Shown: positions 1-64,000 of the stretch, piece after piece
Layout: the number at the start of each line of letters is the position of its first letter
Position numbering within the stretch: position 1 is the first letter of the stretch
Assembly (NCBI GenBank): GCA_964016885.1
Contig: OZ024745.1
Span: 76,260,001 to 76,324,000, forward strand
DNA: 64,000 bases
DNA from: Eledone cirrhosa
Lineage: Eukaryota
Direction: 5' to 3'
Made by a program: the position numbers and the translations under genes
Notes under the pieces: generated by a model
Seen by the model: the letters and a program-made list of their open reading frames with translations, nothing else
Told to the model about the DNA's origin: nothing
Database searches by the model: none

Positions 1-150
1 CTCTTGATTTTGTAATACTATGATAACAGGAAATTTACAAATAGGATTTAACCTTAAACTGCCTTTTGCCAATCAAGATTGGCAAAAGGCAGTTCAAGGT
101 TAAATCCAATTTGTAAATTTCCTGTTATCATAGTATTATAAAGTCAAGAG
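1..150. repeat. Near-perfect palindrome (about 74-bp arms), may extend beyond window start
   Basis: ctcttgattttgtaatactatg...tttgccaatc AA gattggcaaa...catagtattataaagtcaagag; 4 mismatches seen by eye. Confidence 0.95.
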
Positions 151-494
151 AATATATAAACGAAGTCACAGACTGTGTGATGAAAGATCTTTGACAATAA
201 ACAACCATGGAAATTTGTAATAAATTGAAGCGAAAACCAACAAGTGCATGTGTTTTTATTGGCAGCATAACCCTCCTAAAGTATAACAATATCTGTTTCA
301 ACACACGTTTTTAGATAAGGTATCTTGCAAAACAAATACAAAAACGAAGTACATATATATATATATATGTATATATATGTATGTATGTATGTATATATAT
401 ATATAGACACAGACAGAAAAGTGAGAGGAGATATACAAATACATAATACCCACATAACATAGATGCGTGTATTTGTAAGTGTGCACATGTGTAA

Positions 495-620
<126 letters not shown>

Positions 621-733
621 TAAATATTCTTTGAGGCAGTTCCTAATTGATGTATGTAATATTAGAACTTGGATGAATTCTGAATTACTGCAATATGGCA
701 TTCTGTAATTAATTTTGAAATCTTTTATTTCAG

Positions 734-824
734 ACTTGATACAACTTTGGGGAAGCCAACATATTTTGGTACTCACAGAGAGAAAATGACTCTTTGTGCG
801 AAAGTGAATATCATAGAAAACCAA
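734..824 (+). CDS. KCNQ1: KCNQ1-like channel, penultimate coding exon
   Basis: tttcAG|A CTT GAT...AAC CAA|GTAAGT; phase matches previous exon; (R)LDTTLGKPTYFGTHREKMTLCAKVNIIENQ resembles KCNQ RLDQSIGK...helix D start. Confidence 0.85.
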
Positions 825-953
825 GTAAGTTTTCATAGCTATTTTAAATCTTAATATGAAATTTCTATCAATTTAGATTCTATGAAGTATATTTCAATAT
901 AATTAGTTGGGTTTCAGGTCTGCTATCAAAAGAGAATTATTGTGGCTGTAATG

Positions 954-1886
954 TTAACCCTTTAGCATTTACATTACTCTACTATTATATTTTCATGGTA
1001 AAGGTTTTATCTCACGTATCTTACATAACATGGAATCTGCAAAATGTTGATGCTGTTATTATTTATTTTGAGAACAATACATTAGTATCAGTATAAGTGA
1101 CCTGTTATAGCCATTTTAAACAGAAAAAAAGTGAGAGAATTCTGTCCAGGTATGACCAGTTTAAATGCTAAAGGGTTAAGGAACCAGACAGGCTATGGAA
1201 GGAAAATTCATAAGTTCAAATTTTAACCCTTTAGTATTTAAACCGGCCATATCTGGCCAGAACTTTCTCACCTCTTTCTGTTCAAATCGGCTGTAACTTG
1301 CCGCTCATACTGATGTTAAGGTATTCTTCTCAAAATAAATAACATCAAAATCTCATAGATTCAATATCATGTGAGATAATTACGTAAAATAAATCTTTTA
1401 CCACAAAAATATTATAGTATATATAGAGTAATGTAAATGCTAAAAGGTTAATGAGGGTGTTGTTGAATGTTAAAAAAGTTATAGTACCAAACTACTAGTC
1501 TGTTTGAAAATTAAAGTGTATTTTCAGAGTATTCTTCAATAACCTAAGATAGAAGTAAATTGTTAAAGATTTAGAATCTGATATTATCAGTCAGTGAAAT
1601 CAGATATTTTTTGTTATTTTTTTCTAAAATTTTCTATTGGCTATTGAAAATACACTGCTAAAACCCTTTAGCATTTACATTACTCTATATTTACTATTGT
1701 ATTTTCATGGTAAAGGCTTTATCTCACATAATTATCTCATAATATTGAATCTACGAGATTTTGATATTATTTATTTTGAGAACAATACCTTAACATCAAT
1801 GTGAGTGGCCGGTTACAGCCGGTTTGAACAGAAAGTGGTGAGAGAATTCTGGCTGGATAAAGCCAGTTTAAATGCTAAAGGGTTAA
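954..1886. mobile_element. Three ~225-bp piggyBac-type MITEs (954-1179, 1223-1451 in opposite orientation, ~1660-1886)
   Basis: TTAA|CCCTTTAGCATTTA ... TAAATGCTAAAGGG|TTAA termini and shared internal sequence; further copies near 9607-9822, 28220-28360, 34338-34510, 37148-37362, 41410-41570, 42173-42388. Confidence 0.85.
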
Positions 1887-2160
1887 CAAAATACACTGTT
1901 TTGCTATGCTTCAGTCATCTTTCAGCTAAATAATTAGCACTTTAAATCCTCAGTTGAATGGATTGTGTATAACAGGTATAACAGAAAAGAAAGAGTGAAA
2001 ATAAACAACTTGCTCCAACAATAATTCATGTAAGAATTAGACATTTCACTAGTAGAAAAATACATCATCATTATGATCATCTTCATTTAATGTTGTTCTC
2101 CCTGTTAGCAAGAGTTGAATATATTGTTATACGGTACATTATATATATACACACACAATA

Positions 2161-2350
2161 GGGCGGTGGATTGGCAGTATCGGTAGAGGGTCGGACGCCA
2201 TGCTTTTCAGCATAGTTACGTCCCTTTGCGGTCTGAGTTCAAATCCGGCCGAGGTTAACTTTGCCTTTCATCTTTACGGGGTTGATAAAAAATAAAGTAC
2301 CAGTAATGCACTGTGTAATTGCTGGCCTTGTGTCAAAAAGTAGAAACAAT
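2161..2350 (+). mobile_element. tRNA-derived SINE family 1 (~190 bp), representative copy
   Basis: A-box-like TGGCAGTATCGG, B-box GAGTTCAAATCC, central GCCTTTCATCCTTACGGGGTCGATAAAATAAAGTACCAG-type block, tail AGTAGAAACAAT; many more copies, e.g. 16814-16980, 18700-18867, 27447-27636, 36238-36450, 54900-55100, 56711-56899, 56980-57192, 57690-57891, 60750-60968, 62728-62905. Confidence 0.85.
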
Positions 2351-2477
2351 TATATATATACACACACATGTGTACTGACATACATTTGTACAGACATACA
2401 TACACTCCTCTTTGATGCCAAAATCTCTACTGCTACTCTCTTATACAGATATATATATATATCATTATACTGTGTAT

Positions 2478-3532
2478 ATCATCATCATCATCATCATTTT
2501 ACGTCCGCTCTTCCCTGCTCGCAAGAGTGGGACGGGTCTTATTCAGCACAGCATCTCTCCACTCGTCACGGTCCTTCGTCATCTCCACCGTGAGCTTCAA
2601 CGATCTCAGGTCTGTTCTCACCACCTCCGCCCATGTTTTTCGTGGTCTACCTCTACCACATCTTTCTTCAACTGGCATTTCCTGGTACTTCTTCACCCAT
2701 CGGTCATCCTCCATGTGCATCACATGTCCATACTACCTCAGTCTCTTCTCCCGTACACTACATTCTATCCCTCTCAGACACAGTTTCTCTCTCAACACAT
2801 TCATGCTGGGTCGTTCACGCACATTTACACTGCACATCCAACGGAGAATGCTTGCCTAATTTCTCTCCAGCCGTTGCATATCCTCTGCAGTTGCTGCCCA
2901 TGTCTCACTACCATGCAGCATCACACTCCTCACACAGGCATCATACAACCGGCCTTTCGTACGCAGGGAGAAACCCTTCTTCGTCAGCAGAGGAAGCAGC
3001 TCCCTAAACTTCTTCCAACCCGTCCTTATTCTAGATACTATGGCCTCGGAACACCCTCCTCCCATTCTAATCTGATCTCCTAGGTACCGGAAGCTATCCA
3101 CCACTTCTATAGCACCCTCCTGCATTGGAAAAATGTGTCTATCAATGCGACTTCTACTGTCTAATTTCCCTGTACATCTACTGCATACATATTTCTCCCT
3201 ACCTGTTAGTTTGCCTGCTATTCCACTACATCTCTTGTGTACCCAGGATCTGCATTGTGTGCATTTTATAGAATTTATGCCAGTTTCTTTTCTGCATATC
3301 AAACATGGCCATTTCCCTGACGGAATCAGAGTTTTGTCCTCTTTTCTACTCATCAACACTTTTGTCTTAGCTAGGTTCACTCTCAGTCCTCTTGCTTCCA
3401 ACTGCTGTTTCCATAGCCAGAATTTATTCTCTAGCTCCTCTACTGATTCTGCTATAAGAACCAGATCGTCAGCATAGAGAAGTTCCCATGGACAGCTAGT
3501 CTTAAACTCCTCTGTTATGGCTTGGAGGACTA
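2478..3532 (-). mobile_element. RTE-clade LINE, 5'-truncated (RT C-terminus with PHD-like Cys insert, (ATG)n tail)
   Basis: ORFs 2856-3401 and 2499-2723 on -: YADDLV, CLIC...CTQCRSWVHKRC, FRYLG, GRGRPRKTW; ends in (ATG)n. Confidence 0.9.
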
Positions 3533-3544
3533 TATATATACATC

Positions 3545-3960
3545 ATCATCATCATCATCATCAGGTTTAGCGTCCGTGTTCCACGCTTGCATGGGTTTGG
3601 ACGGGGGTTTTCCCACTTGAGGCAAGAGTGGTTGTCTTGCTCGCATAGGACTGTCTGGCGGGTTTTCTACAGTTGGATGCCCTTCCTAACACCAACCACA
3701 TTTACAGTGTGGGGCTGGGAGGTTTTTACCGTGTTGCCTACACGGCCACATTACAGCGTGGACTGTCTGGCGGGTTTTCTACAACTGGATGCCCTTCCTA
3801 ACACCAACCACATTTACAGTGTGGGGCTGGGAGGTTTTTACCGTGTTGCTTACACGGCCACATTTACAGCGTGGACTGTGTGTTTTTTTATCGTGACACC
3901 TACACGATCTCATTTGTTTCGGCCTGGATGTTGTGGGACCAACATAACTTTACATTGAAA
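3545..3960 (-). mobile_element. SINE-like fragment with RTE-type tail and an internal ~118-bp tandem duplication
   Basis: ggactgtctggcgggttttctac...ggctgggaggtttttaccgtgttgc repeated at ~3648 and ~3760; (CAT)n end. Confidence 0.6.
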
Positions 3961-4050
3961 GGGGCGGTGTGGATGGTGTGGAGGTGGTGGGACGGGGGGG
4001 TGTTTTGATAGAGATGCCTACTTACTGACTGCAGTAGGTTTTTACTTTGT

Positions 4051-4125
4051 ATTCAACCTGAATCATATGGGATGTTACAAGATTTCTAAGAAATCTTGTA
4101 ACATCTCATATGATTCAGGTTGAAT
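4051..4125. repeat. 75-bp palindrome
   Basis: attcaacctgaatcatatgggatgttacaagatttct A agaaatcttgtaacatctcatatgattcaggttgaat; a single G/T mismatch. Confidence 0.95.
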
Positions 4126-4200
4126 GATATATAACATTTGTGGTGTAATCTACCCTTGTAATATTAGACACAGGATTTACTGTGTTTACTTCTGCACATA

Positions 4201-4257
<57 letters not shown>

Positions 4258-4699
4258 TTGATTGAAGTGTTGATTGCTGAGTAAAATAAGATTAAAGTGA
4301 AGATCAAGTGTTGGTTGAAGTGTTAACTGAAATGTGGATAAAAATGTTGAGTAAATTAAAATAGTACATCCATTGTATTGTCCATTGTTGTTGTTGGCTA
4401 GTTCTATTCAGCTCTATACTAAGAGATATATTGTTTCTGTTCATCAAATATTAGTTACAATTAGAGGTATCTCATCAAATACTTGGATGAAGTTCTCTTT
4501 CACAGTACATCTGGAAACTGAAAGACAGTGGGATTGAAAATGTCTGCTGCAACCTGAATCAGTAGAACAAAAAGATGTATGATATGCATATTGAAAAAAT
4601 ATTACATTCCAGCACAAGAACAACAGTCAGTAAGCAATGGAATTTTCAGCCATTACAACCAAAGAGCATAAATTTTAATATTGATTTGGTTGCAAGAAA

Positions 4700-6570
4700 A
4701 AGGCCTTCTACAATGTGGGGAAAATCTGCAAAAGTGGAAACAAATGACAGAGGCTTCCATAATCATGAAGTCGGTGTATCTGCAGCTACATGTGGCTGAG
4801 AAACTATGACAGTATTAGTTGATAAGATATAAGGGTCAGAGATACTGTCTGACTAGGCTAGGGTTTGGGTTCAATTCAGCACTGAATATTGAGGCAATGG
4901 TTCTCAAGGCCATCCTGGAAAAGGTGGACAAGGCGAAAAGGGCCACCAATTTCTATATTGCTGACATCTTAGTGGATGAGACAGTGATGTCGACAACAGA
5001 GGTGATAGACCACCTAAAGAGGTTTTGATTAACTGGGAAATCACTGAAAGTGACGGAAGGAGCTGCACTGGGGCTCAAACTGTGAAAAGACATTGCAGGC
5101 ATATTGGTATTTCAGAGAGGAAATGAAATCCTGGAACTGGGAACTGGCATGAACAAATAAGAACTCTTCTCAATGTGTGGGAAACTGGTGGGCCATTATC
5201 CAAATAAGGAGTGGCTCCGATCAGCATGTAGCCATGTCAAGAGACAAGCAGATGGGTGAGCTGGGGAGACAGAGTGGCAGAGAGGATTGTGGCTATGATG
5301 CAGGTGATCATGGAGAGGGTAAGGGCAGAGGAAGCTGGTATGTATCCAAATTGGAGAAGGGGATCTTATGGTGTGATGCTAACAGCCTAGTGATAGGGCT
5401 CAATCTGGAAATAGAGAGTATCGAAGTGGAGGATGCAGCCTCGCTTAGGAAGATGGCTGACTGCATCAACATCATCAGGGCCAAATTGGACACTAGGCTG
5501 AAGGGGGTGAATCTGGCCCTGAGATGAGAACTGCATACTATTCAACCACTGCAGGTAAATGGGTTAAATCAGTAATCACCAATTAGAGGAGAGTATGAAA
5601 GTGACGTACATGTTAATAATGCACTACCTTGGGAATCCTGGGAGAGCTAGCTGCTGAGTTTGGCCTGAAGTGAGCATAGTCTTTGTGCTTTCAGAAAGAA
5701 ATAAGGCAGATATTCTAACCAAGGGGAAGAAAACCTGGCTGGAAGTACCAGAGGATTTGGAGTGGGGGTAGCTGCAGTGTGTCAGCTGAGTGACTAGGAG
5801 CTAAAGTGACTGTATACCATGCATCATATGGGAGTGGATAGGACTTTGTTCCTAGCCAGAGAAATTGATTCCAATATTACCAGACAGGGCATTCAGAAAG
5901 GGGCCAGGAGTTGTGACAGGTGTCAGTACATCGACCACGCTCAGAGTGTGCACAACACAGGGCACATCCCAGTGGAACACAATAGGAAATGATTGGTAGT
6001 AGATGTGACACACTACTGGCAGGGGATGTATCTCTTGATGGTTGACTGCGGACCAGGGCAGATGACAATATGGAAGGAAATAAAGACAGTGATTGCAGAT
6101 GAAATCACGTGAATACTGAATGAGATATTCCTGGAGAGGGGCCCTATGGATGTGCTACTGATGGACAATGGCACAGCATTTCACTCAGAGACACTGAAGG
6201 AAATGCTTGATATATGGAATGTGAACTGCTTCTTCAGAGTAGCATATAGACCTAGAGGGAATGGGATCATGGAGAGACACCATGGCACAATCAAGGCCAT
6301 GGGGAAGAGGGGACATATCACCAATTGAGGCAGTATTTTGGTATAACATGTCACCTTGGTCAGGTCAGGCCAAGCCAAGGAGTCGATACCACACCGAGCA
6401 ATATTCAGCTATGAATGGCGACATCTGTGTACAGTACCACAGTGACTTGTAGAAGGGAGAAAGCCTGCACTTATATAGGTCAGAGACAAAGTCTGGGTCA
6501 AGCCTCGAAATGTGTGCTGCAGATATCAATGGGGGAAGGGAACATTAAGCAGAAGTAAGATCATGGGTCA
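4700..6570 (+). mobile_element. Degenerate LTR-retrotransposon (Gypsy-like) pol: RT, RNase H and integrase remnants
   Basis: Broken frames: RYCLTRLGFGFNSA...YIADILV (RT), LWCDANSL (RNase H), LMDNGTAF...AYRPRGNGIMERHHGTIK (integrase core). Confidence 0.75.
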
Positions 6571-6977
6571 CTCTCTCTCTTTCGAACTGTTGGGCACAGA
6601 GGATGTGTTTTTGCCATGTGAGCTCAGGATATATGTTTATAGGTTCTGGCCAGTAGTTTGGCAGGCAAGGCACTCATAGATATACCCTATCTGGACAAGA
6701 TCAACCAGAGACAACTCGTGAGGTAGGTGAGCTACTTTTTTCTGCTCTTCACTACACCATTCATACTTCTTGTTCATAGTCACACTTGAATTCCTTTTTC
6801 TTTTCACTATCAGTAAGGACACATACTCCACTGTTAGTTCAGATACATTTTTTCTATTGATACTATTTCATACATATACAAAGCACTGTAATTCAAATAC
6901 TTTGTGCCTACTTTGTCTACTGTTACTGACCAAGTGACATCACTCTCTAACACTGTGTTCTTTCTTATATCTTTCAG

Positions 6978-7082
6978 GTTATCAACATAGACAGGAAAAT
7001 GGATCAAGTCTTATTGATTTTAAACATGATGTCTAAAACTCATCTGGATTTTAATGGAGACAAAAGTCACCAGAGCAGTTAA
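6978..7082 (+). CDS. KCNQ1: KCNQ1-like channel, probable terminal coding exon (helix D coiled coil)
   Basis: ctttcAG|GTT ATC...AGT TAA; VINIDRKMDQVLLILNMMSKTHLDFNGDKSHQSS*; phase 0 fits; AATAAA at 7110-7115. Confidence 0.75.
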   Translation, partial: VINIDRKMDQVLLILNMMSKTHLDFNGDKSHQSS

Positions 7083-8899
7083 CAAATGATGACTTAATTG
7101 GCAGATGTCAATAAATAGAAATATGGTGTGATACTTCTGGCATTATAAATTCACCACCATACCTTCTTTTTCTCATTAAAATATAATTACTTGTGTTTAG
7201 CATTACCATTCATCACTTGAAGAGATGTTATATACCTATTACAGACTGCCTTTCTTTCAACTGGTCTTTTATCTCTTCAAAAAGGATATTATTGCTAGTG
7301 ATAGAATCGGTAGAACACTGGACAAAATACTTTGCTGTGTTTAGGTTTGTCTCTTTATGCTCTGAGTCCAAATACAGCTATGGTTGACTTTGCCTTTCAT
7401 CTTTTCAGAGTACTATTAATACTTGTGTTGATATGATCAAGAGTCACTTTCCTTAAAAATTTGAGACGATGAGCATATGTTGTATATTGTTGGCAGATTG
7501 GCAGAAACAGTAGAGTAACAGGCAAAATTCCTTGGGGTATTTAATTAAGTCCCTTCACATTTTAAATTTAAATTCCAATGGAACCGACTTTGCCTTTTAT
7601 CCTTCCGGGCTCAAAAAAAAAAAAAAAAGAAAGAAAGAAGTAGCAGTAAAATACCCAGGGGGTTTTTACTGAGTTTCAAGCCACCAAAATTTGTGAAATT
7701 GTGTCTGTTAGAAATCACTATTATTATTATTTATATTCTTTGTTTTAAGTTTGAATCCCATCAAAATCAATTTTGCTTTTCATCCCTCCAGAGAAGAAAG
7801 GTCAATAAAATAAATGTAAGTCATGTGTTGGATCTTTTTAGTTGACTCTACCCCTTCCTTATGAAGTTTTGTACCAATGTAAGAAATTGTGATTGTTCAT
7901 GAGTGCCATGCTGTGGTGATATGTTTATGCCTAACTGAGTCTATATCCAGTTAAAACTATTTACATTTATGTTAGTAATTTTCATAGGAAAGGCTTAGAT
8001 ATCACAACTTCTCATTTCTTTACCTTTATATATACATTCATTACTATGTTTCCAAATAAGAAATTCCACCAAACTAGTGATCATCAAACTAGATGCTTTA
8101 CAGTTTCTACTTAGCTGCTTTAACTACTTTCAAATCTCACCAGGATAATTTTATTGTTCATCCTCCAGGTTTAAAATAAATATCAGTGGTATATTGGAAG
8201 CAATTCAATCAACTACATTTAAAAAATGGACTTCGTTGCAACTGCAAAGAAACTAAGTTAACCATGGTGAAATTTGAATGATTTTCTTCCTGCACCATTC
8301 CCTGTAGGAAACCGAGAACAATGATTTTCACTGAATAACATTTTGAGAGTAAACAAAGACAAATAGAAAACCCCAGTGAATGCTTTGGGGCCCAGTATAT
8401 TTTGAAATTACCCCACCTCACCAGCATACACAAATCAAAACAAAAAAGATCTCCACTTCATTCGTGATAGCATATGTGATTCTTAGTTTCTTTGTTTGAT
8501 TCCTGGTTGAATTTATTTTTTACTTACATTGATATTATTCCTTAGAAAGGCATGGAAATCAAAACTTCTTATCCCCTCCTACAAATTTAGCTATTGTACT
8601 AAGCAAAGAATATTGGTTAATATAAGTAAACACCATAGAGTAATTTTAAGTTTGAGAACTGATTGTAATTGCAAATTGTAGCCAATTTATTTAATCTTCA
8701 GCACGCTATCGACAAGAGAGTAATCTCCCCTTCATAGATAATGCAGTGTCAAGGGAAACAATTCATCAAAAAAAAAATTCAGCATCTTAAGAAATGCATG
8801 AACAGCTACAATTCTATAAATCTGAAGCCTTGATTGAATCAAATATAACTGACTGCTGCATCAGACTAAGCTGAATCACCAAGTATTTATTGGTTGACT

Positions 8900-9220
8900 T
8901 TATGTATATTTGGGGAGTTGAACCTCCATCACTTCTGATGAGTGTTCCAGTGATTCAAACAATGGAACAGTCTGCTTGCAAAATTAACATGTATGTGGAG
9001 GAGTATTCCACAGACACGTGTACCATAAATGTAGTTCTCAAGGAGATTCAGCATGACACAGCGAATGCCAAGTATAACTCATTTTTGCCAATTGATTGTA
9101 CTTGAGCAACATGAAATAAAGTATTATGCTCAAGGACACAACATGCCACTGGGAATTGAACTTAAAACCTTTTGATTATGTGCTAAACACCCTCACCGCT
9201 AAGCCATGTACCTTCACATG
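8900..9220 (-). mobile_element. Old tRNA-head SINE with a different central domain
   Basis: Minus-strand head ggtacatggcttagcggtgagggtg...gttcaattccc...tgtgtccttgagca; diverged. Confidence 0.55.
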
Positions 9221-10092
9221 TATATTTAGACCTCCAATGAAATTATGAGAAAGATAAACTAAAGAGAATGTCGAAAGTTAACTGATGTAATGGATTATCT
9301 TTATTTCTCTACAATATTTATAGCTAGCTATGTTACTAGGATGTGAAACTAAAGCTCATAGTGTCAGTTGTCTGAATCCCATCACTGTTAATGTGTTGTG
9401 TGTGCAGTCAAATCATTTAAATATCATCCAGTCAAATCTACATAGCTGTAAGTTGGTAGTATTATTACAAGAGGCAGGATCAGTAATCAATTAGTGAATG
9501 TCTCAATGCCTTGCACTGTTACATTCAAGTCCAGATGATAAAGCATTCACCTTGCTTCAGATGAGATCACCAAAACACCATGGACTCAATATCAATGAAA
9601 TCCTCTTAATCCTTTTAGCATTTACATTACTTTATATTTTCTATTGTATTTTCGCAGTAAAGGCTTTGTCTCACATAATATCAAACCTATGAGATTTTGA
9701 TATTATTTATTTTGAGAACAATACCTTAACGTCAATATGAGTGGCCAGTTACAGCTGGTTTGAACAGAAAAAGGTGAGAGAATTCTGGTTGAATATAGCC
9801 AGTTTAAATGCTAAAGGATTAAGTGGAAGAACTTAGAAATTCTTGTTTATTCAGGAATTGTCAAAAAAATGTTGTTATTTTTTTACTTTTCATTCTCCAG
9901 AAGTGAATGAAAAATGTGAAGAAAATTGTTAAATTGTTGAATGATAGGAGAGTAAAGTGATTGCATCCACAGACTGTGCATTAAAAAGAAAAATCATTTA
10001 TTTTTCATAAAATCCTAAAGTCATTATATTTACCTAGGGGTAGCCTTCTATGAAGACTTAACCTAGAAGTCAGATGCCATATTCAGTTAGAC

Positions 10093-11443
10093 TAGTGGTT
10101 CCCAAACTTTTTTCAAGCCATTGCTCATTTACTTAGCTCTATGAATTTTCTCAAATTTCTCCCATATGCTATTCTATTAAAATATTATTGAGAGTACATG
10201 TTTGCACAACACTAGAGAAGATGGTAACAGAATAATATTGATAACAGCCACAACCAATTTCACACCATCATTATCATCATGACCGTTTAACATCTATTTT
10301 CCATTCTTGCATGGGTTAGATGGCTTGTCATATTATGAGGCTGGACAGGTCAGGTGACCACATAATGCTTGCTCATACGCTCCATTTTTGGCTTGGTTTT
10401 TACGGCTGGATGCCCTTTGTAATGCCAACCACTTTACATTGTAGACTAGGAGCATTTTCTGTGGCATCAGTGCTATCATCTTACTGGCTGGACTGGGTGC
10501 TTTTTGTCATGGTGCCAGTATGACCACCTTAAAGGGTGGGCTGTGCTTTTTGTTGTGGCATTAGTACAACCACCTTTCAAAAATCTACAATATTTTAGCT
10601 TAATAAATATAATGAAATTCATTTCAAAGCACAAACATTCCAAATACCAATTTTCCAAAGTATTGTAGATACTTTTTTCATTCAGTGATTCCAGCTTACC
10701 AAAGATGTATAATCATTTCTTCATTCAATAATATCAGTTTTCCAACGAATGAAATTTATTTTATTCAATGATACCAAATTTCCCAAAATTGTATAATGAT
10801 TACTTCATTCAGAAATACCAACTTCATAATTTCTTTGCTTTACTTATTTCACAGTTAAAAAATCAATAAATGATAAACAAAACACCCTAACAACCACCCC
10901 TTTCTGTCTTAAAAAGGAAAAGACCCATTGAACGATGTAGTTGCTGATGAACAAAAAGATGGGATGGTCAGATGGTAATGGATGGAAAGCATTTGATTAT
11001 AGATCTGCTCAATTAGGGCTGACCTAGGGCTAAACAACATTAACTACTTCACAGTTCAGTAAATTCTCATTGTCAAAATTGAATGAACTTTTTATGTTTC
11101 AACACTGCATGATTTAGTACTCCACCCTGTGTTATCACCTTATCACTTTTTAGAAGCTTCTCTAGAAAACTATACCCTCCTCTCTTCCATTGAAGGAAGT
11201 GGTACCTTTATTTGGAAATAAACAATATAACCAAGAGAAAGTAGTTTTGGGAGCAATTCAACTCCCAGCTATATCATCTTTATTTAAAAAAACAAAATGC
11301 TGATTGATTGACCATATTGAAGTTACCTCCCTTGATTCTTCCTTCAGGGAGATTTTGCCTATTAATTGTTTGAATGATCTCAGTTTATCAGTTTTTCAAC
11401 TTACTATATGTAAGACCTACTGTATGTGTTTTGGGAACCACTG
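10093..11443. mobile_element. hAT (Charlie-like) non-autonomous element with a nested SINE fragment
   Basis: Termini tAGTGGTTCCCAAA / TTTGGGAACCACTG; 8-bp TSD agttagac / agttggac (7 of 8 match). Confidence 0.7.
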
Positions 11444-11890
11444 AGTTGGACTGATTCCATTATACTTTGGAATATTTAATTACTTCAACATGTATAAACT
11501 AAATTATAAACTGTCTCACTATGATTTTACAAAAGACACAAATTACATTAATAATTATGTATTATCTCAGTGAGACAAATGTTTCTAATTTTCTAAAAAT
11601 AGTTATCTTCTTTTTCCTAATAGTTTGCTTTCTTTAATTTTTTTATTATAAAATTGATATCAAATTTGAACATTTTTATTAATTTCTTTCTTTTTTTATG
11701 TTAGCTGAAAAATTATATGAATGAAATTCCTGAATAAACCTATTTAGAATGTGATATTTGTGTTCTTTTTATTTATTTTCCTGGTGAGATACTTTTTCTC
11801 AACTAGAGCTCATTACGGGCTCTTGTCAATGGTCCAATGCTTAACTGCTATTTGCTGATGCAGACCATTAGTTTCTTCAGATTATATATA

Positions 11891-12078
11891 CAGTGAAATT
11901 CCATTATAATGAAATTTACAGGGTATTAAAAAATATTTGCTGTACTGAAAAATTCTTTTTAATGAGATCTACCAAAACAAATCGAGTGTTTGTTTGTTAT
12001 TACCGCGGGGATTGAAACACATTTCATTATACTGAAAAATTTGTTATAATGGTATTCGTTATAATGTAATTTTACCTG
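11891..12078. mobile_element. Tc1/mariner (Tigger-like) MITE
   Basis: TA|CAGTGAAATTCCATTATAATGAA ... TTCGTTATAATGTAATTTTACCTG|TA. Confidence 0.7.
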
Positions 12079-12104
12079 TATATATTTTTCAAGTGTATAA
12101 ATCA

Positions 12105-13440
12105 CCATCATCAACGTTTTTATGTCTATTTTTTCCATGCTTGCATGATGGGTTGGACATGTTCTTTTGTTCCTTCATCATTTCAGTGAGTTTCAACAAT
12201 TTTAGATCAGCCCTCACCTCCTCTCCCTAGGGCTTCCTTGGTCGAGATTTCCTGGCACCTCTTCACCCAGCAATCACCATCCATGTGTATTACTTGTCCA
12301 CAACAACACACTTTTCTTTCTTGCACACTACTTCTGATTCCTCTTAAACACTGTTTTTCTCTCAGTTCACCCAAACTCTGCTGTTCTCTCACATTAACAT
12401 TGCACATCCATCAAAACATGCTTGCTTTATTTCTCTCCAGCTTATAACTATCCTCTGCAGTCACTGCCTATACATTACTACTGTGCAGCATTGCACTTCA
12501 CACATAGGCGTCATGCAGCCATCCTTTCATTTGTAGGGAGAAACCTTTTGTTAACAAATGGAGTAGCTCTCTAAACTTCTATCGTATCCTTATTCTAGCT
12601 TCTATGCTCTCAAAGCATCCTCTTCTACTGCTAATTAGATCAACCAAGTAGCAGAAGCTATCAACTACTTCTATGAATCCTCCATGTGGTTGGAAAACAT
12701 TTTATATCACTGAAGCTCTTACTATTGATTACCTCTGTGCATCTATTATCTATGAAGTCTTCCTTTCCTGTTAGTCTGTCAGTTATCCTACTACACCGCT
12801 TGTGTACCCAAGATTTGCATAGTGTACATTGTATAGAGTTTCTGTCTACTCCTTTTTTGCATATTGAACAGGGCCTGTCCTTTTTCCTACTTACTAACAC
12901 TTGAGATTTTCTAAGCCCTTTTGATTGTAAAATCTGTTTCCACAGTTGGAACTTATTCTCTAGTTCCTCTATGGATTTAGCTATAAGAACCAGATCATCC
13001 ACATAAAGAAGTTCCTATGGACAACCAGTCATAGATTCCTTTGTTATAGCGTGGAGAACTATAATGAACAGAAGTGGGCTGAGGACCAAATCCTGATGAA
13101 CTACTGTACCCTGAATTCCTCACTAAACTCCTTTCCTACCTTCCCTTTACTGACAGTTCCTCTGTACATGGCTTGCACTCCTCTCACAATTCTTCAACAC
13201 CTAATATTCTTAAGGACCACCAGATAACAAATCAAGGTACTCTGTCAAAGGCTTTTTCTAGATCAACAAAAGCTAAATATAGTGGCTTATTCTTGGCTAG
13301 GAACTTCTCTTGTAGTTGTCTCTTTAGGAAGAAAAACCAAACAGTATCTCATCTAATTTGACTCTTTTCATCACTTTCATAACTTGGTACATTAATTTTA
13401 TTCTCTTGTAGTTGCTCCTTTCTATTACCTTGTAGCAATT
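12105..13440 (-). mobile_element. Degenerate RTE LINE (same family as 2478-3532)
   Basis: ORFs 12661-13002 and 12207-12407: DDLVLIA, CSICKKG...CTLCKSWVHKRC. Confidence 0.85.
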
Positions 13441-14249
13441 TACAAAAATCTTATATATGTATCATCATCATCGTTTAACGTCTATCTTCCACACTAGCAT
13501 GGGTTTAGATGGGTATATATATATATATATATATATATCATGATCATCATTTAACATCTGCTTTTCCTGCTAGCAAGGGTTGGACATGTCTTCACAGACT
13601 GAGACAGTACTAAAGTGGGTCTACTGACCTCCCAGATAAGCCAGGAGACTGCCTCTTTCTTATAGTCCCACACTCTACTGAGTGCATTTTATTATGGCAT
13701 CAGCACTTGGGAGGTTGTCATGCTTTTGATACAACTGAAGGGGCTGCCCAACACTTTACTTTGACAAGCTTTCTATGGCTGGATGCCCTTCCTATCACTA
13801 CCCACTTTATTGAGTACATGCATCATGTAGATCACTAATACTAGAGAGGTTGTTGTGTACAGAGTCTGAAATGCTATTAGTCATTATTTTACACCCATTG
13901 TATATTTATTTCTAGGAAACTTTACAATGCTCCATGTATTAAATATGATAATACTAATCTCTCAAAGCAACTGTCACAGGATTTAGACCTCTGGTGTTAT
14001 GCTGTATTGCAGAAAACCCACCTTCCCATATACACAGGATGAAACAAATATGTTGAGGACACTAGCCATTTACTAATCGTCCCCCATCCTCACCAAACAA
14101 AATATCTCACTCGCCTCCACCATGTCCAAATTGCAAACTCCATCCCCTCCCACCTTCCATGCTTCTGAGGTACCTCTCCTGGAAAGCTGGTCACACTCCA
14201 AATTTTCTCTCCCCATTCCCATGACAAAAAAACACTTTGTCCACCCTGT

Positions 14250-14730
14250 TTGGCAATCTGGTGCCACATCTTGTAGGGTGGTTGTACTGGTAACATGATA
14301 AGAAGCAGAAACAAAAGCACTCTACAAGATGGTTGTGCTGGTTACATTTCATGAGAGCCCCAGTCCACCCTGTACAGAGGTTGTGCTGCTCACATGACAG
14401 AAAGTACTCAGTTCATCCTGTTAGGTTGTCGTGCTGGTGATACAAGAAAAAACACTGTCTTCGCTGTAAGGTGGTCATGCTGGTGACATGATGAAAGGTG
14501 CCCAGTTCCTTCTGTTAGATGTCTTTTTGGTGCCACGATAAAAAGTACCCAGTCCACACTATAACGCAGTTGATGTTAGGAAGGACATCCTACCATAGAA
14601 ACCAAGCTAAAATATAGATCCATATGAGCAAGATGTAGTCTCCTGAGTCCTGACATGACTTGTCTCATAACACAACCACACATCTAATCCATGCAAGCGT
14701 GGAAAATGCACATTAAATGACGATAACTTA
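14250..14730 (+). repeat. Degenerate ~43-bp tandem repeats merging into a SINE 3' half
   Basis: Recurrent ggttgtgctggtgacatga...cccagtcca...ctgt units followed by SINE tail ...catgcaagcgtggaaaatgcacattaaatgacgat. Confidence 0.55.
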
Positions 14731-15211
14731 TCTATAGATGTTGTTTATCTACTAAAACAATTTCTTAAATACTACCCTATAAGGGGACGTCTACATTATA
14801 TTAAGACAAGTGGTCATAGTTGGAATGTCTTTCAGCAGAGGCTGACCTGCAACTAAATAACAAGCTTCTTCAATTTATTATATAATTTATTGGATGATTT
14901 AAAAAAATATTTCACCTAAAAAGAATAATCCTTAGCAATTTCTAATGATTAATCTACTATATACTTTGTTTACGAACTTGTTTTACAAAGTTTTTGATGT
15001 GAAATTGTGAGTTAAAACCAATATTGGAAGCATCATGGTGCTATAATAACACACCATTTGAGTTTCACTTCAGTTTTATCAGTAACCATCCTGTTACTAA
15101 ACTGAGGAATGGAATAATTACTTCACTCTGTTTTAAAATTCTCAATACATGTGTTTCACTCACAAAGTTGGCTTAAAAACCATTGGTAATTACATAAATG
15201 AATTACAATGT

Positions 15212-15557
15212 ATCATCATCATCATTTCATATTCTGTCCGCTTTTTCCCTGCTTGCAAGGGTGGGATGGGAACTGACTCTGGCTTGATTTCTACAGCTGG
15301 ATGCCCTTCCTAACACCAACCTCATTTACAGTGAGTGCTGGGTGCTTTTTTTTTTTCCGTGGCGCCTCCACGACCACTTTGCAGTGGAATGATAGGGACC
15401 CCAGTCCCTATCATCTCATTTCTACAGCTGAGTAGACTGGAGCAATGTGAAATAAAGTGTCTTGCTCAAGGAAACAACACATCACCTGGTCTGAGAATTG
15501 AACTCACAACCTTTCGATTGCAAGGCCAATGCTCTAACCACTAAGCCATGTGCCTCC
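15212..15557 (-). mobile_element. tRNA-derived SINE family 2 (~345 bp, CORE-like centre, RTE-like tail)
   Basis: Head GGAGGCACATGGCTTAGTGGTTAGAG...GAGTTCAATTC, centre CCTTGAGCAAGACACTT, tail CCCTTGCAAGCAGGGAAAA...(ATG)n; near-identical copies at 39228-39570 (+), 47704-48049 (+), partial 52625-52810 (+). Confidence 0.85.
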
Positions 15558-15599
15558 ATTAATTAATATTTAAAAAAGGAAAGGGCTCTAGGGTCACAG

Positions 15600-16060
15600 A
15601 AGAATGGGAGGGGGGTGTTGGGGCTGTACCCTGCGGACAAGACTGCAAAAGCATTACAATGGCCAGTGACACCCGCTGCAACAGCCACCCCACCTCGCAG
15701 GGCTCCTTCTTCAGACTGGCTGCCAACGGTCCGATCTTGCAGTGGAGCTCGGCAGTACGGGGTCCGACTATGCCCGAGGTCTCGATGGTGACCGGTGCGA
15801 AGAAGCAGCTGAACAATCCCTGGTATTTGCTTGTCTTCCTGTCCTCTGCATTTCCGGCCACAGTACTGGGGTTTGAGGCCGAAGCAACTAAGTTGGAGGT
15901 GGAGAACGTGTCACAATATATGGCGTCCCAGATGAGGGATCTACCTCCTTCGAATGGGAAAAGGGTAATTCCGTCAGGACGCTTGCCGTCTCCATGGTCG
16001 AGGCCTGCTGGCTCCAGTTATGAAGGGAAGCCAGCTGCGTCCAGGGTCCTCAATATGTTG
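15600..16060 (-). mobile_element. CRE-clade non-LTR retrotransposon 3' fragment (restriction-like endonuclease)
   Basis: Minus strand: RPDGITLFPFEGGRSLIWD...EDRKTSKY...FAPVTIETSG...LQRVSLAI. Confidence 0.75.
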
Positions 16061-16074
16061 TTGAGAGCAGCCTA

Positions 16075-16640
16075 TAAGTGGACTGACAGTATCAGTAGAG
16101 CATCAGACACTAAAATTTTGCGGCATAGAGTTATGGTCCTTTACGTTCTGAGTTCAAATCCTGCCGAGGTTAGCTTCACCTTTCATCCTTGCAGGATCGA
16201 TAAAATAAAGCACCAGTAATGCACTGGGGTAGAATTAATCGACTTTTCCCTCTCCCCAGATTGCTGGCCTTGTGCCGGTGGATTGGCAGTATCGGACGTC
16301 ATGCTTTGATGCATAGAGTTACGGTCCTTTCCATTCTCAGTTCAAATCCCGCCAAGATCAACTTTGCCTTTCATCCTTACAGGCTCGATAAAATAAAGTA
16401 CCAGGAATGTACTGAGTAATTGCTGGCCTTGTGCCAAAAGTAGAAACAATTATACATATTAGCAGTATCGGTAGTGCATCAGACACCATACTTTGTAGCG
16501 TAGAGTTATGGCCCTTTACGTTCTGAATTCAAATGACGCCGAGGTTAAATTTGCCATTCATCTTTACGGGGTCGATGAAATAAAGTACAAGTAATTCACT
16601 GTTATAATTGCTGGCCTTGTGCCAAAAGTAAGAACTATTA
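16075..16640 (+). repeat. Head-to-tail array of three diverged family-1 SINEs
   Basis: Three successive B-box/central/tail blocks at ~16075-16275, ~16278-16452, ~16460-16640. Confidence 0.8.
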
Positions 16641-17307
16641 TTATACATAATAGAAAACAAAATAAAATAAATCATTATTGGCGGCACAGGTCCACTATGA
16701 TATGTATATATAGTAATAATAATAAATGTGAAGACTAAAATCCAAAGTTAAGGGTGAAAGCAGCGATTCTTTGCTTAAACTTTAATCTGTTATTTTAATA
16801 AATATATATACATATAATTGTTTCTACTTTTTGCACAAGGCCAGCAATAACCCAGTGGCATTACTGGTACTTTATTTTATCGACCCCTTAAGGATGAAAG
16901 GCAAAGTTAACCTCGGCGGGATTTGAACTCAGACCGCAAAGGGCCGTAACTCTATGCTGCAAAACATGGTGTCCGACACTCACGAACGTTATCCGAATCT
17001 TTTTCGTTGTGACAAAATCTATTTCCGTTTTACGTGTTGAAATGAAAGTATTAAAGAGCTCTTCTATATCAAACAAATTACGTCCCCTTAAGTAACCGAA
17101 GTACGTTCTATAAATGTATTTAACCGCATAAGAAAATAGCATTAATATTTAAAAGTGATTTCACTGTTAAATTTTATATTTCAGATTTATTCAATGTAGT
17201 CTAGAGCAATATTAAAATTATTACACTTATTTTATTCGAAAAAAAATTAGGACATTAACAGTATTATTAGAAACGTTGTTGATCAGTTCTGTATTCATTC
17301 GCCTACG

Positions 17308-17333
17308 TCCTTTTTACAATCCTTTTCACTCTT
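17308..17333 (+). promoter_or_regulatory. Probable TCT/5'TOP pyrimidine start region of RPS26
   Basis: TCCTTTTT and CCTTTTCACTCTT tracts just upstream of the ATG of a ribosomal protein gene. Confidence 0.6.
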
Positions 17334-17344
17334 GAAATATCAGA

Positions 17345-17347
17345 ATG
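17345..17347 (+). CDS. RPS26: RPS26 exon 1 (ATG only)
   Basis: cagaATG|GTGAGT; an ATG-only first coding exon is typical of animal RPS26. Confidence 0.85.
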
Positions 17348-17750
17348 GTGAGTGTGTTATATTTCTCTCCGTGTATTTCGTCTTTATTTTCTTCTAAAAA
17401 TATTTAATTTACTTACTCCATAGTCAATTATAATATTGCTTTAGCATATCATAGATTCTGATAAATACTTTGTGAATTGTTTTATGAGTAAAGTTAATAG
17501 ATTTATACACATTTATACAAAATGGCTACAGCCGACTGTGTTAAAATGCTTTTTAACACGTGGGTTGAATCCTAATTTCTATTCAGTCCTTTATATCTTT
17601 CATGTTGATATCGGAAGGGTTTTTGGATAATTTAAGTATTAACTATTTCTATCAAACCTACTCGTTTTGATTAATTAACTTTTAGGGCTTATAAATTTGG
17701 ATTTCAAGATTTAGCTGCCTCTTGTAATCCGAATTTTTCATTTATTTCAG

Positions 17751-17928
17751 ACCTCGAAAAGACGAAATAACGGACGTGGTAAGAAAGGCCGTGGCCATGT
17801 AAAATACATTCGTTGCACTAATTGTGCACGATGTGTACCCAAAGATAAGGCTATCAAGAAATTCGTTATAAGAAATATTGTTGAAGCAGCTGCCGTCAGA
17901 GATATCTCGGATGCCAGTGTCTATGAAG
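17751..17928 (+). CDS. RPS26: 40S ribosomal protein S26 (eS26) exon 2
   Basis: tttcAG|...GAA G|GT; [59 protein letters not shown]. Confidence 0.98.
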
Positions 17929-19562
17929 GTTTGCTTTTTAGTTTTCTTTTTCACTCATTCCGTTGTTTAATTTGAGTATGTAATCAAAGACGCACCTGTC
18001 GAATATTGTCCGTAAGATTTCTGTATCTTGTTTAATCCCATATTAAGGTGTCTAAAATTGTCATTGGATAATACCTGTTTTGGGGCGATTTTCATTTCTC
18101 TAAAGCTTATAAGTACGCGACCAAATATAAATTGGTATACTAATTAAAAACAAATTTCTTTAGTTAAATATTACGGCAGTATATCAACTAGACTTCATAT
18201 ACGAATATGAACCTGCGATTCATACGAGGTATCTCGAAAGCTGAACAGAATATTAAGGAAAGCTTCAGGTGCGACATGAATTGTAAAGTAAACAACAATT
18301 CCCATCTTACATTCAGTAATTATTTTGAACCACCGGTTATTTTCCTTCCATGGCTCCATGTGAATATAACTAAAATCTTAGCGGGCGATTCTTCTTTGTT
18401 TTAGTTGTAAACAATGACTTGAGTAATTTCCATTTGTTTTTTTTGGGGGGATGCCAAACAGACATTTAACAATATATACTTGAGTGTTCGGCAAATGTAC
18501 GGAGATATTGCCGAAGTCATTGCTTATATCGCCTAGACCTAAGACGAAGATCGCCCCTTAACGTGTGTTTTTGATTCGACAGTCACAACTAAATGATAAT
18601 GAAACAATCATTTTTTTTTTAATTGGTCAAAGAAATGTAAAAATAATTATATCCGCATTCCTTAAGAGTGAATCCAGCTATTGCCACACAATGTTATTAA
18701 TGGCAGTATCGGTAGAGAGTCGGACGCCATGCTTTCCAGCATAGTTACGGACTGAGTTCAAATCCCGGCCGAGGTTAACTTTGCCTTTCATCCTTTCTGG
18801 GTCGATAAAATAAAGTACCAGTAATGTACTGGGTAATTGCTGACCTTGTGCCAAAAGTAGAAACAATTAAATTTTTGTTTAACGTCCATTTTCCATGCTA
18901 GCATGGATGGGTCGTCCCATTTCGAGGAAGTTGGGTCAGGTGACTGTGTCTTGCTCATCGGACTGTTTCTGGCTAGGTTTCTACGACTGGATGTCTTTCC
19001 TAACGCCAACCACATTTACAGTGTTGGTTGGGTGCTTTTTGTCGTGATTCCTAATAGATCGGATTTATCACCGATTCGCCGGGTGTTTAGAGGGATATTT
19101 GACTGTTGTTTCTACTAAGCCATTGTCTTGGAAAGTTGCAGATAGCTCCCAATGATCTGAGGAATAACTTAGTCACGTGAGTGATTTGTAGATTCGAATG
19201 AATTTCTTATAAAAATTGAAACAACAAACGACGGTGCCCCAACATGGTCTCAAGCTGTTGGCTGGAACACGTAATAGAATAAAGTATATATGTTTTGTTC
19301 TGTTGAATTTTAAGATATGTGTATGATGTCACAAGTTGGTGAGACCAGTAGACCGTTAGCTTCACTCACCTCGTATGACTAGCAGAATTTGATTTTCTTA
19401 TTGTTTGGTACGCTTTAAAATTAGGTTTTAAGGTTTTAAAATGAAGTTGTGTGTCATAAAACCAGGGCTGTATCTAAGGGATTAAGGCTCAAATGAGAAA
19501 TTTTGAAATTTCTTTTCAGTCAGTCTTTTTAATTGTTACCTAAGAAAGATGAACTGGAAAAA

Positions 19563-20284
19563 TCTATATATAATATAAAAGAGAGATGTTGGTGTATTCC
19601 TGCATCACACAAAAACGAAAGCTGACAATCTAAGTACACCAATGGAATAATGGTATACACCAGCGAAGAATAACATTTTGGGTATGCCAATTCGAATGCT
19701 ATTTCTAGCAGGTTGGGAGTCAACCATACCCTTATGGTTCTCTCTGCATTGTTAGAGATGCTCATGTAGTTTACACACACATTTATATATAATTATCTAT
19801 ATAATATAATAGATTGGAACTCCCATCATCATTTTGAGAAATCTGGACCTGCCATGTCTATGCAATGGCACATGCTTAAATCAAGTGGATGGTGAACCAT
19901 CTAGAAGTTATTTATTGGAGAAAATGCATTTATTCCCAAGATCCTCACATCCCTTACTTTACCGAGCTACCGTTCAAATTCTCAAGATTTCAGTTCCCAG
20001 TTAGAACCAGTTTTGCTGTGACCATAAATAAAGCTCAAGGTAGGATTGACTATGAGAGAATCGGTTTTTACCCATGGACAGTTATATGTTGGTTGTTCAC
20101 GAGTGGGAACGTCTAAAAATCTCATATCTCATATATACTATGCACAAATGGTAAAACAATCTAGAAGTTTTTTTTATTCCTTTTTTGTCCACACTCAACG
20201 GTCTCGTCTCATACTGTACAATACATTCAATACAGTCGTTTTCTCTTATCTGTTTACTCTGGCGAAGCTGAGTACATCAGCTAG
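19563..20284 (+). mobile_element. Non-autonomous Helitron carrying a Pif1-helicase remnant, in RPS26 intron 2
   Basis: A|TC 5' end, CTAG|T 3' end; IGTPIIILRNL..LCNGT, RFQFPVRTSFAVTINKAQG, VFTHGQLYVGCSRV. Confidence 0.8.
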
Positions 20285-20459
20285 TTATAAATGTGAGACA
20301 GTTTGATAAATTGATTTAAGTATCAGTTTTGTGTAATTATGAAGATAATGGAAATAAGCCACATCATAAAAAAAACTCTACTATAGTTTTTCTAGTTGCT
20401 GAAACAAACCCAATTATTTTGTATATATTTTAATTGTTGAACATTTATTTCTTTTACAG

Positions 20460-20596
20460 TGTATGCTCTCCCTAAATTATATGCAAAGCTACTTTACTGT
20501 GTATCATGTGCTATCCATTCAAAGATAGTTAGGAATCGTTCCCGAGAAGCCCGCAAAGATCGTACGCCACCTATTCGGTTCAGACCAATGCGCGGT
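20460..20596 (+). CDS. RPS26: RPS26 exon 3
   Basis: ttacAG|...CGC GGT|GTAAGT; (V)[45 protein letters not shown]. Confidence 0.98.
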
Positions 20597-21369
20597 GTAA
20601 GTATTCAATTCATCTAGACTTTGTTAGCAAGTGCAAGGCAATATAATTGTATTTGCTGCCAAATTTTTACTAATTCAGAACTACAATATGTCATCTAATA
20701 AGTTGTCCATAGAACAAAATTGAAGGCATAATGTAACTATTGTACTAATCACTACAATACAGCCATGTTGGTAAAACTTTAACAAATCGTAATATGCCCT
20801 TATTTTCATATCAGAAAAGTTCATCTGGCTGAAGTTGAACTCATAGTCCCAGTGAACAAAGTACAGTGGCTAAGGTGTGAATTATGAAAAATGGTAATAT
20901 AGGCAATGGATACGGCTGTGTAATAAAAAGCTTGCTTTGCAACCTCATTTTGTAGTTCGGTCCCAATGCCGTCTACAATAGCCTTCGCCTACTTATTCCT
21001 GCGAGGGTCTTGGGAGCAGTCTTCAGACACTCCTTCCAGCGGATCCTGTCAGAAGCAACCATCTCGCTTTGGGTCTCCTGCTGGTTGGTTTTGTAGGTGA
21101 AATTTGGCAAGGAGAGTGTTGTATATGTATGCAATTATGTTTACACCTTTTAAAAGTAGTTCAGTGACTGAAGCTAATAAAAGAATTTATATATATAGAT
21201 ATAATTTTGAATATTAGTTGAATAGATGCATGGTTGTATAAGGCCACTTACCCACCACATAAGTTATTACTCTGTGGTTTTATTCCATTGATATTTGCTT
21301 TTACAGTTGAGATTTTGTTAAAATATGATGTTGCTCCAGTATTTCATCAGCTGTGATGATGGTCTTTTT

Positions 21370-22215
21370 TTTTAAGCATGTACATGTTGAGCTTGCATGA
21401 GTTGGGTCGGTCTTTTCTAGTGCAGCATTCCTTCGTCATTTCTTCTGGATTGTTCAGTGTTTTAAGATCTGCTCTTACCCAGTTTTGTCCAGGTCTTTCT
21501 TGGTCTTCCCCTACAGCAGCTTTCCACTGAAAATTCTTGGCATTTCTTCACCTAATGAACAAATAATTTTTATTTCTACTTCCTATGCTGGCATGGGTTA
21601 AAGGGGTTGTTATGGTCTAAGACCTCTGTTCCATGTTTGGCATCGTTTTTAATGCTACCCACCTTACAGGGTGTATTGTGGCACCAACACATAGGAGGTT
21701 CTCTTCTCAAACTCCCGTATCTCCATTTGATAGCTAATCTGTGTAACCTCTGGTCTCACTATATTTACAGTCTTTTCATTATAGCTCTTGCTCTGCTTAC
21801 ACATCACCTGTCAGTACCATTGCAGTGGTCACTCTTATGCTACATTCAATTTCTCTTAGGTTCACTTGTGCTTTGTCGTTCACATACACAAACATTGAAT
21901 ATCCAGCTTCGTTTCTTTTTATCTCTTGCAAAGCTTCTGCACTTGGAGGTTCATATCTTATTGACATGTCACATAACAGGTCACTTAGATAGCTAATGCT
22001 TTCTGCCATTTCCTCTGAACATTTGAGAGTATTTTGAATACCTTTACTGTAGACAACCCCTGTGCATCTGCCATGTACAAAGTCTATCCTTACTGTTAAC
22101 CTACCTGTGAGCTCACTGTCCACACTGGGTACATTGTATGGATTTCTACATATTGAATATGACCATTCCCTTGATGGTAGCTGTCTTTCTCGTTTACTAA
22201 AACTTTGATCTTTAT
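21370..22215 (-). mobile_element. Highly degenerate RTE LINE fragment in RPS26 intron 3
   Basis: Nucleotide similarity to the 2478-3532 element (cttggtcttcccctacagcagc, acattgaatatccagc, gaccattcccttgatgg). Confidence 0.65.
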
Positions 22216-22588
22216 TTTGCTTGTTTGGAACTTCCCTGGTTCAATCATTTCATTTATGATTATTGTATTGCCTGCAATGTTTCATATTTACAAAGTGATG
22301 GAATATGTTGTACAATTTCTTATTTTGTTTTGGTTGCTGTTGAATATGAGAATTATGTCTGCAGTGTGTATTGGTCTTCACTTTGGCTTGAATCTATATT
22401 AGGATGTAAACATCCTAATGTTATTTCTTGTTGAAAAATAAATTTTAGCCAAGAACAACATTTAACAAGTTGGAAAAACCTTAGTTAATGCCACAGTGTG
22501 TTTGTTTCTTTTAATCTTTTACTTATGTTAGTCGTTTGATTTTTAAATTATTTGTATTGAAAATATCTTTTGTATTCTTTCTTTACAG

Positions 22589-22627
22589 GAAGGTGGACAG
22601 AATGCCAGACCTGGACAAGCCAAATAA
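22589..22627 (+). CDS. RPS26: RPS26 exon 4 (terminal)
   Basis: ctttacAG|GAA GGT...AAA TAA (EGGQNARPGQAK*); AATAAA at 22651-22656. Confidence 0.85.
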   Translation, partial: EGGQNARPGQAK

Positions 22628-22689
22628 ATTGTTCGGTATGTCAAATAGGAAATAAAGCAGATTTTGTCTATACTTTAATTTGTTTCATC

Positions 22690-24440
22690 TTTTTTAAAAA
22701 TATTCCTTTTGTTTTTCTCTTCTACTTATTCCTCAAACATTCCCTCCAGTGGGTCCTGTCAAAAGCAACCATCTCCAACTGATTCGGCTGGATCCCCGAG
22801 CATGACCAACCAAGCTCATGGATGTTATTCAACCATCTTACTCTCAAATTTGCAGAAGTAGCGGCTTTACCTAGAGTGCCTCTCTGATCTCTGAGCTTTA
22901 TCAAGTAACGTTACTCCAAAGATCTTTCGGAGGAATCCCAATTCAGGCGCTTGTATTTTCGATCATATTCTTTCGGTCATTACCCAAGAATTGAAGATAG
23001 CGAATATGGCTTTTACGCCTACCCCTCTTATGATTACTGAATTCTGAAGCTGGCACATTACTGGACCAGCTTTTGTAATTCTTGCACTTAATTCAGCCTC
23101 TTGCCTTCTATCACTTGTGAACACATCCTTGAGGTACTTGAACTTTTCTACCTGCTTCAGTGGAGCTCCATTCACATAGCGTGCACTGCACAAGCTTCCT
23201 TGAGAGGATGAGTGTCTCAGTTTTCGCAGCACTGATTTTCATTCCAGCCATACAGCACTCAGCATCAAACCTATCAAGTGCAAGTCGATCTTCTGTCAAG
23301 TTGAGTAACCATATTGTCTGTAAATTTCAGCTGATTGATTTTACACCTGCCAGTCATACCATTTCCAACCTGGCTGCGCATGTCAATTCTGTTCATGAAA
23401 ATAATGAACAGGAAAGGTGATAGTATGCACCCATGGCGGAGTCCAACTCCCACATTGAATGGTTTCAATTTAACACTATTTATCCCAAAACAAATACTCG
23501 GGCTTTTCTATAGATACATCAGGGCAGCAAGAAGCTGATCATCAATCCCATAATCATGAACAGCCTACCTCAACAGGTCCCAAGGAATGCGGTCATATGC
23601 TTTCTCAAGGTTGACAAAACAAGAATATACTCCCTCGATTTCTCAAATTCCTGCTGCAGTGAATATTTGTTTGGCTATGCTGCATCCAGGGCGAAAGCTA
23701 CACTGTTCATCAGCTAGCTTGGACTCAACAATCTCCCTGCATCTCTTTGCCAGACACTTAGCATATAGGATTAACAAAGAGATGCCTCCATAATTAGAAC
23801 AATCTCTTGTCTCCCTTTTTGAAAATTCAGATTGCCATTGCTTAAGCTTAAGTGCTCTTCCAGATGTCCAGGCCACCTGGTCTGGTACACAAGTCAACAA
23901 GAGAATACCTTCTCTATTTAAGGCTTTTAGCATCTTTGGCTGGATTTCATCTTCCTCAGTGGCTTTGCCACATTTGAGCTCTTGCAACCTCAGCCTCTGA
24001 GAGATTAGTCACTGCTCCCAGATGCACCTTGTGTACATCCGAAGATGCTGTTGTGAGTTTAGGAGATCAAAGTATTCTTTGCACTTCTGAAGAGAGAATC
24101 CCAGGTGCGTTCTTGATAAGTGTGGAGGAGGGCTTATTACAAAGTCAGCAGGTCTGCCAGAACACTTTATTTGCTGATCTGAAGTTCTAAGTCCTCGCAT
24201 GTCTTGACTTTGGACACTTTTACTGTCTCTGCTACGATTTTTCATGCTTGCTTGTACCACAAGTGCAAGGAGGAGGACTTATTTCCAAGCCAAACTTTGT
24301 GAGCCTCCTTTGCTCAGATGGCATTTTTTTTCTCATATATTTAAAATGAACATTAGTTTGATTCCTAAACCAGGTGGTATGTTGTCCTTGAATGGGACAT
24401 TTCATTCCATATTACTCTTGTGGCAGACTGGTGTTTGATT
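22690..24440 (-). mobile_element. Second RTE-like LINE family, RT half (degenerate)
   Basis: FNVGVGLRHGCILSPFLFIIFM, SNYGGISLL, DEQCSFRPG, KQVEKFKYL. Confidence 0.8.
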
Positions 24441-24868
24441 CAAAGAAGTATCAATTGGGGTCCCTATCATTAACTCTTTTGTTGCCATATTTCTAGTGAA
24501 ATATATAGCCTATGTTTTAATCAGTCTTGAAATTATTCAGAAATTGGGCGAAGTTAATAAAATAGTCAATTTTTTCATTAGTAAACTGATGTTTGAACAC
24601 ATAGCACAGAGTTATAAAATATAACTGATGGAGGTTAGATAAATATGAAAAGTTTTGTACAAAACAAAGAGCAGGTTGCTATCAAAAACACCTGAGCCAT
24701 CTATGAAATGCACCTGTAAAGAGGGTTGGCTAAACCTACATAGGAGTGAGCAGTAACATTCTAAGAGGCCCATCAGTTATTGAAAGCAGATAGTATGAAG
24801 TATACTTAATTGGACTTTCCTCTTTTGCAATTTAACATAAACACTCATTTTAGTTAAACAAGATTTTA

Positions 24869-25660
24869 TTAACCCTTTAGTGTTCAATCTGGACGCAGAC
24901 ACCCACACTAAGATATCGTTCTAAAAATAAACAATAATATCAATCAAAATCTCATTGATTCAAAATTACTGTGAGATAAGACCTAATGGAAGTATAACAG
25001 ATTTTTTGTGTGTATCAACATGGCTTATGAAAGTAGCGATACCAACTGAAGGTTTTACATGCGATGACATTCAAAATGAAATAAAAGAGTGTCTGATTTA
25101 TTTTCAAATGAATCAGACATATATCTCTGAATTTTCATCCGACGATGATTGTTGTTTTGATAGTGAAAGCGAAAAAGATCTCCAGGACGCCATTGAAAAT
25201 TTTACAGTAACGTGGTTGAGAAACCACACCAATACATGTTCCTGATTTTATTGAAAATACTGGTCCAATCTATTATGACGACCAACATGCTGTGGAAATT
25301 TGAGTATTTTTTTCAACCAATTTAATGTTTGGTATAAAGCAATTTCCAAGATTGGAATTACTGGAGTGCTGATATAAGGTTTAGTGATCCTTATATATCA
25401 AATATGCCAAAAATAAGGTATTTGAAATTAAATCAATATTTGCACCTGGTCAATACTTCAGATGTTCCTGGTAGAAATAAAGCAAATTATCCTATAAAGT
25501 TCAACCATTAATTAATGTATTATCTGAAAACTTTTAAAGTATATATACCTGGAAAAAATCTGAAGCAATGATTGGGTGTAAAGGTAGGGTAAATTCAGAC
25601 AGTATATGTCAGCTAAACCCACCAAATGGGGCATCAAGGTTTGGAAACTGGCTGCATATG
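24869..25660 (+). mobile_element. piggyBac transposon remnant with transposase fragment
   Basis: Starts TTAA|CCCTTTAG; EAMIGCKGRVKFRQYMSAKPTKWGIKVWKLA matches the piggyBac DE.M..FKGR..QY...KP.KWG motif. Confidence 0.8.
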
Positions 25661-25989
25661 AAATGTGCAAAATGTTAATGGAGAAAAATTTTATTTTTGT
25701 ATGTTGGAAATATGAAACTGATTATAATTGTTTCTACTTTTGGCACAAGGTCAGCAAATACCCTAGTGCATTACTGGTACTTTTATCGACCCTGAAAGGA
25801 GAAGTTAACCTCGACAGGATTTGAACACATCATAAAGGGCTGTAACTCTATGCTGCAAAGTATGGTATCTGACCCTCTACCAATACTGAATGCAACATTA
25901 GTGCATTTCAATATAGTTGCTTACATCTACAAATGGTCGGCACACTGTAAGGTGGTTGTCATTAGGTGGGCATCTAGCCATAGAAAACT

Positions 25990-26720
25990 TAGCCAAAAAA
26001 TGGAGCATCAGTTTGAACATAAGAGCTGTTTGTTTGACAGTAATTGCAAGAAAACTGAAGACCAGTTAATGTTGAATTGGCAGTTTTCCAAATGTGCCAT
26101 TGTGGGTGTTGGAAAAAGGAGTTTCAAGGTGATTTTGTGCAAAGAAATGTCGGAAATATGACAGTTTGTCTGCATGAGGGTTACTTGAGGAATCATCATG
26201 TATTTATGGATGTCTTTGTGCTGGAAGGTGTTTGTAACAGAGAGCCCATTACTAGAACAGAAGTCCAATCAGGCCTCTCCATTTATATTTAGATCAGGAT
26301 TGCCCTTCCAACAGATGCATTGAAGTCACCCATTAGGATCTTAACTACATCTAATGTTGCAGTGACTTCAAGGAAGGGTCTGTATTCAGACTCCCTGTTT
26401 GGCACATAAAGCATCCACAGACTTTTCTTTCAGCCTAAGCTTCCTGAGGCAAATATTCCCTACCAATGGAATCCACTTCATAACACATTTGATAGCTAGG
26501 GGCCTGTGAGTGTCCCCACTTCTGCCTGTACCATCTTCTCTGTCACTCCACCTGAATAGTGGAGTTTCCATCCTCCATCCAAAACTACAGTAACAGAGCC
26601 ATGGAACTTTGTTGAGGAAGCTCCAACTATAGCCAGTAGCATCTGTCCTCCACTAGTTCCTACTCCATACCCATAAGGGTTATAATGTTCCAGTTACCAA
26701 TTGTCAAGATTTGCACCCCT
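25990..26720 (-). mobile_element. APE endonuclease half of the RTE-like LINE at 22690-24440
   Basis: ILMGDFNASVG and DFCSSNGLSVTNTFQHKDIHKY on -; same strand and collinear with the RT half. Confidence 0.7.
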
Positions 26721-28862
26721 TTGGGAGAACTAGCAAACTGAAAAATTAATACATAAAGAAATTACATACAAAATGCTCTTAATATTGCCTGAACATATCT
26801 TAAATAATATAAGTGGAGGCACCTCAAGAAAATTAAGCAAGTGAGGTTATATTGAAAATATATGAACGTTTGGTATTGATTTGTATACTTCTATAACAAA
26901 AACTTTAGCCCTTGCAAGTAAATCTGACATAAATATTATGCATTGTAGAAAATCTCTGCTGTTTTTTGATAACTCAAAGCATATATGGCCATGAGTTAGA
27001 TTTAGGGAAGATACATAGCTATGACCATGAGTTAGATTTAGGGAAGATATACAGCTATTTAGTGATACAGGTTTAAAAATTTCAGTGGACACTAATCTTA
27101 GAATCAATTTTTTAAAAATCCCTTTCAATTTTGAGATAAATAGATTTAGTCCCTTTAGAATGAAAGATTATTGTTTGTAAGTCAACAAGCATTTCAATCA
27201 AGCACTGAATATTTTTTGGAATTTGATTTCAAATGTAAGCAAATGTATCTCTTCACTATCTGCAGATGAAGCTATATTCAACAGCAGTTTCACAGATAGA
27301 TTCCAATATAAATGCTAAGACCTCGGCTAATGAATTTCTTAATTTAGCATTTTTTCATGACCTATGGCTCAAAGCTATCATGAGATCTTCAACAGGGACA
27401 GGCTCTTTATTAACTATTTTGATTCAAAAAGACTCTTTAATATCAATAATTGTTTCTACTATTGCACAAGGCCAGCAATTACCCAGTACATTACTGGTAC
27501 TTTATTTTATCGACCCTGTAAGGATGAAAGGCAAAGTTAACCTCGGCGGGATTTGAACTCAGAATGGCAAGTGCCATAACTCTATGCGTCAAAGCATGGT
27601 GTACGACCTTCTACCGATACTGCCAATTCACCGCCCTCTTTAATATCAATAATAATGTTCAGATATGTACTTGTATGAATCCTAGCAACTTCCCTCTTGG
27701 TGAGTATTGCCTAACTAAAGGTAGCGTATTGCAGTGCTACAGTCCAGATTGTTGTAATTTCTTTGTATAGAACATACATAGAATTGACAAATAGATTTAA
27801 GATGCATTTTTACCAGCATAAGAATTTTAGATATTTAGTAAAAAAAAATGTCTTCTACAATCTTATCCCTGTAGGTATTTTTCAAAAGCAATACTAACTC
27901 CTTTCAAAATACACTGGTTCATCTTATAATATGCTAGCCCTTGAAAGAATAGTTTCCACCGAACCGATCATCTCTGCTTTGTAGATAAGCAAGTAACATT
28001 TTCATTTTATTTCAATATGAGAAAGCTTTGAAACAAAAAATTCCAAATTATTGTGTCTGTAATTTTGTATTTCCTGATGGCTGAAGTCTGTTGAAAGTTC
28101 CTATTGAAATATGGTGGTCATACTCAAGTCACCGTTCATAGCATACACACATTTCATGTTCTGTTTATTACTACGACACAAAATAGTTATATGACTGTAA
28201 CCATAAATGAACTGATATATTAGCATTTACATTATATATATTGTATTTTGATGGTAAACATGATATCAAATCTACAAGATTTTGATATTTATTTTGAAAA
28301 CAATACCTTAACATAAGTATGAGAAGCCAGTTATGGCTAGTTTAAATGCTAAAGGGTTAATGGCAGGATTTATATGTCTTTGTTTTGTATCTAATTGAAA
28401 CCAATATGAGTATGGTGAATGATAAGTGCTGTGGAGTAAGGTGTTTTAGTATACATGAATTTAGTAACATTTAAATATATGAAAATAGGAAAGAATTCAC
28501 TCCCAAAACTAACAATAAACACTGTTAATCCCTTACTTGCACACCTGCAATCTCTGGTCACACTGTATCAGGCACATCAATCTTCCCTTGCCTATACTCT
28601 ACACAACAGCCAAATCAACACCACAACACAACCATCCATTCTAGCATTAAGCCAGCTATATATATGTGTTTGCATGAATATGTGTGTGTTTATATCACTT
28701 GTGTGTGTGTGTGTATATATCACATGTGAGAGAATATGTGTGAATATATTTATACTTGTGTGAGTGTATGTGTGTTTCTGTGTTTATATTTATATACTCA
28801 TACATATAAATGTATACATCAGACTTGCCAAACTTTACAAAAAAGTGCTCGAAATGGGGAGA

Positions 28863-29652
28863 TTTTACATAATTGTTTCTACGTTAGGCACAAGGCCAGC
28901 AATTACTCAGTACATTACTGGTACTTTATTTTATCGACCCCGTAAGGATGAAAGGCAAAGTTAACCTCGGCGGGATTTGAACTCAGAATGGCAAGGGCCG
29001 TAACTCTATACGTCAAAGCATGGCGTCCGACCCTTTCCCAATACTGCCAATCCACCGCCCTTTTACATAATTGTTTCTACTTTAGGCACAAGGCCAGCAA
29101 TTACCCAGTGCATTACTGGTACTTTATTTTATCGACCCCGTAAGGATGAAAGGCAAAGTTAACCTCGGCGGGATTTGAACTCAGATCATAAAGGGACGTA
29201 ACTATGCTGGAAAGCATGGCGTCCAACCCTCTACCAATACTGCCAATCCACCACTTTTACATAATTGTTTCTACTTTTGGCACAAGGCCAGCAATTACCC
29301 AGTGCATTACTGATACTTTATTTTATCAACCCCGTAAGGATGAAAGGCAAAGTTAACCTCGGCGGGATTTGAACTCAGAATGGCAAGGGCCGTAACTCTA
29401 TACGTCAAAGCATGGCGTCCAACCCTCTACTGATACTGCCAACTTTTACATAATTGTTTCTACGTTAGGCACAAGGCCAGCAATTACCCAGTGCATTACT
29501 GGTACTTTATTTTATCGACCCCGTAAGGATGAAAGGCAAAGTCAACCTCGGCGGGATTTGAACTCAGATCGTAAAGGGACGTAACTATGCTGGAAAGCAT
29601 GGCGTCCGACCCTCTACCGATACTGCCAATCCACCGCCAACTTTTACATAAT
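28863..29652 (-). repeat. Head-to-tail array of four young family-1 SINEs
   Basis: Units ~28871-29060, ~29069-29253, ~29262-29441, ~29452-29638, each bounded by TTTTACATAAT. Confidence 0.95.
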
Positions 29653-29951
29653 GAAAGCTATACACATTTTCTGTGTATAGCTCTCACCAAAGTGGGTGGG
29701 ATATTTCCTCATGGGACGGCGGAGGGGGTCAGGTCTGGTATACATATACACACCAACATATATTTGGTTATCTATGTTATTTGTGGATAGTTAATCCATA
29801 TTTATCCATAAAAAAGTTTGTTATAAAAAAATTATTAAACTAAAAACTTCGCTTTGTACAACTATATATAAAATACTACAATTAGCTGTCATTTTTGACG
29901 ACTCAAACCAACTTATGCATTACAATAATATTAAATGCAAAAACTATAATG

Positions 29952-30024
29952 CGAGCTCACCAGGATTCGAACCTGGAATCTTCTGATCCGTAGTCAGACG
30001 CGTTATCCATTGCGCCACGAGCCC
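29952..30024 (-). tRNA. tRNA-Arg(ACG)
   Basis: GGGCTCGTGGCGCAATGGATAACGCGTCTGACTACGGATCAGAAGATTCCAGGTTCGAATCCTGGTGAGCTCG; 73 nt, full cloverleaf, anticodon loop CTACGGA, T5 Pol III terminator at 29939-29943. Confidence 0.97.
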
Positions 30025-30410
30025 AGTTGATTTTCATTTTCGAAATAAGGATATATATTATTTAATAATTCCTAGACGTTCTTTGAGAATTAATATTTAT
30101 TATTTTAATAATATCTAATATTTGTATATGTGATATTGTAGTAAAATTGCATGGAATAATGCGATTTATTTAACTGTCAGTTTGACTATGAACTTAAACC
30201 GTTAACTTTCGAACTTGTCATTAAAATTCTGCTACACTTTCTGTATTTTAAGTTATTTTAGAGTTAATGTGATGATTTCATATTTATCAAACTTGTTTTT
30301 TATTGCCCTAAATAATAATAATTATTATCTCTCAGTAGAAAGAAGACAATAACATTATATAAAAAAAAACAATTGTTTATTCATTAAGAACCTTTACTTG
30401 TCTGTCACCG

Positions 30411-30418
30411 CCGGAAGT
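30411..30418 (+). promoter_or_regulatory. ETS/GABP-type motif upstream of YJU2
   Basis: CCGGAAGT about 60 bp upstream of the ATG; common in housekeeping promoters. Confidence 0.5.
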
Positions 30419-30476
30419 ATTTCATAGCTATCATTACTTTTAGTTGTTTTGGTGTGCCTTCAAAGAACATTTAACA

Positions 30477-30500
30477 ATGTCTGAGAGAAAAGTTTTAAAC
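30477..30500 (+). CDS. YJU2: Splicing factor YJU2/CCDC94 exon 1
   Basis: ATG TCT GAG AGA AAA GTT TTA AAC|GTAAGT = MSERKVLN. Confidence 0.95.
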
Positions 30501-32376
30501 GTAAGTTAGGTATTAATATATATGATTGACTTGTCTGTTTCAAGTAATTGTGTTAGTATTATATTGATTAAAAAGAAAAATTCACATACTCTATCCTTTT
30601 ATTTCACGCGTTAGATATATTGTTTTAAATACACGAATCACATTTCCTTTCCTTTCAAACGACCTGATTAAAAAATATTGAGAAAAAGAATCCGAAGATA
30701 TAATTATTTCGAATAGAGATATAAATTACTAATATTTAATTTATCCATCGAAATTGTCTTATTTACATCGAACATTGGTGTAATTAGTATCACACGCATG
30801 CATACATTTAATTTAATTATTTCACTGGTTTGCTATCTGAAAGAGTTTTGTTGATCATATCGACTCCCAGTATATATTTATGTCTGGTACATATTTTATC
30901 GATCTCTATTTCTTGAAATGCTAAGTTATGAGACATAAACAGACCATCATAAATACAGTTTCTGGCTATCAAACTCCACTTACACGGTATAGGTCAACCT
31001 GTATAAACAAAACAAAAACAAAAGCTTGTCTAAGGTACCCCAGAAGGGACTCGAATCCCCATCATTGAGGGACAGATTTCTTAAACACACAGTCATATTC
31101 TTATTTATATTATTTTATTTCCCAGTAGGGGAGTGAAAATGATCCAGAATAGAATTCCAGACTGGGTTTTGCAGCCCGATGGCTAAGCTTCATCTGCAGA
31201 TGAAGGAAATATTTCAGCCTGATCGGGGGCTGTCTATCTATAAAACATAAGTGAAAGCCACATTAGTACAGCTCAGATTAACTATAGTCATTCCGGTGAA
31301 ATTCAACATGGGTCCGTCCCGGAGGTCTTTAGATTTTCTTCAGATTTTTACCATCTATTGGTATCTATGAAAGAAGTAATTCCTGAAAATTTCAGTTCCA
31401 TAGCGCTTATCTGGCAATTTCCGAAATTTTGAAAATATTGCAGTATGGCTTGGAAACCTGACAGAACAATTGAATTCAATAACCCAAAAGCCTGATTTTT
31501 TGTGCATCAAGGGGGTAAAAAAATGGAAAAAGTGTAAAACTACACAGCTTTGTTGAATTTTTGAATGATAACTGCTTATCTTAAAGAAACCATATAAAAC
31601 TACATATTCTGAAAGTGCACCCCAAACATAGAGCCCATCACCCTCTCCCCATCCCTTTCTTCTGTGGCTCCATCGTCCTTGCTTTTTTTCTCCTTTTCCT
31701 TTCATTTATGGCATTTATAGCCCTTTTTCTTTCCTATACAGTCAGATTTGCTCTTTTTTACTGCCCCCTCTGTTTGTTACTTGGTTTCGTTTTTATTCTT
31801 TTTTCTTCCTATTTCCACCAATATTTGCAATGTTATTTATACAACTGTGTATAATAAACAAAGACAATTATACAAACATATGTCTTTGATTGGCAAATAC
31901 TGCAACTATGAGATGTTTCTTAACAATCTTTTTTACCTCTACTACAAGTTCTGCTCCCCTGAGCCTGAAGGCTTTGTATCACATTTACTCAAGTCCACAG
32001 TTTAACTCACTTATTCCTGCTATGCATTGCTCCTGCTACAGCTCCCCTTGTATTAGTAACTTCCTATCCACAACTATATATGAAGGCAAGTGGTTTAATG
32101 GATAAGGTGTTGGACTTATGTAATGTGGGCTCAATATCTGGACTGGGTGGCATGTGTTCTTGAGCAAAACTCTTAATTTCACATTGCTCCTGTCAACTGA
32201 GCAGAAAATAAGTACCAGTGACAGCTGGGAGTTAACATAGTGATGGATTGGCATCCTATCCAGTTGTGAGTTTTTACTCAATCACTTAATGCTCTCTGTC
32301 AACATTTGAATATACCTAATGTACCTATGGTCAAAGGCATTCTAGTTATGATCATTCCATTTTTTGTCAGACAGTG

Positions 32377-33452
32377 CATCATCATCAGCATCATTTTACG
32401 TCCGCTTTTCCCTGATTGCAAGGGTGGGATGGGTCCTATTCAGCACAGCATCTCTCCACTTGTCACAGTCCTTCGTCATCTCCACTGTGAGCTTCAGCGA
32501 TCTGAGGTCTGCTCTCACCACCTCTGCCCTGTTTTTCGTGGTCTTCCTCTACCTCGTCTTCCTTCAACTGGCATTTCTTGGCACTTCTTCACCCATCGGT
32601 CATCCTCCATGCGCATCACATGTCCATACCATCGCAGTCTCCTCTCCCGCACACTACAATTTATCGCTCTCAGAGACAGTTGTTCTCTCAACACATCCAT
32701 GCTGGGTCGTTCACGCACATTGACATTGCACATCCAACGGAGCATGCTTGTCTCATTTCTCTCCAGTCGTCGCATATCCTCTGCAGTTGCTGCCCATGTC
32801 TCACTACCATACAGCATCGCACACCTCACACAGGCATCATATAACCGGTCTTTCATACGCAGGGAGAAACCCTTCTTCGTCAGCAGAGGAAGCAACTCCC
32901 TAAACTTCTTCCAACTCGTCCTTATTCTAGATACTATGACCTCGGAACACTCCCCTCCCATGCTAATCTGATCACCTAGGTATCAGAAGCTATCAACCAC
33001 TTCTATAGCACCCACCTGCATTTGAAAAATGTGTCTATCAATGCGACTTCTACTGTCAAATTTCCCTGTACATATACTGCATACATATTTCTCCCTACCT
33101 GTTAGTTTGCCTGCTATTTCACTACATCTCTTGTGTACCCAAGATCTGCATTGTGTGCATTTTATAGAATTTATGCCAGTTCCTTTTCTGCATATCGAAC
33201 ATGGCCATTTCCCTGACGGAATCAGAGTTTTGTCCTCTTTTCTACTCATCAATACTTTTGTCTTAGCTAGGTTCACTCTCAGTCCTCTTGATTCCAACTG
33301 CTGTTTCCATAGCCAGAATTTATTCTCTAGCTCCTCTACTGATTCTGCTATAAGAACCAGATCGTCAGCATAGCGAAGTTCCCATGGACAGCCAGTCTTA
33401 AACTCCTCAGTTATGGCTTGGAGGACTATAATGAACAAGAGTGGGCTGAGAT
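32377..33452 (-). mobile_element. RTE LINE, 5'-truncated and young, closely similar to 2478-3532; in YJU2 intron 1
   Basis: ORFs 32983-33438 and 32515-32961: LFIIVLQA...YADDLV...RLRWYGHVMRM...GRGRPRKT. Confidence 0.9.
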
Positions 33453-33677
33453 CATATTATTCAAGCTGACTGTCATTTGCTATTTATAGCTTATAACCTC
33501 ACTAATCTGCAATGACCTGCAAAGGTCATGGTTGTTGCTTCTCTTCTGACTAAAAAAGAATTAAAGATCTATTTCATATTAATATTCTTACTTGAAATCT
33601 CTTTGAGGTTGACTTTTCTTTATACAAGTAATAATTGCAGCATTTAAAACAATTGCCATTTTCGGTTTATATTTCAG

Positions 33678-33778
33678 AAATACTATCCACCGGATTTTGA
33701 TCCATCAAAAATCCCAAAGTTACGGTTGCCTAGAAATAGGCAATACAGCATTCGTATAATGGCACCCTTCAATATGAG
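33678..33778 (+). CDS. YJU2: YJU2 exon 2
   Basis: AG|[33 protein letters not shown](R)|GT. Confidence 0.97.
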
Positions 33779-33902
33779 GTAAATATCTTATTAAATAAAA
33801 ATGAAAGATGAGCAGATGCAGAAGAAAGAAATATTTAAGGAGAAACATGTTTTCATAAAAAGTTTGCTGTAGTATTGCAAAAATATTAGTGATTTTAATA
33901 TA

Positions 33903-34121
33903 TTAACCTTTGTGATGCCAACCTGACCAAAACTGCCTCTGGTTTTCGAAAACAAAATCACCCATTTTAAAAAGTTCCTGTTTAAATTAAAACCATCCAA
34001 CATTATTTAATATAAGAACTTTTTATTAAGTTAAAAACATCATCTAGATAAGGAAATAATAATTTTGGTAAATCCTTCTCAACACTTTATTAATTAATAC
34101 ATGTGGTAATGAAAGGGTTAA
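33903..34121. mobile_element. Second TTAA-flanked (piggyBac-type) MITE family
   Basis: TTAA|CCTTTGTGATGCC ... GGTAATGAAAGGG|TTAA. Confidence 0.55.
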
Positions 34122-35276
34122 AGTATTCTAAAGTAAAGTAGATGTTTATAACTGCTAAAAATCCATATTTAACAATGGACCACACATAAACTGAAAGAAA
34201 AATATGGGCCCCTGAGAATGGATATGTTAGGTGTTTGCAGGATTTTCTTTTTATTGTTTTGGGTTGGATAAGAGATTGTGCTCATGGCTTTAATATGTCT
34301 TTCGAGACTGATGAGATTGAACTAATTAATATTTCCCTTAACCCTTTAGCATTTAAACCATTTAAACTCTTTCTGTTCAAACCAGCCATAACTGGCCACT
34401 CACATTGATGTTAAGGTATTGTTTTCAAAATAAATAACATCAAAATCTCATAGATTCGATATTATGTGAGATAATTATGTAAAATAAAGCCTTGACTGCG
34501 AAAATACAATAGAGCAGAGATCATTGTAGTTGCAATAAAAAGGCAAAGTAAAGAGATAGCACATATGTTCCAGAGGTTGGAGTTTGTTCTTAATCTTTAG
34601 CATGTTGTCATAATGCACGATTGAGTAATCTCCCCTTAATAAATAATGCAGTGTCAAGGGAAGCAACTCATAAAAATTACTAGCACTAAAGATTAAGTAT
34701 TCCAAGTAGAAGGAAAATGAAGACATGAGAAGAAATAAAATTTGATTTCAAGATGCTAGATCTCATGTGAGAGATGATATTGGACAACAGGAGAGACACT
34801 TTACTTGAGAAGAGCTATCTAATCTATACTGGAATGGAGAAACATAGAATGATGATGATGAAGGATGTCCAAAAGTGTATCAAAGATTTGTGCATAATAC
34901 TTCATCTCATCATAAATATTAATTTTAGAAATAAATCTTGGATGATAGACTCTGGATTAATGTTAGCTAAAAAAATAGATAAATTTTCATATTATGGTTA
35001 CATGAAGATAGATTATGGGGACTGTTGGAGTTATTGATGTGTGTTGGTGTCAGTTTTAACTGAAAGAACAACTTACAATTCTGTTGATATTATACTAATG
35101 ATATTGACCAAAATCATGATAAATTGGAGAAGCAATCCATTTATCGGAAAGAGATTCATTATTGTCATTCTTGGAAGCATTTAATGTTTGCTGGATGCTT
35201 GACTATTTTGTGTTTTCTTTTTAACTAATATTTAATTGTATTATTTCATGGCTTGTTCTATATTTCATTTTCCTAG

Positions 35277-35421
35277 ATGTAATACTTGCGGTGAATATGT
35301 TTACAAGGGAAAGAAATTTAATTCTCGTAAAGAGACTGTAGAAAATGAAGATTACTTAGGCTTAAAGATTTTTCGATTCTATATCAAGTGTCCTCGTTGT
35401 GTTTCTGAGATTGCTTTCAAG
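35277..35421 (+). CDS. YJU2: YJU2 exon 3 (Zn-binding CxxC...CxxC)
   Basis: AG|[48 protein letters not shown]|GT. Confidence 0.97.
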
Positions 35422-36905
35422 GTAAGGATTTTGGAAGAAAGACCTGCTTTCTTTTCACCTTAAAATATTTTAATTTAATCATGTGATTTCATATAAATAA
35501 CCTGAGGGTATCGATTGATATCTAATGAAGAACTGCAATATTTGGTTGAATTAGGTATGTGTCAGCTTCCTGGCAAAAGATTTGTAAGTTTATATCTTGG
35601 CACTAGGATTGCGTTGTGTCTCAAGTAATGTACTAAATTTTCCATTTGTTGGCAGTAATGTACTAAATTTTCCATTTGTTGGCACTAGGATTGTGTTGTG
35701 TCTCAAGCAATGCACTAAATTTTCTATTTGTTAGAGACTAAGTAAAATCATAAAGATTATTATTTCAAGCACCAGAATTATTGGCAGCTAGGGTTGTTGA
35801 TGATGATTGGAAGTAGTTTTGTGTATGACTGAAGACTTGACTACAGGTCATCAAGGCATATCTCTGTCTGATTATTGATTCAATTACCTCGCTCTGATCG
35901 ATCAACAAGATCCCAGACCTCATTCGCTTGTCAAGTGGGGTGGACCTTGTCAAATCAGACCAAGGAAACAATGTTTCCATTGGTCTTTCTATTGCTGTTA
36001 CTATCTACTGGTCGCAACTTTTGGCAGAAGGAGCACAACGCATCACACGGTCCGAGAATTGAACTCACAACCTCACGATTGCGAAAGCCACATGCCTTCA
36101 CTTCATTTACCTAATTGTTGATAACATGTTGTGTATCTGACAATAGCCAGTAATGGATGTCAGTGGGTAATAGTTATTTGAAATGCTGACAACCATCAAG
36201 ATAAATAGCTAAACTGGTACAGCAAGATACATAATGAGTTCTACTTTAAGCACAAGGTCAGCAGTTTGGGGGGAGGGGAAAGTCGATTAAATAGACCCCA
36301 GTGCATTACTGGTACTTTATTTTATTGACCCCATAAGGATGAAAGACAAAGCTAACCTCGGTGGGATTTGAACTCTGAACATAAAGGGTCGTAACTCTAT
36401 GCCACGAAGCATGTTGTCCGACACTCTACCGATTCTGCCAATCCACCTCCAAAATGTATAATGCTCTGATAAAATCACTAGGCTGGGAAGTGAAAGGTGT
36501 GATATTACATATTCAACATAAATACCCAGACAAATAGAGTGATGGAGTTATATTCCAGAAATTAGATGATACTGTAGCCATTGTTTATTAATATTGTCTT
36601 GTAGCAAATAGGTAATCAATGTATTATCAATACCTTAAATTGGTAATGAGTCAAATTTAAGGATTGAATTAATTATTTACAAGTAACTGAATAAAATTAA
36701 ATTTTATTAATCAGCTAGAACATTAAAAAAATTGAAAATACTTAAATTTTTCAATTAAATTTCAAGTTAAGCTATAAAAAACTTTTGAATAGCATGATTA
36801 GCAACAGTTGATAAATATTGAATATAGTCTGATAAGCTCATTTTTTGATGATTTAGTAATTATTCAAACATTATTTTTCATGTAAAATTTCTGTCCTATC
36901 TTTAG

Positions 36906-37040
36906 ACTGATTTGAAAAACACTGATTATACCTTGGAAGCTGGAGCGACAAGAAATTTTGAAGCTGCCAAATTGGCTGAACAAATGGAGGAACGATCTCG
37001 TAAAGAAAAAGAGGAAGAGGAAATGAATAACCCTATGAAG
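36906..37040 (+). CDS. YJU2: YJU2 exon 4
   Basis: AG|[45 protein letters not shown]|GT. Confidence 0.95.
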
Positions 37041-37702
37041 GTTAGTTGTATTATCATTTCACAAATTTATGTTCTTGGGAGCTTGCTATTTATATGAGAA
37101 CACCACATGAACTCTTAGCTCTGTAAGCTAAGGGTCCATGTTGTATTTAACCCTCTAGCATTTAAACTGGCTGTATCCGGCCAGAATTCTTTCACCTCTT
37201 TCTGTTCAAACCAGCCATAACTTACTATTCATACTGATGTTAAGGTATTGTTCTCAAAATAAATAATATCAAAATCTCATAGATTCAATATTATGTGAGG
37301 TAAAGCCTTTACTGCGAACATATAATAGTAAATATAGAGTAATGTAAATGCTAAAGGGTTAAGTTTACTGATAAATAAGTTCTTTATATTTAAAAAAAAA
37401 GTTATAGTTTCTGTATAGAAATTATATTTTGAAGAATGTTGCTGATAGCTAAATTAAATTCAAAGCCTCCCTCCACATGCTGCATACCTTTGTCATCTCC
37501 TCTGATTTTCAGCATTTTGAGATCAGCTCTCATTGCTTTATCCCAGGTTTTCCTTGGCTTTCCTCTATCGCAGCTTCTTTCCACTGGGAGTTGAACTTTA
37601 CAAACAAGCACAGTATTGTATCTTGCACATGAGTAGAAAGTTGTATCAAATGTCTTTGATTTATTCTGTTTTAAGTAGAATTTCTTAAAACTTGTATCTC
37701 AG

Positions 37703-37884
37703 GTACTGGAAAACAGAACAAAAGCCAGTAGACAAGAAATGGAACAAATTGATGCTTTAGAAGAACTGAGAGACTTGAATAACCGACATGCTTCCGTTGA
37801 CCATGAAACCATGTTGAAGTTGCACTCTGCTTATGAAGTGCAATTATCTAAACTACAAGATGAAGAGGATGAAAAACTTGTAAA
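37703..37884 (+). CDS. YJU2: YJU2 exon 5
   Basis: AG|VLENRTKASRQEMEQIDALEELRDLNNRHASVDHETML...EEDEKLV(K)|GT. Confidence 0.95.
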
Positions 37885-37994
37885 GTAATGTTTATGTTAC
37901 CTATTTTATATTGGTCTCATTGCAAATTACTATTTATTGATATTACTAGTAGGGTGTTATTGATATAAATAAATGTTTGAATATCAATATATAT

Positions 37995-39025
37995 TATCAT
38001 CATCATCACCGTTTTACATCTGCTTTTCCATGCTTGCATAGGTTGGACGAGTTTTCTAGCACAGCATCTCTCCAATCGTCTCAGTCCTTCATCATCTCCT
38101 CTGTGAGATTCAGTGATTCGAGATCAGCTTTGACAACCTCTGCCCAAATCTTCCTTGGTCTCCCTCTACCACAGCTCCCTTCCACTGGGATTTCTTGGCA
38201 CTTCTTCACCTAACGCTCATCACCCATATGCATCATACAGACATACCAGCGCAGTCGTCTCTCCTGCACACTACATCTAATTCTACTTATATACAGCCGC
38301 TCTCTCAGCTCATCTATGTTTTGCCTTTCATGTATATTAACATTGCACATCCATTGAAGCAGGCTTGCTTCATTTCTCTCCAGCCTTCTCATATCTTCTG
38401 CATTCACTGCAACATAACACTTCATACATGTGCATCATACAGCCAGCCTTTCTTTTGCTGTCAACAGAGGTAGCAGCCCTCTGAACTTTTTCGATTCTGT
38501 TCTTACTCTAGCTATTATACTCTTAGTGCAGCCTCCTCCCCTACTAATGGAAGCTATCAACTACTTGTATGGAGCCTTCCTGGAATTGGAAAACATTTAT
38601 TTTACTTGTGCTCTTACGAATTATCTCTGTGCATCTGTCACATACAAGGTTAACTTTCTTGTTAGTCTGCCTACAATATCACTACACTTCTTGTGTATTC
38701 AAGATTTACATTGTGTATATCGTATAGAGTTACTACCTACTCCTTTTCTACATATTTAGCTGAGCCACTTTCCTGATGGGATCAGGTCTTATCTTCTTTT
38801 CTGCATACTAGAACTTTAGTTTTTCCCAAGTTTACTCTAAGCCCTTTTGATTCTAAGTTTTGTTTCTAAAGCCAGAATTTCTTCTCTAGCTCTTTCAAAG
38901 ATGTGGTTATTCAAACTAGGTCATAAGTATACAGGAGTTCCCATGGCAACCTATCTTAAACTCCTCTGTTATGGCCTGCAGAACTATGATAAACAGGAGT
39001 GGGCTGAGGATGGAGCCCTGATGAA
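37995..39025 (-). mobile_element. Degenerate RTE LINE in YJU2 intron 5; a further fragment at 39640-39970 (+)
   Basis: AEDMRRLERNEASLLQWMCNV...ERRLRWY; (CAT)n end. Confidence 0.85.
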
Positions 39026-40530
39026 TACATACCTATATATATTATTATATTTGGGGAGGGCCATATTGTTTTAATATTGCCAGAAATATATAATAAAACA
39101 CACTCACTGTTTGGTTTGGATTGGTTTTCGCTTCCGTGTATTTTATATCCCTATAGTTAATTTAGCTGGCAATCAATGTTTATCAGATTGACCAACAGTT
39201 AAAAATATTGATATAAATATATATATTGGAGGCATATGGCTTAGTGGTTAGAGCATTGGCCTTGCAATTGAAAGGTTGTGAGTTCAATTCTCGGACCGGG
39301 TGATGTGTTGTTTCCTTGAGCAAGAGACTTTATTTCACATTGTTCCAGTTTACTCAGCTGTAGAAATGAGATGGTAGGGACTGAGGTCCCTATCATTCCA
39401 CTGGAAAGTGGTCGTGGAGGTGCCACGGAAAAAAAAGCACCCAGCACTCACTGTAAATGAGGTTGGTGTTAGGAAGGGCATCCAGCTGTAGAAATCAAGC
39501 CAGAATCAGTTCCCGTCCCACCCTTGCAAGCAGGGAAAAGCGGACGTAAAATGATGATGATGATGATGATAGGCTACCATCAGTGACATCATCAGTGGTA
39601 CTATTATGTTTCCTCCAGTTGTATTGTAATATATATATATTAGCAGTGGAGGAGGGTGCTCTGAGAGCATAATAGCTAAAATAAGGATAGGATGCAAGTT
39701 TAGAGAGCTACTCCCAGTGTTAACAACAAAAGGTTTCTCCCTATGTAGAAAAGGACGCCTGTGTGCGGTACGCAATGCTGTATGGTTGTGGAATATGGGC
39801 TGTGGCCACCGAGGACATGCATAAACTGGAGAGAAACGAAGCAACCATTCTTTGTTGGATGTACAATGTAAATATGAGAGAAAGGCAGAGCTTGGATGAA
39901 ATAAGAAAGAAGCTGGGCTTAAGGGGAATCTGAGATGGTGTGCAGGAAAGAAGACTGCGTTGGTACATGGGTTTTTACAGCTGCTGGATGCCCTTCCTAA
40001 CATCAAACACGTTTGAAGTGTGGAACTGGGTGGTCCTGTTATAAGACAAGTTTGACCAGTTGGCCACACCATACTTTGCTCATAGCGGAACCAGAACTGG
40101 GTGGTCCTGTTATGTGTGGCAAGTCTACCCAGCTGGTCAAGTACCTTGCTCATAAAGGAACTGTGTTTTGGCTGGGTTTTACAGTTGCTGGATGCCCTTC
40201 CTAAAATCAACCATGTTTACTGTGTTCTTTTTCCACATAGCATATGTATTTCTAGTTAGCTTTTATTATTCTCCAAGCATTAAATATGCTAACAATAAAT
40301 TTTGTTTCTTGTTGAAAAATCATTAATATATTTTCTTCAACCATGATATATCATTAATATATCTGGTTGAAGAAAATAGTTCTGGGAAAAGTAATTTGAA
40401 TCTCTAAGGAAAGATTCTCTTGTTAATGAATGATGTAATCTGTTGTTGCACATGTACTTTTTTTTCCATCAACACAAATATCATCCTGAAACCAAGAATT
40501 ATATTAATTTATTGATTTCATATCTTTCAG

Positions 40531-40663
40531 ATCAATTTTCAATAACGAAAAGAGCGATTATATTAAGCGACTGGAAGATGAAGATGACAATGAAGTTCCT
40601 AATGTAGCATCATTAACTTCCCCAAAACCCCAATTTGGTGAATTACTCACAGAGCATATTAAG
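40531..40663 (+). CDS. YJU2: YJU2 exon 6
   Basis: tttcAG|SIFNNEKSDYIKRLEDEDDNEV...LLTEHIK|GTAAGA; phase-compatible with neighbours. Confidence 0.8.
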
Positions 40664-41759
40664 GTAAGATTATTTTTCAGTTTTTTTTCCTTTCACCCAA
40701 TATGAAGTTTTCTTCAGTGACATGTATTTGACAACTTCAGAATCACTGACTCCCTACAAAACTCACTAATCAAATATATATTCAAACTACATTAGTATTA
40801 GGGTACTCCATCAAGTAGAGAGACTTACAATATGTTACCACCAATGAAATAATGATTTTTAATTTTGGCACAATGCCAGCCATATAGGGAAAGGGATAAG
40901 TTGATTAAATTAACCCCAGTACGGGACTGGTGCTTCATTTTATTGACCCCAGAAGGATGAAAGGCTAACATGACCACAGTGGGATTTGAACTCAGAAGGT
41001 AAAGAGCTGGAAGAAATACTTCAAAGCATTTTGTCCAACGTCCTAACAATTCCGCCAATCTACCACCCTCACCACAAATGAAATAATAGTTTATGATTTA
41101 GGCACCACAATGCCAACAGTTTTTGGGGAGAAGAAAGTCAATTAAATCAACCTCAGTGCATTACAGCTATTTATTTTATTGATTCTGTAAGGATAAAAGG
41201 CAACACTAACCTCAGCGTGAATTAAACTCAGAATACAAAGGGATGTAACTATATACTGTAAAGCATGTTGTCTGACGCTCTACCGATTCTTCCAATCTAC
41301 CACTCATGAATTAATAAAAATAGTTAACTGTTTGGCTTACCAAAATTGGAATGTATGAGTGAGATGTCGTCTTGACCTGTCTAAGAGGGCAGTTACTTTA
41401 AATAAGAATTGGCTGTAACTGGCCACTCATACTGATGTTAAGGTATTCTCAAAATAAATAACATCAAAATCTTGTATATTTGATATTATGTGAGATAATT
41501 ATGTAAGATAAAGCCTTAACCACAAAAATACAATAGTATATATAGAGTAATGTAAATGTTAAAGGGTTAATGATACCAAATGATACCAAGATAAGTTTAG
41601 GCCTTTGTCCAATCTATGACAGCATGGAAGAATGGTTATATAATTGATGTATATGACGATGATGTTCTATGTTGACATTAGATCTCACCAGATTTAATTT
41701 AGTTGGTCATCCTTTTTTTGAAGTAGATAAACTGAGGATGCACCTTGTCACCCTCTAGC

Positions 41760-42030
41760 AGTTCACTCATCAAACTCGATGCCACCAACCTACAATGTGC
41801 CAAACTCATCTGTAATGTTTGCTTCGATAACACTGACTAGCAACAGGTGAAACTCCCTGTGAGATTCGGCAGCCTCGCCCTTTGATCCACTCTTGACTTG
41901 GTACTGCTGGCCGCATCCAGCCGCATCCTCATCAATGAGATCCTCTGCAAGACGACAGAACTTGACTGGAATCAGCTCTGGCTGATTGGACTGTTGAAGG
42001 CCTTGCTGTCTCCCAATGTACTGATGCTCA
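41760..42030 (+). mobile_element. Possible CRE-clade internal fragment
   Basis: QQVKLPVRFGSLAL*STLDLVLLAAS resembles the CRE post-RT W.QA.LP...GGLG motif. Confidence 0.5.
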
Positions 42031-43199
42031 ACTTAACTGGGATGATGTTTTTCTTTTCTTTTTCATTTAAATTTGCATTTTTATTATTTCTTAGTGAAGG
42101 ATTTATTTCTTTACATTGAGTTCAAGTCATGCTATAACCTACTTGGGTGGTTGTCTTATTCTGTTACCATGATTAACCCTTTAGCATTTACATTACTCTA
42201 TATTTGCTGTTGTATTTTCATGGTAAAGCCTTTATATCACATAATATCGAATCTATGAGGTTTTGATATTATTCATTTTGAGAACAATACTTTAACATAA
42301 GTATTAGCAGCTTGTTATGGGCGGTTTGAACAGAAAGAGGTAAGACAATTCTGGCTGGATATGGTCGGTTTAAATGTTAAAGAGTTAACACCACCATCTG
42401 GCCCTTGGGTGTGATAGAAGCAACTGTTGAAATATCAAGAGAAATGATATCCTCCCAAAAAAAGAAAATTATTTCAGTTTAAGCCAATTTGCATTAACAT
42501 TGCCTGAGATTAAATTTATTTAAATATGCCATGGGAATATTAAAACCTCTAAATGTTTTCTCATCCAGCTGGATAGAAAACTTACATTATCAAAGTCCTG
42601 AAGTAATTGTTTTTTTCTGTCATTTTATAAATATGGCATTTACGATATTGTTAGTCGGAGGTATAACCCTAAAAATAACTTCAGAGTTCTTTATAACAGT
42701 TTCTGTGATTTCTCTTTCAGTTGGTATAATATTATTACCGCCAATTGTCGATAAAATAAAGTACCAGTAATGTACTGGGTAATGCTGGCCTTGTGCCTAA
42801 CATAGAAACAATTATTACCTCCAATTGTATTTAGCGATACCTATCTTGTTATGCTAAAGGATATGAGAAGCTCTTATTTCCCCTTTAAATAAGGGAAAGT
42901 GGCTTAAAAAAAGGACACTAAGGCTGGAAGTTTTCCAAGCTTCTTTCACTGTCTTAAAAAAATCGAAAATATTTGTTTTACTTATTCGAATGCATCATCT
43001 CAGGGTGGGCCTTTGTTTCCAAAGGCATCACTGTATTATTTCCAAATGTCATAACACACACAGGCATTGATTGAAGGAATAAAACCAAATTTCAAATATT
43101 TCTGTGAATATTGTCTGCATTCTTCCAATATTTGGATGTGTAGTTTGCCTCTGAGCTCCATGCTTTCCATGGGTTATATTAATGATTTTATTTTCATGG

Positions 43200-43745
43200 G
43201 TGAAGACAAAGAGAGATTGTTCTAATTATAGAGGGAGCTCTTTGTTAAGTTTCCCTGGTGAAGTTTATGCTAAGTGTCTGGCAAAGAGATGTGGAGATAC
43301 TGTCAAGTCAAAGCTAGCTGATGAACAGTGGTTTTCACCCCAGATGCAGCACAGCCAACCAGATATACTGCAGCAGGTCTTTGATAACTCATGGGAGTAT
43401 TGCCAAGAGGTGTTTGCTTGTTTTGTAGACCTTGCAAAGGCATAAGACTCCATTCCATGGGACTTGTTGTGGAAGTTTCTGCAGGAGTAGGGGATCAATG
43501 GACAATTTCTTGTTGACCTGAAGTCTATATGAATACCCTAGTATTTGTGTTCGGATAAATGGTGCTAAGTTGAAACCATTCAGTGTGAGTGTTGAATTCC
43601 ACCAAGTGTGTGTACTGACATCGCTCTTGTTCATAATCTTCATGAACAGAATTGACATGCACATCCATGTTGGAACTGGTATCAAGACTGGTGGGTGTAG
43701 GATTTGTTGGCTAGAATTTGCAGACAAGATGGTACTATACAATTG
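43200..43745 (+). mobile_element. RTE-like RT fragment (family of 22690-24440) in YJU2 intron 6
   Basis: CSNYRGSSLLSFPGEVYAK...FACFVDLAKA. Confidence 0.8.
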
Positions 43746-43933
43746 ATATTGAGTGCAGCTCTGGTCCATTTAGAATTACTTTCAAATATCCATGGTAAAG
43801 ACTATTCTGCAATAATCTATAAAAAAAAAATGATTGGTTAGAAAGTCAAGAAAAATCTGCACTAGTTTTCATTTGATGATTAATAGCTGATTTCTATGTT
43901 TCCAAAATCTTTCTTTTATTCTCTTTTTCACAG

Positions 43934-44236
43934 GATGATGGTATTTCACAGAAGAAACGTTTTTGGGATCAGAGTGTAGGTCTACTCTCTTCAAAATCCC
44001 TCTCTTCTCTGGTCAAGAAGAAAAAGTCTTCTGAAACTGTTACTGAAGAAAGCAATGTGACGTGTGAAAAGAAATTGACTGATACAAAATGTAAAATTGA
44101 AATTAAGGGAGATAGTAAGTGTTCTGCTCAGGCAGATGTTTCAAAGTCTTCAAAAGTTGAACAGAAAAAGACAGCACCAGTATCATCGGCTCTCAGTTTG
44201 CTTGGAAATTATTCTGATTCTGATAGTGATAATTAA
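43934..44236 (+). CDS. YJU2: YJU2 exon 7 (terminal)
   Basis: cacAG|DDGISQKKRFWDQSVG...SALSLLGNYSDSDSDN*; conserved LSLL.nY.DSD end; AATAAA at 44324-44329; total CDS 1023 nt. Confidence 0.88.
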   Translation, partial: DDGISQKKRFWDQSVGLLSSKSLSSLVKKKKSSETVTEESNVTCEKKLTDTKCKIEIKGDSKCSAQADVSKSSKVEQKKTAPVSSALSLLGNYSDSDSDN

Positions 44237-45668
44237 AGGAATTCAAAATAAACACTAAATAATTTATTACTAAATTATAATTTATATTTGATATTATTAG
44301 TGCAGGTATCAGTCCTTGTTGCCAATAAATGAAACAATTATTAGTGCAGGTATGCTGGCAGACATGGGAGAGTGTCAAACTAAATTCATTATAATTTTGT
44401 CTGGGTTCAAATCTCATCCCCTTTGGGTTGATAAAATAATACTAGTAATAGTATTTATTTTATGAGATGGATTGAATTTTATGAGGTAGGGTAAATTGGC
44501 TGTGGGATTAGTCAAAAGAAACCCTTGTATGATATTAGCAGTGTCACATTGAAGAATGAATTTGTGTAGCTTATACTACATCCTTGGCAATTATGTCTGT
44601 TAATGGCCCCCAGAGATCTTTTAATGTCAGTAGGTCTCAGAGTGAGGGAAATGACTATGAAGAAAACTGAGAATGAAAGGTGTCAACTATGTTTAATATA
44701 TTTTATATTAGTATGTTATTAGATATTTGGCCTTTTCAATTTGGGTGAACACTCCAGTGTGTCAACTAGGTTTTGATTCATGGCTAAAGCTAATTAAATT
44801 TGTCATTAAAATCCATGATTCTTACACAATGTTGTTTCTCTATATAAGAAATCAATTTATTATAATGCTAGCTGTTTATAAATTTTATTCTAGTGCAAGA
44901 ATTTTGTCTTTTGTCTTTTGTCATTATGTTTATTGAATTATCTCTATTTGTTCTTCTTACTCTGGCTTAGAATCAATATTTTAAGCCTGCAACGGCAAGG
45001 CTAAGTATATACATCAACCTTGCTAGCAGGGAAGACAGATGTTAAATTATATATGTGTGTGTGTGTCTAAAAGGTAAACAGAAATAACAAGACAAACGGG
45101 AAGGAATATACTAGCTTAACGCTTGAAATAGCAGGAAGAGGGTCATAACGTTTTGGACACTAGTCCTTCATCAGAAGAAAGAATAAGAAATTAAAGAAGA
45201 AATAGAAAGATTGTTGAGATGGGTAGAGAAAAACATTTAACATCTATCTTATATTCATCATCATCATCGTTTAACATTCATTTTCCCTGCTAACAAGGGT
45301 TGGACATGTTGTCACATACCATGTGCATTTTATAGTAGCACTAACATTAAGGTAGATGTCAACAAAAGAGCAATGGTATATATTGTTGCAAAAGTCAACA
45401 TTTCAGATGCCAATCCATCATCAGAACAGAGCAAGGTGAGAATGTTTGAGAGAAAGGAAACAAGAGAGTAAAAAAAAAAAAACAACGAAAACTGGAAAAA
45501 AGAAGTGGTAAGAAAAGGTATTACATGTCATACATTTTGTTTTCATCATAAAATATTGCTGTAATACTCTATTTGAGTTCTATTTTCAAGCAAATCAAAT
45601 ACTTCAACATTGAAATGAATAAATATATGAATTGTATAAATATCATAAGAATTTCTTTTTCAATCAAG

Positions 45669-45724
<56 letters not shown>

Positions 45725-45775
45725 TCTCTCTCTCTCTCACACACACTCTCTGTATCTATCTATTTATATGTGAGA

Positions 45776-45869
45776 ACATATTTCTGAGGAGCTTCCAATT
45801 CCAGAGTCAGGAACGAACAGAATTCGATCGTTCCTTGAGCTGATCGGCAGTGAAACATATGTAATATGT
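45776..45869 (+). ncRNA. Minimal type-I hammerhead ribozyme motif (long stem II, imperfect stem I)
   Basis: ACATATTT-CUGAGGA-long stem II-GAAA-CAUAUG-UA/AUAUGU; palindromic stem III ACAUAUGU. Confidence 0.6.
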
Positions 45870-45920
45870 AATTAAAATATGTATATGATGCAATACTGAT
45901 TCTTTCTTCCCTATTTACTA

Positions 45921-45968
<48 letters not shown>

Positions 45969-47031
45969 TGTATATATACATATAAAACATATTAATCAAA
46001 ATAAAACCATTCTAATTTCATTGTTCAGTAAAGAACTCATTGGAAGTAAGATTTGAAAAAACCATTCCAGAGCATACTTATGCAAAAATATTGCAGAAAA
46101 CAATATTAATACTCTGTTGAATCACTAAATTCTGCTCACTTTGTTCTTGTTGGATTATTCATTATGGATGTATGTAAAACTGTTCTTTAAATCATTTACA
46201 GTGCCATCCATAGCTTTCAATTTTCAAACCTTTTCTTCCATGTAAATTCATGTATATCCATCATATGACAGTCATCACTCAATCCAATCACCTATCTCAT
46301 CCCCCCCCCACACCTTAGACTCATTGACCAATCAAACCACAGCAACACAAATATATCTTCACCCACTACTTGTGGCAATAACTGCTGCTACTACTGCTTT
46401 TATCTTTCCTATCCTTCTTGGAGAATTTTTGTTTATTGTTAATTATGGATGAGCTGAAATGATGGAACAACCCTGAATATAAATATGAACCCATGTGTTC
46501 TCAATGAGACCATGTGAGCCTTCTTTATTTCAGATACAGAAAGCATACCCCCTCCCCTTCCCTGGCACAAATATCCACCCTCCTCCACCATTCACGCCAA
46601 ATGCCTAAAATTCCGAATTGATACCATCTACATGAGCATATAGAAGAACAGGAGAAATTGTAAAGATGTTTTCTAGCAAAAGAAAATTGATATGTTGTGT
46701 ACAAGAGACTAGATGGAGAGGAGTCAGCTAGACTCTCTTAAGTCTGTCTTAAGCCAGAAGGGTTGTTAGGCCAGTGCTTATCCTGGTTTTATGGCATGAA
46801 GTGACTGAGAGTAAAAGATTCCCGGACAGGACACCAGTCCATTGCTGTGTTAAACCTCCTGCTATTGCTGGTACTCATTTTCAGCTATGTATACTGGAGC
46901 AACGTGAAATGAAGTGTTTTGCTCAAGAACACAACATGCAACCCTGTACAGGAAATGAACACACAACAATATGGTCATCAGTCCAACTCCCTTACCACTA
47001 GGCCACGCACCTCCACATTTCTCTCTATATA

Positions 47032-47173
47032 TGTGTGCTTATAAGCAGAATATGACAATAAATAGTAATAAGAGATCACAAATATAAAATAACTATTTCT
47101 ATATATTGAGACTAATTTTATATTTGTAATCTCTTATTACTGTTTATTTTCATATTCTGCTTATAAGCACACA
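47032..47173. repeat. ~57-bp inverted repeat, possible foldback MITE
   Basis: tgtgtgcttataagcagaatatgacaataaatagtaataagagatcacaaatataaaat ... attttatatttgtaatctcttattactgtttattttcatattctgcttataagcacaca. Confidence 0.8.
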
Positions 47174-48070
47174 CTTTCGAAAGAAGAAACATTCACTGTG
47201 ACTATATTGAGGGTAGAATGTATGTTTCTGGCTGGTTGAAACCCCTAGTATTCTTGCAATAGAAGAGCCTGGTTAAGAGCCATACAGTGATGTTGCATTA
47301 CCGTATACCTTGTAACTATGTTATGCTCCCAAACACAATGTTACAGAGGACATTTAAGAACTTAGAGGTGCATCAAACAATGCTGGATGCTTTTTGTTGT
47401 GACACCTACACAACCACTTTACAGTGTGGGCTGGATGTTCTGTGGTACCAACGGAATGAGAATTTTACCTTTCTCTCTACCAAAACACTGCCACCGTATT
47501 TGCTATTAACTAAATGTGTGCACTCTGAATGGCTGATTGCAATTCAGCAGATTCATTGAGTAAGCTAGATGTTGGCCGGAGACCGTTGAATTGTTACCAG
47601 CAATCTTTGTTAATTTTATAATATATATATAAAATAGTTCTGTTCTATACATAGAGCACTCTTTTCCCCTTTGCTTTTCTTTTGGAATTATATATATATA
47701 TATGGAGGCACATGGCTTAGTGGTTAGAGCATTGGCCTTGCAATCGAAAGGTTGTGAGTTCAATTCTCAGACCGGGTGATGTGTTGTTTCTTTGAGCAAG
47801 ACACTTTATTTCACATTGCTCCAGTTTACTCAGCTGTAGAAATGAGATGATAGGGACTGGTGTCCCTATCATTCCACTGTAAAGTGGTCGTGGAGGTGCC
47901 ACGGCAAAAAAGCACCCAGCACTCACTGTAAATGAGGTTGGTGTTAGGAAGGGCATCCAGCTGTAGAAATCAAGCCAGAATCAGTTCCCGCCCCACCCTT
48001 GCAAGCAGGGAAAAGTGGACGTAAAATGATGATGATGATGATGATGATGAATATACACATGATGTATATA

Positions 48071-48464
48071 CGATGGTAATCCCAAAAGTAAGGTCTCCAA
48101 AGCGATGGGGGACGCAGAGAAACTGTTCGTATGGCTGTTGGCAACACTGTTGTGATTGGTGCTTCCTTCACTCCCAAACAAGCATGGCGCGCTTCGCTGG
48201 GATACTCAATCTTGACTTGGCAGCCGTTGAGAATGGAGCTCCCGTTGAACGCTACCTCCAAGTGCGAATTTCGCGCAGTTATTATATACGAGGGCAATCC
48301 CAAAAGTAAGGTCTCCTTCCGAGGAAAACATGCGTAAAGATCGGTGGATCACTCTGGATGTTCTCTGCATTTTGGTTCCTGAGGTTTCCCGAAGCACCAT
48401 CCACAGGATTTTAATGGAAAAGTTGCAATAGCGGAAGGAGACCTTACTTTTGGGATTGCTCTCG
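48071..48464 (+). mobile_element. Mariner remnant with a duplicated left TIR; internal MITE at 48289-48464
   Basis: TA|CGAGGGCAATCCCAAAAGTAAGGTCTCC ... GGAGACCTTACTTTTGGGATTGCTCTCG|TA; transposase start MELPLNATSKCEFRAVI and HTH remnant VSRSTIHRIL. Confidence 0.8.
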
Positions 48465-48566
48465 TATATATATATATATACATCATGATAATGATATATA
48501 TATTTGTTTCTATATACATATAACATCATCATCACTACCATTTCACGTCTATTTTCCACGCTAGCA

Positions 48567-48618
48567 TGGTGTATTTATTGACATTGGATTTTAAAATCCA
48601 ATGTCAATAAATACACCA
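48567..48618. repeat. Perfect 52-bp palindrome
   Basis: TGGTGTATTTATTGACATTGGATTTT|AAAATCCAATGTCAATAAATACACCA. Confidence 0.98.
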
Positions 48619-48624
48619 GGATTT

Positions 48625-48685
48625 TTTCATTCTGATGATTGAAAGCAAAATTTGTTTGCTTTCAAGAAACCACTGGTAAATGAAA
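48625..48685 (+). ncRNA. Minimal type-I hammerhead ribozyme (intact core)
   Basis: Stem I UUUCAUU/AAUGAAA; CUGAUGA; stem II UUGAAAGCAAA/UUUGCUUUCAA (11 bp); GAAA; stem III ACCA-C-UGGU; GUA cleavage predicted after 48678. Confidence 0.88.
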
Positions 48686-48851
48686 TAATTCCCTTATGTT
48701 GTTTATTACATAACTATTAAGCTCTGTAACCTACATAGAGCACTCTTTTTTCCTGGACCTTTCCGACAGAATTACTTCATTTAAACATAAATAATATATA
48801 TATTATATTATAATATTAAATAAATGGAAACTATATTTATAAAACCATATT

Positions 48852-48917
48852 TATTTCGTTATATATATTTCAGGGATATCATATTAACAATATGTTATGC
48901 CTTCTTCAGACAAAATA
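48852..48917 (-). ncRNA. Minimal type-I hammerhead ribozyme (left-arm copy)
   Basis: Reverse complement of 52381-52446. Confidence 0.75.
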
Positions 48918-49215
48918 CAATATAAACAGTCTTATAAATAAATAGATACGACATACCTTTCAATCACCTTGCATTTGGGAGGTTGATTTGGCAGTAAAAA
49001 ATATTGTGGACAGTTGTAAAAAAAGAAAGAAAGAGAAACGAAGAAAAAGAAGAAATGCATGTGACTAAATAGAGAGATATAGAAAGATAGATAAAGAGAA
49101 GAACTTCATGTAAAGAAACAGAGAGAAATATATATAGAGAGAGGAAAAAAGAAAAAAGAAAGAGATAGATAGAGATAGATAGAGAAACTAGGAAGTTGAG
49201 TATCGGTTGATACAT

Positions 49216-49246
<31 letters not shown>

Positions 49247-49698
49247 GCTCTAGTATTAATGTAAAGAGAGATGTATGTAGTTAAGAGAGAAAATAGCCGT
49301 TATATAGAGAGAAAAAAGAGAAAATGAAACATAACCAGACATAAACGAGGCAGAATTTAAAACCGCTATGTTTTATCCCGTAGAAAATATTAGTTCGTAT
49401 AAAACAGGCATTATAATGTAAATATCAGTATTCATGAATGAGACATGTATCTATAATGTGTGAAAAGTAATGATCTTATGTCTAGTTTTTAAAAATTCAT
49501 ATGTTTATATCATAATTATAAACAAACTCCCAATTCACACGAAAACATTCTCATTGTGCTATAAAAATTCAAGTATACATATATGTGTGTATATATACAC
49601 ATATATATAGAGTCTATATTAATTTTAACAATACTATTCTTGTCTTTACTCTACATGATTGTCGATCAAGCAGAAATAGAGAACAGATTTCAATATAT

Positions 49699-49756
49699 TA
49701 ATAAAAATAAAAATAAAAATAAAAATAAAAATAAAAATAAAAATAAAAATAAAAAT
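49699..49756 (+). repeat. (AAAAAT)n microsatellite; other simple repeats include (TA)n at 4205-4254 and (TC)n at 45671-45740
   Basis: Directly visible. Confidence 0.95.
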
Positions 49757-50417
49757 ATCAGAGACAAGAAAATAAATAAATAAACAGAAAACTAAAACAT
49801 TTAATATTAAAAATAAAAAATATTACAAAATATTAAAAAATATTAAAAAATAATAAAAATAAAACATAGTATGCCACGCAAATCGGCCACAGAGATCAGC
49901 CTTTCAAAGTTAATAGACAGTATATTGCCAAGTTCATCATAAGCATCAGAGTCGAAACAGATAAAACAAAAATTGTTTACCAAATCCTGTCTAGCAGAAA
50001 TCATTCCAAAAGTTTAGGATACCCATTTGGTCTACATATGTTCTTATATTTATATATTTAATATAGAAGTTTATCTAGTTTAAAATTTAATTCGATATAT
50101 TTGGAGCATCAGCTTTTAGGGTAGTTTAATTATTCATGAAGAATGTTTTAATAAAAAGAATGTTTTAATAAAAAGAAGAAATCGAAAGATTTATCGGCTA
50201 GTTTCATAAATAATTACAAATCAAATCAAACATAACTACATTTTAAATTTAAATTTATATTTAAACGTTGAGTTCAATCTATGTCTGCAGCAACTGAATA
50301 AATTTGTCCGTAGATTAAGGGAATTTTTAGATTTTAGTATAAAGAATATCTCCTCCGCACAGAGGTCACATGTCTTAGAGGATGAATTAAAACATTTTTA
50401 TTAAAACATTCTTCAAG

Positions 50418-52203
50418 GTGAACGGTTACCTCTCGGAGCCATTCCATATTACGCGATCCATTCGACAGGGATGCCCTCTCTCCTCCCTTCTGTACGTACT
50501 GACTCTCGAGCCACTACTGCGGAAGCTGGAGCTATTGCAGGGCATCCCTCTGGAACCGGGACTGCGGAAAGCGGCGTCGGCCTACGCCGACGACGTGACA
50601 GTAATGGTGTCGAGCGCCTCGCAAATCGAGGAAGTCGGCACCTTACTAAAGGAATACGAAAGTCTCACAGGAGCGAAGCTGAACCGGGACAAGTCCATCG
50701 GTTTGCAACTCGGATCGTGGAGAGGCAGACCGATGCCTTCCGATGGCGTCGTCGGACGCTGGACGGAAGGACCGGTAAAGCTGCTCGGGGTCTGGTTTGG
50801 TCCGGACCTCCAGGTGGAGAAGAACTGGAACGAAGTGACGGCCAAGGTGTTTGCACTCACCCAGAAGTGGGCCGAGTGCAAACTATCCTTGAAAGGTCGA
50901 GCGGAGGTGGCGAACACTTTTATAGCGTCCGCCATCTACTACCGCTTGACCGTCGTGCCTTGTCCAGCCAAAACGCTCGCCAAAATGGAGCGCGCCCTCT
51001 TCCGATTCCTTTGGAAGAGGCGGGCTCCTTTGGTAAGAAGATCCATCTGCTGCCAACACCCTTCTAACGGAGGGCTGGGGATGCCGTGGTTGACGATGCG
51101 CAAACACGCGCTCAGGCTGCGGCATCTCTACGTATTCCTCACCGGACAACCGGTGTGGGCCCCGTTCGTGAGGCGAGCCTTCCCACGACTCGTCTCGCTG
51201 ACCGAGCTGCAGTCCTGGGTCAAGCAGAGACCGAGGAAAATGGGCGACTGGCACATCGAATGTGCTCAGGCGCTCACAGCCCTCTGGCAGGCGGACCCGG
51301 CGATCAGTGGAGACTCCACTTCGTCATTCTATAGAGGGTTGGTCCGCAGCAAGTGCGACGACGCGCTCGGTGAAACTCTAGGCGTGGAGGAAGATGAACT
51401 GGCCAGTCTGTTCGGTAGGACCTTCCGCCCGGGACCGATGGACAACTTCCAAAAGTCCCTGGCCTGGCAGTGCTACCGAGGAGCTCTACCAGTTCGAGAC
51501 AAGCTCTACAGACATGGGCGCCCGGGCAGGGACCCTGCAAAAAAGATCTGTCCGAGGTGCGTGCGAGACGAAGAAACCGTCGCGCACGCATTCATACACT
51601 GCCCGGGCGTCACTGACCTGTGGGGCTATGTAGAACGACTATTGTCGCGGGTGGGACCAATCCAGTTGACCACCGAGTCCATTGTTATGATCAAACCGCC
51701 ACCCTCCTTCAAAAACGAAGGAGAGGCGGTTTTCCTTTGTGTGATAGCTATGGCGAAAGAGGTTGTATGGTGGACAAGGTTGAAAGGGCTGAGGTCAGAC
51801 ACCTTTCTCTCCGGCCAACAACTGATTCTTTTTTTCAAATACCACTTTGGAAGAAGAATCAGGATGGAGAGAGAGGTGCTGTACCCCAGCAAGTTTTATG
51901 AAAGGTGGGTGAAAGTGGCGAGAATGGCCCGAGTGAATGGGCCTTCTCTCTATATCAGCCTGTAGGTTGAGGAAAAGGAGGAGGAGAGGAAAGGAGTACA
52001 AGCTCTTCGTACTCCTGGAGATGAGGGTTGCACATTTTTTTCGGGGGTCTGTGTTACCCATATAAACTGTCTCCCTCTATTGGGGAAAATCGACTAACTT
52101 TTAAATTCCATCTGTGATAACATTTTACACGTTTTTATTGTATGTAAACTTCCCCCTTTGTATTTGTCCCCTTCTTTTGTGCCCCTGTGGCTAATAAAGA
52201 AAT
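50418..52203 (+). mobile_element. L1/Tx1-clade LINE, 5'-truncated, uninterrupted ORF2 C-terminal 515 aa
   Basis: RSIRQGCPLS, AYADDVTV, LSLKGR, GGLG, CPRC...ETVAHAFIHC; stop at 51965; 3' UTR with AATAAA at 52193-52198; GC/CpG-rich relative to flanks, so probably young. Confidence 0.92.
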
Positions 52204-52204
52204 A

Positions 52205-52576
52205 TATCTATCTTTCTATATCTCTCTATTTAGTCACATGCATTTCTTCTTTTTCTTCGTTTCTCTTTCTTTCTTTTTTTACAACTGTCCACAATATTTT
52301 TTACTGCCAAATCAACCTCCCAAATGCAAGGTGATTGAAAGGTATGTCGTATCTATTTATTTATAAGACTGTTTATATTGTATTTTGTCTGAAGAAGGCA
52401 TAACATATTGTTAATATGATATCCCTGAAATATATATAACGAAATAAATATGGTTTTATAAATATAGTTTCCATTTATTTAATATCATAAATATACTCCA
52501 AATACTTGTTGAGTGCTTTTATATCAGTTATAAATATTTACTCGTTGTTAACCCAACAATTTAAATATAACTTTCC
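52205..52576 (+). mobile_element. Inverted PLE pseudo-LTR (281-bp copy of 48813-49093 plus ~90-nt tail)
   Basis: 52205-52485 is the reverse complement of 48813-49093 with no mismatch seen by eye. Confidence 0.85.
52381..52446 (+). ncRNA. Minimal type-I hammerhead ribozyme (right-arm copy)
   Basis: Stem I UAUUUUGU/ACGAAAUA (extendable); CUGAAGA; stem II AGG.../...CCU; GAAA; palindromic stem III AUAUAUAU; AUA site after 52438. Confidence 0.75.
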
Positions 52577-52879
52577 ATATATTATATTATATATATCTAT
52601 TTTGCTTTCAATCATCAGAATGAGGGAGTGGGGTCCATATCATTCCACTGCAAAGTGGTCGTTGAGGTGCCACGGCAAAAAAGCACCCAGCACTCACTGT
52701 AAATGAGGTTGGTGTTAGGAAGGGCATCCAGCTGTAGAAATCAAGCCAGAATCAGTTCCTGTCCCACTCTTGCAAGCAGGGAAAAAGCGGACGTAAAATG
52801 AAATGATGAATGATCTATATCTTCTCTTCTTTCTCCACTTATTATATATATATCAACAATTCCAAGGAGAGTCATATAG

Positions 52880-53640
52880 TAACTACACCAAATGGAACCT
52901 GAAGAGATAACATATGCCTTCAGCTTTGATGTGATCACTCTGAACACCTCGGTTCCGGCGCTCCCGGCCGTCGAGATACTGACAGAATGTGTCCAGTGTT
53001 CTCACCTACACTGCTTCGGGCTCACCTCCACTTTCATCCACCAGCTCCTATCTGTTGTCGTTGACAACACCTATTTCGATTTTCTTGGCTGCACATACCG
53101 ACAGACCTCAAAGCTACCCATGGGTTCAAGCCTGTTGGGTGTGCTGGCGATCTTGTATATGGACAGACTGGAACGAAAGGCACTCAACACCTGTCACCCC
53201 AATGCTGGTGGCTTCTTCTCAAGATATGTGGATGACATCCTCATCCTCACGTCTTCCCGGGCGATGGCGAACGGGATTTACGAGACGTTCAAAACAATAC
53301 GGACGAGAATATTGACTTCAGCATTGAACACCCCAGTGACGATGGCTCCCTTGCCCTCCTCGCTTTCCGACTGAACATCACAAAACAGGAAGAGATCAAC
53401 ACCAACTTTTACCACAAAGCGGCCTGCAGGAACTTGTTCGTCCACTTCGAATCTGCCCTCTCTAACAGTGCAAAAAGAGGGTACATCACAAACGAGATCA
53501 CGCGAATAAGAGATAGATGCAGTGATCCCATGAGTGGTGTCACCCACACCAAACAATCCATAGGGTGTTGGAAACAAATGGATACCCAGCATCGTTTACA
53601 AACAGAATGAGGGACAAAATGGGGGACAAAAGGAAAAAAC
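52880..53640 (+). mobile_element. Penelope-like reverse transcriptase fragment (frameshifted)
   Basis: SFDVITLNTSVP, NTYFDF...YRQTSKLPMGSSL...LYMDRLE, RYVDDIL, then FSIEHP..GSL and FYHK...FVHFESA. Confidence 0.85.
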
Positions 53641-53908
53641 GGAGTCAAATATTCATGTTAATCCCCTGTAATTCAATGAGCTCAAGGGATAAGAACGGGG
53701 CTTTTCATAATCCAGTAAATAGAGAAGAAAACACAAAAGGGAATGTTTTCAATTACGAGGGGTAGAGAACCACTAGAGAGAAAATCATAATGTTTACGAA
53801 AGGAGTGGAAAATACATCATCATCATCATCATCATCGTTTAACGTGCATCTTCCACGCTTGCATGGGTTTGGACAGGGCATATTAATTAAAAGAGTAAAT
53901 CAAATGTA

Positions 53909-54090
53909 CAGATCATTTTTATAGTTATAAAACACCTGGACAAACTCTAAAAGGAGAATGTCTCAGGGCTTCTCAACAGGTGTAAAGAAACTTTAGACAA
54001 CTGAAATATCGCACAGAGAAAGTATGGTATCGATACTTTATATGGTGAAACATTCTCTTTTCAGTTTGTCCAGGTGTTTTATAGTTATAA
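53909..54090. mobile_element. MITE with ~40-bp imperfect TIRs
   Basis: TAAAACACCTGGACAAACT...GAGAATGT / ACATTCTC...AGTTTGTCCAGGTGTTTTA. Confidence 0.75.
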
Positions 54091-54094
54091 AGGG

Positions 54095-54835
54095 ATATCC
54101 ATTTTTTTAATTTGAGAGGGTGGGTCTGTTTTTTATTTGGAGGGGATCCATTTATTGGGAGAGGGGTACGTTTTTTTATTTGGGGGATCCATTCTTTATT
54201 GGGGAGGATCCATTTTTATTTGGGTGATCCATTTTTTATTTGATAGATCCAATTATTTTTGGAGGAGAGGCGTTTTTATGAGGTGGAGTTGGGTTATTGG
54301 GGGTTCCATTTTTTGGGGGAGGTGGGGGTTGGGGTTCCGTTTCATATTAGAGGGAAGGTGTCCGTTTTTTATTAGATGGGGGTTCATTTTCTATTGGAGA
54401 TGGTCCGTTTTTATTGGGGGATTCATTTTTTATTGTGGAGGAGGGTCTGTTTTGTGTTGTGGAGGGGGGGGGGGGGATACGTTTCTTATTGGGTGGTGGG
54501 GGTGTCCGTTTTTCATTAGATGGGGGTCCGTTTTTTATTGGGGATAGTCCATTTTATATTGGAGGGAGGGTCCGTTTTTTTTGGTTGGCTCCATATTTTA
54601 TTGGGTGGGGGGTGTACGTTTTATATTGGAGGTTCCACTTTTTATTGGTGGGGTGTTCGGGTGGTTCGAGGGTTTCGGAGTTCGAGGGTTCAGGTTTCGG
54701 GGAGGTTTCGTATTTGGGTCGCTCGGGTTCGGTTGGTTCCTGTTTGGGGGATTCGGATTCAGGAGTCGGTGGATTCGGGTTCGGTGGATTCGGGTTCGAG
54801 AGGTTTCGGGTTCGAGGGGTTTCGGGTTCGTACCA
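54095..54835 (+). repeat. G/T-rich degenerate minisatellite followed by a (GGGTTC)n-like tract
   Basis: Repeating TTTT(T)ATTGG(G)n.TCC units to ~54650, then GGTTCG/GGATTCG units. Confidence 0.8.
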
Positions 54836-57800
54836 GTAACGTACCCATTACGTATCCCCCCAAATTACCGTTTACTATGATTGTTTTTGAGATAGGTTAG
54901 GGCGGCGGATTAGACAGTATCGGTTGAGTGTCGGACAACATGATTTGCGACATAAAGTTACGGCCCTTTACTTCCTGAGTTCAAATCTCGCCGAGATTAA
55001 CTTTGCCTTTCATCCTTAGGATGTTGATAAGATAAAGTACCAGTAATGTACTGGGGTCTCGCCCAGAATTTGTTGGCCTTGTGCCTAAATCAGAAACCAT
55101 TTATTATCATTATTGTTTCATTGTCTTTGTATCATTTTACCACCACCATTACTGGTGGTATTGGTGTTGTTTTTGTGTTCATTGCTTCTTCCTTCATATT
55201 GGGCATGGTAACCAGCTTGTCATTGATACTAGTTTATTAAAAATGGTACTGATGTCGCTGTGGCTGATATTATAGTAATAAAACGACCACAGTGCCTCTT
55301 GAACCGAGAACAACTAAAACTGGAACAATAAATATTTGATGACCGTAGACAGTTCATGGCGAAAGATGAAGACACATGTATAGGAAGATCATAGAAGCTG
55401 ACTGGAAGCTGGGCAAGAATGATAAAGCTTAAATTGAAGTAGACTACATACTTTAGCTGTTAACACTTAAATTAATCAAAACATCCTAGAGTTTACAAAA
55501 TCCACCAATGAGGAAATAGATATAAAAGAGAGGAATGAAGAAAAAAATAAGCGGTGAGTTATATGTTTACTGGACTTTAGCAAGCACAGCAGCGTTGATC
55601 TGCGACATATCACCCACTTACATAGTTGTGTTAACATCTGATGATATCGCAACAGTGCCGGTTGCTGATGTAATGATTGTATAGCAGCTCCACGCTAGTG
55701 TCACTGAAATACATATAAATAAGATTATGTAACATCTGTCTTAACGTTTATTTCATATATAGAAACTGGTTACGTTTGATCGCCACTTTTTTGCTGGATA
55801 GATACAACTGACGTGGAATGCTCTTACCTGCTGATTAATGCAACTAGTATTCTTTTTTCAATCGATTTTTGGATTTTATAGAAACTTCATCAGAAGACGT
55901 AATGATTGGTAAATACATTGGTACTGTTTCTGTCACATACAGGAATGTGTGTCCGAGAAGCATATACACATACACAAGGTCCGAACATAAAAGAACCAAA
56001 CTCCCATTGTCACTGCCTCCGTCTCTCTTGCTCTCCCATCTCTCACTATTATGAGCAAATGGGGCTTACGCGCTGGCCGCCCCGTGGCCCCGGCGGACAG
56101 AATAGAGGATGATGAGGGAGACGCACTGGAAGAGCATTCTTTTAATGTAAATTAAATGGATTTCCTTCGTTTTCCCCTGAAGATTACGATCAACTGGACT
56201 ATCTGCGAATTGAATTAATACGTAAATGGCTATTTAGACAGAATCAATGTGATTCAGTGAGTGACTTGAATTATAGGTAGAACTGATTCTATGAACTTCC
56301 ATACAGATCCAATCCCCTCCAATTCCACTAGGCTATGGTAAAAGATACCTTCCTCAAGATACTACGCAAAGCAAACTTAACTATTTGGCTTTCATTTTTC
56401 GGAGGTAGATAAAAAAGTAGCAGTCCAGTACTAGGTTCAATTTTTCCTCTATATTTCTTTCTCACTTCTTTCTCTCACTCTATCTCCTTCTCTGGAAAGC
56501 TGTGTTCCGAACTGGAAAGGGGATGGGGCCTCGCCAGCTTTAAAACGTCGAAGAAACGCCACATGCCACTACGGCGCTCGTACACCACCACCAGGTGATG
56601 CGGATTCATACATATAAAAAAACAATCAAAGAAGCTATCAATAATAGCTGCAATAAAAGTGATGGAGGAATAGAAATAGTAGTATACCAGATTAAATGCC
56701 TAACAACAATTAATTGTTTCTACTTTAGGCACAAGGCCAGCAATTACCCAGTGCATTACTGGTACTTTATTTTATCGACCCCGTAAGGATGAAAGGCAAA
56801 GTCAACCTCGGCGGGATTTGAACTCAGATCGTAAAGGGACGTAACTATGCTGGAAAGCATGGCGTCCGACCCTCTACCGATACTGCCAATCCACCGCCTA
56901 ACAACAATTAATACCATCCATATATGTTTCGAAATTAACTGGCGTTAGGGTTCACTGAGCATTATATCCCAGTATTACTTATGGATTGGCAGAATCTGTA
57001 GAGCATTGGACACCATGCTTCGCGGCATAGTTACGTCTCTTTACGTTCTGAGTTCAAATCCCGCGGAGGTTAGTTTTGCCTTTCATCCTTACGGGGTCGA
57101 TAAAATAAAGTACCAGTAATACACTGCAGTCGATTTAACTGACTTTCCCCTTCCCCCAAATTGCTAGCCTTGTGCCTAAAGTAGAAACAATTATTACTGA
57201 TAATATAACTACAAATAATATACCGGAAAGGTATATTATTCCATTCTTCTTGGGACAATGAACGAAATCAGTAATATTTTCAGTAAAGGCTGTCGAACAG
57301 CAGAAACAGTTGGACGCCAGACTGAATATGTCTACTATTTTGTGAAAATGAAATAATTTCTTTTAATATTGATTTAAATTCAGAGCACAGAGTCATATCT
57401 AAATACCTTGAGGTATTTAGTTCAACGCTTTAATTATTCGTCCATTCAACCGTAGTTTCAATTAATAATTCTTACTAATATTGACACGAAGTCAGCAATT
57501 TGGTGGTTGGAGAAAGTAGTTTATATCTCAGTATTAACTGGTATTTTATTTTATCGAACTCGAAACGATGAAAGGAATAGTTGATTTCGACGGAAATTGA
57601 ATTCAGAACGTAAAGAGCCGTAACAAATGCTGCTATGCATTTGTTCGACGCTCTAATAACTGTCAACCCGCCGCTCTGTAGTTTCTACTAATAATGGTTT
57701 CTGATTTAGGAACAAGGCCAGCAATTTTTGAGGAGGGAAAAGTCGATTAAATCGACGCCAGCACGTTACTAGTATTTTATTTTATCGATCCTGTAAGGAT

Positions 57801-59069
57801 GAAAAGCAAAGTTAACTTCAGCGGGATTTGAACTCAGAACGTAAAGGGAGCATGTTGTCCGACGCTCTACCGATTCTGCCAATTCACCGCCCTCTAGTTC
57901 CCATTAATAATAAAAGTCAGGCAAGGGAAGTTGATTGTAGAATAGGTAGAACGAACACCCCCCCCCCCCAAAAAAAAAACGTTTCGTTCATTAACTATAC
58001 CAATTTATATTCTGAGTCCAAATCCCTACAGAGCCGATTTAATCGACTGTCTTTCTTATAAAAATTATGGTCTAATAGAATGTTAGAAATTAATATTTAA
58101 AGATAGATGATGTATGTCAAGAGGTTAAAACAAACAAAACTAGCCTGTAAAAATGATTTTACAAACTGTTATAGTTTATGCGTAACTATAGTTGTATTTA
58201 AGATATTTTTGCAAATGCGTAGTTTCACATTCAAGCCCATGGAGAAATGTTTTTTATCATCGTTTCTCATCGACCAGAACACAACGAGTGGAATTAGGTT
58301 AATAGAAACTGCAGAGGATCGTCGGTGAGACCGTTCCTGTTCTTGGGTTATAAACCCAATCCGTCACTTGCTTTAACGTTACCATCTGACCCACGAGTGA
58401 TTTTAGCAGAGTCAACTTTGCTTTCAGAAATCCATGAGAGGCGTTGGTCGACGAAAGTTTACTCTACTGCGAAAATTTGAGCCAGGTGCCCTGTTTGAGG
58501 ATAACTTCCTTCCTTCTTCCTCTAAGTCACAGAAGCCACCTAAATGGTTATAAACGCTTCTCATTCTATTTTGACAAAGTCATAAAAAAAAAAAATTGAA
58601 ATATCTTATCTGGAAAATGTTATCATCTCTCTTTGAAAATTTTCTGCAGACTTGTATCAAATGTTATGAATGAGTTTTTTAATTTTTAAAATGTATTTTG
58701 AAACTCCAGAAAACATTGCCCTATGGAAAAGACCGGAATCTGGAGGATGTCACTTTAAAAGAAATGCCATCATTAGCGAAAATAAAAAGTACGGAATAAA
58801 TATGTTTGTTCAAGATTGACACAACTGGAAATGTGAAATCAAATCTCCACTAAAAGTCTTATTTAAAAAATTTTTTTTTTCAACATTGGATGAAATAGAA
58901 TTAATGTGTTTTATGATGGATAGTTCGTGTGCAGTAGAATGGTTGTAAAATCCCAGCGTGGTGAACCTGAAATATAGATTCGATTCCTGCAAGAACCATT
59001 TCATTTCATAGTTTCCTTCTACTTTCAATTATAGTCATAGTTAATAAGCTGGAAAAGAATGGGCTCTGT

Positions 59070-59430
59070 TGGTCTGACTCATCCCTTGACACACTATACG
59101 AAGACGGATCCATCTGGCTGGCTTAGTCCTGAAATAATTCATGCAGCTAGGATACACTTGACTGATATACATTTGTAACAGTGTGGTTGACTCACTCTTG
59201 ATTTACTGTTTGAAGAGATGCGCACCTTGCTGACTTAACCATCATACACTATATGAAGAAGTATCCATATAAATGATTACCCTAACATACTGCAGAGGGC
59301 TGTAGCTGGTTGACTTATCCTTCATATTCTATATGAAAAAAAAAAAAAAAAATCAACCTGACTAACTTACTATTGACACATATGAAAAAGGACCCTCCTT
59401 GCTGACTTACTCTTGATACACTGTATAAAG
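59070..59430 (+). repeat. Degenerate ~44-bp tandem repeat
   Basis: Recurrent tgact(t/c)a..ct.gata/cacactata.gaaga...cca units. Confidence 0.5.
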
Positions 59431-60104
59431 GCTAAATATTTGTAGTAATCCAACGATACATTACGGCATTTATTTACATTTAATAATATATCATGTAAGA
59501 AAAGATGGATCTATATAGAGAGGTAGGCTACTCGTTGTGTGGATGTAAAGAAGTAAATACTAGATTCTCAAGAGAAACGATCTTTTATCACACGTTTAAC
59601 ACGCACAGTGTAGAAAGAACCAGATTACTTTATCGTCATATCGTCTCTGGCTTATTGCATTATTTACAAACAGGTTTATCATTAGCGTTAGCTCATGAAT
59701 CTCAAGATTATCAAAATTACGACACTTACCTTAATAGGATTTGAACGTTATGAAAAATTAAACTACGGGTGTGACATATATTTTGGAGGTTATAACCCTA
59801 GTATGCTGAACATGGAAGTTGTTTTTAACACGCGAGGAATAACTGATGGATGAAATATAATTGAGAAGATTATTTTCATTCCAATACTTGGCATTGTCAT
59901 TATGGAATTGTCAAATATATTGAAAAGCTATCATTGTAGTCATGTTTTAAAGATATTCTGAAATAATATTCAATATTTTTTTCTCACATATCGAGACTGG
60001 AAACATAATGTGACGTATCACACAAAACGCTGCAAGTTTTGGTTTTGCCAGAGTTGTTAGAAAGTAAAGCAAAAACGTATTTGAAACGAAAGAATGGTAT
60101 TTAA

Positions 60105-60455
60105 CTAATGTAATGGTACGCGATGGGGCCCACCCACAGCCCCGGCGGACAGAATAGAGAAGGCGTTTCCCCGGAGGACGGCAAGGGAGACGCGCTGGAA
60201 AAACCACTCCAACTCGCGGGGCTCACACCTACGGCTGGCCAGCTCAGCGCCTATGGTGGTGAGTAAGGAGGTAGCCCTGGGGTCGAGGACACCAGAAGTT
60301 TTCACTGCCAGGGGAACGACCGCAAACCTGTCGGAGAGCGACCGGTATTTGAGGAGTTTGGCTCCCTCAGCCCGACGTGCAGCAGAACCTGGGTCAGTCG
60401 CAGACTGCACCAGGTTGAGGCTGCAGAAAGTGTCGGTGCAAGTGGCATCCCAGAC
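60105..60455 (-). mobile_element. CRE-clade retrotransposon 3' end (restriction-like endonuclease); a small related fragment at 56060-56135
   Basis: WDATCTDTF...AEGAKLLKY...VPLAVKTSG...FQRVSLAVLRGNA; ccccggcggacagaataga shared with 56088-56106. Confidence 0.8.
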
Positions 60456-62517
60456 AAGTGAAAGAAGATTCAATATTACGGACTGGATAAGAGACCAAAC
60501 ATATCAGGCGATTAACGCCTACCTGTAGTAACCAGGTAGGCGTTAATTGATTTTGTATAAATGCAATAGGTAACACATCTACTACAACATGTTTTAATAT
60601 CTCCCGTTAAACGTTTTCGCAATTTCATAATTACTTGTGAAACAATGTGAATTAGCAGTTTAATAGATTTGAGATATGAAGGATGTATACTTATTTTCAA
60701 TTTAAAAAAAAACCTAATTTTCTTTGTACACTGGTATTTTCAACTCAATAATGGTTTCTGATTTAGGCACAAGGCCATCAATTTTTTGGGGGAGGGGAAA
60801 GTCGATTAAATCGACACCAGTGCATTACTGGTACTTTATTTTATTGACTCTGTAAGGATGAAAGGCTAAACCAACCTCGGCGGGATTTGAACTTAGAACG
60901 TAAAGGGCCATAACTCTATGCCGCAAAGCATATTTTCTGACGCTCTACCGATACTTCCAATCCACAACCAGACACAATAATGCTGATTAGTCTTGTGCTA
61001 TCAACCACTATTAAGTATACCAGTTCCAACAAGACCTTAACTTTTATTATAGTCTGTGACCACATCTGATATAATCTCAAACCGACTGCTTGTTTCTAGA
61101 GTACACTACACTCAAATGCTTAAGTCTTTAATCGTTGATCCATTCTTAGCTGGCGAATTTGAGTGGTGATACTCCAGATGGCATTTGAGAAGTTAAGATT
61201 GATCAATTAGTATTCAAATGTTCTTTGAAATTAAGGTAACTTCACTATTGGTATCTATTTGTATATTCAAACTGACACTAGTCAATTCAACTTAAACTAA
61301 AGTTATTCTTTCTTGCTAGGTAATGTACATACATTTATTTCAGTTATACGATTTTCTTTTAAAAGCTACAAATTGATTGAAAGTCCTTATATGTTAGCAC
61401 AATTTACATATCCTTCTAAATGCGGAACATTTCCCTTTCATAGATACATGTTTATGAACATATTTGCATTTAGAAAATTCTTCATTTTGATTACATGATA
61501 GACATTGGGAATCCTAGGCGTATAAGAAATGTTGACTTTTGTTTCCTATTGTATGAAGTTCACACACGAGTTTATTCATACTAACAGTTTCGTATTTTTC
61601 TATAGCGCTATTCTTCGCACAAGCAACAACGCTACCACACTACTATGTTTTTCTTTTTCTTTTGTGTAATTTTTACGAATTATTTTTTTTCTGGCCTTTT
61701 CTCTGTCTTTTGTGAATGTTAATACCTCTTTATTCCACTATTCAGGCAACACATTTTCCCTCTCTGGTGATTACTCATCCACACCATTATGTCTATTTTA
61801 CTTTCTCATTACCCTTTCTTTCTCCATTTACCAGTATTGTTACTAACGCCACCATGACTTTCAACAGTCATTTTCTTACACTGAATTACTTTCCATTGCT
61901 CCTCGATACACAAGTAGTTACGTACTTACAAACAACAGTATTAATCGTTTTTTAACATAGGCACAAGGCCAGAAAATTTGGGGGAAGGGTTAGCCGATTA
62001 GATTGTTTCCAGTACTTGATATGTATTTAATTTCATTGGAAGGATGAAAAGCAAAGTTGACCACAATGGAATTTTAACTTAGAATGTAAAGTGTCACAAC
62101 AAATACTGCAATGCATTGTATTCTACTAATCCACCAATATAAAGATTATATGAAATCAGTTAATATCTGAACAATGTTAAAGGTTATAGTTTAAAGTATT
62201 TCCCGTACGTTTAACTTTTATTGTTCTTCTTTAGATTTTATTTTAATGCTACGTATCATGGGTAAACAGGTAAGTACGGGCGAAATGATATGATGTTACA
62301 CTATTCATCATGGATCATGAACAGATTTGCTGAGAACATTTCGTTATGTTTCTGAAGCACGAGTTCACTTAACTGTTGGGAAAAATATCAGAACAGCTAT
62401 ACAATGTTTAACCAAAGTGTCTGTCTTGACACTGAGTTGAGACATGGAATTATAGGCAGCGTATGCAACGGCTAGTGTTATACACGTTTTGTTGACTAGT
62501 GTTATACACAGGTATAA

Positions 62518-63309
62518 CACTAGTCAACACAATTTTGCTTTTTTTCTGCTGACCTAAGTTTGAGACCTGTTCTTGAGTAATTTAAGGCCGCTGAGTTTAA
62601 AAATGACAATACTTTTTTCTATCATGTGGTGAGACTGTTAAAAGCAATGGGTGCTCTACAGTATTACCCTCATGAATGGAGACTTTATAGATAGTTCAAA
62701 TAAGAGTCTAAAATGTGTATTATTCCATAATTGTTTCTACATTTGGCACAAGGCCAGCAGTTACCCAGTACATTACTGGTACTTTATTTTATCGACCCTG
62801 TAAGAATGAAAGGCAAAGTTAACCTCGACGGGATTTGAACTCAGACCGTAAAGGGACATAACTATGCTGGAAAGCATGGCGTCCGACCCTCCACCGATAC
62901 TGCCAAATGGAAACTTGTTAGGTGCAATTCCTATTGGTCAATCTGTGCACTTAAAAGAGAAGTATAAAAACATAAAACCTGTATTAGATTTACTCAAGTA
63001 TGATGAACACAAATGGGACATATGTGTGGATCTGAAAATGGTCAACTTTTTACTTGGTTAACAAGGAGAGTATACAAAATATCCACGTTTCATGTGTTTA
63101 TGGGATAGCCAAGTGAAAGACAAATATTGGGAACAGAAGCACTGGCCAGTTAGAAAAAGTTTGACTGTTGGAGAGAAGAATATCATACACCAACCACTTG
63201 TTGGGCGAGAGAAAACCTGATGTGTTAGGAAAAAATGGATGCCATATTTGAAATCAGCACCTCAAAATTAGCTAAAAACAACGAAACCTAAGCCAGCAGT
63301 TGACTAGTG
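62518..63309 (+). mobile_element. Chapaev3-like (CMC) DNA transposon, internally deleted, with a nested SINE
   Basis: TAA|CACTAGTCAAC ... GTTGACTAGTG|TAA; EWRLFIDSSNKSLKCVLFH[SINE]NGN...DLKMVNFLLG...TKYP.FMCLWDS; family assignment from recalled motifs. Confidence 0.7.
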
Positions 63310-64000
63310 TAATCTATCTCCAGTTGGATATTTTTCTCGACTACGAATCATTTCAATTATGATAGGCTGAGTAATAATTGTTTCTACCTTTAGCACAAGG
63401 CCAGCAATTATCCAGTGCATTACTGGTACTTTATTTTATCGACCTCGTAAGGATGAAAGGCAAAGTTAACCTCGACGGGATTTGAAGTAATAATGGCAAC
63501 TTATTAAACAGAACGACAACTCAATTCCCTTGTTTGGTTTTGTATATTATATTTATGGCATTGATGGTTATAATTATTCAATAGTCTAATTACCTTTCCA
63601 TTTATTTTAAATATATTTCTCGAGTTTTATTTATTTGACAAATTTCAATTCGGTTATATAATGTTTGCAATAACAAAAAGAAAAAGAAAGAGGGAAAAAA
63701 TTAAATAACAAAAGTAAGGAAAAGGTTTAGGGGAAGGGAAGGCAGAAAGGCAATGTTTAAATAAAAAAAGAGAGGAAAAAAACTGTGTGGAAACTTAAGA
63801 AGGAATACCAAACAATACTAAAAAACAAACAAACAAATCCTAGTTTAAAACAGTAAAGAAAATGTAAAGGATGGGCTGAACAAGCGAGCCAACACCAGAG
63901 CAAAAGACAGCAGCGAGGGGTACTGGGCGACCTCTCTAATGACTTTTGAGGCAAGCCAGCACACACGCAGCGTTGCCTCGGGTGATGGCTAGGCTAATGC

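Follow-up and report, generated by a model that had tools for sequence, protein, structure and literature searches.

At positions 48798–52591 of the window, by which we mean the whole 64-kb stretch of DNA that was analyzed, a Tx1-like LINE lies exactly where the two inverted arms of a Penelope-like element (PLE) meet, as an initial annotation had pointed out, and a single target site duplication (TSD) encloses both elements. This arrangement raises the question of whether two unrelated retroelement classes were joined in one insertion event or whether the LINE arrived later. The structure is real, its frame is ordinary and its inner junctions are unusual. We tentatively favor the reading, at not quite even chances, that the LINE was captured in one event while the PLE insertion was still open, by the action of either enzyme. 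Other copies were sought in the 3.0-Gb assembly, in which the locus belongs to contig C5 (134.7 Mb).

The features of the locus are collected in Table 1. Its outline had been described correctly as a 15-nt TSD, inverted arms and a tail of about 90 nt: the 15-mer ATATATTATATTATA is exact on both sides, cannot be extended and has a copy number of two in the 64-kb window, the arms are complementary at 281 of 281 positions, and the tail measures 91 nt and closes with the TTTCC end of its family. The inner parts required correction. On its minus strand, the left arm does carry the PLE 3′ region and 52 codons of the endonuclease C-terminus, which match a full-length copy at 49 of 51 positions, but PLE homology stops at 50392 in all 12 copies shown and not at 50397. 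The short inverted filler is present as well, and its identity is PLE sense sequence: 50395–50415 is the reverse complement of 50137–50157, a source ~230 nt inside the left arm, and the filler can be read as a two-step copy of 50137–50168 with a 3-nt slip. The LINE had been called intact, yet it comprises only the 3′ 1,792 nt of a family unit of ~5,890 nt, lacking both ORF1 and the endonuclease as well as the first half of the reverse transcriptase (RT). Its description as a 5′-truncated ORF2 with 3′ UTR stands, with an open frame of 524 codons containing RVT_1 and zf-RVT, although it starts at 50413 instead of 50418.

Table 1. Features of the insertion in window coordinates
Feature	Position	Strand	Evidence
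Left TSD copy of the PLE, 15 nt	48798–48812	.	Exact match to 52577–52591; family TSDs are 12–18 nt
Tail-less PLE arm: 3′ region and last 52 codons of the GIY-YIG endonuclease (stop 50236–50238)	48813–50392	-	95% to positions 3671–2098 of full-length copy L091
Type I hammerhead-like motif, left arm	48851–48917	-	Same sequence as the right-arm motif
Templated filler, PLE sense, from 50137–50168 in two steps	50393–50412	+	Overlaps: 7-nt ATTAAAA with the arm end, 3-nt TCA with the LINE
5′-truncated Tx1-like LINE: 3′ part of ORF2 (stop 51963–51965) and 3′ UTR, 3′ end complete	50413–52204	+	99.9% to full-length L213 from position 4219; RVT_1, zf-RVT
TATCTATCT, common to the LINE tail/target motif and the PLE arm	52205–52213	+	Comparison with other copies
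Tailed PLE arm, perfect inverted copy of 48813–49093	52205–52485	+	281/281 complementary
Type I hammerhead-like motif: core CUGAAGA at 52389, GAAA, palindromic stem III, predicted cut after AUA near 52438	52381–52447	+	91.8% of cells paired, 5/22 pairs with two-sided changes, 18 variants
PLE tail, 91 nt, right arm only	52486–52576	+	Same end in 29/29 other copies; tail-less ends at one fixed site
Right TSD copy, 15 nt	52577–52591	.	Exact match to the left copy

Further repeats surround the insertion. To its left, 48567–48782 is the right half of a palindromic element of ~310 nt (311 nt in L303), the left arm of which is absent here. The copies of this element (L301–L314; 1,671 first-look candidates in the search) share AT-repeat flanks, a tail of 65 nt on one of the arms and, at the center, a perfect hairpin, and its stretch at 48622–48690 gives a clean type I hammerhead fold (z -2.2); it looks like a fixed non-autonomous PLE derivative. 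To the right, 7 nt outside the TSD and joined to a truncated SINE, 52599–52623 is a 25-nt perfect inverted copy of 48627–48651, which was probably inserted from this template when a separate break was repaired. Two candidates were rejected: the 25-nt inverted flank pair as MITE ends giving an empty site, the left flank being half of the palindromic hammerhead element, and the left TSD as part of the element, the matches reaching 48779 being AT runs. Farther out, 52883–53657 (+ strand) is a broken RT of another, older PLE-like family, with FDVITL, PMGS and RYVDD as what we take to be its RT motifs; 54116–54830 consists of G/T-skewed degenerate tandem repeats of ~20 and 15 nt; 48283–48470 contains a MITE-like pair of 39-nt inverted repeats separated by 110 nt, a third copy of which lies at 48062–48098; and 47713–47770 and 48020–48050 contain a tRNA-like SINE head (28 bits, under the Rfam cut-off) and SINE tails with GAT repeats, which may be related to octopus SINEs.

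Searching the assembly with the right arm gave 1,780 first-look candidates, the best 40 of which were scored, and another part of the PLE gave 2,348. In line with the earlier statement that PLE copies are often inverted and tail-out with a one-sided tail, 20 of 38 other copies possess an inverted tail-out arm in the 10-kb stretches around each, and this arm nearly always starts at one site ~90 nt inside the tail end. The tail end itself, TTTCC followed by AT repeats, is common to all 29 other fetched copies. Exact duplications of 12–18 nt accompany nine of the 19 other copies with irregular AT targets, six of the misses being tandem junctions or ATGTAT starts. Since the family shows such exact duplications at irregular targets, the 15-mer of the window is a normal TSD of this family despite its low complexity. 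Partial tandems of the PLE occur in L091, L096 and L097. The outer frame of the window insertion is ordinary for the PLE family. The two fixed start sites ~90 nt apart, the 12–18-nt TSDs and the templated fillers of this family fit a process in which both strands serve as primers and the ends are joined afterwards. According to PMC11167929, a PLE protein in purified form can cut either strand and extend it, with two starting points that bound the tail, and this activity accounts for the outer frame in the window; the same source states that later steps of PLE insertion await validation. Inverted tail-out PLE insertions described in PMC3846280, PMC8557442 and PMC11167929 likewise have an inverted 5′-truncated arm, a one-sided tail, a short TSD, an AT-rich target and an arm hammerhead, whereas their tails are given as 30–40 bp compared to ~90 nt in the window, which differs further by the LINE at its junction.

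For the coding part of the PLE, copy L166 provides an unbroken frame of 745 codons with RWR, DKT, YRDD, CxCx5C, NIIY...YVG, CxxC and CxH, which by motif reading is a single ORF with an RT followed by a GIY-YIG endonuclease; profile and structure searches with the PLE ORF (Pfam, NCBIfam, PDB) returned no match. Judged by its motifs against the published clade description, the outer element is assigned to the EN+ PLEs as Hydra-like. The family has an RWK-like motif, DKT, CxCx5C, CxxC with CxH and a (TA)n target, and CCHH is absent. The Hydra clade, as described in PMC8557442, shares RWR, DKT, the CxCx5C linker, CxxC with CxH, the (TA)n target, the hammerhead and the lack of two cysteines between GIY and YIG, whereas the family unit here, in what is a motif-based assignment, measures ~3.75 kb versus <3 kb.

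The arms had been termed hammerhead pLTRs, and a hammerhead-like motif with core and three stems is indeed found in both window arms. Across 18 variants, which were chosen for having the core and are mutually related, pairing reaches 91.8% of cells and two-sided changes affect 5 of 22 pairs, compared to at most 51% of cells and 0–2 pairs in slid controls. However, an Rfam search detected no hammerhead in the window arms, and the single-sequence fold of the motif was not better than shuffles (z -0.74). Because the variants are core-selected and related, Rfam is empty and the fold z is this low, we consider the arm motif only a likely type I hammerhead and candidate ribozyme. A palindromic helix III and dimer folding of hammerheads are described in PMC4209133.

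The junction at which the LINE resides was compared with 54 other inversion junctions of the PLE (54 chains in 79 loci, reduced to 50 by removing the window, two chains counted twice and one that spans an older copy, plus four, of which one is a possible duplicate of L088), at loci that were picked by their likeness to the window and hence lean young. The proposed check for foreign inserts at other pLTR inversion junctions gave none with a LINE among these 54. Fillers of 13–55 nt are present at seven of the 50. Their templates were traced in L070, L079 and L086, and local repeats were seen in L173, L186 (twice) and L187; in L070, 19 nt of a 22-nt filler are copied from host flank 488 nt away. 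Fillers of this kind are linked to polymerase theta. Internal sense-to-sense jumps occur in three of the 50 inverted copies (L180, L185 and L188), and L185 (5072–5771) shows the window layout minus the LINE, with a jump that comes down 22 nt away from the LINE site of the window. The PLE arms of L078 and L098 end at most 4 nt from this site, and one arm of L066 was later interrupted by 508 nt of inserted DNA flanked by a 13-nt TSD.

The inner element belongs to a family whose full-length copy L213 has ORFs of 643 and 1,150 codons with Exo_endo_phos, RVT_1 and zf-RVT, and the nearest copies differ from the window LINE by 0.12%. An ORF1, an ORF2 with APE, RT and C-terminal zinc motif, and target specificity are features of the Tx1 group (L1 clade); close homologues are without family name and distant ones are labelled TX1 or LINE-1. 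The Tx1 families Kibi and Koshi, described in PMC4494074, have the same APE-RT-zinc finger ORF2, microsatellite target and tandem arrays, but their targets are (TC)n or (TTC)n and not (TATC)n. The lack of poly(A) had been noticed correctly, but is normal for this family, which ends in AATAAAGAAATA followed by TATC repeats and the exact 22-nt 3′ motif of which occurs 3,271 times in the assembly. TATC follows the 3′ end in 27 of 30 Tx1 loci at the first 8 flank bases of the focal copy (TATATCTA-type; exceptions L034, L035 and L054), and most 5′ ends are preceded by TATC or a TSD. This fits a family targeting (TATC)n; TATC on both sides is compatible with a TSD, not proof of one. As an observation in its own right, this very young (TATC)n-specific family (G000, L031–L060, L200–L249, L315–L334) forms tandem arrays at the ends of older relatives.

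No TSD surrounds the LINE itself after comparison with family copies, as had been claimed. At the 72 other Tx1 5′ junctions that could be resolved (57 of 66 rows, tandem rows counted, and 15 of the 20 loci of a position-ordered sample), neither TATC nor a duplication was seen by eye in three (L060, L211 and L324). The initial annotation had missed that the LINE ends on what reads as the target motif of its own family: its 3′ end is complete and is followed by TATCTATCT, nine bases that serve at once as the family motif and as the native start of the right arm. The target of another copy, L221, is near-identical to that of the window LINE.

The PLE sense strand has three TATCTATCT sites. A pattern search of the assembly for a Tx1 end at the site used in the window gave one match, the window itself, and none with extra repeat units; at the other two sites, no Tx1 end was found among 50 of the 56 matches, which were fetched, and the remaining six are without a PLE string in the matched text. 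These junction patterns are exact and length-limited, so that variants can escape. A rough estimate predicts a few ordinary Tx1 insertions at the PLE TATC sites, on the basis of ~2,000 young copies (12 of 20 at ≥98%), about a tenth of them in short targets, and PLE sites as ~3% of short targets, which number ~70 per Mb in a biased sample. In junction-spanning DNA searches, the window was the sole two-part match among the best 40 scored in each (1,693 and 3,163 further candidates), and neither the patterns nor these best 40 revealed a second copy of the Tx1-to-arm junction in the assembly.

Both parts are young, as had been stated: private substitutions number 2 in 1,075 columns of the PLE arm and 2 in 1,764 of the LINE (Fisher p 0.64), and a third PLE arm substitution is common to the window and L167. 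Pooled over the other copies, arm-to-arm divergence is 125/21,737 (0.58%); the window arms have 0 differences in 228 unmasked sites, which has a probability of 0.27 at the family mean. PLE and LINE thus show no distinguishable difference in age, a weak indication that counts neither for nor against an interval between events. The suggested comparison of divergences finds the two equally young, but dating by arm identity or private changes was discarded, as it does not separate one-event and two-event models. Eleven read runs are on record; in four contig sets placed on 49880–52245, other repeat copies dominate, among the pieces listed none bridges either LINE junction, and 15 of 44 joints include no strand-change joint, so that these repeat-dominated sets are evidence neither way. 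Separately, runs X4 and X5 contain a contig joint from 50060 (PLE antisense) to 51209 (Tx1) with 22 letters on the short side, a hint of another PLE–Tx1 junction, for which a pattern search of the assembly gave 0 matches.

One event is a defensible reading because the TSD fits the PLE family, the LINE at the inversion junction has no TSD of its own and the two elements are of the same young age. The PLE protein would have cut both strands of an AT-rich target and started copying its own RNA at either end, once at the tail and once at the site ~90 nt upstream. On the tailed side, the cDNA would have stopped at TATCTATCT and paired with the (UAUC)n end of a Tx1 RNA, and synthesis would have continued for 1.8 kb along this RNA, either because the free end primed the RT of a Tx1 particle or because the PLE RT had jumped to this template; microhomology-mediated repair would then have joined the two cDNA ends, giving rise to the snap-back filler. 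Two unrelated retroelement classes may in this manner, with a likelihood just short of even, have built one insertion in which the LINE RNA was primed at a 9-nt match to its own microsatellite tail. Taken separately, priming by the LINE's own RT is unlikely, and a jump of the PLE enzyme, which corresponds to the template switch originally proposed and is one of three one-event routes, somewhat more so; the LINE RT is slightly favored on judgement. The odds of all routes rest on rough rates. Anatomy, overlaps and family habits are observed, the order of events and the enzyme inferred.

Several observations suggest capture. Absence of a TSD is rare in the LINE family (3/72), the LINE 5′ end meets a templated filler of the kind present at 7/50 other junctions, and the only Tx1 3′ end found at the three PLE TATC sites is that of the window, compared to a few expected by a rough calculation from 3,271 Tx1 ends. 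Arm ends near the site (L078, L098) and the internal jumps in 3/50 copies point the same way, matching ages do so weakly, and two-RNA L1 insertions (PMC11702581) and the two-start PLE protein (PMC11167929) provide precedents. Against capture, this is one case only, with 0/54 other junctions holding a LINE, and a single locus cannot prove a mechanism. The 3′ junction looks exactly like an ordinary Tx1 target-priming product, as the target of L221 illustrates, some Tx1 copies have no TSD, arms do receive later insertions (L066), and the few ordinary insertions expected were estimated only roughly, with a biased sample as the basis.

The sequence is equally explained if the LINE inserted later and target DNA was deleted, because the LINE 3′ end sits on its own target motif, TATCTATCT, supplied by the PLE arm. 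The inverted PLE would have inserted first and the Tx1 element would have been primed at the arm afterwards, with upstream DNA lost during 5′ joining, a course of events that we rate as nearly as likely as capture. Priming could have used the Tx1 element's own nick or a break in the long inverted repeat, and the loss would amount to 1,043 nt if the right arm had reached the filler. Long inverted repeats are fragile. The native 3′ target and the three of 72 other Tx1 copies without TSD speak for two events, and the 25-nt inverted templated piece at 52599–52623 points to another repaired break here; target deletions and templated flank DNA are known at 5′-truncated L1 ends (PMC11702581). However, three uncommon things would be needed, namely a strike at this short target, absence of a TSD and a deletion that reaches or crosses the junction, and assembly pattern searches found no TSD-flanked Tx1 at PLE TATC sites.

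A chimeric read-through RNA is improbable. Here, the Tx1 element would have inserted normally into the pLTR of a source PLE, and the PLE enzyme would have copied tail, arm and Tx1 without any switch, which would account jointly for the native Tx1 junction, the absent TSD and the junction position. Extension of PLE cDNAs into upstream pLTRs is indeed seen (L096, L160, L161, L169 and L195), and PLEs carry unrelated sequence between pLTRs according to PMC3846280, but no second copy of the junction was found in the assembly, which would require a source that has disappeared or lies on a different haplotype, and flank-carrying arms are absent from the 54 other inversion junctions. An assembly error joining two repeats is hardly credible: no listed contig piece bridges either LINE junction, but the irregular TSD of family size, the base-exact ends, the junction overlaps and the two-step filler are atypical of a misjoin, and the locus lies inside a 134.7-Mb contig.

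Capture in an open PLE insertion, which we tentatively prefer, has parallels in known systems. In L1-expressing cells, nine two-RNA insertions were described among 99 L1 and 235 pseudogene insertions, one of the nine with foreign RT sequence at the inversion junction (PMC11702581), L1 chimeras by switching or twin priming have been catalogued (PMC13174262), and L1 intermediates join other breaks (PMC13526784). Such insertions (PMC11702581, PMC13174262) resemble the window in one TSD around two RNAs, foreign cDNA at the inversion junction, and short overlaps and fillers; they involve one enzyme class, whereas in the window the frame is the work of a PLE and the inserted LINE belongs to another class. 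PLEs of Adineta vaga frame unrelated sequence between pLTRs within one TSD, but the gene described in PMC3846280 lies between two direct pLTRs, whereas the insert of the window lies at an inversion junction and begins at its own 3′ end. A literature search that covered mostly openly available papers in their main text yielded no description of a LINE located at the inversion junction of a PLE.

If the insertion was one event, two PLE cDNA ends stay free long enough to accept the cDNA of another element, which could give rise to cross-class chimeras. PLE intermediates would in that case offer their open ends to foreign cDNA, and their inversion junctions would preserve a fossil record of capture. 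The survey of the PLE family, with its start sites, TSDs and fillers, is useful on its own.
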